Part shown: in pieces, positions 1-64,000 of the stretch
How the letters are laid out: every line of letters starts with the position of its first letter
How positions within the stretch are numbered: the first letter of the stretch is position 1
DNA from: an uncultured Actinomycetes bacterium
Lineage (GTDB): Bacteria > Actinomycetota > Thermoleophilia > Gaiellales > JAICJC01
Assembly (NCBI GenBank): GCA_963708365.1
Contig: CAVPSM010000011.1
Location: 141,744 to 205,743, forward strand
DNA: 64,000 nucleotides
Direction of reading: 5' to 3'
The notes under the pieces: generated by a model
The model's input: the letters and a program-made list of their open reading frames with translations, nothing else
What the model was told of the DNA's origin: nothing
Databases searched by the model: none
Position numbers and translations under genes: made by a program

Positions 1-252
1 GCGGTCGCCTGGGCGGATCACCTCGATCGGGCCGCCGCGCCGCCCGCACAGCCCCACGCCCTCCGACACCCAGATCGTCTGACCATGGGGATGGATGTGC
101 CAGGCTGTGCGTGCTCCCGGAGTGAAGTGGACGCAGGCGGCAGCAATCCGCGACCCCTCGGATGGAGCGGCGATCGCATCGATGAAGACGCGTCCCGTGA
201 ACCAGTCGGCCGGCCCCGCGCCGGTGTCGAGCGCGTTCCTGGTGAGCTGCAT
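1..252 (-). CDS. cupin-domain protein; only the N-terminal part is present because the gene runs off the window
   Basis: My own minus-strand translation from ATG 252-250 gives MQLTRNALDTGAGPADWFTGRVFIDAIAAPSEGSRIAAACVHFTPGARTAWHIHPHGQTIWVSEGVG. This is a cupin-type G-x5-H-x-H..G motif. It is absent from the ORF track because no stop lies inside the window. Confidence 0.55.
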   Translation of the reverse strand, partial: MQLTRNALDTGAGPADWFTGRVFIDAIAAPSEGSRIAAACVHFTPGARTAWHIHPHGQTIWVSEGVGLCGRRGGPIEVIRPGDR

Positions 253-358
253 GGTGTCTCTCCCTCCGCTCGGATGTGCCCGCCGAGTGTTCTACCGCAG
301 GAGGGCGACTGCCTCCCGGGCCGGCGCCGCGGCCGGCCCGGGAGGCGAGGCGGTCAGG

Positions 359-1483
359 TCACGGGACGATCCGCAGGATCCGGCCCTGGCCCGCGCCGAA
401 CCCGAAGCCCCGGTCGGAGACGTAGAACGCTCCGTCGGAGCCGACCGTGACACCCGTCGGGAAGTCGAGCCCCGACGCGATGGTCTGGACCGGCCGGCCG
501 TCGTGCAGCCGCACCAGCGCGCCCGTGCCCGGGGTGGGGCCGCCCGGCGTGGTGCTCATCTCGAGCGCGTACAGCTGCCCGCGCCGGAAGGCGAGGCCGA
601 GCACCTGCTCGAGCCCGGACGCGCGCACCTTCAGGTGGCGGTGGCGTGTCATGTCCCAGACGTGCTCGTTCGGAGTGGTGCCGTCGGCCGCGCCGAACAG
701 TCCCAGGTTCCCGATCGAGAACCGGCCGTCGTGGTTGACGAGCGCCGTCGGCACGACGTGGCCGAGCTGGGCCGAGATGTCGACGACCCGCCGGATCCTC
801 CCTTTCGGGGTGACCCGGTCGAGCTCGCCGTGGTTCGAGTCCATCGGGTAGAGCGCCCGGCCGACGGCGATCATGCTGAACCAGGTGCCGTCGGGCTCGA
901 AGTCGGCCGCTTCGGGTTGCGCGACCGGATGCGTGCGCTGGAAGCGACTCAGGTTCGCGATCAGCGCCCAGCTGCCGTCGTGGTGGACGCGGATGACGCC
1001 GTTGGGGACGCCGGGCACGCCGTGCGAGCAGCCCGCACCGGCCAGCAGCGCGTACATGTGGTGGCCGATGAACGCGACGCTCGAGACGCCGCTCACGAGA
1101 CTGCCGAGCGCAGGGCTCGTCTGGCTCGAGGGCAGCCCTCGGACGACGACCGAGCGGGCGCCTGCCGGGGTCACCTGCGAGATCCGGCCGCCGAGCACCG
1201 GGTTGTTCGTGCTGCCCGTATACGGAGCCGCGCCGCCCGACGCCTGCCGGCACTTGCCGACGGTGGAGTGCGAGCCGCCGAGGCCGCCCTCGGCGACATA
1301 CAGGTCGCCGTTCGGCCCGAATACGAGTCCGCGCGGGTTGTTGAAGCCGGTGGCGAACACGCTCACGTGCGCCGTGTGCGACGCCGGCGCCGCGGACTGG
1401 CCGGTCGCGGAGGCGGCCTGGCCGCCGGCGACGAGCCCTGCGGCCACGGCGAGACTCGCCGCGGCCATGGTTGTCCGTTTCAT
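359..1483 (-). CDS. secreted beta-propeller protein (ScyD/ScyE-like, NHL/SGL-type repeats)
   Basis: ORF-track 374 aa. It has a signal peptide (MKRTTMAAASLAVAAGLVAGG). Repeated motifs NPRGLVFGPNGDLYVAE and GAFYVSDRGFG are typical of this propeller family. Confidence 0.8.
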   Translation of the reverse strand: MKRTTMAAASLAVAAGLVAGGQAASATGQSAAPASHTAHVSVFATGFNNPRGLVFGPNGDLYVAEGGLGGSHSTVGKCRQASGGAAPYTGSTNNPVLGGRISQVTPAGARSVVVRGLPSSQTSPALGSLVSGVSSVAFIGHHMYALLAGAGCSHGVPGVPNGVIRVHHDGSWALIANLSRFQRTHPVAQPEAADFEPDGTWFSMIAVGRALYPMDSNHGELDRVTPKGRIRRVVDISAQLGHVVPTALVNHDGRFSIGNLGLFGAADGTTPNEHVWDMTRHRHLKVRASGLEQVLGLAFRRGQLYALEMSTTPGGPTPGTGALVRLHDGRPVQTIASGLDFPTGVTVGSDGAFYVSDRGFGFGAGQGRILRIVP

Positions 1484-1587
1484 GGACGATCCCTCCCTGG
1501 GTGGTGGAGATGGTCAGCTCGACCCTAGGAACAGGCCCGTGGCGGCGCATCGGAAGATCTGCCCAGTTTCGGGCTAGTGTGAGGCCG

Positions 1588-2169
1588 GTGACGTCGGACT
1601 TCACCACCCTCCCACCTGACCTGCCGGCGCCGCAGGACGACGGCGCGGCCGACCACCTGCCGGGCATGCGGGTCCCCGCGCTCACGCTCGAGTCATCGAC
1701 GGGCCTCGTCGACCTGGCCGAGCTGGCCTCCGAGCGCGCCGTGATCTACCTCTACCCGATGACGGGCACGCCGGGCGAGCCGCTGATCGCCGGCTGGGAC
1801 GGGTTCCCGGGCGCGCGCGGATGCACGCCGGAATCGTGCGGCTTCCGCGATCACGCCGCCGAGTTGGCCGGGCTCGGTGCGCGCGTGGCCGGCCTGTCGG
1901 GGCAGACGCGTGCCGAGCAGGTCGCCTTCGCCGACCGAAACCGGATGCCGTTCCCGGTGATCGCCGATCCCGACCTGCGGCTGCGCGAGGCGCTCTCGCT
2001 ACCGACGTTCGCGCTCCACGGAGTCACGTACCTGTGCCGGCTCACGCTCGTCGCCGAGCACGGGGCGATCGTGAAGGCGTTCTACCCGGTGTTCCCGCCC
2101 GACCGGCACGCTGCCGAGGTGCTCGCCTGGCTCACGCAGCGCGGCCGGCTGGGAGTGCCGTCGCAGTAG
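1588..2169 (+). CDS. peroxiredoxin / redoxin (AhpC-TSA, Bcp-like)
   Basis: ORF 1471..2169 trimmed to GTG 1588 (VTSDFTTLPPDL). The redoxin core reads IYLYPMTGTPG ... GCTPESCGFRD. The start is uncertain (GTG 1579 or 1588). Confidence 0.8.
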   Translation: MTSDFTTLPPDLPAPQDDGAADHLPGMRVPALTLESSTGLVDLAELASERAVIYLYPMTGTPGEPLIAGWDGFPGARGCTPESCGFRDHAAELAGLGARVAGLSGQTRAEQVAFADRNRMPFPVIADPDLRLREALSLPTFALHGVTYLCRLTLVAEHGAIVKAFYPVFPPDRHAAEVLAWLTQRGRLGVPSQ

Positions 2170-2242
2170 CGCGGCATCGACAGACGGTGTAGCCTCACCC
2201 TCGCTCCCGGCCCCATCCGGGACCCACGACCCCGCTGCACAC

Positions 2243-2602
2243 GTGGCTGGCTACGAGCATCACACAGATCAGGCGACCCCTCGCCGCCACCTCTCCGCGG
2301 TGGACGACCGCGTCGGCCGTGTCACGGGCACGGGCGTGCGCCCCGGTGAGCCGCAGGTGTTCGACTCACTCACCGTCTCCTGCCATGGCTGCGGCCGCAG
2401 CATCCCGCCGGGTGAGGTGTTCACCCGATACCCCACGCCGGACGACAGGCGCCGCGACCTGACCTCGCCGTTCTGCCAGACGTGCCGGCCGATCGGCCCG
2501 CCGGAGCCGGCAGCGGAGCCGAGCTCGACGCAGGATCTGCTGAGCGCCCTGCGGCGCGGGCTCGAGCGCCAGGCCCAGACGGAGAGCGGGACGGAGGGCT
2601 AG
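2243..2602 (+). CDS. hypothetical protein with a CxxC...CxxC zinc-ribbon-like motif
   Basis: ORF-track 119 aa with a GTG start and high third-position GC. It contains CHGC ... CQTC. I recognise no family. Confidence 0.4.
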   Translation: MAGYEHHTDQATPRRHLSAVDDRVGRVTGTGVRPGEPQVFDSLTVSCHGCGRSIPPGEVFTRYPTPDDRRRDLTSPFCQTCRPIGPPEPAAEPSSTQDLLSALRRGLERQAQTESGTEG

Positions 2603-2610
2603 AGCGGTCG

Positions 2611-3018
2611 CTAGGCGGTGCGTGCGTGCGGCATGCTCGCGACGACCGACCCGGCGTGCTCGGCGACGAGCGCGGCCATCCGCAGCTGCGGCATGCACAG
2701 GCCCTGGGCGCGGCCGAGCAGGATCACGCCCGCCGGCGCACCGTCGGCCCAGACGGGGATCGCCGCGACCGTCGGCGGCTGGCCCTGGGAGTAGACGCGG
2801 CGGTCGGCCAGGACGGCGGCGGCGACGTGGCCGTGGGGCTGATCCACCGGGTTCCCGGTGTAGGCGGAGGCGGGAGTGAACATGGCCCAGTCGGCGCCGA
2901 CGAGCGCGGGCAGCTCGTGGGCGGCCAGGTGGGCGGCGTCCTCGGGCGAGGCGCAGCCGGGCAGGCGCCGGAGCAGTCGCTCGGCGTCCTCGATCGCCGG
3001 ATCGTCGGCGGGCCGCAT
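2611..3018 (-). CDS. GAF-domain protein
   Basis: ORF 2611..3078 is GAF-like (PVWADGAPAGVILLGRAQG). I trimmed it to the internal ATG at 3018 because the upstream part overlaps a better-supported small ORF. The start is uncertain. Confidence 0.5.
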   Translation of the reverse strand: MRPADDPAIEDAERLLRRLPGCASPEDAAHLAAHELPALVGADWAMFTPASAYTGNPVDQPHGHVAAAVLADRRVYSQGQPPTVAAIPVWADGAPAGVILLGRAQGLCMPQLRMAALVAEHAGSVVASMPHARTA

Positions 3019-3055
3019 CAGCAGCTCGTCGCGCACGGTCGAGGCGGGACGGTGG

Positions 3056-3202
3056 CTAGATGAGGTAGCCACCGGCAAGCGACTGGAACTCGCGGGTCTG
3101 CGTGTAGTTGCGGGGCCGCGTCAGCCGGTAGGCGGAGACGGCGACCGGGACCGCAAGCGCGGCCAGGGCGGCCAGCCCGACAATTCCCGATGATCGTTTC
3201 AC
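3056..3202 (-). CDS. small (48 aa) membrane or secreted protein, absent from the ORF track
   Basis: My own translation gives VKRSSGIVGLAALAALAVPVAVSAYRLTRPRNYTQTREFQSLAGGYLI. The GTG is preceded by AAGGAGCACCGCC (a strong SD with 7-nt spacing). The ORF has high GC3 and a hydrophobic N-terminus. Confidence 0.4.
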   Translation of the reverse strand: MKRSSGIVGLAALAALAVPVAVSAYRLTRPRNYTQTREFQSLAGGYLI

Positions 3203-3311
3203 GGCGGTGCTCCTTGGGAGGGACAGGGAGTCACTCCGGTGTATCGGCCGCTCCGCCGCGATTCTGTAGCCCCGCCGCGCGACTCAAGAACCGGGCAGGG
3301 CGTGCCGATGG

Positions 3312-4073
3312 GTGTCGTCCATGCGCTGGACGATTTCCCTGCTCGTAGCGATTTCTGCGCTCTCGACGGCACCAACCGCGAGCGCGATGGCACTGCACAC
3401 GATGACCCTCGGCCGCCCTGTCCCGGCGGTGCGGCCCGACGCAGGGTCTCCCCCTCGAGAACATGCGCCCAGACATCGGTTCACGCTACTCGACGAGTCG
3501 GCCGGAACAGCCGTCCGGGCACGGCCCCGCGGACGCGTGCTGGGGACGCTCGCCGGCAGCACGCCGCTCGGCACGCCCACCTGGCTCTGGGCGGTCGCGT
3601 TCAGCCGCAACGACGGCTGGGCGCAGGTCGTCCTGCCGTGGCGGCCGAACGGCAGCACCGGATGGGTGCGGGTGCGCGGACACCGCGTCGTGCACACCCG
3701 GACGTGGGTGCAGGCCGACCTCTCGCGGCGACGCGTCATGCTCATGCACGGCTCGCACGTCGTACGCTCCTTCCCCGCCGCCATCGGCGCGTCCGACTCC
3801 CCCACGCCGATCGGCCGCTTCAGCGTGACCGACCCGATCTCGACGGGCGATCCCTCCGGGCCCTACGGGTGGTACGCGTTCGGCCTGTCCGGCCACCAGC
3901 CCAACCTGCCGCCCGGCTGGACCGGCGGCGACCAGCTCGCGATCCACGGGACCAACGCCCCCGCGTCGATCGGCACCCCCGCGTCCGCCGGCTGCCTGCG
4001 CGTCTCCGCTGCGGCGCTCTGGGTCTTGAAGCGGGCGCTCCGGCCGGGGACCCCGGTCGTCATCCACCCGTAG
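3312..4073 (+). CDS. L,D-transpeptidase (YkuD family), secreted
   Basis: It has a signal peptide (LLVAISALSTAPTASA). The catalytic motif HGTNAPASIGTPASAGCLRV is present. Confidence 0.85.
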   Translation: MSSMRWTISLLVAISALSTAPTASAMALHTMTLGRPVPAVRPDAGSPPREHAPRHRFTLLDESAGTAVRARPRGRVLGTLAGSTPLGTPTWLWAVAFSRNDGWAQVVLPWRPNGSTGWVRVRGHRVVHTRTWVQADLSRRRVMLMHGSHVVRSFPAAIGASDSPTPIGRFSVTDPISTGDPSGPYGWYAFGLSGHQPNLPPGWTGGDQLAIHGTNAPASIGTPASAGCLRVSAAALWVLKRALRPGTPVVIHP

Positions 4074-4856
4074 CCGAGCTACCCGGCCAGCAGGGGCGGA
4101 GGTACGCGCCGGGCTCGCCCAGGAACGTGCGCCACGACTGCACGAGCTCGCCGTAGACGGCCGGGCGGATCCCCCACTCGCCCAGCTCGAGCAGCGCCGC
4201 CCCGGGGAGCGCGACCAGGAGCGGCGAGTGAGTCGCGACGATCACCTGGCTCCCCTCCGCGCGCATCTCGTCCAGAAGCGCGATGAGCGCGAGGCACGAC
4301 CGGACCGAGAGCGCGGCCTCGGGCTCGTCCATGAAGTAGACGCCGACCTCGCCGAACCGGTGCCGCAGGACGGCGAGGAACGACTCGCCGTGCGACCGCG
4401 TCGCGAGCTGTTCGCCGTCCCACGCCGCGGCCTGCTGCGGGTCGGCGTCGATCCCGGCGAGGTACTGGTGCATCGCCTCGGCGCGCAGGAAGAATCCGGC
4501 CGGCGACGCCGGGGGTGCGTCCGCGCGCGCAGGTGATACATCAGCGGCGAGTCCTCGGAGCTCTCCGCCGGCCCCAGCTTGTCGGCGTACGGCGTGGCGA
4601 ACCCACGCCGCGGGTAGACGGCCGCGAGCGCCTCGACGAGGGTGCTCTTGCCGCTCCCGTTCTCGCCGACGAGGAAGGTGACGCCGGCCGGGAGCTCGAG
4701 GCCGCCGGCGGCGATCAGCTGTGCCACGGCGGGGATCGAGTACGGCCAGGTCGCAAGGTCCGGCGGGTGCTCGCGGGACGGGTTCCAGTCGACGCGCTCG
4801 AGCTGCCGGGGGTGGTCGGTCACCGGCGGCCACACTATCGTTCGCGATATGGCCAC
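4060..4856 (-). pseudogene. AAA/ABC-type ATPase split by one frameshift
   Basis: The N-terminal half (Walker A VGENGSGKST) lies in the frame of ORF 4242..4856. The C-terminal half (Walker B VYFMDEPEAALS, ...VATHSP) lies in the frame of ORF 4060..4971. The junction is at the CGCGCGCG tract, 4521-4530. Confidence 0.7.
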
Positions 4857-5259
4857 GGTCAGCGTCCGCTACATCGTCCACGACGTCGACGCGGCGATCG
4901 CCTTCTACTGCGGCGAGCTCGGGTTCCAGGAGGTCATGCACCCGGCGCCGGCGTTCGCGATGCTCTCGCACGGCGACCTGCGGCTCGTCCTGAGCGCCCC
5001 CGGCGGCGGTCCGGGCGGCGGCCAGGCGATGCCCGACGGCACGATGCCCGAGCCGGGCGGCTGGAACCGCTTCTCCCTCGAGGTCACCGACATCGAGGCG
5101 ACTGTCGAGCGCCTCCGCAAGGCCGGCGCCCGCTTCCGCAACGACATCGTCACCGGCTTCGGCGGCAAGCAGATCCTGGTCGAGGACCCCTCCGGGAACC
5201 CGGTCGAGCTGTTCGAGCCGACCCGCGACGAGGCCCGGCTCGACCGCCCATCCGGCTGA
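4849..5259 (+). CDS. VOC (glyoxalase/bleomycin-resistance) family protein
   Basis: ORF 4642..5259 trimmed to Met70 (MATVSVRYIVHDVDAAIAFY). The VOC beta-alpha-beta motif and the ending ...ILVEDPSGNPVELFEP are present. Confidence 0.8.
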   Translation: MATVSVRYIVHDVDAAIAFYCGELGFQEVMHPAPAFAMLSHGDLRLVLSAPGGGPGGGQAMPDGTMPEPGGWNRFSLEVTDIEATVERLRKAGARFRNDIVTGFGGKQILVEDPSGNPVELFEPTRDEARLDRPSG

Positions 5260-5307
5260 CCCAGCGGGCGTCCGCCGCGGGGGCGGTCACGTACACTGGC
5301 GGCCAGA

Positions 5308-5381
5308 CGGGACGTGGCGCAGCCTGGTAGCGCACCTGCTTTGGGAGCAGGGGGTCGCGAGTTCGAATCTCGCCGTCCCGA
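5308..5381 (+). tRNA. tRNA-Pro (anticodon TGG)
   Basis: Hand-folded cloverleaf. The acceptor CGGGACG pairs with CGTCCCG. The anticodon loop is TTTGGGA and the T-loop is GTTCGAATC. CCA is not encoded. Confidence 0.85.
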
Positions 5382-5536
5382 CCTTTACCGAAGCCAAATC
5401 TGAGACCGACGAAGAGGGCATGGCAGGGCTCCCTCGTCGTCGGGACGCCACCCAAACAGGTAGTGGGCAAGGGGGGCGTGATGCGATAGGTTGACTTGTC
5501 CGATTATGGGAGGTACGCCGCCCCATTCGGACGACG

Positions 5537-5563
5537 AAAACAGGCCAAAGGCGTGCCTGTTTT
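5537..5563 (+). terminator. terminator-like hairpin with a T-tract
   Basis: AAAACAGGC-caaaggcgt-GCCTGTTTT in the low-GC spacer after tRNA-Pro. The stem is weak. Confidence 0.3.
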
Positions 5564-5596
5564 CGCGAAGTCCCCCACGGTTTCGCAGGAGGCGAT

Positions 5597-5992
5597 ATGA
5601 GGAATCTCAAGTGGGCAGCCGCGCTCGCCGCGGTGCTCGTCGTGGCCGTGGCCGGAACGGCCGCGGCCACCAGTGCCCTGGTGGCGACGCCGAAGTATCC
5701 GGCAGCGTGCAAGAAGGTGGTTGCCTGCGTCGACAACCATCTGAACAATCTGGACGCGCGGCTACACCAGCAGCACACCCAGATCGTCGCGCTTCAGAGC
5801 CAGATTCAGACCATGTCCAGCCAGCTCGCCTGCTACGGCTCGGTCAATGTGGCGCAGTACCCGCACGGGGCCAGCACGAGCACTGGAGACACCGCGCCCG
5901 GCAGCGGGGGTACGTGGCTCGATCTGATGCGCCCGGACAACCCCGCGAACAACCAGGTGTACCCGTTCGTCGTCAACTGGTGCGGTAACTGA
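5597..5992 (+). CDS. secreted hypothetical protein (signal peptide, coiled-coil-like, 4 Cys)
   Basis: ORF-track 131 aa beginning MRNLKWAAALAAVLVVAVAGTAAA. An SD (GGAGG) lies upstream. GC is lower than in the neighbouring genes. Confidence 0.7.
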   Translation: MRNLKWAAALAAVLVVAVAGTAAATSALVATPKYPAACKKVVACVDNHLNNLDARLHQQHTQIVALQSQIQTMSSQLACYGSVNVAQYPHGASTSTGDTAPGSGGTWLDLMRPDNPANNQVYPFVVNWCGN

Positions 5993-6008
5993 CCGCATGC
6001 GCCTCCCG

Positions 6009-6040
6009 TCCCCCCGCGGCTCGATCCGCCCGCGGGGGGA
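6009..6040 (+). terminator. intrinsic-terminator-like hairpin
   Basis: Perfect 11-bp stem TCCCCCCGCGG / CCGCGGGGGGA with a 10-nt loop, 17 nt after the stop at 5992. Confidence 0.6.
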
Positions 6041-6470
6041 CGACTCGCGACGCGTCCGCCCACATGGCGGGATGCCTGGCGGAACGCCTCTGACAATGCG
6101 ATGCGCAGTACCATCCAGGCCGTGGACGGCTTCTATCCGCCGACCGTCAGCGCATACTGGTGATCGTTCGATCACGCTGCCCGTGTGGCACGTGAGCTGG
6201 AGCGAGCCGCGGGGCCGTCTGGGCTGCGATCCCGAAGACGGGAACGGACGGGGGCGTTGCAGGCCCGCCTCAGGGCGCTTGTGACGAGCGTCGGCAAGTC
6301 CCCGTAGTCGTTCTGCGCCAGGGCGGACCCTCCGGGCGCGCCGTGCGGATGCCGTGAGTGACCTCGATAACCCTGGGCGGGTGCCGGCCTTCATGGCGCC
6401 CCCCGGGCGGTGCTCCCTGGCGTCTGGATGACCCCGCCGCTTGGCGGGAACCCGAACGAAGGGGCATCAC

Positions 6471-6947
6471 ATGATTCGGTCATCACTGATCGCGATCACC
6501 GCGATCGCCGCGGCACTCGCCGTTGGCGGGGCCGGCTTCGCGAGCGCCGCAAGCCCGGCGGCGCACGGTCAGACGTTCCGTGTTCGAGAGACGATCACCG
6601 CGGTTGGATCCGTCGACGCTGCCCCCGCCGGACTGAGCCCCGGCGACGAGTCGATCCTCCACCTCCAGATCACCACCCTTGCAGGCAAGGCGATCGGCGT
6701 GAACGACGCGGTGTGCACCGTCCTCGCGCCTGTGAGCGCGGGCCTGGCCCACTGCGTCGGGACGGGGACACTGCCGGGCGGGACGATCGAATGGGGTGGC
6801 GACCTGCGGCTCAATGGCGCGCCGGACACGTTCGCCATCACCGGCGGCACCGGTAGCTACCGAGACGCTGCCGGCCAGATCCACGTCCGCCACACCAACC
6901 CACCGACCAACACCAAGGTGATCGTGACCATCCGGCTCGCCGGATAG
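6471..6947 (+). CDS. secreted dirigent / allene-oxide-cyclase-barrel-like protein
   Basis: ORF 6441..6947 trimmed to Met11 ([26 protein letters not shown]). The C-terminal [15 protein letters not shown] motif is typical of this family. Confidence 0.7.
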
Positions 6948-7020
6948 ACGCGGTCATCTCGCGGCCGGTGGTCCAGGCCACCGGACCACCGGCCACCCAG
7001 GCGTCGCCTACCCTGCCGTC

Positions 7021-7494
7021 ATGGGGAACTTGATCGACTCCGGCTGGGCGGCCTGGCTGCCGTTCGAGCTGATCGACGCGCTCGAGGCCCGCGATGGCAA
7101 TTCCGCTCGCCGCCGCGCGTTTCGCACCCGGCTCGCACGCGGCCCTTCGGCCGACGATCGTGAGCGCTGGGAGCGCTTCGCGCTCGTCTGTCCTTCGCGC
7201 ATCGACCTGCCGAGCGAGGACGACCTCGACGAGGACGCCGCCCACCGCGTGCTCGACGATCTCGGCCTGCTTGACCCGACGTCACAGGAGGCGGTCGAGG
7301 TGGTGCTCACGCTCGACCACGACGACGTTCGCGAGCTCGAGCGGATCCGGGCCGCCCGCGACATCGGTCCCATCGCCGCCGTGCCCGCCGGCCTGCCGGA
7401 GCTCGGAAACGTGCTCGGCGGCGGCAAGACCGGGCGCAACGATCCGTGCCCGTGCGGCTCGGGCAAGAAGTTCAAGCGCTGCCACGGCCGCTGA
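7021..7494 (+). CDS. SEC-C metal-binding-motif protein
   Basis: The C-terminus [20 protein letters not shown] is the canonical SEC-C motif. Confidence 0.8.
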
Positions 7495-7755
7495 CGGAGA
7501 CGGCGCTTCCGGGCGAGCGGCGCAGCACCGGTGAGCTTCGCGTGCGGGCGTTGTAAGTGGCGTGTGAACCTGGCTCAGCATCCCCCAAAGCGGATGACGG
7601 TCCGCGTTGCACCCGCATTCAAGGATGAAGCCGACACGCTCGGAGGAGGGCTGAACCGCCCGAGCGGCCTCGCCGGAATCCCCGAGCCCGATCACCGAGC
7701 GGGCCCGGCGAAAGGTCGTCCCACACGCCGAGCCCCATGCTCCCAAGGAGGCAGG

Positions 7756-8187
7756 ATGAAGCACCCGAAGTCCCTCGCAGTGACGGCCATCGTCGCCCTG
7801 CTCGTCGTCGCGGCCCCGGCATACGGGAACGCGACGAACTCGATGCAGCCCGCGCACGTCTATTACGGAACCGTCGTGAGCGGCAACCACCCCGACAAGC
7901 TGATCACGCTCCACAACGGCACGGGCGCGACTCAGACGATCGACACCGTCGGCATCAGCGGCGCGGGCGGCTACGTGTTCACGCTCGCCGCGAACACCTC
8001 GATCCTCGCCAATTCCGGCCTGCCGCGGTGCAAGCCCGGCCTCGTGCTCGCCCCCGGCGCGCGCTGCGCGATCGACGTCCGGCTGCACACGCTGCGGCCC
8101 AACTGGTTCCGCTCCGTGCTGAGCGTCGTCTACATGAACGGCTGGTTCAACTCGAGCGAGCTGCGCGCGCACGTGGTGTCACCGTGA
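7756..8187 (+). CDS. secreted hypothetical protein
   Basis: ORF 7531..8187 trimmed to Met76. An AAGGAGG SD lies 5 nt upstream. The signal peptide is MKHPKSLAVTAIVALLVVAAPAYG. Confidence 0.7.
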   Translation: MKHPKSLAVTAIVALLVVAAPAYGNATNSMQPAHVYYGTVVSGNHPDKLITLHNGTGATQTIDTVGISGAGGYVFTLAANTSILANSGLPRCKPGLVLAPGARCAIDVRLHTLRPNWFRSVLSVVYMNGWFNSSELRAHVVSP

Positions 8188-8234
8188 CGAGACGGGACGT
8201 GTGACCGACGGCGACGCTTCCGTGCGGTCAGCCG

Positions 8235-8675
8235 TCAGGGCAGGTTTTGCTCCCAGCGCGAGAGCTCGTACGCGACGCCGGGACGAGCGCCGAGCGCCAG
8301 GATCGAGGTGCCGTCGACGGTCGCACGGGCGCTGCGGATGAGCGCCGGGTCGCGCACGAACACCAGCGTGCCGGCGGGCGCATCGACGTCCTTGCCGTCC
8401 ACGGTGAAGACGGCGTGCCCGCTCATCACGGCGAACAGCTCCTCATGGCCGTTGGTGCCGTTCTCCTCGTCGTCGGCCTCGTGGTGCGGCTCCACCATCT
8501 CGTCGCCCACGTCACCGGTGATGCCGTTCACCCCGAACGAGCGGATGTCGAAGTGGCGACGGACGAGGTGGAAGTCGCCGTCGGTCGCGTCGGGATAGTT
8601 CGGGTCGATGTCGGTCACGACGACGACATCGTCCAGGCGCGCGGCGGCGAACGGCGCTTTGGCGGGGTCAGTCAC
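8235..8675 (-). CDS. cupin-domain protein
   Basis: ORF-track 146 aa. HHEADDEENGTNGHEELFAVMSGHAVFTVDGK looks like a cupin core. Confidence 0.7.
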   Translation of the reverse strand: MTDPAKAPFAAARLDDVVVVTDIDPNYPDATDGDFHLVRRHFDIRSFGVNGITGDVGDEMVEPHHEADDEENGTNGHEELFAVMSGHAVFTVDGKDVDAPAGTLVFVRDPALIRSARATVDGTSILALGARPGVAYELSRWEQNLP

Positions 8676-8782
8676 ACGGGCGACTGTACTCTCCGCGCGG
8701 CGAAGACGTCCGATTCGTTCAAGCGGCCCGCGGCGCGCGCCCGTAGCGTCCGTCGGAGCACACCACCATCTCGGAGGTTCCC

Positions 8783-9205
8783 ATGGACATCGAGTTCGTC
8801 GCCGGCTTCGCCGTCATCGCGCCCGACCCGGCCCGCAGCCGCAGGCTCTACCTCGACGCGCTCGGCCTTCCGCTCGAGGCGAGCGCGGGGAGCGACTACT
8901 TCCACAGCGAGCGCGTCGCCGGCGCGAAACACTTCGGCGTCTGGCCGCTGGCCGAGGCGGCGGAAGCCTGCTTCGGGAGCCGGGAGTGGCCGAAGGACGT
9001 GACCGTGCCGCAGGCGTCGGTCGAGTTCGAGGTCGCCGATGCCGGGGCGGTCGCGACCGCGGCCGCCGAGCTCCGCGAGGCGGGGTTCGAGCTCGTGCAC
9101 GACGCGCGCGAGGAGCCCTGGGGGCAGACGGTCGCCCGGCTGCTGTCCTCGGAGGGCCTCATCGTCGGCATCTCCCACGCCCCGTTCCTGCACGGGGCGG
9201 AGTGA
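8783..9205 (+). CDS. VOC/glyoxalase-family protein
   Basis: ORF-track 140 aa. The N-terminus FAVIAPDPARSRRLYLDALGL and the C-terminus EPWGQTVARLLSSEGLIVGIS fit the VOC pattern. Confidence 0.75.
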   Translation: MDIEFVAGFAVIAPDPARSRRLYLDALGLPLEASAGSDYFHSERVAGAKHFGVWPLAEAAEACFGSREWPKDVTVPQASVEFEVADAGAVATAAAELREAGFELVHDAREEPWGQTVARLLSSEGLIVGISHAPFLHGAE

Positions 9206-9250
9206 GGCGCCCGCGCGAGCGATCCGATCAGCCGGGCCGCCGGGCAAGCG

Positions 9251-9961
9251 CTACGTGTCTTTCGAGCGTTTCTTCCGGGGCGACCACTGGAACGCGCGCT
9301 CGATGGTGCCGGCGACGTGCTCTTCGAGGCGCCGCTCGAAGGCTTCGGAGGCACGGTCGATGCGCGCGTCGAAGTCGCCTTTCTCGGGCTCCGGCTCCGC
9401 GGGCGGCGGATGGGCGTTCGTTCGCAGCGGTGGGAACTCGCCGTCCAGCCCATCCCCGACCAGCTGATGCACGACCTCGGGAGGCTCGATGTCGGGAAGC
9501 GCGGCGGTGCCGAGGCTGCGCGTGTCGGCGCCCGAGATGAGCCGGGCCGACTCGCTCAGCAGTACCTGGCCGCCGTGGCCGGCCGCGCACAGGCGGGCGG
9601 CATGGGAGACGTCCACGCCCGCGTACCCGCCGTCGACCGTCTGCGCCGGCTCGCCGATGTGGACGCCGATCCGCACCCGGACTGCGACGCCGTCCGGCCA
9701 GGGCTCCGCCGCCATCCGCCGCTGCGCCTCGGACGCGGCCCCCACGCCCGCCGAGGCCGACTGGAAGACCGCGAACATCGAGTCGCCCTGACAGTCGACG
9801 ACGATGCCGCCATCCGCCTCGACGACCTCCCGGAGGATGTCGCGATGGCGCGCGAGCAGCGCCGGCCAGGCGTCCCCGAGCGCGCGGGCAAGCCGCGTCG
9901 ACCCCTCCATGTCGGAGAAGAAGAGCGTCAGGGTTGCCGTGGGTCGATCGCCGCCGCTCAT
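9251..9961 (-). CDS. class III adenylate/guanylate cyclase
   Basis: ORF 9251..10030 trimmed to Met24. Motifs present: TLFFSDMEGSTRL, QGDSMFAVF, RIGVHIGEP, GVDVSHAARL. Confidence 0.85.
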   Translation of the reverse strand: MSGGDRPTATLTLFFSDMEGSTRLARALGDAWPALLARHRDILREVVEADGGIVVDCQGDSMFAVFQSASAGVGAASEAQRRMAAEPWPDGVAVRVRIGVHIGEPAQTVDGGYAGVDVSHAARLCAAGHGGQVLLSESARLISGADTRSLGTAALPDIEPPEVVHQLVGDGLDGEFPPLRTNAHPPPAEPEPEKGDFDARIDRASEAFERRLEEHVAGTIERAFQWSPRKKRSKDT

Positions 9962-10011
9962 CGCTACACCCGGCCGCGAGGGTACCAGAGGCGCGGCCGT
10001 ATGCTGCCGCC

Positions 10012-10671
10012 ATGCCGTCGGCCGAGACACTCGCGGTCTTCCTGCTCGTCGCCACCGGGGTGATCGTCGTCCCCGGCCCGAGCAACCTCTACGTGCTCGG
10101 GCGCGGGCTGCAGAGCGGCCCGCGCGCCGCCGTCGCCGGCGCCTGCGGCTGTGCGACCGCGGCGCTCATCTACATCGTTGCGACGGCGGTCGGGCTCTCG
10201 GCGCTGATCGCGTCGTCCGAGGCGCTGTTCGCCGCGATCCACTACGCCGGGGCCGCATATCTGTGCGTCATCGGCGTGATCGCGCTGCGGCGGGGGCACG
10301 ACGGCATCGGGGCGGGCGATGGTCCAGCGACACCCGCGAGCATCTGGCCCGCCTACCGCCAGGGCGTGCTGGTGGAGCTCGGCAACCCCAAGGTGGCCCT
10401 GTTCTTCCTCGCCCTCTTCCCGCAGTTCATCCATCGCGGATCCGGGCCGGCCTGGCTCCAGGTGCTGATCCTGGGGGCCGTCTTCACCGCCATCGGACTG
10501 GCGTCGGACTCCGCCTACGCGGTGGGGTCGGGGCGGCTGCGCGCCCGCCTGCTCGCCCGCGGCCGTCCGCGGCTGCCGTGGCAGCGCCTCACCGGCGTCC
10601 TCTACATCGGGCTCGGACTGTGGGCGGCGTTCGGCGGGGCCGGCCGGCGCGCCCCGGCCGCCTCGCGCTGA
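10012..10671 (+). CDS. LysE-family amino-acid exporter
   Basis: ORF 9934..10671 trimmed to Met27. The N-terminus VVPGPSNLYVLGRGLQSG and the motif NPKVALFFLALFPQF are present. Confidence 0.85.
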   Translation: MPSAETLAVFLLVATGVIVVPGPSNLYVLGRGLQSGPRAAVAGACGCATAALIYIVATAVGLSALIASSEALFAAIHYAGAAYLCVIGVIALRRGHDGIGAGDGPATPASIWPAYRQGVLVELGNPKVALFFLALFPQFIHRGSGPAWLQVLILGAVFTAIGLASDSAYAVGSGRLRARLLARGRPRLPWQRLTGVLYIGLGLWAAFGGAGRRAPAASR

Positions 10672-10672
10672 G

Positions 10673-11521
10673 TCAGCAAGCCGCGGCCGTCAGCGCCGCC
10701 CACCGCCCGGGCGTGAGCCCGTAGGTACGCGTGAAGTGGCGGGTCATGTGGCTCTGGTCGGCGAACCCGGTCTCGGCCGCGACGCCGGCCAGCGGCTCGC
10801 CGGCGGCTATCGCGTCGCGGGCGACCGCCAGCCGGCGCATACGCCGGTAGCGGTCCGGGCTCGTGCCGAACGCCCTTCGGAACTGGCGGGCGACCGTCCA
10901 GCGGTCCATGCCGGCGATCCGCTCGAGATCGGCGGCGCGGGTCTCCTCGGTCGGGTGGGCGGCCAGGTGCTCGCGCACCGCCGTGACCGCGGCCGCATCG
11001 ATCGGGCCGCCGGGGACAGCCCCGCCCCCGGCCGCCTCCAGCGCGTCCGCGACCGCCGTCGCCGCCGCGGCGGCCGCGAGCTCGTCGAGCGGCTCGTCGA
11101 TGTCGGCCAGCAGCCCGACCAACCCGACGGTGGCCGGTGACCGGTCGACGACGGGCTCGGCCGCGAACGGCAGCGGCCGGCCGCCGAGCGCCGCCTGGAC
11201 GACGGCCGGCTCCACGTAGGCGATCCGATATGCGAACCCGTCCGGCGTCGCCGGCCCGCCGTCGTGCAGCTCGTCCGGATGCAGGAGGTGGAGCTGGCCG
11301 GGGAGGCAGATGCGGCGTGCGCCGCGGTATCGGAACTGCTGGACGCCCGACGTCGTGATCCCGAGCGCGTAGGTGTCGTGGCGGTGCAGCGAGAAGGCAC
11401 GGCCGCCGAAGCGAGCCTCGACGCGCTCGATGCCGGGCGCGCCTGCGCCGGCGCGGACGGCGTCGCGCTCGCACGATCGTTCAAGACGGCCCGTGTCGGC
11501 CCCGCGTAGCGTCTCGGTCAC
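10673..11521 (-). CDS. AraC-family transcriptional regulator (cupin-like N-terminus plus HTH)
   Basis: C-terminal AraC HTH: GVAAETGFADQSHMTRHFTRTYGLTPGRW. The gene is divergent from the LysE gene at 11543. Confidence 0.85.
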   Translation of the reverse strand: MTETLRGADTGRLERSCERDAVRAGAGAPGIERVEARFGGRAFSLHRHDTYALGITTSGVQQFRYRGARRICLPGQLHLLHPDELHDGGPATPDGFAYRIAYVEPAVVQAALGGRPLPFAAEPVVDRSPATVGLVGLLADIDEPLDELAAAAAATAVADALEAAGGGAVPGGPIDAAAVTAVREHLAAHPTEETRAADLERIAGMDRWTVARQFRRAFGTSPDRYRRMRRLAVARDAIAAGEPLAGVAAETGFADQSHMTRHFTRTYGLTPGRWAALTAAAC

Positions 11522-11542
11522 CGTCCCAGTCTAAAGACGCCC

Positions 11543-12166
11543 ATGACCACCGCACTGCTCGCGACCTCCATCCGCTGGTCGGCGCTCCCCGCGCTCCTGC
11601 TCACCTCGCTCGCCATCATGGGCAGCCCCGGCCCGGCGACGATCAGCCTGACGGCGACGGGGGTCGCGTTCGGCGTGCGCCGATCGGCCCGCTACCTGGC
11701 CGGGATCATCGCGGGCACGATCGTCGTGCTCGTGATGGTCGCCGCCGGGCTGACCGGCGCGCTGCTCGCGCTGCAGGCCGTCCGGCCTGCGTTCATCGTC
11801 GTGGCGGCCGTGTACATCCTGTACCTCGCCTACCACATCGCCACGGCGCCGCCGCTGGGGGCGGCGGACCCCGACGCGCCCGCCCCGTCGCTCGTCGGCG
11901 GGCTCATCCTCGGCGTGGCCAACCCCAAGGCCTGGGTGGCGATCGCCGCGGTGTTCGTGAGCGCCCGGATCGCAGCGCACACCGTCGTCGACTCGGGGAT
12001 CAAGGTGGTCGCCCTCGCCGCCATGGTGGTCGTGATCAACGCAACCTGGCTCGTCGCCGCCGCCTGGGTCGCGCCGGCCCTGCGCGACCCGGTCCGCTCA
12101 CGGCGGGCCAACGTCGGCCTTGCGGCCGCGCTGGTCGTCTCGACGGCGGCGGCGATCGCACACTGA
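11543..12166 (+). CDS. LysE-family translocator
   Basis: ORF-track 207 aa. Motifs GSPGPATISL and NPKAWVAIAAVF are present, with multiple TM segments. Confidence 0.85.
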   Translation: MTTALLATSIRWSALPALLLTSLAIMGSPGPATISLTATGVAFGVRRSARYLAGIIAGTIVVLVMVAAGLTGALLALQAVRPAFIVVAAVYILYLAYHIATAPPLGAADPDAPAPSLVGGLILGVANPKAWVAIAAVFVSARIAAHTVVDSGIKVVALAAMVVVINATWLVAAAWVAPALRDPVRSRRANVGLAAALVVSTAAAIAH

Positions 12167-12215
12167 CGCGGCGCTGGCACTCGTGCGAATCGTTGCGATA
12201 GTGTCCGCACGCGCA

Positions 12216-12617
12216 ATGACCGTGCACGCCGAAGGCCCCCTGCTCGAGAAGCTCCACGAGGACGACCGCACCGCGGTCGCGGCGGCGCTGCGGCGGCGGT
12301 CATACCCGCCGGGCAGCGCGATCGTCACCCAGGGCGACATGGGGACCGACTTCTTCGTCATCCTGCAGGGCACGGTCGTCGTCCTGCGCGACGGCGAGCC
12401 GGTCGCCGAGCTCGGCCCGGGAGCGTTCTTCGGCGAGCTGGGGGCGATGGATCCCGGCCCCGGCTATGCGCTCGCGCGAAACGCGACGGTGCGCGCGAAG
12501 ACATCGGTCGACGCCGGCGTCGTCGACGAGGCCGGGTTCGCCGAGCTTCTGCGCACTCGCCCGGCGTTCCGCGACGCGATCTACGCGGCGTCTGCCGAGC
12601 GCGAGCGCCGTCCGTAG
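12216..12617 (+). CDS. cyclic-nucleotide-binding-domain protein
   Basis: ORF 12120..12617 trimmed to Met33. The cNMP signature GAFFGELGAM...RNATVRA is present. Confidence 0.75.
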   Translation: MTVHAEGPLLEKLHEDDRTAVAAALRRRSYPPGSAIVTQGDMGTDFFVILQGTVVVLRDGEPVAELGPGAFFGELGAMDPGPGYALARNATVRAKTSVDAGVVDEAGFAELLRTRPAFRDAIYAASAERERRP

Positions 12618-13496
12618 ATGGCGGACGCGCGCACCGGTCACCTGCAGACGGCGGACGGCCGTCGCCTGACCTACCGTGACAGCGGCGACCCGGGAGCGCT
12701 GCCCGTCTTCAGCCACCACGGCACGCCGGGATCCCGCCTCGACCGCCACCCCGAAGAGGACGCGATGATCTCCGAGCTCGGACTGCGGCTGATCACGTAC
12801 GACCGGCCCGGGTACGGCGAGTCCGACCCGCACCCGGGCAGGCGCGTCGTCGACGCCGCGGCCGACGTCGCCGCGGTCGCCGACCACCTCGGTGTCGAGC
12901 GGTTCGCAGTCGTGGGCACCTCGGGCGGCGGCCCGCACGCCCTCGCCTGCTCGGCCCGCCTCACCGACCGCATCTTGCGTGTCGGCGTGGTGGTCGGCGT
13001 CGGCCCCTCGGACGACCCGGACTTCGACTTCTTCACCGGCATGGATCAGCTCAACCTGGACGAGTTCGCCGCGGCCCGCGAGTCCGAGGAGGCCCTGGCC
13101 GCCTACCTGCAGCCGTTCGTCGACCAGGTGCGGAGCGACCCGGACGCCCTGCTCGACGAGCTCGCCGAGCACCTGCCGCCGTCCGACCAGGAGGTGTTCC
13201 GCCGCCCGGCGCAGCGTGCCCTCGCCCGGGTGTCGCTGCTCGAATCGGTGCGCCAGGGGTCACGCGGCTGGGCCGACGACGATCGCGCGTTTGCGACCGG
13301 CTGGGGCTTCCCGCTCTCCGAGGCGACCTGCGAGACGCGGCTCTGGCAGGGCGAGATGGACGTGCTGGTGCCGCGGGCGCACTGCGCCTACATGGGTGCC
13401 CGGCTCCCGAACGCGCGCTTCGAGCTCATCCCGGGCGCGGGCCATGCGCTCAGCGACCACTGGCGCGACATCCTGGCCTGGCTGGCCGGGCGCTGA
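12618..13496 (+). CDS. alpha/beta hydrolase
   Basis: The nucleophile elbow is VVGTSGGGPHA. The start abuts the previous stop (TAGATG). Confidence 0.85.
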   Translation: MADARTGHLQTADGRRLTYRDSGDPGALPVFSHHGTPGSRLDRHPEEDAMISELGLRLITYDRPGYGESDPHPGRRVVDAAADVAAVADHLGVERFAVVGTSGGGPHALACSARLTDRILRVGVVVGVGPSDDPDFDFFTGMDQLNLDEFAAARESEEALAAYLQPFVDQVRSDPDALLDELAEHLPPSDQEVFRRPAQRALARVSLLESVRQGSRGWADDDRAFATGWGFPLSEATCETRLWQGEMDVLVPRAHCAYMGARLPNARFELIPGAGHALSDHWRDILAWLAGR

Positions 13497-13499
13497 CGG

Positions 13500-14807
13500 T
13501 CAGTCGAGCGGCCCGCGCAGATACAGGTGCGCGAGGCCGTTCACCGGCATGACGAGGTTCGTCGAGGGCGACACGAACGCGACCCAGCGCGCGCCCGGCG
13601 TCATCGCCACGCCGATGTCCCCCGCGTTGCCGACGCCGTGGTTGGCCTGGCCTCCCGCATGGGTCACGTCGACGCGGATGGTCCGGCCCGTCGCGCGGTC
13701 GCGCAGGAACAGATCGGCAGCGCGGTTGGTGTCGCCAGCGACGATGTTCGTCGCCCACGACTCGAACAGGCGGAAGCGCCCGCCCGCAGAGATCCCGAGC
13801 GCGAACGAGTCGCCGTTCGTCTGACCGTGCATGCCGACGTCGATACGCCGCGTCGTGCCCCTGCGGCGGTCGCGGACGAAGACGTCCGCATGCCGATTGG
13901 TATCGCCGGGGACCAGGTTCGTCGCCGCCGAGGTGAAGAAGACGTACCGCCCGCCGGGCGACATCGCCCCTCCGAGGCTGTTGCCGTTGCCGGCCACGCC
14001 GGAGCCGGTCTTGCTCACGAGCGTGGTCGTGTGCCGCGCGATGTTGCGCACGTAGACCTGGAACACGCCCGGGTGGGCCGGATCCGACGGGCCGGCGTCG
14101 AGCGAGAACGCGACCAGGTTGGCGTTGCTCGACATGCCGTCGAACTGGAGGTTCTTGAGGTCGCTGCCGAGGCCGCAGCAGCTGACGACGACGGCCGTGT
14201 TCGTGTGCAGGTCGATCCGCTCGAGCGGCGTGACGAGGCCCGCGGCGACGAGATAGCGGCCATGCTCGGAGAACGCCAGGATGCCCGGGTTCGGAATCCG
14301 TTTCACGACCCGCGTCGTGTTGTGCAGGCGGTCGCGGATGAAGAGGCAGTCCGGTGCCTGGCCGGGCGTGCAGCCGCTTCCGGGCACCAGGTTGGACGAG
14401 TCGGACTCGAACGCCACGAAGCGCCCGTCACCCGACATCGCGAGCGGGCCGAAGCTGTCGCCGTTCGCCTGGACGCCGCCGGGGCCGAGATCGACCCGCG
14501 CGGTCTTGCCAGTCCGCAGGTTGCGGACGAACACGTCGCGCATGCCGTTCGTGTCGCCCGGAACGAGGTTCGAGGCGGACGAGGCGAACGCGATCAGATT
14601 GCCGTTCTGGGCCAGCGCGATCCCGTCCTCGTCGACGGCGGTGTTGCCGAGCACGCCGGCGCTCGAGACGTCCACGCGCGTCGTGTGCGCGGGCGCCGCA
14701 GCGGCGGTCGCCACCATCGGTCCGATGGTGGAAAGGAGCACTGCGACCCATCCCGCTGCTCGTCCGACGCGCATCTGCCGCCTCCTCGCCGCGAACGAGG
14801 ATAGCAA
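13500..14807 (-). CDS. secreted TolB/PD40-like beta-propeller repeat protein
   Basis: It has a signal peptide. At least 6 repeats of the type S..NLVPGDTN...DVFVR(D/N) are present, for example SNLVPGDTNGMRDVFVRNL, ATNLVPGDTNRHADVFVRDR and ATNIVAGDTNRAADLFLRDR. Confidence 0.8.
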   Translation of the reverse strand: MLSSFAARRRQMRVGRAAGWVAVLLSTIGPMVATAAAAPAHTTRVDVSSAGVLGNTAVDEDGIALAQNGNLIAFASSASNLVPGDTNGMRDVFVRNLRTGKTARVDLGPGGVQANGDSFGPLAMSGDGRFVAFESDSSNLVPGSGCTPGQAPDCLFIRDRLHNTTRVVKRIPNPGILAFSEHGRYLVAAGLVTPLERIDLHTNTAVVVSCCGLGSDLKNLQFDGMSSNANLVAFSLDAGPSDPAHPGVFQVYVRNIARHTTTLVSKTGSGVAGNGNSLGGAMSPGGRYVFFTSAATNLVPGDTNRHADVFVRDRRRGTTRRIDVGMHGQTNGDSFALGISAGGRFRLFESWATNIVAGDTNRAADLFLRDRATGRTIRVDVTHAGGQANHGVGNAGDIGVAMTPGARWVAFVSPSTNLVMPVNGLAHLYLRGPLD

Positions 14808-14836
14808 CGGCCGGGCGCCGTTTTGCTAAGCGTGTG

Positions 14837-15124
14837 TTACGCCGCGCGCGGGCCCTCGTCGAGCCGGTAGGCCCACCAGAGGACTGTCAGCTGCATGAGC
14901 GCGCCGATGGCGTCGCAGACGATCAGTGGCATGTTGCCGAGCGAGAGGCCGTACATGAACCAGATCATGTAGCCGCCGGCGCCGATCATGATGTAGCTGC
15001 GCGAGAGGCTGTCCGACGATCCGGCGCGGCGCATGCGGACGATCTGGAGCATCGGAGAGAGCGAGGAGATGACGCCGTAGACGGCGGCGATGAGGGCGAG
15101 CTGGTTCGTGAAGCTGGTGAGCAT
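14837..15124 (-). CDS. SemiSWEET / PQ-loop small transporter (95 aa)
   Basis: ORF 14837..15361 trimmed to Met80. It has three TM segments and a PQ-like motif (SLSPMLQIVRMRR). The start is uncertain. Confidence 0.6.
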   Translation of the reverse strand: MLTSFTNQLALIAAVYGVISSLSPMLQIVRMRRAGSSDSLSRSYIMIGAGGYMIWFMYGLSLGNMPLIVCDAIGALMQLTVLWWAYRLDEGPRAA

Positions 15125-15314
15125 GGTTCCGGTCGTTTCGCGTTCGGGGGGCGGTGTTCTCTCCACGAACATCGGCATTCGACCGGACGTTTCACAGGTC
15201 GTCGGAGCGCTCACAACACAAACGCAATACTTCAGACGGTATTCGGTCAATCTGTTCCGCGAGGACAACGCCGGGGGCGCCGGCGGACGATGCCGGCGCC
15301 CCCGGGTCGGCCGC

Positions 15315-16805
15315 TCAGGCGGCGACGCCCTCGTGCACCGGGTACGCCACCGGGACGTCATCGTCCTCGGCTTCGAGCGCCGCGTCCTCGTCGACCGCGG
15401 TGGCAGGCAGCGCCAGGCAGAGGCCGGCCGCGACCAGGAACACGGCCACGAGGTAGGGAGTGACGCCCAGGTAGGCCGCCTTGAACGAGCCGCCGGCGAG
15501 GTCGCCGAAGAAGATCGTCCCCATCACCGCGACGCCGATCGCGCCGCCGATCTGCTGGGCGGTGCCGAACAGCCCCGACGCGCCGCCGGCGGCGTGCGCC
15601 GGCACGGCGGCGAGGACGACGTTCACGAGCGGGATGACGAGCAGGGCCAGTCCGACGCCCGCGACCAGCAGGCCGGGGACGAGCGGCCACGGCCCGTCGC
15701 CCGTGCCGACGTGGTGGGCGCCGACCGCGATCCCGGCCGTGCCCGCCGCCATCAGAAGCGCCCCGGCCATGAGCACGAGCCGACCCCGGCGCTGCGCGAG
15801 CGGGATCGCGAACGGGGCGGCGATGAAGCTGCCGACGCTGAACGCGACCATCGTCAGGCCGGCCCGGAGCGGCGAGTAGCCCTGGCCGATCTGCAACCAC
15901 AGGGCGAACACGAGCGCGAAGCCCTGCATGCCGATCGAGAACGCCAGCTGCACGATCAGCCCCGCCGTGAAGGCGGGCCTGCGCAGGAGCTGCGGCCGCA
16001 GCAGCGGAGCCACCCGTGGCCGCGGCAGGCGCGCTTCCGCGAGCGCCAGGCCGACGAGCGCGACGAGGCCCGCCGCGAGCATCGCCCAGCCCCACGCCGG
16101 CCAGCCCAGCCTCCGGCCTTCGAGGATCGGGAAGACGATCGCGACGATCGCGGCGGTGAGGACAGCCGCGCCGGCCAGGTCGGGCCTGCGGTGCGAGCGC
16201 GCCCGCGTCTCCGGGACGACGATCGCGGCGGCGATCAGCGACCCGACGACGATCGGGATGTTGACGAGGAACACGGCGCGCCACCCCCAGCCGAAGAGGT
16301 TCGCCTGGGTGAGCACGCCTCCGAGGATGAGCCCGATCGCCGAGGCGAAGCCGAGCGTCGCGCCGTAGATGCCGAACGCTGCGCCGCGCTCCTTGCCGGC
16401 GAACATCGTCCGGAGGGTGGCGAGCACCTGGGGCGACATGGTCGCCGCAGCCGCGCCCTGGACGACCCGCGCGGCGATCAGCTCGTTGGCGGTCTGGGCG
16501 ACGCCGGCACCCAGGCTGGCGAGACCGAAGACCGCGGTGCCGAGTAGGAACAGGCGCTTGCGCCCGAGCAGGTCGCCGAGGCTCCCGGCGGTGATCAGGA
16601 CCGCCGCGAAGGCGAGCATGTACGCCGAGACGATCCACTCCAGCTGGGCGCCGGTCGCGCCGAGATCGCGGCGGATCGTGGGCAGGGCGACGTTCACGAT
16701 CGTGCCGTCGATCAGGTCGACGGTCGAGGCCACGATCATCACGGCGGCCGCGATCCATCGCCGCTGATACGTGGTGCTGGGAGGGTGAGATGGTGCGCGT
16801 TGCAT
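15315..16805 (-). CDS. MFS transporter, DHA2 (EmrB/QacA)-type
   Basis: ORF 15315..17084 trimmed to Met94. Motifs VNVALPTIRRDLG and LGDLLGRKRLFLLG are present, with about 14 hydrophobic segments. Confidence 0.9.
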   Translation of the reverse strand: MQRAPSHPPSTTYQRRWIAAAVMIVASTVDLIDGTIVNVALPTIRRDLGATGAQLEWIVSAYMLAFAAVLITAGSLGDLLGRKRLFLLGTAVFGLASLGAGVAQTANELIAARVVQGAAAATMSPQVLATLRTMFAGKERGAAFGIYGATLGFASAIGLILGGVLTQANLFGWGWRAVFLVNIPIVVGSLIAAAIVVPETRARSHRRPDLAGAAVLTAAIVAIVFPILEGRRLGWPAWGWAMLAAGLVALVGLALAEARLPRPRVAPLLRPQLLRRPAFTAGLIVQLAFSIGMQGFALVFALWLQIGQGYSPLRAGLTMVAFSVGSFIAAPFAIPLAQRRGRLVLMAGALLMAAGTAGIAVGAHHVGTGDGPWPLVPGLLVAGVGLALLVIPLVNVVLAAVPAHAAGGASGLFGTAQQIGGAIGVAVMGTIFFGDLAGGSFKAAYLGVTPYLVAVFLVAAGLCLALPATAVDEDAALEAEDDDVPVAYPVHEGVAA

Positions 16806-16836
16806 GGGACTTCTCCAGTCTGAGGAGTCGTTATTC

Positions 16837-16885
16837 ATACACTGTTCTATCATGGTACATCGTTCTATACAAACACTGTTCGAAT
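16837..16885. promoter_or_regulatory. three direct repeats in the AT-rich divergent MFS/TetR intergenic region (candidate operator)
   Basis: ATACACTGTTCTAT (16837), GTACATCGTTCTAT (16855) and AAACACTGTTCGAAT (16872), spaced about 17-18 bp apart. TTGACA lies on the minus strand at 16896-16901. Confidence 0.4.
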
Positions 16886-16905
16886 ACTGGTAGGCTGTCA
16901 ACCGC

Positions 16906-17634
16906 ATGAGTGACGAACCGTCCATCCCGCCCCCGCCCTGGCAGCGGCTGCCGCCCGACCGCGGCCGGCGACGGCGACGCGACCCGATCACGCGCGAGGC
17001 GATCGTGCAGAAGGCGCTCGAGCTGCTCGACCGCGACGGCCTCGACGCGCTCAGCATGCGCCGCGTCGCCGACGAGCTCGGCACGGGAGCGGCGTCGCTC
17101 TACTGGCACGTCGGCAGCAAGGACGGCCTGCTCGACCTCGTCCTCGACGAGGTCATCGGCGAGCAGCATGTGCCCGACCCCGAGCCCGATCGGTGGGCGG
17201 AGCAGCTCAAGGAGGTCGCCTACGACCTGCGCCGGACCATCCTGCGCCACCGCGACGTCGTCCGCCTCTCGATCGGGCGCATCCCAATGGGGCCGAACGC
17301 CCTGGGCTTCAGCGAGCGCATGCTCGCCGTCCTGCGCGAGGGCGGCGTGCCCGACGAGCTCGCCGTGCTCGGGCACCACCTGATGTTCTCGATCGTGAAC
17401 GGCTTCACGATGGACGAGACGGGCGAGCCGGCCGAGGATCTCTCCGGGCTGAGCATGGCCGAGGGTGCGAAGATGGCGCGCGACTACATCGCAGCCCTCC
17501 CCACCGATCGCTTCCCGAACATGGTCGCCGTCGCCGACTATTACGCCATCTCCGATGCCGATCGCCGGTTCTCGCTCCTGATCGACCTCTACGTCGACGG
17601 GCTGGCCGCGCGGGTGCGGGCCGCGACCGGATGA
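16906..17634 (+). CDS. TetR/AcrR-family transcriptional regulator
   Basis: N-terminal HTH: ITREAIVQKALELLDRDGLDALSMRRVADELGTGAASLYWHV. The stop overlaps the next ATG (ATGA at 17631-17634). Confidence 0.9.
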   Translation: MSDEPSIPPPPWQRLPPDRGRRRRRDPITREAIVQKALELLDRDGLDALSMRRVADELGTGAASLYWHVGSKDGLLDLVLDEVIGEQHVPDPEPDRWAEQLKEVAYDLRRTILRHRDVVRLSIGRIPMGPNALGFSERMLAVLREGGVPDELAVLGHHLMFSIVNGFTMDETGEPAEDLSGLSMAEGAKMARDYIAALPTDRFPNMVAVADYYAISDADRRFSLLIDLYVDGLAARVRAATG

Positions 17635-18299
17635 GGCTGCTGCCCTCCGAGCAGGAGCGCCTGAGCCTCTTCCTCGCCGCTGAGCTGGCCCGCCGCCGGC
17701 GCGGCCGCGGGCTACGGCTGAGCCAGGCCGAGGCGACTGCGCTGATCGCCGACGAGACGATGGAGCTCGCCCGCGACGGGCTCGCCTACGCGCAGGTCGA
17801 GCGGCGCGCCTACGGGCTGCTCGGCCCCGGCGACGTGCTCGACGGCGTGGCGGAACTGGTCGACCGCATCGAGCTCGAGCCGGTGTTCGCGGACGGCCCC
17901 CGGCTGGTCGTTCTCGTCGACCCCGTCGCCCGCGACCGCCCGCCCGACCTGACCGGCGATCCCGAGCCGGTCTGGCTCGCCGCCGATGCCGCCCTCCGGG
18001 TCGAGAACGCCGGTCCAGTCGCCATCGCCGTGACGTCGCACTTCCACTTCTTCGAGACGAACCGCGAGCTGCGCTTCGATCGCCGCGCAGCATGGGGCAT
18101 GCGCCTGGCCGTCGCGCCCGGAACGAAGGTCGTGTTCCCGCCGGGCGAGACGCGCGAGGTGCGGCTGGTGCCGTTCGGCGGGGCGCGGGTGATCCGCGGC
18201 CACGGCGGCCTCGTCGACGGTCCGCTGGATGCGCCCGGGGCCCTCGACGCCGCGCTCGACCTGGCCCGCGAGCGGGGGTATGCGGATGCCGGCGCCTGA
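17631..18299 (+). CDS. ureAB: urease gamma/beta fused subunit
   Basis: The gamma part reads MRLLPSEQERLSLFLAAELARRRRGRGLRLSQAEATALI. The beta part reads AIAVTSHFHFFETNRELRFDRRAAWGMRLAVAPGT. Confidence 0.85.
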   Translation: MRLLPSEQERLSLFLAAELARRRRGRGLRLSQAEATALIADETMELARDGLAYAQVERRAYGLLGPGDVLDGVAELVDRIELEPVFADGPRLVVLVDPVARDRPPDLTGDPEPVWLAADAALRVENAGPVAIAVTSHFHFFETNRELRFDRRAAWGMRLAVAPGTKVVFPPGETREVRLVPFGGARVIRGHGGLVDGPLDAPGALDAALDLARERGYADAGA

Positions 18300-19908
18300 G
18301 CGGATCGCGCTCGGCGACGGCGACCTCTGGGTGACGCCCGAGCTCGACGACGCGGGCGGCCCGGACGAGATCGTGCCCGGCTGGGGCGGCACCCACCGCG
18401 ACGGGCTCGGCGTGCGGGCGGACCGCGGCGGCGTCGACATCGCGGTCGTGGGCGGGCTGGTGCTCGACCCCGCAATTGGCGTTCGCCGAACGTCAATTGG
18501 CATCCGGGGCGGGCGCGTGTGCGCGATCGGCCGGGCCGGCAACCCGGACACGATGGACGGCATCGACGTCGTCCTCGACTCGCAGACCGCGCTCGTCGAC
18601 GCACGCGGGATGGTGATCACGCCCGGCGCCGTGGACTGCCACATGCACTGGCTCTCGCCCCAGCTCGGCGAGGCGGCCCTCGCGGGCGGCGTCACCACGA
18701 TCGTGGCGCAGGACTATGGCCCGATCTGGAATCTGGGCGCGAACCCGGCCGCCGGTCTGCGCGTCGCGTGGGCGGCGCTCGAGGCGACGGCGCTGAACGT
18801 CGCCTTCCTCGTGCGGGCGTCGGCTTCACGGCCCGAGGGCGTCGAGGAGTCGCTCGCCGCCGGCGGCGCCGGGCTGAAGATCCACGAGGACGTGGCCGCC
18901 GGGCCGCAACAGCTGTGCTGCGCGCTCGACGTGGCCGACCGGCATGACGTCCAGCTCGCGATTCACACCGACGGCCTGAACGAGGCCCTGCGCGCCGCCG
19001 ACACCGCCCGCGTGCTCGACGGCCGGATGGCCCACCTCTACCACATCGAGGGCGTCGGCGGCGGCCACGCACCCGACCTGCTCAGCCTGGCGGGGCGTGA
19101 GCGGCTGATCACCTCCTCCACGAACCCGACGGTGCCCTTCGGGATCGGCGCCGAGGCCGAGCACCTTGCGATGGTCGCCGCCGTGCACCTGCTCGAGCCG
19201 GGCTCCCGGGCCGGCGACGCCGCCATCCTCCGCGCGCGCGTGCGGGCCTGGACGATGGCCGCCGAGAGCGTCCTGCACGACCTGGGCGTGATCCCGATCC
19301 TCTCCTCCGACTCTCAGGGCATGGGCCGGATCTCGGAGACCGTCCGGCACGCGTTCCAGTGCGCCGCCGCGATGAAGGCCCAGCGCGGCGGCGACGGCGC
19401 GGACGACAACGAGCGGGTGCTGCGCTACCTGGCCAAGGTGACCGTGAACCCTGCGATCGCCCACGGCCTTGCCGCCCACGTCGGGTCGCTGCGCGAAGGC
19501 CGCCTCGCCGACATGGTCGTCTGGCGGCCCGACCTCTTCCCGGTGCGCCCCGAGCTCGTGCTGAAGGCGGGAATCTCGGCCTGGGGCGCGTCGGGCGCGG
19601 GCGGCGCGACCACGATGATGACCGAGCCCGTGCGCATAGGCCCCCAGATCGCCGCGACCGGCGCCGCGCCGGGCCAGGTCTCGCTGGCCTTCCTGGCCGG
19701 CTCGGCCATGTCCGCCGACCTGCCGACGACCCGCGAGCGCGCCCGGGTGTCGGACTGCCGCGACCTGACCGCCGCCGACATGGTCGGGAACAGCCGCACC
19801 GGGAGGATCGTCGTCGACCCCGAGGCCGAGACGGTCACACTCGATGGCGAGCGGGTCGGGTGCGACCCGGTCACCGAGGTCGCCTACGGGCGGCGGTATC
19901 TCCTGTAA
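18286..19908 (+). CDS. ureC: urease alpha subunit (all Ni-ligand motifs present)
   Basis: ORF 18229..19908 trimmed to Met20, overlapping the ureAB stop. Motifs present: DCHMHW, GLKIHED, AIHTDGLNE, YHIEGVGGGHAPD, SSDSQGMGRI. Confidence 0.85.
   Translation: MPAPERIALGDGDLWVTPELDDAGGPDEIVPGWGGTHRDGLGVRADRGGVDIAVVGGLVLDPAIGVRRTSIGIRGGRVCAIGRAGNPDTMDGIDVVLDSQTALVDARGMVITPGAVDCHMHWLSPQLGEAALAGGVTTIVAQDYGPIWNLGANPAAGLRVAWAALEATALNVAFLVRASASRPEGVEESLAAGGAGLKIHEDVAAGPQQLCCALDVADRHDVQLAIHTDGLNEALRAADTARVLDGRMAHLYHIEGVGGGHAPDLLSLAGRERLITSSTNPTVPFGIGAEAEHLAMVAAVHLLEPGSRAGDAAILRARVRAWTMAAESVLHDLGVIPILSSDSQGMGRISETVRHAFQCAAAMKAQRGGDGADDNERVLRYLAKVTVNPAIAHGLAAHVGSLREGRLADMVVWRPDLFPVRPELVLKAGISAWGASGAGGATTMMTEPVRIGPQIAATGAAPGQVSLAFLAGSAMSADLPTTRERARVSDCRDLTAADMVGNSRTGRIVVDPEAETVTLDGERVGCDPVTEVAYGRRYLL
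18473..18499. repeat. 27-bp near-perfect palindrome inside ureC
   Basis: CAATTGGCGTTCG-C-CGAACGTCAATTG; 12 of 13 arm positions pair. It is encoded with the rare A/T-ending codons GCA ATT GGC GTT CGC CGA ACG TCA ATT. Confidence 0.6.
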
Positions 19909-19918
19909 TGTCGCCGCG

Positions 19919-20794
19919 ATGAGGATCGAGGAGGCCGACGAGCGGCGCGTCGAGGTAACGGGCGGGAGCGTCTGGACCGCCCGGCTGGGGCCGAGCGACG
20001 GGACGCCTGTCCTGCTCTTGCACGGCGGCCCGGGCGCGGCCAGCTATTACATGATCCCGCTGGCCGAGCGGCTCGCCGAGCACCGCCCGACGATCGTCTA
20101 CGACCAGCTGGGCTGCGGCCGCTCCGACCAGCCTGACGACACGTCGCTGTGGACGGTCGACCGGTCGGTCGAGGAGGTCGACCAGGTGCGCGCCGCCCTC
20201 GGGCTCGAGCGCTGCCACCTGCTCGGCCAGTCGTGGGGCGGCTGGCTCTCGATCGAGTACATGGCCCGGGGTGCCGCCGGTATCGAGCGGCTCGTCCTGG
20301 CGAGCACATCGGCCAGCATCCCCGAGTTCATGGCGGGTGCGCGCGGTCTGATCGAGCAACTGCCCGAGCCGCACCGCACGGTGCTGATCGAGCTGGGAGA
20401 GAAGGGCGAGTACGACCACCCCGACTATCAGGCCGCGGTCGAGGTCTTCTACCACCGCCACCTGTGCCGGATGGATCCGTGGCCCGAAGCCCTCGTGCGC
20501 TCCGGCGAGCAGATGGACGGAAACCAGGTCTACCTGACGATGAACGGGCCCACCGAGTTCGACGTCATCGGCCTGCTGCGCGAGTGGGACCGCACGGACG
20601 ACCTGGACCGCATCGGCGTCCCGACGCTCGTGACGTGCGGCCGCTACGACGAGATCACGCCGTCGTGCTCCGAGACGATCACGCGCGGCGTCCCGGACGC
20701 GCGCATGCACGTGTTCGAGCAGAGCGCGCATTGCGCCCACCTCGAGGAGGCGGACGACTACGCCCGGATCGTCGAGGCGTTCCTGAGCGAGTAG
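19919..20794 (+). CDS. proline iminopeptidase-family alpha/beta hydrolase
   Basis: ORF 19844..20794 trimmed to Met26. Motifs LLLHGGPGAAS, YDQLGCGRS and GQSWGGWL are present. Confidence 0.85.
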   Translation: MRIEEADERRVEVTGGSVWTARLGPSDGTPVLLLHGGPGAASYYMIPLAERLAEHRPTIVYDQLGCGRSDQPDDTSLWTVDRSVEEVDQVRAALGLERCHLLGQSWGGWLSIEYMARGAAGIERLVLASTSASIPEFMAGARGLIEQLPEPHRTVLIELGEKGEYDHPDYQAAVEVFYHRHLCRMDPWPEALVRSGEQMDGNQVYLTMNGPTEFDVIGLLREWDRTDDLDRIGVPTLVTCGRYDEITPSCSETITRGVPDARMHVFEQSAHCAHLEEADDYARIVEAFLSE

Positions 20795-20810
20795 CGCGGC
20801 GGGCGCCCAC

Positions 20811-21404
20811 CTACGGAGCCGTGGCCCAGGGCAGCTCGTCCCAGGTCGTCGGCCGATCCACGCTCCAGTGTCCGTACGGCTCCGTCTCGCCCTCGGCGTC
20901 CGAACCGGCGCCGCGCCGCAGGACGGCCTCGGCCCCGTGCCGGCGCGCAGCCTCGGAGCGGGGGTAGACCCGCTCGAGGTCGTCGCGGCGGTTGCCGGTC
21001 GCGAGGATCACGCACGGCCCGTCCCCCGTGGCGACGAACCCGTGGGCCGTCATCGGCGGGCAGTGGACGAAGTCCCACGCGCGCAGGTGGCGCTCCTCGT
21101 CCTCGACGATCAGGACGCACTCGCCCATGAGGACGAGGAAGTCCTCCTGCACGGACTCCGCGTGGTATTGAACGCCCGGCTCACCCGCCGGGAAGACCCG
21201 GATCGTGAACCCGGCCTCGGGCTTCATGTACTCGGTCAGGTCGGAGCGGCCGCGCAGCACGTAGTCGTCCGATTCGAATATGCAGACGCCGCCGCACCGG
21301 TCGTTGTTCACCCACGCGGCGTCGGCAGTGTTGATGACGAACCAGCCCGGCGTCACGGGTGCAAGGCCCGTTGCCAGGCGCTCGAGATGTGCTTCAGGTA
21401 TCAA
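20811..21404 (-). CDS. cupin-domain protein
   Basis: ORF 20811..21596 trimmed to a TTG preceded by AGGAGGAAACG. The cupin core reads YHAESVQEDFLVLMGECVLIVEDEE...HCPPMTAHGFV. Confidence 0.7.
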   Translation of the reverse strand: MIPEAHLERLATGLAPVTPGWFVINTADAAWVNNDRCGGVCIFESDDYVLRGRSDLTEYMKPEAGFTIRVFPAGEPGVQYHAESVQEDFLVLMGECVLIVEDEERHLRAWDFVHCPPMTAHGFVATGDGPCVILATGNRRDDLERVYPRSEAARRHGAEAVLRRGAGSDAEGETEPYGHWSVDRPTTWDELPWATAP

Positions 21405-21539
21405 CGTTTCCTCCTGCTCGGTTGGTGATCCGGAGCACGCCCCGCCGCGACGCGATCGCGCCGGGTCGGAAAGCATGCATGGGAGCTGGGAGCTAGGCCG
21501 GGAACGCCACGCAGCGGAGTCTAGGCGCACGGGCCTCCG

Positions 21540-21571
21540 CCCAATTGGCATTTCATCGAATGCCAATTGGG
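21540..21571. promoter_or_regulatory. perfect 13-bp-arm AT-rich palindrome in a divergent intergenic region (candidate operator)
   Basis: CCCAATTGGCATT-TCATCG-AATGCCAATTGGG. It lies 39 nt upstream of the CPBP ATG and about 135 nt upstream of the cupin TTG. Confidence 0.5.
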
Positions 21572-21609
21572 AGTAGCCGCCCCGCCCGCCCCGCACGTAT
21601 CGTGGGGTA

Positions 21610-23040
21610 ATGGACGTCGCACCGAACGACGCGCCGGAGGGCGCCGCCGCGCCCGCGGAGTGGTGGCTCGCGGTCGCCGCCGCGGCCGCCTGCGTGCTGC
21701 TCTACCTGGCAGCGACGGTGTCGGCGTACCTGCTCACCGAGATGGGCCATCGCACCGTCCCGGCGGCGGTCGTCGCGATCGCCGTGAACATCGCGCTGTG
21801 CGTCGGCACGATCGCGCTGGCCGCGCGGATCGCCTACCCCGGCGGCGGCGTGCCGGCCGCGATCGTCGGCCGGGCCCGGTCGAGCCGGGTGGGGATCGCC
21901 GTGCTCGCCCAGGTCGGCTTCGTCGTCGTCGCCCTGCCGCTCCTGACCGAGATCGGCAACGCCCTGGGCCTGCACGGCACGACGAATCTCCCGCTGCAAC
22001 ACCGCCACGCCGGCGCGGTCCTGCTCCTGACCTGGATCGCCGTCGTCGCCGCGCCGTGGATGGAGGAGCTCTCGATGCGCGGATTCCTACTCTCCGGCCT
22101 GTGGCAGCGCTTCGGATTCTGGCCGGCCGCCCTCGCATCGTCGCTCGTCTGGGCAGGCCTCCACGGCGTATCCGGCGTGCTCATCCCGTTCACCTGCGAG
22201 GGGCTCGTGCTGTGCTGGATCCGCCGCCGCACCGGGTCGGTGCGGACCGGCATCGCACTTCACGCCACCCAGAACACGGCCGCGTCCCTGTTCTCCAGCG
22301 CCGGCTTCCTGGTCGTGCCGCCGCTCGCCGCCGTCATCCTCAGCCTGGTCGTCACCCGCGAGGGCTCCGCCATCCAGGCCCGCCGCCGGGCCGCGGAGGC
22401 GCTCGGGCGCGCCAACCGCGCCGCCGACACGGTCGCCGCGCGGTTCGCGAGCAGCGACGCGCGGCCGGGGGTCTGGATGCTCGCGGGAGCGGCGTTCGCC
22501 GCCGGCCTCGTGATCGAGGCCCTGCCGATCGAGGTCGGTCTCGGCGGCTCGGCGCTCCTCACCGCCGGCAGAGTCGTGATCGTCGCCCTGACGCTGCCGC
22601 CGCTGGCGTGGCTGCTCCTGGGCGCGCCGAGGGCGTGGCGGGCGCCGGCGGCGACGTCCCTGGCCGGCGCCGCCGGGTGCGTGCTCGTCTGCCTGGCCCG
22701 CCTCGGCATCCTGCTCGACAGCTCGGCGCTCGTCCCGCTCGTCGGGATCGGCTACACGCTGGTCGGCTTCGGCCTGCTCGGGCTGGCGACCGGCGAGCTC
22801 GACCGGCGCGCCCGTCTCGCCGCCGGAGCGGCCGGGCTCCTCATGCTCGCGAACCTGACGCCGCTGCCGTATGTGATCACGACCTCGCAGGCCATGGTCG
22901 ACCAGGGTCTGCTCACGTCGCTCGGCGCCGCCGGCGCGCTCGTCACCGTCGGGCTCACGCTGCGCCGCCCTGCCACGCCCGCCTCTGCGCCGGCCGGCCC
23001 CGTCGAGCGCCGCCCGCAGGTCGAGCTCAGCCCGGGCTAG
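21610..23040 (+). CDS. CPBP-family (CAAX/Abi-type) intramembrane metalloprotease with an extra C-terminal multi-TM region
   Basis: The three CPBP motifs are WMEELSMRGF, VWAGLHG and ALHATQN. About 240 further hydrophobic residues follow. Confidence 0.8.
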   Translation: MDVAPNDAPEGAAAPAEWWLAVAAAAACVLLYLAATVSAYLLTEMGHRTVPAAVVAIAVNIALCVGTIALAARIAYPGGGVPAAIVGRARSSRVGIAVLAQVGFVVVALPLLTEIGNALGLHGTTNLPLQHRHAGAVLLLTWIAVVAAPWMEELSMRGFLLSGLWQRFGFWPAALASSLVWAGLHGVSGVLIPFTCEGLVLCWIRRRTGSVRTGIALHATQNTAASLFSSAGFLVVPPLAAVILSLVVTREGSAIQARRRAAEALGRANRAADTVAARFASSDARPGVWMLAGAAFAAGLVIEALPIEVGLGGSALLTAGRVVIVALTLPPLAWLLLGAPRAWRAPAATSLAGAAGCVLVCLARLGILLDSSALVPLVGIGYTLVGFGLLGLATGELDRRARLAAGAAGLLMLANLTPLPYVITTSQAMVDQGLLTSLGAAGALVTVGLTLRRPATPASAPAGPVERRPQVELSPG

Positions 23041-23397
23041 ATGGACGACCGGGAGGTCACCTCACGCTGGTCGATCTGCTCGGATCGCTCGCTGCTGTCG
23101 ATCGCGTCGACCGGGTCCGTGCTCTCGATCGGGTCGGTCGGGTCGGTGCTCTCGGTGGGATCGATCGGGAGCGCGTGCTCGGCGTGGTCCATCGGGTCGT
23201 TCGCCTCGTTCGGGTCGATGCTCTCGGCCCGGTCGCGCTGGTCGATCCTGTCCGATCGCTCGTACGGCGCCGTGCTCGGTTCGCGCGAGGCGCACACGCG
23301 CGCGGGCGGACTCAGCGCCGCACAGCTCGCGGCCGTGGCGCTTGCAATCGCGATCGCCGGGCGCCGGATCGAAGCCCGCCGCCGCGCCGCCCGCTGA
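23041..23397 (+). CDS. Ser-X-X triplet-repeat protein with a C-terminal TM helix and basic tail (strand and frame not certain)
   Basis: The ATG directly follows the CPBP TAG. Residues 8-76 have Ser at every third position, followed by LSAAQLAAVALAIAIAG-RRIEARRRAAR. GC3 is high, but one antisense frame is equally open. Confidence 0.45.
   Translation: MDDREVTSRWSICSDRSLLSIASTGSVLSIGSVGSVLSVGSIGSACSAWSIGSFASFGSMLSARSRWSILSDRSYGAVLGSREAHTRAGGLSAAQLAAVALAIAIAGRRIEARRRAAR
23062..23268. repeat. 9-nt-period TCG repeat tract with near-duplicate ends
   Basis: TCG (or TCC/TCA/AGC) recurs every 9 nt, 23 times. The ends tcacgctggtcgatctgctcggatcgctcg and tcgcgctggtcgatcctgtccgatcgctcg are near-identical. 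Confidence 0.8.
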
Positions 23398-23400
23398 CCG

Positions 23401-24996
23401 TCAGCCGGTCTGCAGGTCGCGCCGGACGAAGCGCTCGACGGCACCGGCCGCGGCGATCGCGGCCACGACCAGCATGGCGGCGGTGCCCCGGCGGTCGACC
23501 GCGACGAGCGGCGCCTGGGTCACGTGGTGGAACGGCGAGATCGTGAGCAGCCACCACGGCGCGCCCACCAGCGCCCCGACGAGCTCCCACAGGAAGGCGA
23601 CACCCACGAGGCCGAAGGCTGCGCCCGGGCTCGGCCGCGGCATCCAGGCGAAGAGGAGCGCGCCGAGCGCGAGGAAGAGCACCGAGACGGCGATGCAGTT
23701 CGCACCCGCCGTGAGCATCGCGCCGAGCCCGACACCGCCGCTCGTCACCGCCGATCCCGCCCAGGCCAGGACGCCCACGGCCAGGGAGAGCACAACCGTC
23801 GCCCCGGCCGCCACGAGCAGCCGGCCGCCGATCCACGACCGCCGCGCCACCGGCAGCGCGAACAGCGTCTCGAGGCGCCCGGACGACTCCTCGTCGCGGA
23901 GACCGCCGACGTGGCTCACCGCGTACAACGCCACGACCATCGCGAAGATCGCGAACACGGCGGCGAGATAGCCCGCCGCGCTCGTGATGTCGAGGCCGTA
24001 GGTGCGGATCGACACCTTGCGCATCTCGTCGGCCACGCTGTGGGCGAACGCGCCCAGCGCGAACGCGAACAGGCCCGCCCCGACGAGCCACGCGAGCAGC
24101 GACGGCAGCTCGGAACGGAGGGCGGCCTGCGCCGGCGAGCCGAGCAGCCCCGTCCGCGACCGGGCGGTGGCCCGCCGCGAGAGCACGCTCGCACCCAGGT
24201 CGCGGTTGCGCGCGATCGCTATTGCGACCGCTGCCAGCGCCGGCGCCGCGACCGCAAAGAGCAGCAGGACGGCGGGGCGTGCGCCGGTCACCGGCCGCAC
24301 CTGCTCGACCCAGCCGATCGGCGTGATCCAGCGCACCCAGCCGATGCCATGGCCGATGTCGGCGACGATGCGGAAGAACACCGCGGCGGCAAGCGCGACG
24401 CCCGCCCCCGCCTGGGCCGCGCGCCGCGTCGGCGCGAGCTGGGAGGCGACGGCGCCGGCCGCGGCGAACACCGCAGCCGGGCCGACGATCGCGGCCGCCA
24501 CCATGGCCGACTGAGCCGTCGTCATGTCGCCGGCCGCCACGGCGAACACGAGCAGGACGACCCAGAGCAGCGCGAAGAGGACGGCGCATTCGACCGCGAG
24601 GGCGACGAGGACGGCGACCACCGCGCCGCCGCGGCCGATCGTCCCCGCCAGGATCAGCTCGTAGCAGCCCGCATCCTCCTCGCCCCGCAGGGCGCGTATG
24701 GCGGCGAACAACCCCCACGCCGACACCAGGATGGCAAGCATCCCCATCGCCCGGAACTCGAAGAACCCGCCCACCGTCGCCAGGTCGTGGGGGACGCCGT
24801 AGAACAGGCGGAGGGCGATGTTGTCCGAGAACGCCCGGGCGAACTGCTCCCGGACGGCGCGGGTCGGGTAGGCCTGGGCGTAGCCGATCACGTTCGCGAG
24901 CGTGTAGAGCACCGCGATCAGCGCGATCACTGCCAACCGCACCCGCTCGCCGCGGAGCGCGTGGCGGACGACGGCGCTAGCGGGCAACCCCAACAT
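23401..24996 (-). CDS. ABC-2-type exporter permease (531 aa, multi-TM)
   Basis: ORF-track 531 aa, hydrophobic throughout. It overlaps the upstream ATPase gene by 20 nt. Confidence 0.85.
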   Translation of the reverse strand: MLGLPASAVVRHALRGERVRLAVIALIAVLYTLANVIGYAQAYPTRAVREQFARAFSDNIALRLFYGVPHDLATVGGFFEFRAMGMLAILVSAWGLFAAIRALRGEEDAGCYELILAGTIGRGGAVVAVLVALAVECAVLFALLWVVLLVFAVAAGDMTTAQSAMVAAAIVGPAAVFAAAGAVASQLAPTRRAAQAGAGVALAAAVFFRIVADIGHGIGWVRWITPIGWVEQVRPVTGARPAVLLLFAVAAPALAAVAIAIARNRDLGASVLSRRATARSRTGLLGSPAQAALRSELPSLLAWLVGAGLFAFALGAFAHSVADEMRKVSIRTYGLDITSAAGYLAAVFAIFAMVVALYAVSHVGGLRDEESSGRLETLFALPVARRSWIGGRLLVAAGATVVLSLAVGVLAWAGSAVTSGGVGLGAMLTAGANCIAVSVLFLALGALLFAWMPRPSPGAAFGLVGVAFLWELVGALVGAPWWLLTISPFHHVTQAPLVAVDRRGTAAMLVVAAIAAAGAVERFVRRDLQTG

Positions 24997-25906
24997 GCTC
25001 GCCGCCGTGGTCGTAGTGGGCCAGGAACAGCTCTTCGAGGCTCGGCTCGCGGCTGACCAGGGCGATGACCCCCGTGCCGGCCAGCCGGTCGATCAGCGGG
25101 CCGACCGGCCCGCGCACATCGAAGCGGACGGCGCTCTCGCCGACCGCCGTCGAGGTGACGCCGTCCGGGAGCTCGAGCTCGGGCGGGGTCCCGTCGTACG
25201 TTGCCTCGACGACCCGTGCCGACAAGTGGCGCAGGTCCGCGAGCGTCCCCTCCTCCACCAGCCTCCCCTCGCGCAGGATGCCGACGCGGTCGCACAGCGC
25301 CTCGACCTCGCTCAGGATGTGGGACGAGAGGAACACCGCCTGCCCGGCCGCCTTGGCCTCGGCGACAGTGTCGCGGAAGGCGGCCTCCATGAGCGGGTCG
25401 AGGCCGCTGGTCGGCTCGTCGAGGACGAGCAGGTCGGGCCGGGCCGCGAAGGCGGCGATCAGCTGGATCTTCTGGCGGTTGCCCTTCGAGTAGTCGCGCA
25501 CCCGCTTGCGCGGATCGAACTCGAACCGGTCGACGAGGATGCCGCGGTACGCCTCGTCGACGCCGCCGCGCAGGCGGGCGAGGAACTCGAGGCTCTCGAG
25601 GCCGGTGAGCGCCGGCCACAGCATCGGCTCGCCGGCGACGAACGCCACCCTCCGGTGCGCCTGCACCGGGTCGCGCCAGGCGTCGATGCCGAAGATCGCG
25701 GCGCTGCCCTCGCTGGCCCGCTGCAGCCCCAGGACGAGCCGGATCGTGGTGGTCTTCCCCGCCCCGTTCGGCCCCAGGTACCCGTACACCTCGCCCGCGG
25801 AGACGACGAGGTCGAGCCCGGCGAGCGCCACGGTCGCGCCGTAGCGCTTGCCGAGCCCGGACGTCCGGATGGCGACGTCGTCGCCGTGGCCAGGCGCGCG
25901 ACTCAT
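24977..25906 (-). CDS. ABC transporter ATP-binding protein
   Basis: Walker A is GPNGAGKTT, the signature is YSKGNRQK, and Walker B is LLVLDEPTSGLD. Confidence 0.9.
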   Translation of the reverse strand: MSRAPGHGDDVAIRTSGLGKRYGATVALAGLDLVVSAGEVYGYLGPNGAGKTTTIRLVLGLQRASEGSAAIFGIDAWRDPVQAHRRVAFVAGEPMLWPALTGLESLEFLARLRGGVDEAYRGILVDRFEFDPRKRVRDYSKGNRQKIQLIAAFAARPDLLVLDEPTSGLDPLMEAAFRDTVAEAKAAGQAVFLSSHILSEVEALCDRVGILREGRLVEEGTLADLRHLSARVVEATYDGTPPELELPDGVTSTAVGESAVRFDVRGPVGPLIDRLAGTGVIALVSREPSLEELFLAHYDHGGEHVGVAR

Positions 25907-26868
25907 CGCCTGGAGCGTACTCCGGGAACCGTTCCGCTCACCGACTCAGCGAACCCGGACCGCCAGCTGGGATGAGCCGGCTCCCAGCCGAGCTCGCGCC
26001 GCGCCTTCGCGTTCGAGGAGCCGCGCGACTGGGTCATCATCGCGACGCCGACCTCGCCTGCGGCGAGCCGCCCGATCCAGGCCGGGACGCGCCGGGGCGG
26101 CTTCGCGCGCAGCAGCGTCGCGAGATGCGGGAGCCACTCCGAGACGGGCGCCGGATCGTCGTCGACGATGTTGTAGACGCCCGCGTCGCCGTGGTCGAGC
26201 GCGGCCACCGTGGCCGCCGCGGCGTCGGCCACATGGACGAACGACCACACGGCCGCGCCGTCGCCGATCAGCGGGAACTTGCGCCGCCGGATCAGGGTCG
26301 CGTACTCCTCGGCCATCGACGTCCCGGGCCCGTAGAGCGCGCCGTACCGGAGCGCCAGCCCGGCGATCCCGCCGGCCTCGGTCACGGTCTCCTCGAGGTA
26401 GCGGATGGCCGCGATCGACTCGCGCATCGCCGTCGGCGGGTGCGGGTCGAGCGGATCGTCCTCGGTCTTCACCGGGCCGCCCTCGCGGGCATTCGGCCAG
26501 CCGGTATAGCTCTGCGCCAGGAACCGGGTCGCCCCGGCCGCCCGCGCTGCCTCGAGCAGGATGTCGAGGCCGCGGGTGCGCAGCACGTTCGTCTCCGCGA
26601 AGGAGCGGTCGAACCGGCGCAGGTCAGCCTGGCCGCGCAGCGCCGTCAGCTCATGGATCACCGCGTCGGGCTCGGCCCGCATCACGGCGGTCATCACCTC
26701 GGCACGGACGAGCGGATCCAGGACGGCGGGCGTCGCACCCGCGTCCGCCAGCCACCTCGCCTTCCCGCTCGATCGCGTGGTGCCGACCACCGTGTGGCCG
26801 GCCTCCACCAGCTGCGGGACGAGCTGCCTTCCGATCACACCGGTCGCTCCAGCTACGAACACACGCAT
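25903..26868 (-). CDS. NAD(P)-dependent epimerase/dehydratase (SDR)
   Basis: ORF 25903..27561 trimmed to MRVFVAGATGVIGRQL, with a GGAGG SD upstream. The stop overlaps the ATPase start (ATGA). Confidence 0.85.
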   Translation of the reverse strand: MRVFVAGATGVIGRQLVPQLVEAGHTVVGTTRSSGKARWLADAGATPAVLDPLVRAEVMTAVMRAEPDAVIHELTALRGQADLRRFDRSFAETNVLRTRGLDILLEAARAAGATRFLAQSYTGWPNAREGGPVKTEDDPLDPHPPTAMRESIAAIRYLEETVTEAGGIAGLALRYGALYGPGTSMAEEYATLIRRRKFPLIGDGAAVWSFVHVADAAAATVAALDHGDAGVYNIVDDDPAPVSEWLPHLATLLRAKPPRRVPAWIGRLAAGEVGVAMMTQSRGSSNAKARRELGWEPAHPSWRSGFAESVSGTVPGVRSRR

Positions 26869-26876
26869 CTCGGTTC

Positions 26877-26921
26877 CTCCGTCTCGTCGAAATGGGCTTG
26901 CACCCACATGACGAGACGGAG
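26877..26921 (-). promoter_or_regulatory. long stem-loop that includes the epimerase Shine-Dalgarno sequence
   Basis: The minus-strand RNA reads CUCCGUCUCGUC-[AUG UGGGU GCAA GCCCA UUUC]-GACGAGACGGAG followed by GAACCGAG AUG. That is a 12-bp stem, an inner 5-bp stem with a GCAA tetraloop, and the SD GGAGG partly inside the stem. Confidence 0.45.
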
Positions 26922-26957
26922 GGCCGGGTTGTGACACCCGGCGGTCAGTCGTTAGTG

Positions 26958-27938
26958 CTAGGCGACTTGTTCGCGGTCGAGCGCGAGCTCGTCGGCGCGG
27001 TAGAACCGCTCGGCGACCGGCCGTGTGGCGTCGATGACCGTGGCCGCCTCGTCCGGCGACAGCCGCCGTCGCCAGGCCCAGGCGTTCGCCTTGCTGTCCA
27101 TGGGTTGGAAGGCCGTCCGGCCGAGGCCGACGCGGCCCCACGGGTTGTTGCGGGCGGCGGGCCCGGCCATGCTGCCCTCGCGCACGGTCTTCTCCGCCCG
27201 GTCTGTCCACGGCAGGTCGAGCTGCTCGTAGAGCTCGCGGAAGCCGTTCTCCGGATCCATCGCCAGGTCCTCGTAGCGGACGAGGATGAACTCCGGATGG
27301 CGGTCGAGCTGCTGTGCGATCGCCGAGTGGATCAGGAGCCAGAGCAGGGCGCCGTGGCCGATGGGCTCGAGCGGCTCGTGGGCGGCGCGGACGATGTCGT
27401 CCATGTACTCCCGGAGGTAGCGGCCGATGAGCTCCGGCTGCGCTGCGATGTCGGGCAGGTTGTCCGCCCATCCGGGACCGATGCGCTTCAGGCTCGAGAC
27501 GATCCCGGCGGGGTGGCGGACGAGCATGACGACTCGGCAGTCGAGCCGGTCGGCCAGCCATTCGGCCGCGAAGACCTGGTACGGATCGTCGATCAGGGTG
27601 CGCATGCCGCGGGCGCGCCCGTACGTGAACGCGGTCAGGTACTTGGCGGCCTTCGCCAGGTCGTACACGCCATGGTTCGTGCGCAGCTCGGCGACAAGGT
27701 CGTAGCGCAGCTCGAGCATGTTACGGAACCCGTCCAGGTGCGCTGCCTCGTTGTGCTCCCCAACATGCTGGTAGGCAAGCGGCGGCGGGACGTGCAGGAT
27801 CCCGGGCGTGAGTCCCGGCGGGTGGCGGCGGTTGAACGGCTCGTTGACGTGCACGACGCCGCCGCCGCCCTCGATCATCTTCGCGACCCAGCTACCGCCC
27901 GAGCGGTGCATGCCCGTGAGCAGGATCGGTGTCTTCAT
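26958..27938 (-). CDS. sulfotransferase-family protein
   Basis: ORF 26958..27959 trimmed to Met8. It has a PAPS-binding 5-prime PSB-like motif (LLTGMHRSGGSW) and a ...VMLVRHPAGIVSS region. Confidence 0.75.
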   Translation of the reverse strand: MKTPILLTGMHRSGGSWVAKMIEGGGGVVHVNEPFNRRHPPGLTPGILHVPPPLAYQHVGEHNEAAHLDGFRNMLELRYDLVAELRTNHGVYDLAKAAKYLTAFTYGRARGMRTLIDDPYQVFAAEWLADRLDCRVVMLVRHPAGIVSSLKRIGPGWADNLPDIAAQPELIGRYLREYMDDIVRAAHEPLEPIGHGALLWLLIHSAIAQQLDRHPEFILVRYEDLAMDPENGFRELYEQLDLPWTDRAEKTVREGSMAGPAARNNPWGRVGLGRTAFQPMDSKANAWAWRRRLSPDEAATVIDATRPVAERFYRADELALDREQVA

Positions 27939-28146
27939 GCGCGTGCGTCCGCACGGCAAAGCTGAACGTGCCTCATCTCGCCTCCATCAGCCCGGACCAC
28001 GTAGGTGGTGAAGGTCCCGGGAAATCAAATTGAACACGCGCCGGTGCCATGGGTCAACCCCCACCGTGGTGAGCGCGCTTTTGGTTCGCGGACACCTGCG
28101 GTAATGTGTCGGCGTAGGCGGGCAGGGGCAACGGGCTGGAGGCACG

Positions 28147-28608
28147 ATGGGTGTGAGTCCCACACGGTTTGCGATCGCCATCTCGGGCGGGTTGGCGTGT
28201 CTGATGCTGGGCCTGCTGGCCGGAGTGAGCGCCGGCAGCAGCGCGACGAACCACGTGATGTCGGTGGAGACGGTGACCACGACGACGCGCGCGCAGCTGC
28301 AGGCTGCGGTCGACCGGACGATCACGGTCGACGGCAAGGTGCGCACGGAGACGCTCGCGGCACAGCAGCGCCAGGCAAACGCGGCGGTACGCACGGTGAC
28401 GCAGACGGTCACGAGGACTGTCACCGACCCCGTGACGGTCACGGAGACACAGGCGGCCGCAGGCCCGCCGCCGCCCGGTCCAGGGCACAAGCACAAGAAG
28501 GACAAGCACAAGGGCGGGCACGGGCCCGGTGGCCCCGGCGACGGTGGTGGCCCCGGCGACGGTGGCGGCCCCGGCGGCGGCGGTGACGGCGGGGGTGACG
28601 GCGGCTGA
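28147..28608 (+). CDS. membrane-anchored Thr/Val-rich protein with a Gly/Pro/Asp-rich tail, possibly 3-prime truncated by a frameshift
   Basis: A GGAGG SD is present. The TM segment is FAIAISGGLACLMLGLLAGV. Then come VETVTTTTRAQ...VRTVTQTVTRTVTDPVTVTETQ and GPGDGGGPGDGGGPGGGGDGGGDGG. Confidence 0.6.
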   Translation: MGVSPTRFAIAISGGLACLMLGLLAGVSAGSSATNHVMSVETVTTTTRAQLQAAVDRTITVDGKVRTETLAAQQRQANAAVRTVTQTVTRTVTDPVTVTETQAAAGPPPPGPGHKHKKDKHKGGHGPGGPGDGGGPGDGGGPGGGGDGGGDGG

Positions 28609-28860
28609 GCGGGATCTGGATCTACGCGGTCGTCGCGAGCCTGCACATCCCCGGCATCGCGATCCTGGCGCTGCTCCTGCGCGACCTGGCCGGCTCGGAT
28701 CCACCCGAGGCGGCCGACACCGGCCCGCCCGGCGGCGGGCCGCCGCCCGGATGGCGCTGGCGTCGCCGGCCGCGCCCGAGCGACGGGCGCAGGACCGGCC
28801 GAACGCACGCTCGCACGCCTGCCTGAGAATCCGTCAGGTCACTGCACTAGTGTTGCGCCC

Positions 28861-30513
28861 GTGAGCGCCCCCACGGCAAGCCGTGTGGCGATCCGGGGCC
28901 GCATCGTCACCATGGACGGTGCAGGCACCGTGATTCCCGACGGCGTCGTGTACATCGCGGGTGCCACGATCGCCTCGGTCGTCCCCGCCGCCGAGCCTCC
29001 GCCCGCCGGGTTCGAATCGGTCTCCGCACTGCGCACGGCCGGCACGATCTATCCGGGCCTGATCGAGCTTCACAACCACCTGAGCTACAACTGCCTGCAG
29101 CTCTGGCAGGTGCCGCGGGCGTTCACGAACCGCGGGCAGTGGTCGGCCGGCCCGGACTACCGCCGCCTGATCAGCGGCCCCATGCAGGTGCTCGGCAAGA
29201 CGCCGAGCCTCGTCCCGTCCTTGGTCCGCTTCGTCGAGGCGAAATGCCTCGTCGCCGGCGTGACGACGAGCCAGGGGATCGCGCTCTACTCGAACGCCGG
29301 CATCATCCGGTACTACCGCGGCGTGGTGCGCAACGTCGAGGAACCGGACGACCCGTCTCTCCCACCGGCCCACAGCCGCATCCCCGACGTCGCCGCCGCC
29401 GACGCCACCGCCTTTGCGGCCGAGCTCGCCCGCGACCACCGCCTGCTCCTGCACCTCGCCGAAGGCGTCGACGCCTCGGCCCGTCTCCACTTCCAGGCGC
29501 TGGAGCTGCCGGACAACACCTGGGCGATCTCCGACCACCTGATCGGCATCCACAGCGTCGCCCTGCAGCCTGCCGACATCACGGTGTTCGCCGACCACGG
29601 GGCCGCCATGGTGTGGTCGCCCCTTTCCAACCTGCTGCTCTACGGCGCGACCGCCAACGTGGCGGCGATGAAGGCCGCGGGCGTCATGATCGGGCTCGGC
29701 TCCGACTGGTCGCCGTCCGGCAGCAAGAACCTGCTCGGCGAGCTGAAGGTGGCCCAGCTCGTGAGCGCGCACGCCGACGGCGGCCCCATCTTCACCGATC
29801 AGGAGCTGGTCGCGATGGCGACCTCGACGGCCGCGCGGATGCTCGGCTGGGACAGCGCCATCGGTTCGATCGAGGCCGGGAAGCGGGCGGATCTCGTAGC
29901 GGTCTCGGGCGCCGCCGCCGACCCGTACTCCGAGCTCATCGCGGCGACCGAGCGCGACCTCGTGCTCGTCATGATCGGAGGGATCGCCGCGTGCGGCCAG
30001 CCCCACCTGGTCGAGCCGTTCACGAGCACCGGCGAGAGTGTGCGCATCGGCGGGCGCACCCGTCTGCTGAACTTCGCCCTGGCCGGTGACGATCCCGAGG
30101 TCGCCGTGGTCGGCCTTGCCCAGGCCCGGTCGACGCTGGCCGACGCGCTGCAGAACCTGGCCGAGCTGGCGCGAGCGCTCGAGCCGGCCGTGGTCGCGGC
30201 CGTCCCGGGGCTCGTCGCCGCCGAGCCACCTCTGGAAGGGCCGACACTCGTCCTCGACGAGATCGAGCACACCGATCACGCGCTGCGCACCCATCCCGCC
30301 GGCGGCGTCTCGGTGCTCCCGAGTGCCCAGCTGCTGGCGGCCCAGCCGCCGCTTTCGAGTGTCCTCGGCCCGCTCACGCTCGACGGGCTCACCGCCGACG
30401 ACGACCGGGCGTTCATGGAGACGCTCCAGAGCGAGGCCAACCTGCCCGACTATCTCGCGCCGAGCCTCGCCAGGGCCTACGCGAAGACGTCCGGTGGAGC
30501 TCGATCCGGCTGA
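28861..30513 (+). CDS. amidohydrolase-family protein (metal-dependent; deaminase/chlorohydrolase type)
   Basis: The HxH motif is GLIELHNHLSY. Also present: LLLHLAEG and GLGSDWSPSGS. Confidence 0.85.
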   Translation: MSAPTASRVAIRGRIVTMDGAGTVIPDGVVYIAGATIASVVPAAEPPPAGFESVSALRTAGTIYPGLIELHNHLSYNCLQLWQVPRAFTNRGQWSAGPDYRRLISGPMQVLGKTPSLVPSLVRFVEAKCLVAGVTTSQGIALYSNAGIIRYYRGVVRNVEEPDDPSLPPAHSRIPDVAAADATAFAAELARDHRLLLHLAEGVDASARLHFQALELPDNTWAISDHLIGIHSVALQPADITVFADHGAAMVWSPLSNLLLYGATANVAAMKAAGVMIGLGSDWSPSGSKNLLGELKVAQLVSAHADGGPIFTDQELVAMATSTAARMLGWDSAIGSIEAGKRADLVAVSGAAADPYSELIAATERDLVLVMIGGIAACGQPHLVEPFTSTGESVRIGGRTRLLNFALAGDDPEVAVVGLAQARSTLADALQNLAELARALEPAVVAAVPGLVAAEPPLEGPTLVLDEIEHTDHALRTHPAGGVSVLPSAQLLAAQPPLSSVLGPLTLDGLTADDDRAFMETLQSEANLPDYLAPSLARAYAKTSGGARSG

Positions 30514-30907
30514 GGCGCAGGCGCTCTTCGGCTCGGCCCGCGTCGCCCGCCTGGCGACGGTGCGGCCGGACGGGTCGCCCCACGTCGTGCCCGTCTGTTT
30601 CGCGGTCTCCGGCGACGCGATCTACACGGCTGTCGATCACAAGCCGAAGTCGACGACCGACCTCGCCCGCCTGCGCCACATCGCCGCCGAGCCGCGCGTC
30701 GCGCTCCTCGCAGACCGCTACGACGACGACTGGTCGCGGCTGTGGTGGGTGCGCGTGGACGGCGACGCGGAGGTGGTCGACTCGCCGCAGGAGCGGGACG
30801 AGGCGCTGGCCGCGCTCGCAGCGACGTATCCGCAGTACGCGGTGAGACCCCCGCAGGGGCCCGTGATCGTCGTACAGCCGCGGCGGTTTCAGGGGTGGCG
30901 GGCATGA
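30494..30907 (+). CDS. PPOX-class (pyridoxamine-5-phosphate-oxidase-like), probably F420-dependent, oxidoreductase
   Basis: A GTG start inside ORF 30086..30907 overlaps the amidohydrolase end. Motifs ARVARLATVRPDGSPHVVPVCF and WWVRVDG are present. Confidence 0.8.
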   Translation: MELDPAEAQALFGSARVARLATVRPDGSPHVVPVCFAVSGDAIYTAVDHKPKSTTDLARLRHIAAEPRVALLADRYDDDWSRLWWVRVDGDAEVVDSPQERDEALAALAATYPQYAVRPPQGPVIVVQPRRFQGWRA

Positions 30908-31002
30908 GGGGCTTGCCAAGGTTCGAAACGGACGTGACAATGCCTTCACCTCCGCCCGGGTTTGGGGTACGGTTCCCGGGTCACAACGACGGGTAGGTTG
31001 CT

Positions 31003-31746
31003 GTGGGAGTCTTCGCAAAGGTCTTGCTGGCCATCGCCATCCTGGTGGCGAACGGCGTATTGCTCTTCGTCATCCTGCGGTTCCTGCTCTGGCTGGCGTT
31101 CCCGGGCAGGCGAGACGAGGAAGCCGCAGCCGCCGCAGCCATCCCGGCTGCGGGAGCGGCGGCCGCCGGAGCGCTTGCAGCTTCCGCCGAGAGCGGCAAG
31201 GCAGGGTCCGTCGCCGCGGCGGTGGCGACTGTGCCTGCGCTACCCGAGCCGTCCGCATCGCCGCCCACGCCCGGCATGCCCGTGCTCGCGATGGCCTCCG
31301 CCGGTCGGCCGCGTGCGTATCCGCACCGGCTCCTGATCGGGCTGCCCGTAATCCTTGCGCTCTTCGCCGGAGGCGTCTGGCTTGGGAGCGTCGTCGGGGG
31401 ATCCGGCTCCGCAGCCGCCGCCACGCACACGATTCACGTGACCGGGAGGGTGATTACCGTCAACCACAGGACGGAGGTCCGCGTCCCGGCGCAGACGGTG
31501 TTGATCAAGAAGGGCAGCGTCATCTCCGTTCCCGCGGCAACCGTGAGGCTCCCAGCGCACGTGGTGACGCACACCGTCAAGCGCACGATCACGACCGTCC
31601 TCCCGGGGACGACGAGCACCGTCGAGACCACCGTGGTGATCCCGACCACGGTGTTCGATACGGGCACGACGACCACGGTCACCGAGACCACGACCGAGAC
31701 GGTCACGTCCGGCACGACGACGACGTCGACCTCCGCGACCACGTAG
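31003..31746 (+). CDS. membrane-anchored Thr/Val-rich protein (paralogous in style to 28147)
   Basis: The N-terminal TM is VLLAIAILVANGVLLFVILRFLLWLAF. Later segments read HVTGRVITVNHRTEVRV...VVTHTVKRTITTV...TTTTVTETTTETVTSGTTTTSTSATT. Confidence 0.65.
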   Translation: MGVFAKVLLAIAILVANGVLLFVILRFLLWLAFPGRRDEEAAAAAAIPAAGAAAAGALAASAESGKAGSVAAAVATVPALPEPSASPPTPGMPVLAMASAGRPRAYPHRLLIGLPVILALFAGGVWLGSVVGGSGSAAAATHTIHVTGRVITVNHRTEVRVPAQTVLIKKGSVISVPAATVRLPAHVVTHTVKRTITTVLPGTTSTVETTVVIPTTVFDTGTTTTVTETTTETVTSGTTTTSTSATT

Positions 31747-31759
31747 GATCGGTCGGGCG

Positions 31760-32125
31760 ATGAGCGTGCTCGCCCTCGTGCACATGCGCGGCAACACGGA
31801 CCGCCTGCTCGAAGCGTCGGACAAGCTGTCCGAGGCATTCGGGATGCCGGAGGGCCTGATCGCGTCGGTGACCGCCCCGACCGACGAAGGCATCGTGCTC
31901 ATGCAGCTGTGGGAGTCCGACGACCACCGCACCCGGGCCAACGACGACCCCGAGAACCGCGACGCGCTCCAGGCGAGCGGCCTCCTGCGCGAGACGATCT
32001 CCGGCTCGGCCGAGGTGTGCATCACCGACCGGGTCAAGTTCTCGGACGTGGTCGCCGCCCCGCGGACGCGGCGCAAGCGGACGCCCCGGGCGAAGGCGGC
32101 CGCCACGCCCGGCGATACCATGTGA
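31760..32125 (+). CDS. hypothetical protein (possibly a dimeric alpha-beta-barrel/ABM-like fold)
   Basis: ORF-track 121 aa. I recognise no motif. The stop lies 7 nt before tRNA-Gly. Confidence 0.5.
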   Translation: MSVLALVHMRGNTDRLLEASDKLSEAFGMPEGLIASVTAPTDEGIVLMQLWESDDHRTRANDDPENRDALQASGLLRETISGSAEVCITDRVKFSDVVAAPRTRRKRTPRAKAAATPGDTM

Positions 32126-32132
32126 CACCCGC

Positions 32133-32203
32133 GCGGGCGTAGCTCAATGGCAGAGCAAGAGCCTTCCAAGCTCAAGACGGGAGTTCGATTCTCCTCGCCC
32201 GCT
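32133..32203 (+). tRNA. tRNA-Gly (anticodon TCC)
   Basis: Hand fold: acceptor GCGGGCG/CGCCCGC, D-arm GCTC-AATGGCA-GAGC, anticodon loop CTTCCAA, T-loop TTCGATT. Confidence 0.85.
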
Positions 32204-32216
32204 CCTCCTTCGTCCT

Positions 32217-32242
32217 CTCCGCGTCCCTGGCTCCACGCGGAG
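32217..32242. terminator. hairpin between tRNA-Gly and the convergent hydrolase gene
   Basis: CTCCGCG-tccctggctcca-CGCGGAG (7-bp stem). Confidence 0.4.
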
Positions 32243-32246
32243 GCGG

Positions 32247-33029
32247 CTACGAAATCAGCGCCAGGTAGGTGACGGGCTGCCCTTTGTGATCCGAGGCGAC
32301 CGCCGAGAGGCTGAGCTTGAACGGCGCTGGCTCGCTGCCGTGGCTGGTTACGGTCGGGTCCGGGCCGGACTGCACGATGACGACGACGTGCTGCTCGAGG
32401 GGGTCGCCGCCGAAGACTATGAGGTCGCCGGGTTGCGCCTTGTCGGGGTCAATCGGCTTCAGGTGGGCGAGCATGGTCATCGTGCTGCCGTCGCCGGTGT
32501 AGCCGAGACCGTTGGGATCTGGTGCCTCGGCCCAGCGGGCAAACAGGGTGGTCGAGCCGGAGCAGTCAGTCGTGAGCGGCAGCGTGCCGGGTAGGTCGTT
32601 GACCGGGATCGGCCGCTTCTCGGCGTAGTGGATCTGGGTGGCGTTGTCGACCGCCCACAGGCACCAATTCACCATCCGCTCGCGCACGTTGCTGTTCGCC
32701 TTGAATAGACGGCGCCGATGTGCGCTGGGCGCGACGAACATGTTCGGGCGTTGCTTGTAGCCCGGCGCGCCCTTGCGCACGAGATAGCCGTAGAGGTTCG
32801 GTCCGAACTCACGGTTTATCTCGGCCTCCGGGTAGCCCAGCAGGAACTTGGCCAGGCGAGTCGCGTCCGCCGTCTTGTGGCCGTACTGCCGGTCGGCCTT
32901 GCCGGGGTGGAAGTTGATGCCGAAGCGGTTGTCGTGAAGCACCTGCTGAGCGGCCTCCACGTCATCGCCGGTCATCATCGGATCGGCGAGCGTCAGCTTC
33001 CTCGAATCGCCAGGCAACGGCTGTGGCAC
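32247..33029 (-). CDS. cell-wall hydrolase: peptidoglycan-binding domain plus NlpC/P60- or CHAP-like Cys peptidase
   Basis: ORF 32247..33062 trimmed to a GTG with a GGGAGG SD. It has a PG_binding_1-like segment (MTGDDVEAAQQVLHDNRF) and a catalytic-Cys context (LTTDCSGSTTLFARWA). GC is visibly lower than in flanking DNA. Confidence 0.7.
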   Translation of the reverse strand: MPQPLPGDSRKLTLADPMMTGDDVEAAQQVLHDNRFGINFHPGKADRQYGHKTADATRLAKFLLGYPEAEINREFGPNLYGYLVRKGAPGYKQRPNMFVAPSAHRRRLFKANSNVRERMVNWCLWAVDNATQIHYAEKRPIPVNDLPGTLPLTTDCSGSTTLFARWAEAPDPNGLGYTGDGSTMTMLAHLKPIDPDKAQPGDLIVFGGDPLEQHVVVIVQSGPDPTVTSHGSEPAPFKLSLSAVASDHKGQPVTYLALIS

Positions 33030-33255
33030 CGTCGACACCTCCCTTGAGCTCGCGCCGCACAATCACGATGGCATTGACGCGAGGTCTGTCTGCTGAATGC
33101 GTATCGGTAGGACACGAGACGGGCGGCGCTCTGGGATTTCTTCCCTCAGCCGAGCCGGGGCGCCCGCCAGCCCGACCGGGCGGACTCGGCGGCAGCCCCG
33201 TGCGGATCGTCTCCAGTCCCAGACGGTGGCGGGGGCCGCGTAGAATCGATCGGGC

Positions 33256-34880
33256 ATGGCGTCCCAGGCAGATGGCCAACCGGTGCGCCTGGCGGAACTC
33301 GTCGCAGCGCTTTCGCTGGGCATCGACCTCGGCTTCGGCCAGCCGATGGAGCACGTGCTGCGCCAGTGCCTGATCGCGCTGCGCTTGGCCGAGCGGATCG
33401 GCCTGAAGGAGGAGTCGCGCGCCGTCGTCTACTACACGGCGCTGCTGGTCAGCGTGGGCTGCCACACCGACGCCCACGAGCAGGCCAAGTGGTTCGGCGA
33501 CGACATCGCGCTCAAGTCGATCAAGTACGAGTACGGTCCGGGCAGGCGCGCGGTCGCAGCCAGCATGCGCATGATCGGCTCGGGCAATCCTCCTCTGCAC
33601 CGCTTCCGGATCGGGCTCGAGTTCGCGCTCTCCGGCCGCCGTGAGGTGGACGACATGATCAATCACCACGCCGCCCTCGCCGTCTCGCTGGCCGAGCAGC
33701 TGGGTCTGCCCGATGCGGTGTTAGAGGCGGTCGGATGCTCGTACGAGCAGTGGGACGGCCAGGGCTGGCCGGGCCGAAGGGCCGGAACGGACGTGCCCGT
33801 GGCCGCGCGCATCGCGGGGCTGGCCGACTTCGTGGAGGTGGCCTACCGCATGGGCGGCGTGGACGCAGCCCGGCAGGTGGCCCGCCGCCGGCGCGGCAAG
33901 CAATTCGATCCGGCGCTGGCCGACGTGGTCTACGACGACGGCGAGATGATCCTGTCCGGGCTCGACGACGTCGGCACGTGGAACGCGGTGATCGACGCCG
34001 AGCCGTCGCTGGCGGTGGCGGTCGACGCCGAGCAGTTCGAGGAGGCGCTGCGCGCGGTCGCGAACTTCGTCGACCTGAAATCGCCATACAGCCTGGGCCA
34101 CGCCATTGCGGTGTCCGACCTGTCAGGCGACGCCGGCCGGCGGCTGGGGATGCCCGCGAGCGACGTGGCAACCCTGCGTGGGCCGGACTCGTGCACGGAC
34201 TCGGCCGGCTCGGCATCTCCAACGCGATCTGGGACAAGACGGCGGCGCTCGGCGCCGGCGAGTGGGAGCGGGTGCGCCTGCACCCCTATCTGACCGAGCG
34301 GATGCTGCAGCAGTCCCGGTCGCTGGCGCCTTTGGGCGCGATCGCGGTGCAGCTGCGCGAGCGCCTGGACGGCTCCGGCTATCCGCGCGGGCTGTCCGGC
34401 GCAGGCCTCTCGCAGCCGGCGCGGGTGCTGGGTGCAGCCGACGCCTACCAGGCGATGCGCGAGCCACGCCCCTACCGCCCGCCGCTTCCGGACGACCTGG
34501 CGGCCGGCGAGTTGCGCGCCGAGGTCACGGCCGGTCGTATGGACTCCGAGGCAGTCGACGCCGTCCTGGCCGCGGCGGGCCATCGCATCCGCGGGCGGCG
34601 CAGCGGGCCGGCCGGCCTCACCCCGCGCGAGGTCGAGGTCCTCCGGCTGCTGGCGCGCGGCCTGTCCAACAAGCAGATCGCGGCGCAGCTGGTGATCACA
34701 CCCAAGACCGTCGGGAACCACGCGGAGCACATCTACGCAAAGATCGGCACCCCCAACCGGGCCGGCGCCGGCCTGTTCGCAATGCAGCACGGGCTCTTGC
34801 CCGAGGAGCATCCTGCGCCCGAACCCGGCCACGGCAAGATGGGGCGAACGCCTCATGCCGGCCGCATGATCGATTCCTAG
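33256..34880 (+). pseudogene. HD / HD-GYP-like domain regulator with a C-terminal LuxR(GerE) HTH, interrupted by one frameshift
   Basis: ORF 33256..34293 reads up to ...MPASDVATLR. The frame of ORF 33735..34880 continues with AGLVHGLGRLGISNAIWDK...DGSGYPRG...LTPREVEVLRLLARGLSNKQIAAQLVITPKTVGNHAEHIYAKIG. The junction is near 34176-34185. Confidence 0.7.
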
Positions 34881-34911
34881 ACTGGGGCCAGTCCAGCCAA
34901 AGGAGAGCGAG

Positions 34912-35301
34912 ATGCTCAAAGTCTCACGGCAGAGCGCCCAGCACGTCGAAACCCACGGCCCGGTCGAGGATCGCCACCAGGACGGCGACGGCTACACCAT
35001 CAACTTCGTCACGTTCGGGGCGGACGTCGATGCAACCCCGCTGCTGAAAGGCCTGCCTGGCGATAACTGCCACTGCCCGCACTGGGGCTATGTGATCAAG
35101 GGCCGGATGACCTACCTGGCCGACGACGGCGAGCACGTGGTCGAGGCTGGCGACGCCTTCTACCTGCCACCCGGACATATCCCCACGGTCGAGGCCGGGA
35201 CCGAGATCGTGCAATTCAGCCCCACCGAGCAGCTGAACGAGGTGTCCCGGCACATGTCCGAGAACATGCGGCGCATGCAGGGGGCGAGCGCGCCCGGCTG
35301 A
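34912..35301 (+). CDS. cupin-domain protein
   Basis: An AAAGGAG SD is present. The cupin core reads CHCPHWGYVIKGRMTYLADDGEHVVEAGDAFYLPPGH. Confidence 0.75.
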   Translation: MLKVSRQSAQHVETHGPVEDRHQDGDGYTINFVTFGADVDATPLLKGLPGDNCHCPHWGYVIKGRMTYLADDGEHVVEAGDAFYLPPGHIPTVEAGTEIVQFSPTEQLNEVSRHMSENMRRMQGASAPG

Positions 35302-35314
35302 CGCTCGAGGGCAC

Positions 35315-35348
35315 GGGCGCCGCGGTACTGTGTTACCGCGCGGCGCCC
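35315..35348 (+). terminator. intrinsic-terminator-like hairpin
   Basis: GGGCGCCGCGGTA-ctgtgt-TACCGCGCGGCGCCC (13 bp with a 2-nt bulge), 14 nt after the stop at 35301. Confidence 0.6.
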
Positions 35349-36224
35349 CCACGTACCGACGGTGCGTCGCGCCGGTCGTCCTACTGGCTCGACGCGACTA
35401 CCGGAAATGTGCTCGGCAAGCCCGCGTAGTGGGAGGTGCAGACGCCTCCGCGACGCTGACTGCTGCCGATGACTCGATTTCGCGCTCTAGTCGCCCCAGC
35501 GCAGCTTCTCGTCACCCGGGGGTCACGCTCGTAGCGCCGCCTCCCGCCCCCACGCCCCCACGCAAGGGTGGAGGCGCGACGATCCGGCAGATCGCCCTAG
35601 GCTGGTCTATTCACCGCGTCTTCACCGACTGGCCCTGCGGGACTCATCCCAAGCGGGCGTCGCATCGTCGTACGAGTTGCTGGCTGGCCTCAGCAAGGGT
35701 GCCGCTCCAGCCTGCTGGCAGAGACGCTGGCGGCCGGCGAAGCGCGCCGGTGGGTGCTCGACCGGCGGCTGCGCGGTGAGGAGGTCACGGTCGTGTGTTC
35801 TCGCGAGAGGTCACCGCCCGGATGGACGAGATGCCGGGCGACGAGCTGGCGACGCGGCTCACCGGCTCGTCGGCGACGTCTTGGAGGTGCTGGAGCTCCG
35901 CAGAAAGCTCACCGCGGTCCCCGAACAGCAGGAGGTAGTCGAGCGGTTCGAGTGCGCGCGTTCGCCCCTGGCTCGCGAAGGCTAGGCGCGATGTCGCCAC
36001 ACAGGGGGTCGCGTCGTGCGTCGGCCTGGATCTCCGGCGGAAGTCGCTCGAAGGCGCCACCCACCCCACGGGAGGAGCGACCGTGCCAGTGCCACTGAAC
36101 GTCCGAATCAACGGCGTTCTGGCCGCAGCGAAAATGGCCTATACAGCACGCGCGGCGGCATTCTAGGATGCGCCGCTCCTCCTCTCTCCGCCTGGGGCGC
36201 CCGGACGACGACCGCGGTCTCCAG

Positions 36225-37712
36225 TTAGAACGCCGGCGGGTGCCGGAGCGCCCAGGGCCGCAGCCGCTCCAGGAACGCCTGCCGGGCCGGGTCGCGCCGC
36301 GCATCGACCGCCCGGGCGGCCGCGGCGACCTCCGCGGCGAGCGCGCCCATGTCGACATGGACGGGCGCGCCGTCGCGCACCAGCACCCGGCCGCCGACCA
36401 CGACCTCGCGCACATGCCCGCGGCCGGCGCGCGCGACCACCAGATCCTCGTACGCCAGGCGCGGTGACGCGAAGACGCCGCGGACGGCGGCCAGGTCCAG
36501 CACGACCGCGTCCGCGAGGTAGCCCGGCTCGAGCCGGCCCACCGATCCCTCCAGGCCCGCGATGCGGGCGCCGCCCTCCCACGCGAGCCGCAGGACGTCG
36601 CGCGCGCCGAGCAGCGGCTCGGGGCCGTCCCAGATCCGCTGGGCGACGTGCGCCATCCGCACCTCGGCCAGCATGTCCTCGTCGTCGTCGACCGCCATGT
36701 CGTCGGAGCCGAGACCGACGGTGACGCCCCTCGCCACCAGCCGCCGCACCGGCGCGACCCCGCAGGCCAGGCGCAGGTTCGACGAGCAGTTGTGCGCCAC
36801 CATCGCCCGCCGCTCGGCGAGCAGGTCGATGTCGGCGTCGCGCAGATACACGCCGTGGGCGATCGTCGTGCCCTCGCCGAGCACGCCGCGCTCGGCCAGG
36901 TGGTGGAGCTCACGCCCGCCGTGCGCCGCGTCGCCCCAGTCGCGCTGCCGACGGCTCTCGAGCGCGTGCATGTGGATCTGAAGCCCGAGGTCGGACGCCG
37001 CGGCCCCGATCGCATCGAGCAGGTCGTCGGAGGCCCACTGGGGCGCCGCGATCGAGAGCTGGACGCCGATCAGCGGGTCGCCGTCGAGCCGCCGGGCGAG
37101 CTCCGTGATGGCCTCGATGTAGATCGCGTTCGAGATCGGCGTGCCGGTCAGCCGCCGCACCTCGCCCGCCAGGTCGCCGGGCAGCGCCCCCGCGAAGCGG
37201 TCGTCGTCGTCGTACGTGAACGTGGCCCGGTCGCGCCAGTACGGCGCGAACGCGGTCCGCAGGCCCGCCACCCGGTGGGCACGCACCGAGTGCTCGAGCT
37301 CGTCCAGATACGCCTCCGAGCCCTCGTAGCCGCCCTTTGCCGGAAAGTGGCTGTGCACGTGCGTCGTGACGCCGCTCGTCAGCATCAGCATCGACTTGTA
37401 GAGCGTCGTCAGGTACGGCTCAACCGTGGGCAGCGAGTGCATGAGCGCCATCCAGGGCTCGAACGGCTCGTCCGGGAACCCCAGCTGGGCCGTCGAGACG
37501 CCCTCGGCGTGCTGGTGGGCGTTCACGAGGCCGGGCATCACGAGGCGGTCAGCGCCGCCGGCGCGCTCGGCGTCCGGGTGGCTTCGGCGGAGCTCGTCCG
37601 CCGGCCCCAGCTCGGCGACTCGGCCCTCTCGCACCAGCACCGCCGCGGACTCGAGCCAGTCGGCGCCGGCCGCGGGCAGCACGGCTGCGCCCTCGATCAG
37701 GAGCTCGTCCAC
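36225..37712 (-). CDS. amidohydrolase-family protein (deaminase/chlorohydrolase type)
   Basis: ORF 36225..37826. The HxH motif is GLVNAHQHAEG. Also present: HMHALES and GLGSDDMAVDDDED. The start is uncertain: GTG 37712 (VDELLIEGAAV) or GTG 37826. Confidence 0.8.
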   Translation of the reverse strand: MDELLIEGAAVLPAAGADWLESAAVLVREGRVAELGPADELRRSHPDAERAGGADRLVMPGLVNAHQHAEGVSTAQLGFPDEPFEPWMALMHSLPTVEPYLTTLYKSMLMLTSGVTTHVHSHFPAKGGYEGSEAYLDELEHSVRAHRVAGLRTAFAPYWRDRATFTYDDDDRFAGALPGDLAGEVRRLTGTPISNAIYIEAITELARRLDGDPLIGVQLSIAAPQWASDDLLDAIGAAASDLGLQIHMHALESRRQRDWGDAAHGGRELHHLAERGVLGEGTTIAHGVYLRDADIDLLAERRAMVAHNCSSNLRLACGVAPVRRLVARGVTVGLGSDDMAVDDDEDMLAEVRMAHVAQRIWDGPEPLLGARDVLRLAWEGGARIAGLEGSVGRLEPGYLADAVVLDLAAVRGVFASPRLAYEDLVVARAGRGHVREVVVGGRVLVRDGAPVHVDMGALAAEVAAAARAVDARRDPARQAFLERLRPWALRHPPAF

Positions 37713-37875
37713 CGCGCCAGTATCGCTCGCCCCGGCCGCTCGCGGCCGACCAACCAGCCCCGGCCGGGTTCCGCGTGAGGTCGCCGCCGGAAGACGGCGA
37801 CCTCGCCACGCGCGATCATCACTCACCCCTCCTTGGGTCGAGTGCCGAGTTTATGATCGCCGTTGTGATCAGACG

Positions 37876-39253
37876 GTGAACCAGACCATCGCGCACCGGT
37901 TGTGGGCTGCTGCGGCACTCGTGATCGCGATCGCCACGATCAGCTTTGCGATCGATGTCACGCTCTCGAGGATTCCCAAGGGTTTCACGGTCGTCGCATG
38001 CGTGGTTCTGGCCGTCATCGTGGCCGCCTACGGCCTCATGCGGAGAGGCCCGACGCGCATCGTCGCGCTGGCGGCTGCCGTGCTCTTGCTCGCCGGTTCG
38101 ATCGTCCTTGTGTTCGTCGAACACGACCCGACCGACGACGTCCTGGTCGCGGTCGGCGTCGTGGCCGTGCTCGCCGCCGCGCGCCGTGCGTTTCGGGTTC
38201 GCTTCGAGTGGCCGCGCGCCCGGCGTCCCGAACGTCCAGTCCTGTTCTTCAACCCCCTGTCGGGAGGGGGTAAGGCCGCGCGCTTCGACCTGGCGGGACA
38301 GGCGCTCCGGCGAGGCATCGAGCCGATCGAGCTCCGGCGCGGAGACGACCTCGAGCAGCTCGTGCGGGATGCGGTGAGCCGGGGCGCCGACGCGCTCGCG
38401 ATGGCTGGAGGGGACGGGTCGCAGGCGATCGTGGCGATGGTGGCGGCGGAGCTGGATCTTCCATACGCGTGCATCCCGTCCGGCACGCGGAACCATTTCG
38501 CGCTCGATCTCGGCGTCGATCGCGACGACGTCGTGGGTGCGCTGGACGCGTTCGTGGACGGCCGGGAGCGGCGGGTCGATCTCGCCGAAGTCAACGATCG
38601 CGTGTTCGTGAACAACGTCTCGCTGGGGCTCTACGCGGACGCGGTCGAGCGTCCGGGGTACCGAGAGGCGAAGCTCCGGACGCTGTTAGACACCATTCCC
38701 GAGGCGCTCGGCCCGAGCGCTGCCGCTCCGAGCCTCTTCTGGGACGGTGATGCGGGGGCGCAGTCGGCCGTGGCAGTCCTCGTGTCGAACAATCCCTATC
38801 GCCTCGGCCGGGCGATCGGTTCGGGCACCCGGCCCCGGCTCAACGGTGGACTGCTCGGCATCGCGGCGCTCGCACCGACCCGACACGCGGGCGACGGCGG
38901 AGTGCGCCACAGGCTGGGGATGCGTCAGTGGACAGATGTCGCCTTCGAGATGCAGGCGGATCAGCGCGTGCCGGCCGGGATCGACGGAGAAGCCGTCGAG
39001 CTGGAGCCGCCACTTCGGTTCCGTAGCCGCTGCGGCGCGCTGCGGGTGCGAATCGCGCCGACCCACCCTGGTGTCTCGCCGTCGGCGCTCGAGCCGGACA
39101 AGCCGTGGGGGCTCCTCCAGGCGCTGGCCCACGTCGCCTTCCGCGGCGCTTGCCAGAGAGCCGGCGGGCCGAAGCCGCCGAGCCGGCCGGCGACCATGCG
39201 GGCACCCCCACCGAACAGCCGGATCAGCGCCCATCCTGATCGGGTGTCGATGA
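37876..39253 (+). CDS. diacylglycerol/lipid-kinase catalytic-domain protein with N-terminal TM segments; 3-prime end ambiguous
   Basis: GTG at codon 151 of ORF 37426..40179. DAGK_cat motifs are VLFFNPLSGGGKA, AMAGGDGSQAIV and GTRNHFALDLG. No in-frame stop exists. In the +1 frame a TGA at 39251-39253 overlaps the next ATG (ATGA). Confidence 0.65.
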
Positions 39254-40179
39254 GCGAGGAACCTCGGCAGGCAAGATCAGCCGACTCCGGGTCTGAACGG
39301 GGAGCGTCGGGGTCAACGCGCGGAGTGTCCGCGATGTCTGCGCGCGGTACGGCGGTCGCCGATCGTGCGCGGCACTGGGTGGCGCGTCAGGACGCCACGA
39401 CACGCCCGGGCGTCGTGTTCGAGTGGTGGCGTCGATACCGCAGCATCGATGGCCCGCTCCAGTCGCTCCTCTTGACGTCGTACGTCTTTCTCGCGGTTCT
39501 GCCGGCGACCCTCGTCCTCGTGGAGTATGTGCAGCGCAACCCGGCCGCCCTGGCCAACGAGTTGGTGCACGGATACGGACTGACGGGCTCTGCGGCGGGT
39601 CTGCTGCGTGGCGTGCTCGTCGGGGATAGACGGCACGAGTTCGGATCGGCGCTGTTGGCGATCGCCACGGCGCTCTTCTTCGGACTCGGCTTTGGCCGCG
39701 TCCTGCAACTCGTCCACGCGCGGGCATGGCAGATCGAGGTTGAGCCGAAACCCATGGATCAACTGCGCTACGCAGCAGTCCTCGTCGTCCTGTTCGGGCT
39801 CCTCCTGCTCGTGCTTCTGGAGGAGAAACTCTTCTCAGGGTGGTCGGCGTGGCTCGATGCCGCCTTCGTGCCCGGTTGGATCGCGCTGCTCGTCGGCTAC
39901 TTCGTATGGGCGCCGCGAATGCTCACCCACAAGCGACTGCCGGGCCGGGATCTCCTCCCCGGCGCCGTCCTCACCGCATTCGGACTGGTGGCGCTGATGT
40001 TCCTCTCGAGCGTCGCCATGGCGAGCTGGGTCGACCTCTACGCCGCCGATTTCGCCGGTCTCGGCGTCGTCATGGCGCTGTTCTTCTGGCTTGCACTGAG
40101 CTCCACCGTGATCGTCGCCGCCGCCAGCCTCTCACCGTCTCTCGCCGAGCGCCGCGAAAGTTTGCGACCCCGTTCGTGA
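39250..40179 (+). CDS. YihY/BrkB-family membrane protein
   Basis: ATG 39250 lies in the same frame as the kinase. The sequence reads WWRRYRSIDGPLQSLLLTSYVFLAVLPATLVL and continues with about 6 TM segments to the stop at 40179. Confidence 0.7.
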   Translation: MSEEPRQARSADSGSERGASGSTRGVSAMSARGTAVADRARHWVARQDATTRPGVVFEWWRRYRSIDGPLQSLLLTSYVFLAVLPATLVLVEYVQRNPAALANELVHGYGLTGSAAGLLRGVLVGDRRHEFGSALLAIATALFFGLGFGRVLQLVHARAWQIEVEPKPMDQLRYAAVLVVLFGLLLLVLLEEKLFSGWSAWLDAAFVPGWIALLVGYFVWAPRMLTHKRLPGRDLLPGAVLTAFGLVALMFLSSVAMASWVDLYAADFAGLGVVMALFFWLALSSTVIVAAASLSPSLAERRESLRPRS

Positions 40180-40333
40180 TCGTTCGCCTGACCGTAGCCA
40201 CCTCGCGAGCATCCCCCGGAACGGACGACGCCGCTGCCCCGTCCGCCCACGACCCTACCGGGCGACATCCGGGTCGCGGGGCCGGCGTTCGCACACGGTC
40301 TCGTGACGTCGACCGACAGACGTAGGAGGGCAC

Positions 40334-40486
40334 ATGTGGTGGGGACTTGGACTCTTGTATGTGGCCCTGATGATCTCGCTCGGCGTGATGACGTTGCGAA
40401 ATCACCACGGCTGGCTGTTCTTCTTCGGAATCTTCTTCCCGATCCTGTGGATCGTCGGCGCCATCATGCGTCCCGCTCACGCCTGA
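40334..40486 (+). CDS. small (50 aa) two-TM membrane protein, absent from the ORF track
   Basis: My own translation gives MWWGLGLLYVALMISLGVMTLRNHHGWLFFFGIFFPILWIVGAIMRPAHA. An AGGAGGG SD lies 3 nt upstream. GC is locally low. Confidence 0.5.
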   Translation: MWWGLGLLYVALMISLGVMTLRNHHGWLFFFGIFFPILWIVGAIMRPAHA

Positions 40487-40526
40487 CCCTGCGCTGCTCC
40501 GCCCGCGGCGACGGCGGTGGCACGCA

Positions 40527-41231
40527 GTGAGTCTTGGGCGCTGGGCTGAGGCCGGGGAACGGCGCGCCGTGGTGTCGGACGTCACGGCGCGTGCGGGCAG
40601 CGGCGTGGTCTCACTCGAGGTGCGGTGGATGCATCCGGGGCGAGTTCCGGCGGCACTGGCCGAGCGGCTGGAGCCCTTCGGCGAGGGGACGGAGCTGCGG
40701 GAGGACAGCTACCTGACGGATCCGGCGCTGCCCGATGTCAGCGTGAAGATTCGCGGGGGCGTCCAGCTCGACGTGAAGGCGTTCCGTCACAGCCCCGGCC
40801 TCCTGTCGCTTCCCGGCGGGACCCGCGGTCGACTGGAGATGTGGGAGAAATGGAGCTTCCCGCTCGACGACGCTGCCCAGCCGCCGCTGGAAGGTGCATC
40901 GTGGACGCGGGTGCACAAAGCCCGTCGGCGACGCTGGTTCGCCGTGGTGGACGGCATCCTCGTCGAACGCTCGTCGGGGGACGCGGCCTCGCACGGATGT
41001 TCGCTCGAGCTCACCGAGGCCGACATCGACGGCGAGATGTGGTGGACGCTCGGGCTGGAGGCCGTCGGCCCCCTCGAGAGCCTGCACCGCGATCTCCAAG
41101 CCACCGCCATGACGCTGATCGACGATCGGCTCTCCATCCGGTTCGGTCTGCGCTCACGCGCGTCGATGTCCTACCAGCAGCAGCTCAGAACCCGGCTCAC
41201 GACGCCAGGTCGAACGCCGCCTTCAGAATGA
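40527..41231 (+). CDS. hypothetical protein
   Basis: ORF-track 234 aa with plausible composition (LEVRWMHPGRVP...VKIRGGVQLDVKAF...). I recognise no family. The start is uncertain. Confidence 0.5.
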   Translation: MSLGRWAEAGERRAVVSDVTARAGSGVVSLEVRWMHPGRVPAALAERLEPFGEGTELREDSYLTDPALPDVSVKIRGGVQLDVKAFRHSPGLLSLPGGTRGRLEMWEKWSFPLDDAAQPPLEGASWTRVHKARRRRWFAVVDGILVERSSGDAASHGCSLELTEADIDGEMWWTLGLEAVGPLESLHRDLQATAMTLIDDRLSIRFGLRSRASMSYQQQLRTRLTTPGRTPPSE

Positions 41232-41862
41232 TCGCGATACCGAGCACGCCGAGCACCGCGACGCTGAGCGTCCGCGAGTGGGTGGTCAACCAGCCGCGGA
41301 ACCGGACAAGCGCGGTTGCTGCGCGCTGCGGGGCGATGACGGCGAAGACGATCGGCGCGGCAATCGTCACGATCGAGGTCGCAGCGAAGATCGCCAACGC
41401 AGCGATCTTGCCGAGGGTGCTGACGTGAGCCTTGAGGATCTCGAGCGCCGCCACGATCGTGACCGAGTAGGTGAGCATGAACGCGCCGGCGGCCAGGGCG
41501 ATCGCCCAATGACGCCCCACCAGTCGTGTCAGCCACACCGGGATCGGATCCTTCGGCGTCTCGGGTGGCCGGCGACGGTGGAGCACAACGGCCCCAACCG
41601 TCAAGGCCACCCCGGTCAGGAGCTCAGCGATCGAGGCGACCCGCGACGGTGTCGTCTGTGACCGCTGGAAGTCAAACGCCGGGAACGCGACGAGCACGAC
41701 GCCGATCAGGGCGATCGTCCCCAACCACCCGACCACGAACGCGAGTGACCGCCGGACGCCCGATGGCAGATCCAACAACACCAGCACGGCCAGAACCGAT
41801 GTCGGGCTCGAGAACGCGACCGCCAATCCCAGCAGCGCCACAGCCACGATGAGCGTGTCCAT
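41197..41862 (-). CDS. GAP-family-like integral membrane protein
   Basis: ORF-track 221 aa with about 6 TM segments. It overlaps the convergent gene by 35 nt. Confidence 0.7.
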   Translation of the reverse strand: MDTLIVAVALLGLAVAFSSPTSVLAVLVLLDLPSGVRRSLAFVVGWLGTIALIGVVLVAFPAFDFQRSQTTPSRVASIAELLTGVALTVGAVVLHRRRPPETPKDPIPVWLTRLVGRHWAIALAAGAFMLTYSVTIVAALEILKAHVSTLGKIAALAIFAATSIVTIAAPIVFAVIAPQRAATALVRFRGWLTTHSRTLSVAVLGVLGIAIILKAAFDLAS

Positions 41863-41988
41863 CCAACCCCCAACCGCGCCGGCGACGCGAGCCTCGTCCG
41901 CCTACCCCCGTCCCGGCATTCTCCCACGCCGAACGACGTGTGGCCTCATATGGTGTCGCCTTCCAGGCAGACGCTCTGTCGCCCCGCC

Positions 41989-42655
41989 ATGAACGACCAT
42001 CCGGACGCGTTCGCCGCGGCCGAGCGGCAGGTCGCAGCCGTCCGCGAAGCGAGGCAGTGGGCTTGCTGGGCGGTCTCGCCGGCGTACCGTCTTCGCCGGC
42101 CGTGCGGCTGTGGCTGGAGTTCGGCGCGGGACCTACCGGGCGCACCTGGTACCGGGCCCACAACGCGAGCATCGTGGGCGGTTACCTCGCGCACCGGGAC
42201 ATCGCAGAGGCAGAGAGCGCAGCCGAGCGCTTCTTCATGAACGTCGCGCTTGCGCGCGTCCTTTACGCGCACGTCCTCGTCGCAGCTCCGAGGCTTGCCT
42301 GGGACGGTTGTCTCCGCTCGGATGGCCCCTGGGCGACCCCCGTCTGGGAGTGGCCGGAGTCTTCCTCTCGCTCAGCCGTGTGGTGCCGGACCGGTATCCG
42401 CTCGAGTTCGATGTGGAGAGTTACATCGCCGATGAGCAGCGCCTTGGCCAGCTGCTCGACTACGCAGTGATTGGGCCACGGCTGCAGCGCCTGTACGAGT
42501 GGTCGGCCGAAGACCTTCGCGAGCCGCGCCTGCTCGAGCTGATCTGCGACGGCAACCCGATCTACGCCTGGCCGTTCGAGCAGCGACACGTATGGCGCAG
42601 GCCGCGCATGCCATTCGCGGCGCGGGTGCTCGGACACGTGACACGAACGCGTTGA
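41989..42655 (+). pseudogene. hypothetical protein interrupted by two frameshifts
   Basis: The sensible sequence jumps frame twice: MNDHPDAFAAAERQVAAVREA, then AVGLLGGLAGV...HVLVAAPRLA, then LGRLSPLGWPLGDPRLGVAG...YAWPFEQRHVW. The junctions are near 42050 and 42298, and each fits a one-base loss in a G or C run. Confidence 0.5.
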
Positions 42656-42695
42656 CAGGCGCTCGAGCGCAGGCCGACGACCACGCCGTCGGGCG

Positions 42696-43479
42696 CTACG
42701 GTGTTTCGTGGACCGTATCGGAGCGGAAGACGGGCCACGCGATCTCGGTGTCCCAGCTGTCGCGAACATCGGTGTCGAGGAAGCCGCACAGATAGCTCTC
42801 GCGCAGCGGCCCGTCGACGCCGATCTCGTGCTTCAGGACGTAGCCTCCGAGGTCGCCGTAGGTGAGATCGACGTTGGCCAGGGATCCGTGGTGGTGCATG
42901 ACCGCGATCTCGGCGGCAGGGATCACCACCGCCGCGACACGGCCCACGGTGCGGGCCGCTCCGTCGATCGGGACGAAGACGGTGGCAGCGCCGCGGTCGT
43001 GCTCGAAGATCGCGGTTTCGTAGAGCCCGCCGGGAGGCCCGGCCTGCCGTAGCCTGTGGGCGGTGACGACGGCGCGAAGCTCTCCGAGCGCGCCCTGCCA
43101 CCAGGCCGAGGACGTCTTCGCGGTCGACGACGTCGTGGATCGCAGGCGCCGGGGTCGGCGCGACGGTGCGGTGTTCGACGGGCTCCGTGATCTGCGTGCG
43201 TCCGAGCAGATCCTGCAGCTCCCCGACGGCCGCCTGTGTCTCGGCGAGCTGGGTCTCCAGCCGGGCGAGGTGCTCGAGGATCAGCCGGTGCCGCGCGTCG
43301 GGATCGGGTGCTGCGAGGACGGCCTTCACCTCGCCGACCGGCATGTCGAGATTTCGGAGCCTGCGGATCACCTGCGCGGCGGGGATGCCAGGGGTTGTGC
43401 CGCACGGGATCCAGTATTCCACCCACGGCCGGCCCTCTCCCTCGCCGCGCCCGCGGCCATGCCGCTGGAGTGCCGGCAT
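42696..43479 (-). pseudogene. MerR-type regulator with a GyrI-like effector domain; frameshifted, N-terminal HTH not recognisable
   Basis: The dimerisation helix is AAQVIRRLRNLDMPVGEVKAVL...LARLETQLAETQAAVGELQDLL. The GyrI-like part AWWQGALGELRAVVTAHRL...VMHHHGSLANVDLTYGDL lies in another frame. The junction is at CTCGGCC (43105-43108). Confidence 0.55.
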
Positions 43480-43530
43480 GGCCCGCAGGCGCGAGCGAGG
43501 GTCCCGGCCCGACGCAGCCGGAGACGGTTC

Positions 43531-44013
43531 CTACGCTACGAGCAGCGTCCGCAGGTAGTCCGCCACGTTGTCGAAGCCCGCTTCGATGCCGTCGTACTTG
43601 GTCATGTGATCACGGCCGGCCTGGTCGCTGAACGCCAGCGTCCACACCAGCGTCGTCACCCCGTCGGTCTCGCGCAGATCCATCGACTCGACGGCCTCCG
43701 TATCGGGCCACCCCTCGAACCGCCATGTCTGGACCGACCGGGTCGGCGGCTCGATCTCGAGGTACGTGCCGCGAAACGAGCACTCCACCCCGTCGTCCGT
43801 GACGAACACGAAGTGGTAGCTCCCGCCCACGCGCAGGTCGATCGAGCAGGCCGTGACCTGCTCGCCGAATGGCGCGATGGTCTTCCGCACATGCTCCGGC
43901 TTCGTGAAGACGTCGAAGACCAGCTGGATCGGGGCTTCGAACGCTCGCGTAACGCGGACTTCGAGATCGCTCGGGAACTCGACCACCGTCGATCCGTGCT
44001 CAGCGTGTGTCAC
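43531..44013 (-). CDS. SRPBCC (AHSA1/START-like) domain protein
   Basis: ORF-track 160 aa, intact. The start overlaps the ArsR stop, which is the usual ArsR-SRPBCC pairing. Confidence 0.85.
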   Translation of the reverse strand: MTHAEHGSTVVEFPSDLEVRVTRAFEAPIQLVFDVFTKPEHVRKTIAPFGEQVTACSIDLRVGGSYHFVFVTDDGVECSFRGTYLEIEPPTRSVQTWRFEGWPDTEAVESMDLRETDGVTTLVWTLAFSDQAGRDHMTKYDGIEAGFDNVADYLRTLLVA

Positions 44014-44354
44014 TGCGTCCCTCCTTCGTGTTGTTGGAGCTTCCTGAGGTAGTCGTCCACCCGATCAAGCCGCTCGTTCATGGCCCGCTCGTACTTGGCG
44101 AGCCAGTCGTGAAACGGCCGCAGGTGTGCGGGCTCCAGTCGGTACAGCCGACGGCGCCCCTCCGCCCGGCTTCTCACGAGGCCGACCTCGCTCAGCACCC
44201 GCAGGTGCTTCGAGACCTGGGGCTGGGACATCGACAGGTCGTGCACGATCGCCCCGACAGGCTTCTCGCCGGGGATCAGCGCGTCCAGGATCTCGCGGCG
44301 GTTGGCATCGCCGATGGCGTTGAAGACATCCGCGGTCGTCGCTGAGCGGGCCAT
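44010..44354 (-). CDS. ArsR/SmtB-family transcriptional regulator, probably leaderless
   Basis: The HTH reads NRREILDALIPGEKPVGAIVHDLSMSQPQVSKHLRVLSEVGLV. ATG 44354 lies 7 nt after a consensus -10 box. ATG 44363 would sit inside the -10. Confidence 0.85.
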   Translation of the reverse strand: MARSATTADVFNAIGDANRREILDALIPGEKPVGAIVHDLSMSQPQVSKHLRVLSEVGLVRSRAEGRRRLYRLEPAHLRPFHDWLAKYERAMNERLDRVDDYLRKLQQHEGGTQ

Positions 44355-44361
44355 GCGCGTC

Positions 44362-44389
44362 ATTATATTCCTATATCGGTATGTGTCAA
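44362..44389 (-). promoter_or_regulatory. consensus sigma-70-type promoter (TTGACA-16 nt-TATAAT) for arsR
   Basis: The minus strand reads TTGACAcataccgatataggaaTATAATgacgcgcATG. Both hexamers are perfect. Confidence 0.6.
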
Positions 44390-44421
44390 ATGGGAAGCAC
44401 GGCGAAGGCTCAACGCGGCTG

Positions 44422-45215
44422 TCAGCGGACCGGCCGCCGCTCGTAGGACACCCTCGCCCAGGCATACCCGCCGCCGCGATCGCGACGCACCAGGCGACCG
44501 CGATGACTGCGGTCTCGCCGAGCGGGCCGCCCATGAGCAGCGCGCGCACCGTGTCGATCACCGACGTGAACGGCTGGTGCTCGGCGAACTCGCGCAGCCC
44601 GGCGGGCATCGACCCGGTGGGGACGAAGCCGCTGCCGAGGAACGGCAGGAACGTCAGCGGCAGCGGCAGGTTGCTGGCCGTCTCGGGCGAGTCGGCGACC
44701 ATCCCGAGCGCGACCGCGAGCCACGTGAGCGCGAAGGCGAGCAGCGCCAGCAGGCCGGCCGCGGCCGCCCACCGGGCGGGGCCGGTCTCCGGGCGGAAGC
44801 CGGCGAGCGAGCGCGACGGCGGCGACGACGGCCATGGCGAGCATGGTCTGGATCAGGCTCCCGACGACGTGCCCGGTGAGGAGCGAGCCGCGGGAGATCG
44901 CCATCGTGCGGAACCGGTTCACGATGCCCTCGGTCATGTCGACGCTCACCGAGACGGCCGTCGAGACCGACCCGGCCGTGGCGGTCAGCACGAGCACGCC
45001 CGGGGCCAGGAAGTCGATGTAGCGGCCGCCGTCGTGGGTCGACGCCGCGGAGGCCGGCGCCGAGCGTCCCGCCGAACACGTAGTCGAACAGGAGCAGGAA
45101 GATGACCGGCAGCGCGACCGTCGAGATCGTCATCGACGGGTAGCGCAGCGCGTGGCGCAGGTTGCGCCGCAGCATCGTTGCCGAGTCGGTGGCTGCGTAG
45201 GAGAGGCGTGCTCAT
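44422..45215 (-). pseudogene. ABC-2-type permease with at least 4 frame disruptions
   Basis: The sensible sequence jumps between three frames: MSTPL, then MLRRNLRHALRYPSMTISTVALPVIFLLLFDYVFGGTLGAGL, then VLTATAGSVSTAVSVSVDMTEGIVNRFRTMAISRGSLLTGHV, then MVADSPETASNLPLPLTFLPFLGSGFVP...AWCVAIAAAG, then YAWARVSYERRPVR. Confidence 0.7.
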
Positions 45216-46176
45216 GGCAGGCTCCTTTCGTGCGTCTGGGGTCGGCCCGTGAGGGCCAGGAACACGTCGTCGAGCTCCGGCGTCTGGACGGAGAGCTCGG
45301 CGACCTCGATCGCCTCGGCGTCGAGCCGGTCGAGCAGCGCCCGCAGGCTGCGGACGCCGCCGTCGCTCGGCACCTGGAGCGTCAGGGCGTCGTCGTTGCG
45401 ATCGGCGCCGTCAAGCACGCTCGCGGCGCGCGCGAGCGCAGGCGCGTCGGGGAACTGCAGCCTGATCGAGCCGCCGGGGACGAGCCGCTTGAGCTCCTCC
45501 GGCGTCCCTTCGGCCACGATCCGGCCGTGGTCGAGCACGGCGATCCGATCGGCCAGCTGGTCGGCCTCCTCGAGGTACTGCGTCGTCGAGGAAGACCGTC
45601 ACGCCGCCGGCGACGAGGTCGCGGATGATCTGCCACAGGTCGCGACGGCCGCGCGGGTCGAGGCCGGCGGTGGGCTCGTCCAGGAAGATGACGCGCGGGC
45701 CGCCGACCAGGGTCATCGCCAGGTCGAGCCGCCGCCGCATCCCGCCGGAGTAGCTCGCCGCCGGCTTGCGGGCCGCCTCGACGAGGTCGAAGCGCTCGAG
45801 CAGCTCGGCGGCCAGCCGCCGGCCCTCGCTGCGGCCGAGGTGGCGCAGGTCGGCCATCAGGATCAGGTTCTCCTCGCCCGTGAGCAGGCCGTCAACGGCC
45901 GCGAACTGGCCGGTCACGCCGATCACACGGCGGGCCGCATCGGCGTCGCGCCGCAGGTCGAAGCCGGCGACCGAGATGTCGCCTGCGTCGGCGGGGAGCA
46001 GCGTCGAGAGGATCTGCACGGTCGTCGTCTTGCCCGCGCCGTTCGGGCCGAGCAGGGAGAAGACGGTGCCCTCGGCGATGTCCAGGTCGATCCCGTCGAG
46101 GACGACCTTGTCGCCGAACGCCTTGCGAAGCCCCACGGCCTTGACCGCGGAGCGGGTTTGTGAGTGTGGTGGTCAT
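45212..46176 (-). pseudogene. ABC transporter ATPase (DrrA-like) with at least 2 frame disruptions
   Basis: Walker A (GPNGAGKTT), the signature (YSGGMRRRL) and Walker B (VIFLDEPTAGLD) lie in one frame. After ...GVTVFL the sequence continues (TTQYLEEADQLADRIAVLDHGRIVAEG) in another frame. The ATG with an SD at 46176 is out of frame with AVKAVGLRKAFG. Confidence 0.75.
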
Positions 46177-46196
46177 GGTGCGTGTCCTTCCATGTG

Positions 46197-47062
46197 TCAT
46201 GCCGCCGGGGCGCGGCGGATGCTGATGTCGCCGTAGGAGGTGCGGGCGCGCACCTCGACGGTCTCCTCGCCCGCATCGGGGCGCTCGCGAGTCGGCCAGG
46301 TCGTTGTTCACCCGGCCGAAGCCCGTGTCGAGGTCGAGCCAGGCCGCGACGCCCGTCGCGGATCCCGACGTCGATCTTGCCGGCGGCGGTCTCGGGCCAC
46401 GACGGCGCCCGGAGCGACCTCGCCGAGGCGGATGTCGCCGTTGGCGGTCTTGACCGTCACGGTGGCGCCGGCCTGGTCGACCGAGATGCTGCCGTTGGCC
46501 GCCTTCACGCGCAGGTCGCCGTCCACGTGGCCGACCCACGTCTCGCGGTTCGAGTTCTTGATGACGGCCGAGCCGTCGACCGCGGCGATGCGAACCACGC
46601 CGGTGCCGGTCGAGGCGGTCAGGTCGCCGGCGGCATGGCCGACGCTGACGTCGCCCGCGCCGGTGCGGATCGAGACCGACCCGGCTCGTCGACGTCGATG
46701 TCGCCCGCCCCGGTCTTGAACCGGAACGCGCCGAGCTCGCCCGTGGAGCGCAGGGCGGCGACCCCGACATCGCCCTGGATCTCCGATCCGGTCGGGCAGC
46801 GAGATGCGCACGTCGATCGACTCGCGTCCGCCTCCGCGGCGTCCACTGCCGCCATCCGCGCGGTCCGCGGATCACGAGCCGGTCGCCGGCGAGCTCGACG
46901 CGGGTCTGCTCGGCGGCGGTGACGTCGCCGGGCTTGCCCGGATCGCTGGGGAGCACCTCGACGACGGTGTCGGTGCGCTCGGAGGCGTCGATGCGTGATG
47001 TCGCCGACGCCGAGCTCGACGTCGACGGTGATGGGCTTGGGTGTCTCGAACGTGGGCATCAT
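46197..47062 (-). pseudogene. DUF4097-like beta-strand-repeat protein with about 7 frame disruptions
   Basis: Eight sensible segments alternate among three frames, running from MMPTFETPKPITVDVELGVGDIT to DAGEETVEVRARTSYGDISIRRAPAA. The last junction lies in a CCCC run. Confidence 0.65.
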
Positions 47063-47094
47063 GGGTGTCCTTCTGGGGTGGTGGTGGTGTCGGG

Positions 47095-47590
47095 TCAGCG
47101 TGCCCAGCCGGTGTGGCGCTGGGAGGCCTGCGGCGCGCGGCGCTCGGGCGGTCGCGCTCGGTGTCGGAGCGCCCGAGGGCGGCGGCGGCGGCCCGGACGA
47201 GCCAGGCGTTCACCGACAGGCCCTCCTGCCGCGCCGCGCGCTCGATCGACGGCTTGAGCCGATCGGGCATGCGCACGTTGATGCGCCACAGCGCGCCGTC
47301 GTCGTCCTCGGGTGCGACGGGCGGAACGGCGGGCTCGGAGCGCTGCTCGGCGACGGGCTCGCCGGGCGGCGGCGTGACGACGAACTCGGGGTCACGACCG
47401 CGCAGGCGCAGCTCGACCGAGCCCGGGGCGAGCTCCACCGTGATCTCCTCGGCGGCAGCCGAGAGGACGTGCTGGAAGTTCAGGAGCAGGGCGGCCTCGA
47501 GCGGGGCGACGAGCCGCTCGGCGACGGCGCGGGCCTCCTCACCCCCGGCCTCGGCGGCCAGGAGCAGGTGGCGGCGGACGTCCTCGACAT
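47095..47590 (-). pseudogene. HicB-like/ribbon-helix-helix-type protein that usually precedes DUF4097 genes; frameshifted
   Basis: ...LWRINVRMPDRLKPSIERAARQEGLSVNAWLVRAAAAAL lies in one frame. The typical end ...RRAPQASQRHTGWAR lies in another. The only ATG (47590) is out of frame with EDVRRHLLLAAEAGG. Confidence 0.5.
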
Positions 47591-47803
47591 ATGGATTGCA
47601 GGTTCATGGCATCATTATGGCACATTGCTGATGCCAATGCAAGGCCATCGATGTGCCACGACCCGACCGGCCGTTGTGCCGGCCCGAAAAAGGTGATCTG
47701 GCTTTCCGCGTTCTCGGCCACCTGAGAACTAGAGTCGACGCCGTTCGAGCGGCCAGCGGAGACCCTCCCGGCCGACGCCTGGCCGCCCTCCACAACGAGA
47801 GGG

Positions 47804-49546
47804 GTGGTGGAGATGGGCTTGCCGTGGATCGGTCGGGCCGCCGGGGTGCGTCGTGGGGCGGTGGTGGCTTGTGCGGCTGTGGCCGCGTCGGTTCTGCTCG
47901 CAGGGGCCGCGAGCGCGCACACGCATCACGCCCGGCGGGGGTGGGTCAAGCCGGGGAGCGCCGGCGCGCTCGACTGCAACGGGATGAGCCCGATCCAGTC
48001 GACGATCGAGTCGGCCAAGGCCTGCACCGACATCCGTGGGATCCTGAACAGCACGAGCCCGTACATGGACGACGGCCACTTCTACGACAACGGCCGCTAC
48101 ATCGGCCACGACGAGCCGGACACGCGGTTCCTCTCCGGCATCCACGGGTCCGGCAACAACATCGTCTTCCGCGAGACGCTGGGCCGCGATCCGAAGGGCC
48201 GCCCCACGGTGCGGGTTCCTGGGCGTGACCGCACCCACTGGGTCGAGCTGTCATCGGCGCCGTGGTTCTCGATGGCGCTCTGCAACCAGTTCTCCTACCC
48301 GCTCGTGCCCTGCAAGCCGATGAGCGACGCCAACGCGCCGGGAACGGTGAATGCACCGGTGCCGCCGGGCGTGTTCCCGGGCGGGGGCAGCTCGTTCCTC
48401 GAGATGCAGTTCTACGCGCCGGGGATGGCCCCGTTCATCGACAACATCAGCTGCAACAACCGGGCCTGGTGCGCGTCTCTGCACATCAACGATCTCGAGT
48501 GCACGACGAACTTCGCGAGTTGCAACACAAACTGCGAGGAGCCCACGAACTTCGCGTTCATCCAGACGAACGGCGTCCCGACCGGGCCGCCGAGCCCGCA
48601 GCTCGCGAACACCGCGACGAACGCGCCCAACGGGCACACGCTGATGATGCATTCCGGCGATCGCCTCGTCATCCACATCTGGGATGCCCCCGTGCCCGGC
48701 AATCCCGGGCAGAGGGCGCTGAAAACGTCGATCCACGACCTGACGACCGGCCAGTTCGGCTGGATGCAGGCGTCTGCCGCGAACGGGTTCATGGCGACGA
48801 ACATCAACGATTGCAGCGGGACGCCGTTCAACTACGAGCCCGAGTACGACACGTCGGCGCCGAAGAACATCGTGCCGTGGGCGGCCGACCAGGTCAACGT
48901 GAGCACGCAGTTCGAGATCGGCCACTTCGAGCCGTGCACGCGGGTCACCCAGCCGATCGACGTCACCACGATCCCGTTCCCCGGCCTGGCCGGGTTCCCG
49001 GACACGACCTGGAACCGCTGCCACGGCCCGTATGAGAACTCCGCTCCCCCGGGCGCGGAGAGCACGGAGCCAGGGGACGCGTTCTGCTATCCACGCGGCG
49101 ATACCCACCGCGGACGGGTGGCGCCGAACGTCGTCACCGGGTGTGTGGACGACGTGTTCCAGAACGGCGATCTCGACTTCGACGGGACGTCCTACTGGGC
49201 CAACTGGCCGACGTCGACGACGCCGAACCGGTTCCCGTCGACGTTCCTGCAGCAGTTCCCGACCACGCAGGGCCGCGACTACGGCGCGTTCCAGATCCAG
49301 ACGGACGCGGCGCTCAGCGAGGCCAGCTGCAGCTTCCCGAATCCGTCCGGGTGCACGGTGCCGCCGCCGGCGGCGCCGGGCAAGTTCTACCCGTACTGGA
49401 CACTGACGAAGTCCTGTGTCTGGGAGTTCGGGAACATGGCCAACGGCAACACGTTCGGAAAGCAGGCTCAGTACGGGTCGATCGACCCGCAGCTGGGATA
49501 CGCCCAGCTGCTCGGGCCGATCATGCCGAATCGCTGCGCCACATGA
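47804..49546 (+). CDS. secreted Cys-rich protein of unknown function (580 aa)
   Basis: It is an intact ORF with a signal (possibly Tat) peptide, GVRRGAVVACAAVAASVLLAGAASA. It has about 20 Cys and motifs YIGHDEPDTRF and FLEMQFYAPG. I recognise no family. GC is lower than in the neighbours. Confidence 0.75.
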   Translation: MVEMGLPWIGRAAGVRRGAVVACAAVAASVLLAGAASAHTHHARRGWVKPGSAGALDCNGMSPIQSTIESAKACTDIRGILNSTSPYMDDGHFYDNGRYIGHDEPDTRFLSGIHGSGNNIVFRETLGRDPKGRPTVRVPGRDRTHWVELSSAPWFSMALCNQFSYPLVPCKPMSDANAPGTVNAPVPPGVFPGGGSSFLEMQFYAPGMAPFIDNISCNNRAWCASLHINDLECTTNFASCNTNCEEPTNFAFIQTNGVPTGPPSPQLANTATNAPNGHTLMMHSGDRLVIHIWDAPVPGNPGQRALKTSIHDLTTGQFGWMQASAANGFMATNINDCSGTPFNYEPEYDTSAPKNIVPWAADQVNVSTQFEIGHFEPCTRVTQPIDVTTIPFPGLAGFPDTTWNRCHGPYENSAPPGAESTEPGDAFCYPRGDTHRGRVAPNVVTGCVDDVFQNGDLDFDGTSYWANWPTSTTPNRFPSTFLQQFPTTQGRDYGAFQIQTDAALSEASCSFPNPSGCTVPPPAAPGKFYPYWTLTKSCVWEFGNMANGNTFGKQAQYGSIDPQLGYAQLLGPIMPNRCAT

Positions 49547-49562
49547 CCGCGTGAGGTGAGAC

Positions 49563-49592
49563 GGCGGCCGCGGACAGCAGCCCGCGGCCGCC
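49563..49592 (+). terminator. intrinsic-terminator-like hairpin
   Basis: Perfect 11-bp stem GGCGGCCGCGG / CCGCGGCCGCC with an 8-nt loop, 17 nt after the stop. Confidence 0.65.
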
Positions 49593-49625
49593 GCTCTCGC
49601 GACCTTCGGGGACCCGCTTCATCTC

Positions 49626-50207
49626 ATGTGGACGAGCGTCCGGCTCCCGCGAGCGCCGAGGATCGGCCACATGGAGGCGGGGCGCGAGAACGAGCGCAGC
49701 TCGACCGTCCGGCGCGAGGTCGAGCGTCTCGCATTGGGCGAGGGACGCGAGGTGGCGGCGACGCTCTACGGCACGGTGATCGTGATGGCGACGCTCACCG
49801 ACGCCTACGCGAGCGAGAAGCACCCGCTCAAGCTCGCGCTCATCGTGCTCTCGACCTCGCTCGTGATCTGGGTCGCCCACCTCCACGCCGAGGCGCTCGC
49901 CGTGTCCATGGCCGAGGGCCGCCGGCTGACATGGGCCGACACGCGCCACGTGGCCCGGCACGAGCTCGGCATCCTGCTGGCAGCCGCACCCCCGGCCCTG
50001 GCGCTCGTGCTCGGCGCCGCGGGTATCGCGGACGAGACCACCGCGGTATGGCTTGCGCTCGGACTGGGCGTCGCGACGCTCCTCGCGGAGGGGATCCGCT
50101 ACGCGCGGCTGGAGCGGCTCGGCCTCGCCCAGGCGCTGATGCCGATCAGCGTGAACGTGGCGCTCGGGCTCGTCATCGTGGCCCTCAAGGTCGCCTTCGA
50201 CCACTGA
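49626..50207 (+). CDS. integral membrane protein, unknown function
   Basis: ORF-track 193 aa with about 4 TM segments. The start may instead be Met16 (49671). Confidence 0.6.
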   Translation: MWTSVRLPRAPRIGHMEAGRENERSSTVRREVERLALGEGREVAATLYGTVIVMATLTDAYASEKHPLKLALIVLSTSLVIWVAHLHAEALAVSMAEGRRLTWADTRHVARHELGILLAAAPPALALVLGAAGIADETTAVWLALGLGVATLLAEGIRYARLERLGLAQALMPISVNVALGLVIVALKVAFDH

Positions 50208-50211
50208 CCGT

Positions 50212-50985
50212 CTACGCGCCGGCCGCGTCCCGGAGCAGCGGTAGCGCCGCGGCGACGACCTCGTCGGGCCGCAGAAACGCGCCGACGTGGCCACATCCGG
50301 GGACGTATTCGCTGCGGCCGTCGGGCAGGCGCGACGCCATCGCGTCCTGGGTGCCGTCCGGGTCCTCGTCGGAGCCGGCGAGCAGGAGCACCGGGGTGGA
50401 GATCTCGGACAGCTCTGACCAGGGTCGGCGATGCCCGCCCCGGCGTGCATCATCAAGCCGAACTGCTCGGCCACGGTGTCGAGGAACTCGGCGCGCAGCG
50501 CGTCCGGGAGCGTGATCCCCTCCTCCTGCTCGATGGCCTCGACCAGATCGGCCATGCCGATATCTGTGAGCGCCTGCGCGGGGGAGGCGCCCGGGTCCGG
50601 CATCCGGCGGGTCGTAGACGGCTCCGAGCGCGACGAGCCCAAGCATCCGTGCGTCACACGCCGCCAACCGCAGCCCGACCGCGCCGCCAAAGGAGTACCC
50701 GACGAAGGCGTAGCGCTCGAGCCCGGCGGCCTCGGCGAGACCCCGTGAGTCCGCGACGTACTCCTCGATGCGATGGGCGCAGACCGCTGCCGGCCGATCG
50801 CTTTGGCCATGACCTCTGTGATCGAACAGCAGTATCCGGAACCCGGCGAGTCGCTCCACGTAGCCGCCGCGCTCCCACATCGATCCCGCGCCGACGCCTC
50901 CCGTGTGCAGGATCGCCGGAAACCCGTCGGCGGCTCCGTGCTCGGACCAGTGCAGCCGCACCCCATCGCGTGTGAAGCTCGGCAT
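50212..50985 (-). pseudogene. alpha/beta hydrolase carrying a compensated pair of frameshifts
   Basis: The ORF stays open. Its central ~60 aa are Arg/Gly gibberish (RLPRAGAHRYRHGRSGRGH...). The alternative frame reads ASPAQALTDIGMADLVEAIEQEEGITLPDALRAEFLDTVAEQFGL. The first junction is a GGG run (plus-strand CCC at 50590-50592). Confidence 0.65.
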
Positions 50986-51066
50986 CGGCCGATCATACGA
51001 CGACGCGCCGGCCCGCTCACAGCAAGCTCACAGCGGGCGCTTAGGCCGATTTCACGCTGCTCGCCG

Positions 51067-51387
51067 ATGCTTTCGGACATGACGGAGAATCCGATCCCGG
51101 CCGCCCGCCCCACTCGCAGCTCCCTGGAGCGGCGCCTGGCGCTGCTCAAGCGGGCGGTGATCGTGGTCGCCGTCGGGTCGTTCGCGGCGGTCGCGTCGCT
51201 CGCCGCCGAGCGTTCGGCGGCGCACGGGGCGACCACGCCGACGACGCGGCAATCGAACCAAGGGAACGAGTTCCAGAGCGGGCAGGACTACTTCGGCTAC
51301 TCGCCGAGCGGCGACGACTCGGGGTCGGCCGGATCGCTCGGATCCGGGAACGGAACGCTCCCGTCGGCGGGATCGCATGCGTCGTAG
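51067..51387 (+). CDS. small membrane-anchored Ser/Gly-rich protein
   Basis: ORF 50773..51387 trimmed to Met99. The TM segment is AVIVVAVGSFAAVASLAA, followed by a low-complexity tail. The gene overlaps the ApbE start. Confidence 0.5.
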   Translation: MLSDMTENPIPAARPTRSSLERRLALLKRAVIVVAVGSFAAVASLAAERSAAHGATTPTTRQSNQGNEFQSGQDYFGYSPSGDDSGSAGSLGSGNGTLPSAGSHAS

Positions 51388-52303
51388 CTGGGTGACGCCC
51401 GCCGGGACTGTCACCGCCACCTTCACGGCGATGGGCTGCGAGGTGCTCGTGATCCTGCCGGCCCGGTGCGCCGCCCGCACCGAGACGGTCTCGGCGCTCT
51501 TCGCCGACTGGGAGGCGCGTTTGAGCCGCTTCCGCGCCGACAGCGACCTGAGCCGGCTGAATGCGGCCGCCGGCCGGCCCACATGGGTGCGGGAGCCGCT
51601 CCTGAGCGTCCTTCGCCGGGCGCTCCGCGCCGCCCAGGCGACCGGCGGCGTCTTCGACCCGACGCTCGCCCGCGAGCTCTCGGCGATCGGTTACGCCACC
51701 ACCTTCTCGGGGCTTCACGGCGACGTCGCGGAGCGGGCCGCCCCAGCGCGCGCGTCGACCTGGCGGGACGTGCGGATCGGGCCGGGCGGGCTCGTCGCCC
51801 TCCCCGCAGACCTGTCCGTCGATCTGGGCGGGATCGCCAAGGGCATGGCCGTCGACGCGGCGCTGGCCGCGCTCCGGGCCGAGGGTGTGCCCTTCGCGCT
51901 CGTCTCCGCCGGAGGCGACCTGGCCGTGCTCGGGCCGATGTCGGCCGGCCGCCCCTGGCCCGTCGCAGCAGAGGCGGCCGACGGCGAGGTCGTGCTCTCG
52001 CTCACAACGGGCGCGCTTGCGACCTCGAGCACCGAGCGGCGCAGCTGGCAGACCGCCCGCGGCCCGATGCACCACCTGATCGATCCGCGCACCCGTCGGC
52101 CGGCCGCCGGCGACCTCGTCCGCGTCTCCGTCCACGCGCCGACCTGCGAGGCGGCCGAGGTGGCCGCGAAGACGGCGCTCATCCTGGGACCCGACCAGGG
52201 CGCCGCGTTCCTCGAGCGCAACCGCCTCACCGGACTGCTCAACACCGCGGCGGAATCCATCCGTGTCGGCGCCTGGCCCGCGCAGACGGCGGGCGCTGCG
52301 TGA
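51377..52303 (+). CDS. apbE: FAD:protein FMN transferase (ApbE family)
   Basis: Motifs present: AMGCEVLV, SRFRADSDLSRLN, GGVFDPT, VDLGGIAKGMAVD, VSAGGDLAV. Confidence 0.85.
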   Translation: MRRSWVTPAGTVTATFTAMGCEVLVILPARCAARTETVSALFADWEARLSRFRADSDLSRLNAAAGRPTWVREPLLSVLRRALRAAQATGGVFDPTLARELSAIGYATTFSGLHGDVAERAAPARASTWRDVRIGPGGLVALPADLSVDLGGIAKGMAVDAALAALRAEGVPFALVSAGGDLAVLGPMSAGRPWPVAAEAADGEVVLSLTTGALATSSTERRSWQTARGPMHHLIDPRTRRPAAGDLVRVSVHAPTCEAAEVAAKTALILGPDQGAAFLERNRLTGLLNTAAESIRVGAWPAQTAGAA

Positions 52304-52860
52304 GCGCGTCACACGTCGCGTGGTACACGGTGCGCGCGAGCGGCTACACCGCGCTCGTGCTGCTCACGCTCTCGATGGCGCTCGGGCTGCTGCTCAGTCT
52401 CAACGTGCGGTCGGCGCGCTGGCCTCGCTTCCTGACGAACGACCTGCACGCCTTCACAACCCTCGTCGCACTCGTCTTCATCGCCGTCCACATGGTGGCG
52501 ACCGTGCTCGACCCGTACATGCATTTCGGCTTCACCGGCGCCCTCGTCCCGTTCGCGAGCGGCTACCGGACGCTGGGAATGGCGGCCGGGATCGTCGCCG
52601 CGTACCTGATGCTCGCCGTATGGATCTCGTCGCGGCTGCAGCGGAAGATCGGCTGGCGGACGTGGCGGGCGCTGCACTACGCGGTATTCGCGATCTATGT
52701 CCTCTCGGTCGCGCACACGCTGATCACCGGCGAGGACGCGTCGAGTGCGTGGGGACGGTGGGTCATGGTTGCGAGCGTCGCCCTCGTCTCGGCGCTCACG
52801 GCGCTGCGCGCGCTGGGCGGCCGCGCGGTTCCGGCCAGGGCGGCCGAGCGCAGCACCTAG
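52300..52860 (+). CDS. ferric-reductase-like transmembrane-domain protein (MsrQ/YedZ-like, no NAD/FAD domain)
   Basis: The GTG overlaps the ApbE TGA (GTGA). It has about 6 TM segments with conserved His residues (FIAVHMVATV, YVLSVAHTLI). Confidence 0.75.
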   Translation: MSASHVAWYTVRASGYTALVLLTLSMALGLLLSLNVRSARWPRFLTNDLHAFTTLVALVFIAVHMVATVLDPYMHFGFTGALVPFASGYRTLGMAAGIVAAYLMLAVWISSRLQRKIGWRTWRALHYAVFAIYVLSVAHTLITGEDASSAWGRWVMVASVALVSALTALRALGGRAVPARAAERST

Positions 52861-52875
52861 CGCCTGAGGGTGGTC

Positions 52876-54570
52876 TTACACGGGCGCCGGTTCCGGGCTG
52901 ACCGGCACCGACGCGCGGATCTCGGTGCCTCCGCCGGCGGGGCTGCCGATCTCGATCGAGCCGCCGATGAGCTCGATCCGCTCCCGCATGCCAATCAGAC
53001 CGAATCCCGACGTGTCGCGGCGCTCGGGCAGCCCTGCGCCGTCGTCCGCGATCCGCAGGTCGATGCGGTCGCCGGCCTCGACGATCGCAACGTCAACCCG
53101 GGTGGCGCCCGCGTGCTTGACGACGTTGTTCAGCGCCTCCTGGACGACCCGGTAGAGCGCGTCCTCGACGACAGCGCTCAGCCGGTACGGGCGGCGACCA
53201 CTCTCGTACGCGAGGTCGATGTTCATGCGAACGTCGAGGTCGCTGACGAGGCGGAGCCGCTCGACCAGATGCTCCAGCGCCGGCTGCACGCCGGCCTCGT
53301 CGAGGATGGGCGGGCGCAGGTCGGTGATCAGCTGGCGCAGGGACGCGATCCCGAGGGTCAGCTGGTCGACCGCCTGATGGAGAATGCGCTCCACCCGAGC
53401 CGGGTCATCGCTGCGCCCAGCCGACGCCAGGATCATCTTGAGGCTCGCGAGATCCTGGAGCGTCTCGTCGTGCAGCTCGCGCGCCCACCGCCGGCGCTCC
53501 GCCTCGGACGCCTCGATCGCGCGCCGAGCGCGTGCCTCGGCGACGTTGCGGCCGGTCGCGACCGCGGTAGCGCCGCTGCTCGCGAACGCCTCAAGGACGC
53601 GGGCGTCGTCGGCAGTGAAGCTCGCGGCGCCCGACACCGGGTCGAGCGCCACGAGGACGCCGACGGCTACGCCCCGGAACACGAGCGGCACGAGCAGCGC
53701 CGCCCGGGCCTCGACGCCCTCGATCACCGTGACCGGCGCGCCGGTATGCACCGGCCGGTGCGATGCGAGCACGTCGGCCGCTGCCGTCTCACGGACGTCC
53801 ACCACCCGGTGCTGGAGGGAGCGCTCGAGCTCACCGGCGATCGCGCCCACGGTCAGACGGTCGCCGGATTCGAGCGCGACGAACATGGAGCGTGCGTCGA
53901 CCAGCGCCCGGCCGCGCTTCACGATCAGCTCCAGGATCCGGTCGAGCTCGGTCTCGCCGCCCACGGCGCGGGCGACGGCGAGGGCGGCCTCGAAGCCCGC
54001 CATCGCGCGCTGGAGCTCGTCCCGGCGTTCGGTCGCCGATCGGTACAGGCGCGCGTTGGCGATGGCGTGGCCGGCCCACTCGGCGAGCAGCACGACCGCC
54101 TCCTCGTCGGCCTCGTCGAACTCCGCGCCGGCCTTGTCGGTGAGATAGAGGTTGCCGTAGACGGCGTCGCGGATGCGAACAGGGACGCCCAGAAACGAGG
54201 TCATCGGCGGGTGACCGGCGGGAAATCCGTACGACCGGGGGTGCGCACCGACGTCCGCCAGCCGCAGCGGCCGCGGATCGCTGATGATGACGCCGAGCAC
54301 GCCGTGGCCGCGCGGGAGGTCGCCGATGCGCGCGCGGGTCAGGTCGTCGATCCCGATCGTCAGGAACCGCTCGAGCGCGTCGCCGCGGTCGTTGAGGACA
54401 CCCAGCGCGGCGTAGCGGGCGCCGGTCAGGTCACGCGCGGCCTCGAGCACGGCCTGAAGAACCGACTCCAGGTCGAGGTTCGAGACCAGCGAGCGCCCAA
54501 CGTCGACCAGGCGGCGCAGGTGCACCTCGCCGAGCCGCTCGCCGAACCCCGTTCCGGCCACGTCGCTCAT
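52876..54570 (-). CDS. devS: DevS/DosT-like sensor histidine kinase (GAF-GAF-HisKA_3-HATPase)
   Basis: The first GAF carries HPRSYGFPAGHPPMTSFLGVPVRIRDAVYGNLYLTDK. From memory this matches the heme-GAF signature of DevS/DosT. The H-box is ARELHDETLQ and the ATPase motif is GFGLIGMRERIELIGG. Confidence 0.8.
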   Translation of the reverse strand: MSDVAGTGFGERLGEVHLRRLVDVGRSLVSNLDLESVLQAVLEAARDLTGARYAALGVLNDRGDALERFLTIGIDDLTRARIGDLPRGHGVLGVIISDPRPLRLADVGAHPRSYGFPAGHPPMTSFLGVPVRIRDAVYGNLYLTDKAGAEFDEADEEAVVLLAEWAGHAIANARLYRSATERRDELQRAMAGFEAALAVARAVGGETELDRILELIVKRGRALVDARSMFVALESGDRLTVGAIAGELERSLQHRVVDVRETAAADVLASHRPVHTGAPVTVIEGVEARAALLVPLVFRGVAVGVLVALDPVSGAASFTADDARVLEAFASSGATAVATGRNVAEARARRAIEASEAERRRWARELHDETLQDLASLKMILASAGRSDDPARVERILHQAVDQLTLGIASLRQLITDLRPPILDEAGVQPALEHLVERLRLVSDLDVRMNIDLAYESGRRPYRLSAVVEDALYRVVQEALNNVVKHAGATRVDVAIVEAGDRIDLRIADDGAGLPERRDTSGFGLIGMRERIELIGGSIEIGSPAGGGTEIRASVPVSPEPAPV

Positions 54571-54597
54571 GGGCCGCAGATGGTATCGACCGATCCA

Positions 54598-55299
54598 CTA
54601 GCGGCGCTCGAGCATGCCCTGGTCGATGGCGTAGCGGACGAGCTCTGTCCGGGCAGTGAAGCCGAGCTTCTGCATGATGTGCGCGCGGTGCGTCTCGGCG
54701 GTGCGCACCGAGATGTAGAGCCGTTCGGCGATCTCTTGGTTCGTGTGCCCCTCTGCCAGCAACCGCAACACTTCGCGCTCGCGCTCGGAGAGCGGGTCCG
54801 CAGCGGCCCGCTCCCGCTCGTGCAGGTCAGCCTCGACCATGCGCGCGCCGAGCGCCGGGTGCAGGTAGCGCCTGCCCGCTGCGACCTCCCGGATCGCTGT
54901 GACGAGCTCGTCCTCGGCCGCGTCCTTCAGCACATAGCCGTTGGCACCGTTGCCGAACGCGCGGCGGACGTGGTGCGGGCTGTCCTCCATCGACAGGATC
55001 AGCACCTTCGCCAGGGGCGCCTCCGCGTGGAGCCTGTCGATCGACTCGACGCCGTCGCCATCGGGCAGCATCACGTCGAGGACAACCACGTCGGGCGTAT
55101 GCCGGCGGGTCTTGAAGACCGCATCGCGCACGTCTCCCGCCTCGTCCACGATCTCGAGGCCGTTCTCGGCTTCCAGCAGCATCCGCAGACCGGCGCGGAC
55201 GACGCGATGGTCGTCGACGAGCAGGATCCGCAGTGGCTGCCCGGCGCCGGCCATCGCCCGATTATGCCCAACCACGCCGTTCGGCGAGAGCTCGCTCAC
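54598..55299 (-). CDS. devR: NarL/DevR-type response regulator
   Basis: The REC domain reads ILLVDDHRVVRAGL...VVVLDVMLPDGDG. The GerE HTH reads LSEREREVLRLLAEGHTNQEIAERLYISVRTAETHRAHIMQKLG. The GTG overlaps the upstream stop; an alternative ATG is at 55254. Confidence 0.9.
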   Translation of the reverse strand: MSELSPNGVVGHNRAMAGAGQPLRILLVDDHRVVRAGLRMLLEAENGLEIVDEAGDVRDAVFKTRRHTPDVVVLDVMLPDGDGVESIDRLHAEAPLAKVLILSMEDSPHHVRRAFGNGANGYVLKDAAEDELVTAIREVAAGRRYLHPALGARMVEADLHERERAAADPLSEREREVLRLLAEGHTNQEIAERLYISVRTAETHRAHIMQKLGFTARTELVRYAIDQGMLERR

Positions 55300-55526
55300 C
55301 GCCGAACCGGCTTCCCCAGGCGCCGGAACGGCTGCCAGCCGTCCCGCGCCGCGACGCGGGCACGGAGATCAAGAAGAAACCGCGCGAGCTGCGGGTTCGT
55401 GTCGATGTCGGCGCGGAGCTCTCGCAATCGGCATCCGCCGGCGTCGAAGAACGGGCAGTCCGCGCCGGGGCAGCGCTCGTAGCCGTCCAGGCTGCGGTGC
55501 AGCAGACACTCCGCCGCCTCAGACAT
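55296..55526 (-). CDS. small (76 aa) four-Cys protein, unknown function
   Basis: Met14 of ORF 55296..55565 gives MSEAAECLLHRSLDGYERCPGADCPFFDAGGCRLREL. It overlaps the upstream gene by 8 nt and devR by 4 nt (GTGA). Confidence 0.5.
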   Translation of the reverse strand: MSEAAECLLHRSLDGYERCPGADCPFFDAGGCRLRELRADIDTNPQLARFLLDLRARVAARDGWQPFRRLGKPVRR

Positions 55527-55830
55527 GTGCTCCCGCTCCGTCTCTCGCGGACGGCCAGGACACACGTTCCGTGAGCAACTCCGGATGGTGCACCAGCATC
55601 CCCATCCGGGCGAGCTCTGCCATCGGCAGCCGTTTGCTCAGATCGCGTACATGCTCATGGGCTTCGTCGCCTTCGAACACGAACACGACCGTCCGCTCGC
55701 CCACGAATGCATAGTGGCTCGTGAATCCGCTCTCGGTGAGGTCGAACGGCGGCCCGGCCGCGAGCAGCTGCTCGAGCTGGTCGCGCTTCCCGGGTCGGAT
55801 CGATCCAACGACAACCACCTGTTCGCTCAT
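55519..55830 (-). CDS. hypothetical 103-aa protein, first gene of the devR-devS operon
   Basis: Met32 of ORF 55519..55923 follows a GGAAGGAG SD. The sequence begins MSEQVVVVGSIRPGKRDQLEQLLAAGPPFDL. I recognise no family. Confidence 0.55.
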   Translation of the reverse strand: MSEQVVVVGSIRPGKRDQLEQLLAAGPPFDLTESGFTSHYAFVGERTVVFVFEGDEAHEHVRDLSKRLPMAELARMGMLVHHPELLTERVSWPSARDGAGAHV

Positions 55831-55992
55831 GATCCGCTCCTTCCGTTTCTCGAAGCGTCGCCGCTCCGGCGCACCTTGGCTTCCGGAACGGCGCTGACCC
55901 GGTTGCGGGAAACCCACAGACAACCGTGTGGCGCGCCCCGACGCCGCCGCGACTCCGGCCCGAGACGATCACCCGAAACCAGAGGAGGAGAC

Positions 55993-56463
55993 ATGCCGAA
56001 CATCGTGGTGCTGGGACTGGACGGCTCGCAGGACTCGATCCACGCGACCCCGTACGCCGCCGAGCAGGCAGGCCCCGACGGCAAGGTCGTCGCCGTGCAC
56101 GTGCGCGAGCTGCTCATCGGCCGCGCGGGCGGGATGCCGCTCGTCGCCAACGAGGACGAGATCGAAATGGACGTGCGCCGCCGCGTCGACGATCTCAAGA
56201 CGGCCGGGACGAACATCGAGCTGCAGGTGATCTCGGCGGTCGCCGGCGGGCCCGCGAACGTGATCGCGGACGTCGCCCGCCGCGAGCATGCGGACGTGAT
56301 CGTCGTTGGAACGCGCGGGCACCGCCAGATCGCGAGCCTGATCATCGGCAGCGTCACCCACCGGCTGCTGCACATGACGCCGTGCCCGGTGCTGGCGGTG
56401 CCGCCCGCCGCAGCGGTCTCCGCGGGAAGCGCGGAGCCGGCGGCGGTGGCCACCAGCGCGTAG
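55993..56463 (+). CDS. universal stress protein (UspA family)
   Basis: A GAGGAGGAG SD is present. The sequence runs MPNIVVLGLDGSQDS...DVIVVGTRGHRQIASLIIGSVTHRLLHMTPCPVLAV. Confidence 0.85.
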   Translation: MPNIVVLGLDGSQDSIHATPYAAEQAGPDGKVVAVHVRELLIGRAGGMPLVANEDEIEMDVRRRVDDLKTAGTNIELQVISAVAGGPANVIADVARREHADVIVVGTRGHRQIASLIIGSVTHRLLHMTPCPVLAVPPAAAVSAGSAEPAAVATSA

Positions 56464-56470
56464 GCGCGGT

Positions 56471-56508
56471 CGGAGCCGGGCGGCCCGACGCCGGGCGGCC
56501 CGGCTCCG
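56471..56508 (+). terminator. intrinsic-terminator-like hairpin
   Basis: CGGAGCCGGGC ... GCCCGGCTCCG (11-bp stem with a structured 16-nt loop), 8 nt after the USP stop. Confidence 0.6.
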
Positions 56509-56675
56509 GCTTGCCCGAATCTGCGCCCGCAGACGCGCTGCGGAGAACCCCGTACACCGACACGCGGAAATCCGCCGCAATTTTGCGCGCGGCCGCCGAT
56601 GCCGCCGAACCGGCCGCACCCGACACTGGAGCCGGCAAGTCATCAGCGACGTCGTCAGAGCGAAGGGAGCACATC

Positions 56676-57311
56676 ATGCGGAGGGTCTTCGAATACGGCG
56701 GGTTCATCGCGGCGGTCGTCCTGATCGCCTTCGGGATCGGCGCGGCGACGATGGGCTGGAACGCCCGCGGGACGGTGCACGACACGCTGGCGCAGGAGCA
56801 CATCGTCGGGACGCCCGACATGACGCCCGCCGGAATCACCGCCGAGGCCAGGCAGGCCGGGCTGAACGTGGCGTCGCTGAGCATCCCCACGAAGTCGGTG
56901 GCCGGAGTCGCGATCGACAATGGCGACCGCGCTCACACGTTCGCGGGCTACATGCGGATCCACGCCCTCGAGGCGACCGGCGGCCTGACCTATGCCCAGA
57001 TGCCGCGGTACGCCACGGCGAACGGCAAGGGCACCAATGACCCCAACCAGGCGCTGAAGGTCGGTGGCCAGCCGCAGGACAACGTGGCCCGCAACGTATG
57101 GGTCACCGAGACCGCACTGTCGACCGCGCTGCAGTCGAGCTACATGGCCTCGCAGCTGGCGCTGTTCGCGGTCGTGGTCGGCATCGCGCTCCTGCTGACC
57201 GGCGTCGGGTTCGGCGTGCTTGCCATCGGCGGCGCGCTTCGCAACCGCGAGGTGGCGCTCTCGTTCGGTCGCTCGCACCATCCCCAGGCCGACGACGCAC
57301 TCACCGCCTGA
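56676..57311 (+). CDS. two-TM membrane protein with a large extracytoplasmic loop, unknown function
   Basis: ATG preceded by GAAGGGAG, within ORF 55926..57311. N- and C-terminal TM segments are FIAAVVLIAFGIGAATMGW and LALFAVVVGIALLLTGVGFGVLAIGG. Confidence 0.65.
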   Translation: MRRVFEYGGFIAAVVLIAFGIGAATMGWNARGTVHDTLAQEHIVGTPDMTPAGITAEARQAGLNVASLSIPTKSVAGVAIDNGDRAHTFAGYMRIHALEATGGLTYAQMPRYATANGKGTNDPNQALKVGGQPQDNVARNVWVTETALSTALQSSYMASQLALFAVVVGIALLLTGVGFGVLAIGGALRNREVALSFGRSHHPQADDALTA

Positions 57312-57332
57312 GCAGACGGCAGACGTCTGGCA

Positions 57333-57363
57333 GAGGGGCCGCTCCTCGCCGGAGCGGCCCCTC
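57333..57363 (+). terminator. intrinsic-terminator-like hairpin
   Basis: Perfect 13-bp stem GAGGGGCCGCTCC / GGAGCGGCCCCTC with a 5-nt loop. Confidence 0.65.
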
Positions 57364-57463
57364 CTCGCGTGGACCGAGGACGCCGTCATCCCGTGGGGAC
57401 GATGTGGGTTCGCAGGCACCGACCTAGCGTGACGCCGACTCGACCAAATCCGAGGAGGTCACG

Positions 57464-57859
57464 ATGGAGCGGAATGCCTGGAGTGGATGGGTTGGATTCG
57501 CAGGCTGGCTGCTGATAATCACCGGCATCATCGACGGGTTCGAGGGACTCATCGCCATCATCCGCCAGAACTACTACGTCTTCGGGCCGAACCAGGTCGT
57601 CGTGTTCAACGTCAAGACGTGGGGCTGGATCGCGCTGCTCTGGGGGGTTCTCTTGGTGCTTACCGGCCTGGGGCTCCTCTCGGGCGCGAGCTGGGCGCGC
57701 TGGGTCGCGATCATCGTCGCCAGCTTCGCGATCATCCTTCAGCTCGGATTCCTCGGGAGCTCTCCGTACTTCCTGTGGACGCTCACCGTGATCGGGCTGC
57801 AGGCGATCGTGCTCTACGCGCTGATCGTGCGGTGGCACGAGGCCACCGGGACGGCGTAG
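57464..57859 (+). CDS. four-TM membrane protein (DUF7144-like)
   Basis: A GAGGAGG SD is present. The sequence reads WVGFAGWLLIITGIIDGFEGLIAI...TWGWIALLWGVLLVLTGLGLLSGASWARW. GC is lower than in the flanks. Confidence 0.75.
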   Translation: MERNAWSGWVGFAGWLLIITGIIDGFEGLIAIIRQNYYVFGPNQVVVFNVKTWGWIALLWGVLLVLTGLGLLSGASWARWVAIIVASFAIILQLGFLGSSPYFLWTLTVIGLQAIVLYALIVRWHEATGTA

Positions 57860-57868
57860 GGAGAGACG

Positions 57869-58564
57869 TTGCTGCGCGCGCTGTGGGTCGTCCTCGCGGT
57901 CGCGCTGTCCGTTGTCGGCTTCGCAGCTGCGAGCTGCGGATCCGGCAACGGGCAGGCGGGGTCGTCGCTGACGAGCGCGCTCAGCGCCGCCGGCGGTGGC
58001 GCCTCGGGCGGGGGGCCGTCGCTTCCCGGGAGCGGATTGCCGACGTCGAGCGCCCCGCCCACGACCTCGACGGAGACCGTCACGACGACCACCCCGCCGG
58101 TCACCACGACGACTCCGCCGGTGACGACCACAACGCCGATCATCACGACCAGCTCGACGTCGGTGACGCTCACGGGGACCACTCCGCCGCCGACGACCGA
58201 ATCCGGCGCAGCGGCAGGCTCGACGGCGGACACCGGTGGAACCGGCTCGGACAACGGCGTGTCGGGATGGGTCTACGCGCTGATCGGCGCCGTCGTCGTC
58301 GCGCTGATCGCGGCTGTGGCCTGGCTGATCCGCCGCGGGCGAAAGCCGCCACCGGCCGTGCCCGTGCCGACGCCCAAGCCCCTCGCCGAGCGTCAGGCGA
58401 TCCTGCTGGCCGAGGTCGAGCGACGCCTGCAGTCCGGATGGACCGTCGTCTCGCAGACGGCGGACACGGCGATGCTGGAGCGGTCCGGCGAGGTCACCCG
58501 GGTCACGGTCGACGAGTACGGCACTCTGCACGAGATCCCGTCGCCCCCGGACGGCGGCCAGTAG
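57869..58564 (+). CDS. lipoprotein-like Thr/Pro-rich bitopic membrane protein
   Basis: TTG start. The lipobox-like sequence is VGFAAASC. The repeat region is TETVTTTTPPVTTTTPPVTTTTPIITT, the TM is WVYALIGAVVVALIAAVAWLI, and a cytoplasmic tail follows. Confidence 0.6.
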   Translation: MLRALWVVLAVALSVVGFAAASCGSGNGQAGSSLTSALSAAGGGASGGGPSLPGSGLPTSSAPPTTSTETVTTTTPPVTTTTPPVTTTTPIITTSSTSVTLTGTTPPPTTESGAAAGSTADTGGTGSDNGVSGWVYALIGAVVVALIAAVAWLIRRGRKPPPAVPVPTPKPLAERQAILLAEVERRLQSGWTVVSQTADTAMLERSGEVTRVTVDEYGTLHEIPSPPDGGQ

Positions 58565-58584
58565 GCGCCAGGGACAGATCGCCC

Positions 58585-59535
58585 CTAGTCGACACCGCCG
58601 ACCGCGTCGAGCAGCGCGTCGACCACCGCGACCGTGAACGGTTCGTCCACGAACTCGGCGACGCGTCCCTCCTGATGCCGCCGCTCGTCCTCGCTCGTGT
58701 CCGGGGCGAGCCAGATGCGGCACGCGATCTCGAGGATGTGGCCGAGCTGGGCGATCGTCATCGAGAAGTCGGCCCGCGCCCGCACGGTGCCCGGGCCGCC
58801 GGCCGCGCGGTAGCCGCGGTACACCTCGCCGCCGCGGCCCGGATCGCCGATCCCGAGCTCGAACACGACGCCGGCCACCTCGTGCCCGGGATCGGCCAGA
58901 CCGCAGTTCTCCCAGTCGATCACGCACAGACCGCCCGACGACGTCGGGCGCAGGTTCTCGGCCCACAGGTCGCGATGGCACGTGCGCAGGTTGGTCGAGG
59001 GCTCGAGGAACGCCTCGAGCGCGACGAGCTCGTCGCGCAGGCCTGCCACGCCGCCCGCGAACGGCGCTCCGGCCCCGGCCAGGTCGTCGAGGAGCCGATC
59101 CCAGGCCACCCCACCGACCGGATCGGTGTACCAGGGATCCTCCGGCCGGACTCCGGCGAACGGCGTGCGGTGGATGGCCGCGACCACGCGGCCGGCCTCG
59201 GCCGGGTCGATCGCGCGGTCGGGCGGGAGCAGGTCGACCCACTCGTGGACGCGCACGGGCAGGCCCTCGATCTCGGCGTGCCAGGCACCGCCCCCCGCCC
59301 GCATCACGCCCGGCGCAGGCACCCCGGCGGCCCGGGCGGCCACCTGGAACTGCGCGTCCTCGCCGTCGAGGTCGGGCTCGGCGAACGACGTCTTGACCGC
59401 GAACGCCCCACGCGCCGTCACCAGCTGCTCGACCCGGCCCTGCTCGCCGCGCTCGACCCGGCCCGTGAACTGGGCCTCGTTTCCGAGATCGAAGGCGCGG
59501 GCGACCTCGGCGGCCCTGGCAGCGTCACCGGCCAC
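58585..59535 (-). CDS. aminoglycoside/choline-kinase-type phosphotransferase (APH family)
   Basis: The GTG lies 2 nt after the MFS stop. Catalytic motifs CHRDLWAENL and VIDWENCG are present. Confidence 0.8.
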   Translation of the reverse strand: MAGDAARAAEVARAFDLGNEAQFTGRVERGEQGRVEQLVTARGAFAVKTSFAEPDLDGEDAQFQVAARAAGVPAPGVMRAGGGAWHAEIEGLPVRVHEWVDLLPPDRAIDPAEAGRVVAAIHRTPFAGVRPEDPWYTDPVGGVAWDRLLDDLAGAGAPFAGGVAGLRDELVALEAFLEPSTNLRTCHRDLWAENLRPTSSGGLCVIDWENCGLADPGHEVAGVVFELGIGDPGRGGEVYRGYRAAGGPGTVRARADFSMTIAQLGHILEIACRIWLAPDTSEDERRHQEGRVAEFVDEPFTVAVVDALLDAVGGVD

Positions 59536-59537
59536 GC

Positions 59538-60722
59538 TCAGACGCTCGATCCGGCGTCTGCCGGCCGAAGCCGGGGGATCACGCGGACGCGCCGCCATAG
59601 AACGACGAACACCGGGAGGCACAGGAGCAGGATCACGACATACGCCGTCTGCGTGGATGCAGCCTGCGCCAGCGTCCCGACGAGCAGCGGGACGACGGTG
59701 AACCCACCCGCCCACACCGCGCCCATGAGGCCGGTCGCGGTGACGTGCGAGACGCCGGCGGCGTCGGCCCCGGCGGACGACAGCGGAAACATGGCGGCGC
59801 CGACGATCGCGAAGAGCGGGCCGCCCACCACAAGCACGGCGAACAGGACGGACGCCGACGGCTCGAGAGCGAGCACGACCGGGATGACGACGATGCAGGC
59901 CGCCGCCGCCAACCCGACGACGGGCGCGCCGACGCGGTCGACGAGACGGCCGGCCGGCGGGCCAACGCCGGCGCCGAGCACGGCGCCGATGGCGAGCGCG
60001 ATCCCGATCTGTACGACGGAGTAGCCAAGGGCGCCGAGGCGCAGCGGGACGAGCAGGTCGACGGCGCCGAACGCGAGCAGGTCGACGACGGCGATCGCGA
60101 GCGCCGCGCCGGTGGCGGGCTGCCGGGCGCTGCGGACCAGCCCGTCCCACACGCGCCCGGCGACGGCGACGGCACGCCCGGCCGGCGCCCGGTAGGACAG
60201 GACGACGCCCAGAAGCGCGACGAGCGCCACGAGGCCGAACGCGATCCCCTGCCCCACCCAGCCGGCCAGCGCGCCGATCCCGGGGCCCATGATCGATCCG
60301 GCCGACAGCATGCCGGTGACGATCCCGGACTCCCGGCCACGATGCTCGGGCGGCGCGTTCTCGGTGACCCAGGCCATCGACGCGGTCCAGATCGATCCGC
60401 TCGCGAGGCCCTGCACGAACCGCGCCAGCACGAGCACGAGGGCCGACGGCGCCCAGGCGAAGATCACCGTGGCCACCGTCATCAGCGCTGCCGACGCCAG
60501 CGTGATCCGCCTCGCGCCGAACCGGGGCACGAGCGCGATGCAGCCGATCGACACGGCCGGCACGGAGACCGGGTAGGCGGCGATCACGACGCCCGCGCCC
60601 AGCGTGCTCAGGTCGAACCGGTGCACGTAGTGGGGCAGCAGCGGCAGCACGGCCAGGTAGAGCGATGCGTCGACGAACATGAGCACCCCCACCGCCACCG
60701 TGATCCGCCGCGAGCCCGACAC
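59538..60722 (-). CDS. MFS transporter (12 TM)
   Basis: ORF-track 394 aa, hydrophobic throughout. It forms an operon with the phosphotransferase. Confidence 0.85.
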   Translation of the reverse strand: MSGSRRITVAVGVLMFVDASLYLAVLPLLPHYVHRFDLSTLGAGVVIAAYPVSVPAVSIGCIALVPRFGARRITLASAALMTVATVIFAWAPSALVLVLARFVQGLASGSIWTASMAWVTENAPPEHRGRESGIVTGMLSAGSIMGPGIGALAGWVGQGIAFGLVALVALLGVVLSYRAPAGRAVAVAGRVWDGLVRSARQPATGAALAIAVVDLLAFGAVDLLVPLRLGALGYSVVQIGIALAIGAVLGAGVGPPAGRLVDRVGAPVVGLAAAACIVVIPVVLALEPSASVLFAVLVVGGPLFAIVGAAMFPLSSAGADAAGVSHVTATGLMGAVWAGGFTVVPLLVGTLAQAASTQTAYVVILLLCLPVFVVLWRRVRVIPRLRPADAGSSV

Positions 60723-60865
60723 GCCGTCACGGTACTTCAGCGGCCGTGGGCGCGGCCGTCGTCGCCGCGTGGAGAATTTTTGGTGAACACCCCTCGACGC
60801 GGGCTCGTAACTTCGGGAACATAGAACAGCTTTCCGGTTTCCATCATGCGATCGAGGGGGTAGGC

Positions 60866-61348
60866 ATGTCCGGCATCACGTTCATACGCGCGGCGCTGCG
60901 GGGAAAGGGCGCGGTCGTCCTGACGGCGCTCGCGGCGGTCGTCGTCTTCGCAGTCCCGGCGGCGGCGGACACCGCCGCCCCGCCCACCGCCGACCTCGGC
61001 GTCGTCTCGATCCACGCCTCGCGGCAGACGGCAGCCCACGGCACGCGCGTGACCTTCACCGAGGTGATCCGCAACAACGGCCCCGAGACCGTCGAGACGG
61101 ACACGATGCCGCAGATCACGGGCGGAACACTCGTCCAGGAGGTGTGCGACCTCGGCATCTCGCCGGACACGCCCAACTGCGAGTACGGAGAGGTTCCGGC
61201 CGGGACGAGCCTGACGACCCAGTTCGTGGTGCGGGTGACGGCCACGCACGGCACCCTGACGGTGCGCGGCGGGGTCGTCTCCGAGAGCGCCTTCGAGGAC
61301 GACAACCCGTTCAACCAGTACCGGACGGCGTCCGTCCACATCGGCTGA
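60866..61348 (+). CDS. secreted DUF11-like domain protein
   Basis: ORF 60746..61348 trimmed to MSGITFIRAALRGKGAVVLTALAAVVVFAVPAAA. The DUF11-like core reads ADLGVVSIHASRQTAAHGTRVTFTEVIRNNGPETV. Confidence 0.65.
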   Translation: MSGITFIRAALRGKGAVVLTALAAVVVFAVPAAADTAAPPTADLGVVSIHASRQTAAHGTRVTFTEVIRNNGPETVETDTMPQITGGTLVQEVCDLGISPDTPNCEYGEVPAGTSLTTQFVVRVTATHGTLTVRGGVVSESAFEDDNPFNQYRTASVHIG

Positions 61349-61358
61349 GCCCGGAAAG

Positions 61359-61399
61359 GGCGCGTCCTCCGGTCCCGGGTGGGGACCGGAGGACGCGCC
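61359..61399. terminator. bidirectional terminator hairpin between convergent genes
   Basis: Perfect 18-bp stem GGCGCGTCCTCCGGTCCC / GGGACCGGAGGACGCGCC with a 5-nt loop. Confidence 0.7.
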
Positions 61400-61417
61400 G
61401 CTCGGGCAGGTGATGCG

Positions 61418-61807
61418 TCAGCTGGGCTCGACGACCATCAGCGTGTTGCCGTCCGGGTCGCGGAACCAGAACATGGGCGGCACCGGGTCGCCCATGCGCG
61501 ACACCTCGTCGTCGATGTCGGCGCCGCGGTCGCGGAGCTCGGCGTGGGCGGCGTCGATGTCGTCGGTCGTGAGGGTGATGCCGGTCTCACGCGACGTCGG
61601 GTCGCCGGGGCGCGGCGGCGCAAGGGCGATGCCCGTCGTGCCGTTCGGTGGGTACACCTCGACCCAGCGGTATTGGCCGCCGAACGGGATGTCGGTGCGC
61701 TTCTCGAACCCGAGCACGCCCTCGTAGAACTCGATCGCCCGATCCTGATCGGCCGACGGGACGATCACGAGGCTGATCTCTCCGATGCGGCTGGCGGTCT
61801 TCGTCAT
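61418..61807 (-). CDS. VOC/glyoxalase-family protein
   Basis: Met21 of ORF 61418..61867. The sequence runs ISLVIVPSADQDRAIEFYEGVLGFEKR ... FWFRDPDGNTLMVVE. Confidence 0.8.
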   Translation of the reverse strand: MTKTASRIGEISLVIVPSADQDRAIEFYEGVLGFEKRTDIPFGGQYRWVEVYPPNGTTGIALAPPRPGDPTSRETGITLTTDDIDAAHAELRDRGADIDDEVSRMGDPVPPMFWFRDPDGNTLMVVEPS

Positions 61808-61873
61808 CGTGTCCTCCTGGAAGAACGAGTGGTCGCACGTATGACCGGCCCGTCGCGGAGAACTCATCGGCCG

Positions 61874-63235
61874 TCAGGCTGCGTGGCGGTCGCGCTCGGC
61901 GGCGCCGTCGCGCGGCTGCCAGTTCTCGATGCGGCGGGCGCCGCGGCCGTGCGTGAAGAAGCTGATCGACCAGCGCAGGAGCACGAGCAGCCGGTTCTGG
62001 AACCCGATCAGGTAGGCCAGGTGGACGCCCAGCCAGAGCGCCCAGGCCGGGAAGCCGGAGGCGTGCACGCCCTTGATGTCGGCGACCGCCTTGGAGCGGC
62101 CGATCGTGGCCATGTTGCCCTTGTCGCGGTAGTGGAAGTCGCCACGCGACCGGCCGCGCGACCGGGCGGCGATCAGCTTCGCCGCGTAGTGGCCCTCTTG
62201 GATTGCGACGGGCGCGAGCCCGGGGAGCGGCAGGGCCTCGCCGTCGCGGTCGTGCACCGTGACCATGTCGCCGAGGGCGAGCACCTCCGGGTGCCCGGCC
62301 ACGGTCAGATCGGCGCCGACGGGGATCCGCCCGGCCCGGTCGACCTCGACGCCGGCGGCCTTTGCCAGCATCGCCGCGACCGGCGCCGCGGTCACGCCGG
62401 CCGCCCAGACCGCGGTGCGGGCGGGTATCCGGTCGACCTCTCCGCCGGTATCGCGGATGGCGACATCGGCCGCCGTCACATCGACCACCGTGTGGCCGAC
62501 GAGCGGCGTGACGCCAAGCTTCACGAGCGCCCGCTCGGCGCTCGCCGAGAGCGACTCGGGGAAGGCGCCGAGCAGGCGATCGGCGGCCTCGACCAGCAGC
62601 ACGCGGGCCCCGCGCGTGTCGGCCGAGCGGAAGTCGCGCTTCAGCGTGTCGCGGCCGAGCTCGGCGATCTGCCCGGCCATCTCGACACCGGTCGGGCCGC
62701 CGCCGACTACGACGAACGTGAGCCACGCCGCCCGCCGCGCCGGGTCCTCCTCGACCTCGGCCGCCTCGAATGCGCCCAGGACGCGCGTGCGGATGTCGAG
62801 CGCGCCGTCGAGCGACTTCAGCTGTGGCGCGTGCGCCTCCCACTCCGGGTGCCCGAAGTACGAGTACTCCGACCCACCCGCCACGACCAGCGTGTCGTAG
62901 GGAACCGCCTCGGCCGGTGCCCCGTTCGCAAGCTGCCCGAGCGTCACCCGGCGGGCGTCGAGGTCGAAGCCGGTCGCCTCGGCCAGCACGACCCGGACGT
63001 TTGGCTGGTGCCGGAAGACCCACCGCAGCGGCGGCGCCACCTCGGCGTCCGAGAGCGCCCCCGTGGCGACCTGGTAGACCAGCGGCTGGAACAGCGAGTA
63101 GTTCTGGCGGTCGATCACGGTCACGTCCACCTGGGCGCGGCGCAGCCCACGCACGACGCGCATCCCGCCGAATCCGCCGCCCACGACCACCACGCGGTGC
63201 CGGGGAGCGCCTTCGGACACGGGATGCGCCCCCAT
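61874..63235 (-). CDS. ndh: type II NADH:quinone oxidoreductase (NDH-2)
   Basis: Met153 of ORF 61874..63691. Two dinucleotide folds are present (VVVVGGGFGG and FVVVGGGPTGVEMAG), plus GDMV...AIQEGHYAA. Confidence 0.85.
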   Translation of the reverse strand: MGAHPVSEGAPRHRVVVVGGGFGGMRVVRGLRRAQVDVTVIDRQNYSLFQPLVYQVATGALSDAEVAPPLRWVFRHQPNVRVVLAEATGFDLDARRVTLGQLANGAPAEAVPYDTLVVAGGSEYSYFGHPEWEAHAPQLKSLDGALDIRTRVLGAFEAAEVEEDPARRAAWLTFVVVGGGPTGVEMAGQIAELGRDTLKRDFRSADTRGARVLLVEAADRLLGAFPESLSASAERALVKLGVTPLVGHTVVDVTAADVAIRDTGGEVDRIPARTAVWAAGVTAAPVAAMLAKAAGVEVDRAGRIPVGADLTVAGHPEVLALGDMVTVHDRDGEALPLPGLAPVAIQEGHYAAKLIAARSRGRSRGDFHYRDKGNMATIGRSKAVADIKGVHASGFPAWALWLGVHLAYLIGFQNRLLVLLRWSISFFTHGRGARRIENWQPRDGAAERDRHAA

Positions 63236-63237
63236 CG

Positions 63238-63666
63238 TCAGGCCGCCGTCCGGTCGGTGAACAGCATGCGCTTCGCGTATGCGGTGTCCATGTATTCGCG
63301 CACCGCCTGGATCTTGCCATCCCGCACCGTGAACGCACCGATGCAGAAGTTCTCGTACGGCTCGCCGCGGCGGGTGCGGGCCCGGCTCGTCCACTCGACC
63401 ACCGCCCGGTCGCCGTCGGCGACGATCGCGGTGATCTCGAGCCGGATCGAGCCCGGCTCGTAGTTGCCGAGCGCGCCGGCCAGGAACTCGTCGATGATCG
63501 TGTCGCGGCCCCGCCACGTCCCCGACATGGGCATGTCGCCGAACAGCCGCCACGTGGCGGAGTCGGCGAAGAGCCCGCGGACGGCCGCCCCGTCTCCCGC
63601 CTCCACGGCGGCGACGTAGCGCTCGACCACGGCCCTCGTATCTGAGCTTCGGTTGGTGTCTGTCAT
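63238..63666 (-). CDS. SnoaL-like / NTF2-fold protein
   Basis: Met52 of ORF 63238..63819. The sequence reads VVERYVAAVEAGDGAAVRGLFADSATW...FTVRDGKIQAVREYMD. The stop lies 2 nt before the ndh start. Confidence 0.75.
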   Translation of the reverse strand: MTDTNRSSDTRAVVERYVAAVEAGDGAAVRGLFADSATWRLFGDMPMSGTWRGRDTIIDEFLAGALGNYEPGSIRLEITAIVADGDRAVVEWTSRARTRRGEPYENFCIGAFTVRDGKIQAVREYMDTAYAKRMLFTDRTAA

Positions 63667-63721
63667 GGCCGCCAACGTAGCTCCTGCCCAATCCGCCGGG
63701 AAAGACACGTCGGGAATGACT

Positions 63722-64000
63722 TCAGCGCTCCGCGGCATCGCCACGCCACCCCATCTCATCGGCCACCTCCTCGGCAACGGCCAGGAGCCGCTCCGCCGCG
63801 GCGCTCGTGCCGCCGGCACGGGTGAGGAGACGCGTCTCGAACACGGCGGGCGGGTCGAGCGGCAGCCAGACGAGCCCGCCGGGGAGGCCGAGCCGGGAAG
63901 ACTCCCCGGCGAGCGCCACCGCCTCGCCGGCGACGAGCGGCGTCAGCGCCAGGTCGAGCGAGATCGTGCGGTGGACGATGGCCGGCCGGACGCCGCAGGC
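63722..64000 (-). CDS. LysR-family regulator, C-terminal part only (5-prime end outside the window)
   Basis: The frame is open from 64000: ...IVHRTISLDLALTPLVAGEAVALAG...LVWLPLDPPAVFETRLLTRAGG. This resembles the end of a LysR substrate-binding domain. Confidence 0.55.
   Translation of the reverse strand, partial: ACGVRPAIVHRTISLDLALTPLVAGEAVALAGESSRLGLPGGLVWLPLDPPAVFETRLLTRAGGTSAAAERLLAVAEEVADEMGWRGDAAER

Follow-up and report, generated by a model that had tools for sequence, protein, structure and literature searches.

Within a stretch of 64,000 nucleotides from an uncultured Actinomycetes bacterium, hereafter the window, an open reading frame at 23041-23397 of the plus strand runs from ATG to TGA over 118 codons, and in its translation 23 serines follow one another in unbroken succession at a spacing of exactly three residues (residues 8-74). 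A pattern so strict raises two questions, namely whether such a frame is a gene at all and, if it is, what kind of protein could need serine in this phase. The features of the locus are listed in Table 1.

Table 1. Features of the S-x-x repeat protein gene and of its surroundings, in window coordinates.
Feature	Coordinates	Strand	Basis
S-x-x repeat protein gene, long form	23041..23397	+	ORF/translation: 118 aa, then TGA
Core array, 23 unbroken Ser-x-x triplets (residues 8-76)	23062..23268	+	Translation; conserved Ser columns
N-terminal flank SRWSICSDRS (residues 8-17)	23062..23091	+	Family consensus S-[RK]-W-S-L-W-S-E-D-S
Clearest 27-nt (nonapeptide) tandem units S-φ-L-S-I-G-S-φ-G	23093..23169	+	Tandem Repeats Finder and column profile
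C-terminal flank SRWSILSDRS (residues 65-74)	23233..23262	+	Family consensus S-R-W-S-V-L-S-x-R-S
Hydrophobic C-terminal helix LSAAQLAAVALAIAIAG (residues 91-107)	23311..23361	+	AlphaFold2, Kyte-Doolittle
Arg-rich tail RRIEARRRAAR (residues 108-118)	23362..23394	+	Translation
TAGATG junction: CPBP stop abuts start codon, same frame	23038..23043	+	TAG 23038-23040, ATG 23041-23043
Rce1-like CPBP intramembrane protease gene (476 aa), hydrophobic C-terminal half	21610..23040	+	PF02517
Convergent ABC-2 permease gene (context only)	23401..24996	-	PF12679, E 8.8e-11
ABC ATPase gene, DrrA-like (context only)	24977..25906	-	PF00005 E 4e-20; TIGR01188 E 2.5e-55

Translation agrees with what the original prediction had read from the locus, a genuine small plus-frame ORF with an uninterrupted serine phase. 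The phased serines are encoded 18 times by TCG, as had been counted, three times by TCC and once each by TCA and AGC. The two ends of the array, described as near-duplicates, are identical at 9 of 10 residues, and the hydrophobic helix and basic tail expected after the array are present (LSAAQLAAVALAIAIAG, then RRIEARRRAAR). Serine accounts for 5.4% of the residues in the 13 other genes of the window, and from this background the chance of finding serine at all 23 fixed positions is p ~7e-30. Tandem Repeats Finder reports 2.9 copies of a 27-nt period with 82% matches. The G+C content of the window is 71.7%, and GC by codon position in the frame (0.60/0.66/0.91) is coding-like for a 72% GC genome. 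There is no second copy of the gene in the 64-kb window, and a scan for promoters and terminators found none. The organism has been detected solely in soil DNA metagenomes, and the window turned up in no RNA-seq run.

The opposite strand offers a competing frame. The real gene could be the acidic, DP/TE-rich ORF at 23444-23037 of the minus strand, or the locus could be a DNA repeat without any translated frame. The minus frame is open, has its third codon positions in common with the plus frame and shows a similar pattern of GC by codon position, and open minus-frame ORFs are found in some low-GC homologues too. As the minus frame is equally coding-like in composition, the strand is not decidable by composition alone, a caution already voiced in the original prediction that proved correct. 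However, stops in the minus frame are possible solely at Tyr, His or Gln codons of the plus frame, so that the openness of the minus frame would be a by-product of plus-frame composition.

When both strands are open in a repeat, the six-fold-degenerate serine codons can decide strand and frame. The phased serines are TCG or TCC in actinobacterial loci and AGT or AGC in Chloroflexota (12 of 14 in L009 and 16 of 21 in L010); serine is retained across two unconnected codon families, TCN and AGY. The same switch turns the periodic Asp/Glu of the minus frame into Leu in these two loci. The change of codon family fits what selection on serine itself would be expected to produce. Moreover, the minus frame contains stops in three homologues (L001, L003 and L004). 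Every comparison gives the plus frame a higher sequence identity than the minus frame, and 9 of 10 also give it the higher alignment score, with L008 tied. The original prediction had proposed comparing synonymous and nonsynonymous changes in each frame. In 45 pairwise comparisons among closer relatives, the plus frame has a dN/dS of 0.02-0.44; that of the minus frame, at 0.35-1.40, is always the higher of the two. Speaking against a mere DNA repeat, conservation at the protein level spans genomes of 51-76% GC, and a search of Rfam found no RNA family at the locus.

Three independent tests therefore agree in favouring the plus frame as the coding frame. The minus-strand gene, which had been left standing as a possibility, and a spurious ORF were both rejected on the serine codon switch, the minus-frame stops and dN/dS, and we find it hardly credible that the gene lies on the minus strand or that no frame is translated. 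Comparison among homologues shows that the ORF behaves as a genuine protein-coding gene under purifying selection, and that this selection acts on the serines themselves and on particular Leu, Ile and Gly positions.

How widely is the phase kept? When 1.84 billion representative proteins were searched exhaustively with HMMER, relatives appeared in 612 clusters at E<=1e-3 and in 144 at E<=1e-10, the strongest of them reaching E 5.5e-42. Scanning the genomes of representative species gave 10 loci, from Actinomycetes and Acidimicrobiaceae MAGs, Longivirga aurantiaca, Kitasatospora sp., Hoyosella rhizosphaerae, a Rubrivirga MAG and two Chloroflexota MAGs (Anaerolinea and Aggregatilineales). Metagenomes, scanned with an 8-sequence core alignment as the query, yielded at least 544 confirmed relatives, and 80 loci were kept. 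That homologues should hold the serine phase had been set beforehand as a test; we found the phase in all 90 fetched loci (10 genome and 80 metagenome loci, 51-76% G+C). The named members of one cluster, including Kitasatospora gansuensis MFD0573373.1, are all annotated as 'hypothetical protein'. A tblastn search of plasmids and phages gave no match, although its low-complexity filter may mask some, and a scan of IMG/VR returned nothing but two spurious simple repeats, which suggests that the family is not phage-borne. At the level of predicted proteins, these searches show a large family of small proteins (~80-130 aa) hosted by Actinomycetota, Chloroflexota and one Rhodothermota MAG. The family matters in that hundreds of clusters, from at least two major soil phyla, carry serine at every third position over ~70 residues despite differing codon families.

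The family consensus is M-x(1-10)-SRWSLWSxDSxLSI(A/G)SxGSVLSIGSVGSxLSxGSIGSAxSxxSxGSxxSxGSxLSxxSRWSxxSxRS. The length of the array is constrained, with a mode of 23 triplets (61 of 239 sequences) and most members between 20 and 27. In 150 representatives the serine columns are 90-99% conserved, and high conservation extends to L19 (97%), I21 (87%), G25 (88%), L28 (96%), G31 (92%), G34 (96%), G40 (93%), G43 (98%) and G52 (92%). These columns form a pattern of three nonapeptides, (S-φ-L)(S-I-G)(S-φ-G), followed by S-x-L and S-I-G elements spaced 12, 12 and 9 residues apart, and S-[RK]-W-S motifs are conserved at both ends of the array. Judging from the columns, the array is fixed in length and position-specific, and is not free low complexity. 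The higher-order 9-residue unit, with its invariant Gly and Leu positions, was absent from the original prediction.

Outside the array the members differ. The initiator Met lies 1-10 residues upstream of the first SRWS in nearly all loci, and since the array starts so soon after it, there is no signal peptide. The short form ends 10-25 residues past the array. The long form, found in 62 of 149 representatives (~42%) and including the copy in the window, adds a linker of ~13 residues, a hydrophobic helix and an Arg-rich tail. Its hydrophobic segment begins 11-16 residues past the array and is followed by at least two Arg or Lys in 62 of 70 long-form members, and in some long forms a GPP(A) motif stands ahead of the helix. 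In L065, a close relative of the window copy, the C-terminal segment is deleted, which suggests that the tail is accessory.

The original prediction had also described the start codon as coupled to a CPBP protease gene. The ATG does abut the TAG of the upstream ORF, whose residues 137-223 match PF02517 with 60.6 bits (gathering score 22.4; E 1.8e-16). Of 91 loci, 5 have a CPBP gene no farther away than 5-6 kb, namely those of the window, L001, L014, L015 and L065, and in the last four the junction varies between an overlap of 1 nt (TGATG) and a gap of 14 nt. The CPBP neighbour thus holds as a tight junction in the window's lineage but not as a general feature of the family, and translational coupling to the CPBP gene is limited to that lineage. 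On the other side, the stop of the ABC-2 permease gene lies 3 nt from that of the S-x-x gene; synteny with the permease is kept in L001, L015 and L065, and the ATPase is syntenic too within the window's lineage. The two ABC genes are part of a convergent operon that also carries epimerase and sulfotransferase genes.

Elsewhere the neighbours include an HDAC-like deacetylase, an oligopeptide (Opp) ABC ATPase, a prolyl oligopeptidase, a PLP decarboxylase, TGT, Vut_1, NUDIX, methyltransferases, RecR/DnaX and peptidyl-tRNA hydrolase, and no neighbour family spans lineages among the loci examined. Radical SAM, Lan, YcaO or similar genes were found neither near the examined loci nor within 10 kb in the window. 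A weak regularity is that the S-x-x gene is the last of a co-directional unit in 41 of 53 loci, often at 30 nt or less from the upstream gene, and a convergent gene lies downstream in 42 of 55, counts that in both cases are not phylogenetically independent.

Could the family be a known one? Scans of Pfam, NCBIfam and PADLOC with the window protein and 60 members gave nothing above any cut-off. The window protein has no Pfam match at E<=1; among the 60 members the single match to Pfam Collagen (E 0.17) is noise, and one member matches TIGR03901 at E 0.038. A sequence profile search of the PDB returned only synthetic (GST)n or GS-type linkers, and text searches of the literature on the motifs and on Ser-X-X repeat wording found nothing relevant. 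The family is described in no family library or paper searched, in line with the earlier claim that no characterised family resembles it.

The only recurrent signal was a sub-threshold match to NF038313 (HxsA4), which 59 of the 60 members give, the best of them at E 5e-5; the window protein reaches 17.1 bits where the model requires 55. In the recently described HXS anti-phage system, HxsA acts as the effector. It carries a signal peptide, a peptidoglycan-binding domain and five basic H-x-S repeats, is matured by the radical SAM enzymes HxsB and HxsC together with HxsD, all of them always co-encoded, and is 99.7% Pseudomonadota (PMC13128918). The S-x-x proteins are likewise small bacterial proteins with serine at a three-residue period. 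Unlike HxsA, however, their array has no His and consists of ~23 Ser-φ-(G/L) repeats with hydrophobic or Gly x positions, they have no signal peptide or further domain, their loci lack radical SAM neighbours (within 10 kb in the window, and among the neighbours examined elsewhere), their hosts are Actinomycetota and Chloroflexota, and their scores fall far under the cut-off of the model. Membership of the HxsA family was rejected, as none of its defining features is found and the resemblance lies in periodic serine only.

A weak match to a His-x-Ser repeat protein matured by radical SAM enzymes (PMC13128918) would still be of interest if the S-x-x protein were the precursor of a ribosomal or bacteriocin-like peptide, or a scaffold whose serines are modified processively, with maturation by the CPBP protease and export or resistance through the ABC-2 genes. 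In the window, a small hydrophobic ORF does lie between a CPBP gene and an ABC-2 permease/ATPase pair, and strict periodicity would suit a processive enzyme. The CPBP name covers CaaX proteases and bacteriocin-processing enzymes. However, the family has no conserved partner, and radical SAM, Lan, YcaO or similar genes are absent around all examined loci. There is no division into leader and core, conservation beginning at residue 8 and extending through the whole array, and the ABC genes belong to the convergent operon described above. A general CPBP or RiPP operon was rejected, since outside the window's lineage the neighbours are unrelated housekeeping genes and include no maturation enzyme, and we consider a precursor of this kind quite improbable.

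The tail of the long form suggests another use for the protease. Myxosortase (MrtX), itself a CPBP protease, cuts a C-terminal signal of three parts (PMC11980579), and by analogy the C-terminal helix and Arg tail could be a sorting signal cut by the adjacent CPBP enzyme, so that the repeat domain would be released or re-anchored at the surface. As in the MYXO-CTERM/myxosortase pairing, a CPBP gene adjoins a protein that ends in a transmembrane-like helix and an Arg-rich tail. Some long forms also carry the GPP(A) motif ahead of the helix, and the CPBP protein matches the MrtS, MrtJ and myxosortase-core models, but weakly, with 22-26 bits against cut-offs of 75-130. In contrast to MYXO-CTERM proteins, the S-x-x proteins have no signal peptide, and neither an invariant Cys nor any other universal signature stands ahead of the helix. 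The tail is missing from most family members and is dispensable even in the CPBP-linked lineage, L065 being without the helix, whereas the long forms L002 and L039 have no CPBP neighbour. The co-occurrence of tag and protease that marks MYXO-CTERM, Synerg-CTERM and JDVT-CTERM is therefore inconsistent here at the level of neighbouring genes, and each locus offers one candidate substrate rather than a set of tagged proteins. We would give a cleaved sorting tail a small chance.

What structure might the array adopt? The RTX β-roll is built of tandem nonapeptides, GGxGxDxUx, and the S-x-x array is alike in having nonapeptides, a Gly-rich turn with a short hydrophobic strand, and a fixed number of units. 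It differs in that the array has no Asp or Ca-binding consensus, its hydrophobic positions are of opposite parity, Pfam gives no match and AlphaFold2 gives no β-roll. Collagen is made of Gly-X-Y repeats and the snow-flea antifreeze protein is a Gly-x-x polyproline-II bundle. These share with the array a small residue in a strict three-residue period over tens of residues. In the S-x-x proteins, however, the periodic residue is Ser instead of Gly, the x residues are bulky and aliphatic, and there is no Pro. The window protein matches none of the collagen-like, hexapeptide (LβH) or RTX repeat models of Pfam.

Two AlphaFold2 models were made, one of the full protein from 60 aligned sequences and one of residues 1-84 from 150. 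In both runs the array has a pLDDT of 44-64, and a low-confidence helix at residues 45-68/79 is drawn instead of strands. The original prediction had named collagen-like, polyproline-II and flat ice-binding or solenoid folds as typical of such a period; at this confidence the models single out none of them. The sole confident part is the C-terminal helix at residues 93-117 (pLDDT 89-96). The hydrophobic segment there reaches a Kyte-Doolittle maximum of 1.88, and the helix is Ala-rich and borderline on the biological insertion scale (+2.5). On the strength of this model the C-terminal helix is probably a membrane anchor.

The array itself could also lie within the membrane, as a helical hairpin. 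The longest uncharged stretch, rich in Ser, Gly and aliphatic residues, has a median length of 41 residues and conserved R/W motifs on both sides, so that it might form two short transmembrane helices with the SRWS motifs at one membrane interface, small residues driving packing or oligomerisation, and a possible role as pore or regulator. The lack of a signal peptide and the low-confidence helix are in keeping with such a hairpin, and so is the fact that the operon partners in the window's lineage are integral membrane proteins. However, the array is moderately hydrophobic, with Kyte-Doolittle values of 1.0-1.5 per 19-mer, below 1.6. Its best 19-mer has a summed biological-scale insertion energy of +4.1 kcal/mol (family median +3.8), values that do not favour a pair of transmembrane helices. 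In addition, a composition of one third Ser and about one fifth Gly is atypical of a transmembrane helix, position 24 is charged (K, R or E) inside the hydrophobic run in many members, and an α-helix would scatter serines of period three all round its surface, leaving the strict phase and the 9-residue unit unexplained. We judge the hairpin decidedly unlikely.

We favour instead a self-contained β-rich repeat module, either folded or self-assembling. In such a module short strands, φ-L-S-I, would alternate with Gly turns, G-S-x-G, the serines would be stacked into ladders and the SRWS motifs would serve as end caps. The S-x-x protein would then be neither an enzyme, nor a linker, nor a peptide precursor, and in the long form the C-terminal helix would tether the module to the cytoplasmic membrane. 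The tight operon link suggests that in the window's lineage it may act at the membrane together with the CPBP protein, possibly as its substrate or partner. The mode of 23 triplets, the near-invariant Leu and Gly columns and the 27-nt tandem unit point towards a module of this kind. Against it stand the low pLDDT of the array and the weak helix that AlphaFold2 draws instead of strands; β-solenoids are usually recognised by AlphaFold2. Taken whole, the explanation of a genuine gene from a large S-x-x family that encodes a folded β-rich module, tethered in the long form, is on balance probable; taken by themselves, the β-rich module and its membrane tethering in the long form can be put forward only tentatively.

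It should be pointed out that a β-strand alone leaves the exact recurrence of serine at three residues unexplained, and that the strict phase is fully explained neither by the β-rich module nor by any of its rivals. A more novel reading, which we regard as rather unlikely, is that the S-x-x array is a new structure with three residues per step, such as a Ser-ladder β-solenoid or a polyproline-II/3-10-like bundle, or else a scaffold modified by an enzyme. If it were a three-residue-step array, it might build up a pore, a fibre or a ligand-binding surface at the membrane or within it, and a β-solenoid of stacked ladders would have a polar, Ser-lined interior or face. If it were a serine scaffold modified by an enzyme encoded elsewhere in the genome, it would represent a class of modified proteins that is new. 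The serine phase is accounted for by no library, solved structure or paper searched, and AlphaFold2 cannot model the array; the family would thus represent a fold or assembly that has gone unrecognised, or else an unrecognised substrate of modification. Testing this would cost little, as the proteins are small, some carriers, among them Kitasatospora gansuensis, Hoyosella rhizosphaerae CGMCC 1.15478 and Longivirga aurantiaca, are cultured and the short form of ~80 aa is directly expressible.

One further objection to the tethered β-rich module concerns the two forms of the family. The short form lacks both an anchor and a signal peptide, whereas the Arg tail of the long form points to an N-out topology, which would place the two forms on opposite sides of the membrane.

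Across lineages, the S-x-x gene recurrently takes the place of the terminal cistron of some operon. It lies 4-20 nt 3' of unrelated co-directional genes that differ from lineage to lineage, namely HDAC-like, methyltransferase, Vut_1 and NUDIX genes (family loci L024, 1280-1290, and its related loci; L004, L008 and L009). In the window, a single TAG separates the CPBP and S-x-x ORFs, which are in the same frame (23038-23060), and the sequence GGGAGG at 23051-23056 falls inside the S-x-x ORF. In the aligned region of the CPBP-linked relative L065, a GTG start is preceded by a purine-rich stretch, and the window has GTC at the position of this GTG. The start site of the S-x-x gene seems to have shifted within the CPBP-linked lineage.

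In one sub-lineage (L002, L012, L013, L016, L018, L023, L034, L039, L049 and L057), a conserved and partly palindromic motif, GTGTGCGA(G/C)AACAC, precedes the start codon by about 5-20 nt and lies in a divergent intergenic region of roughly 65 nt. This motif is a possible operator or promoter element.

On its 3' side, the S-x-x gene converges with a minus-strand run of genes (window 23395-27959), and the two stop codons are just 3 nt apart. The run looks like a separate export operon rather than a partner of the S-x-x gene. In the MAG contig of L001 (4600-10500), the CPBP, ABC-2 and ATPase homologues are broken across several frames, which probably reflects assembly frameshifts rather than pseudogenes.

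The PF02517 match of the CPBP protein is confined to residues 137-223, and the C-terminal extension that follows is kept in L001, L015 and L065. The coordinates of these features are collected in the table, together with those of three further window ORFs.

Features of the window, with their strand and context or database result
Feature	Window position	Strand	Remark
Sulfotransferase	26961-27959	-	convergent run
NAD epimerase	25906-26952	-	convergent run
ABC ATPase	24977-25906	-	convergent run
ABC-2 permease	23401-24996	-	convergent run
Hydrophobic C-terminal half of CPBP protein (about residues 230-476)	22300-23037	+	no Pfam or NCBIfam model matched
Well-formed ORF, coding-like GC3	13503-14807	-	Pfam: none at E<=1e-3
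Well-formed ORF, coding-like GC3	28147-28605	+	Pfam: none at E<=1e-3
Well-formed ORF, coding-like GC3	31003-31743	+	Pfam: none at E<=1e-3

The C-terminal helix and Arg tail of the S-x-x protein are removed by a natural deletion in L065 (1452-1520), and a short ending identical in kind is found in the representative protein P0006. Another representative, P0021, is a 1053-aa protein in which a unit of roughly 70 aa occurs 15 times in tandem. HMMER matched it at E 1.7e-16 by way of short LSxxS stretches; it is a false relative and was left out of the family alignments.

TCG makes up 78% of the serine codons in the S-x-x ORF of the window versus 44% in the other window genes (p = 8e-4), while AGT/AGC are the dominant serine codons in the Chloroflexota loci L009 (6085-6285) and L010 (6004-6216). 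Because serine codon choice is homogeneous inside each lineage when these two arrays and that of the window (23062-23268) are compared, the sequences hint at concerted evolution of 27-nt units, for example by unit duplication or gene conversion.
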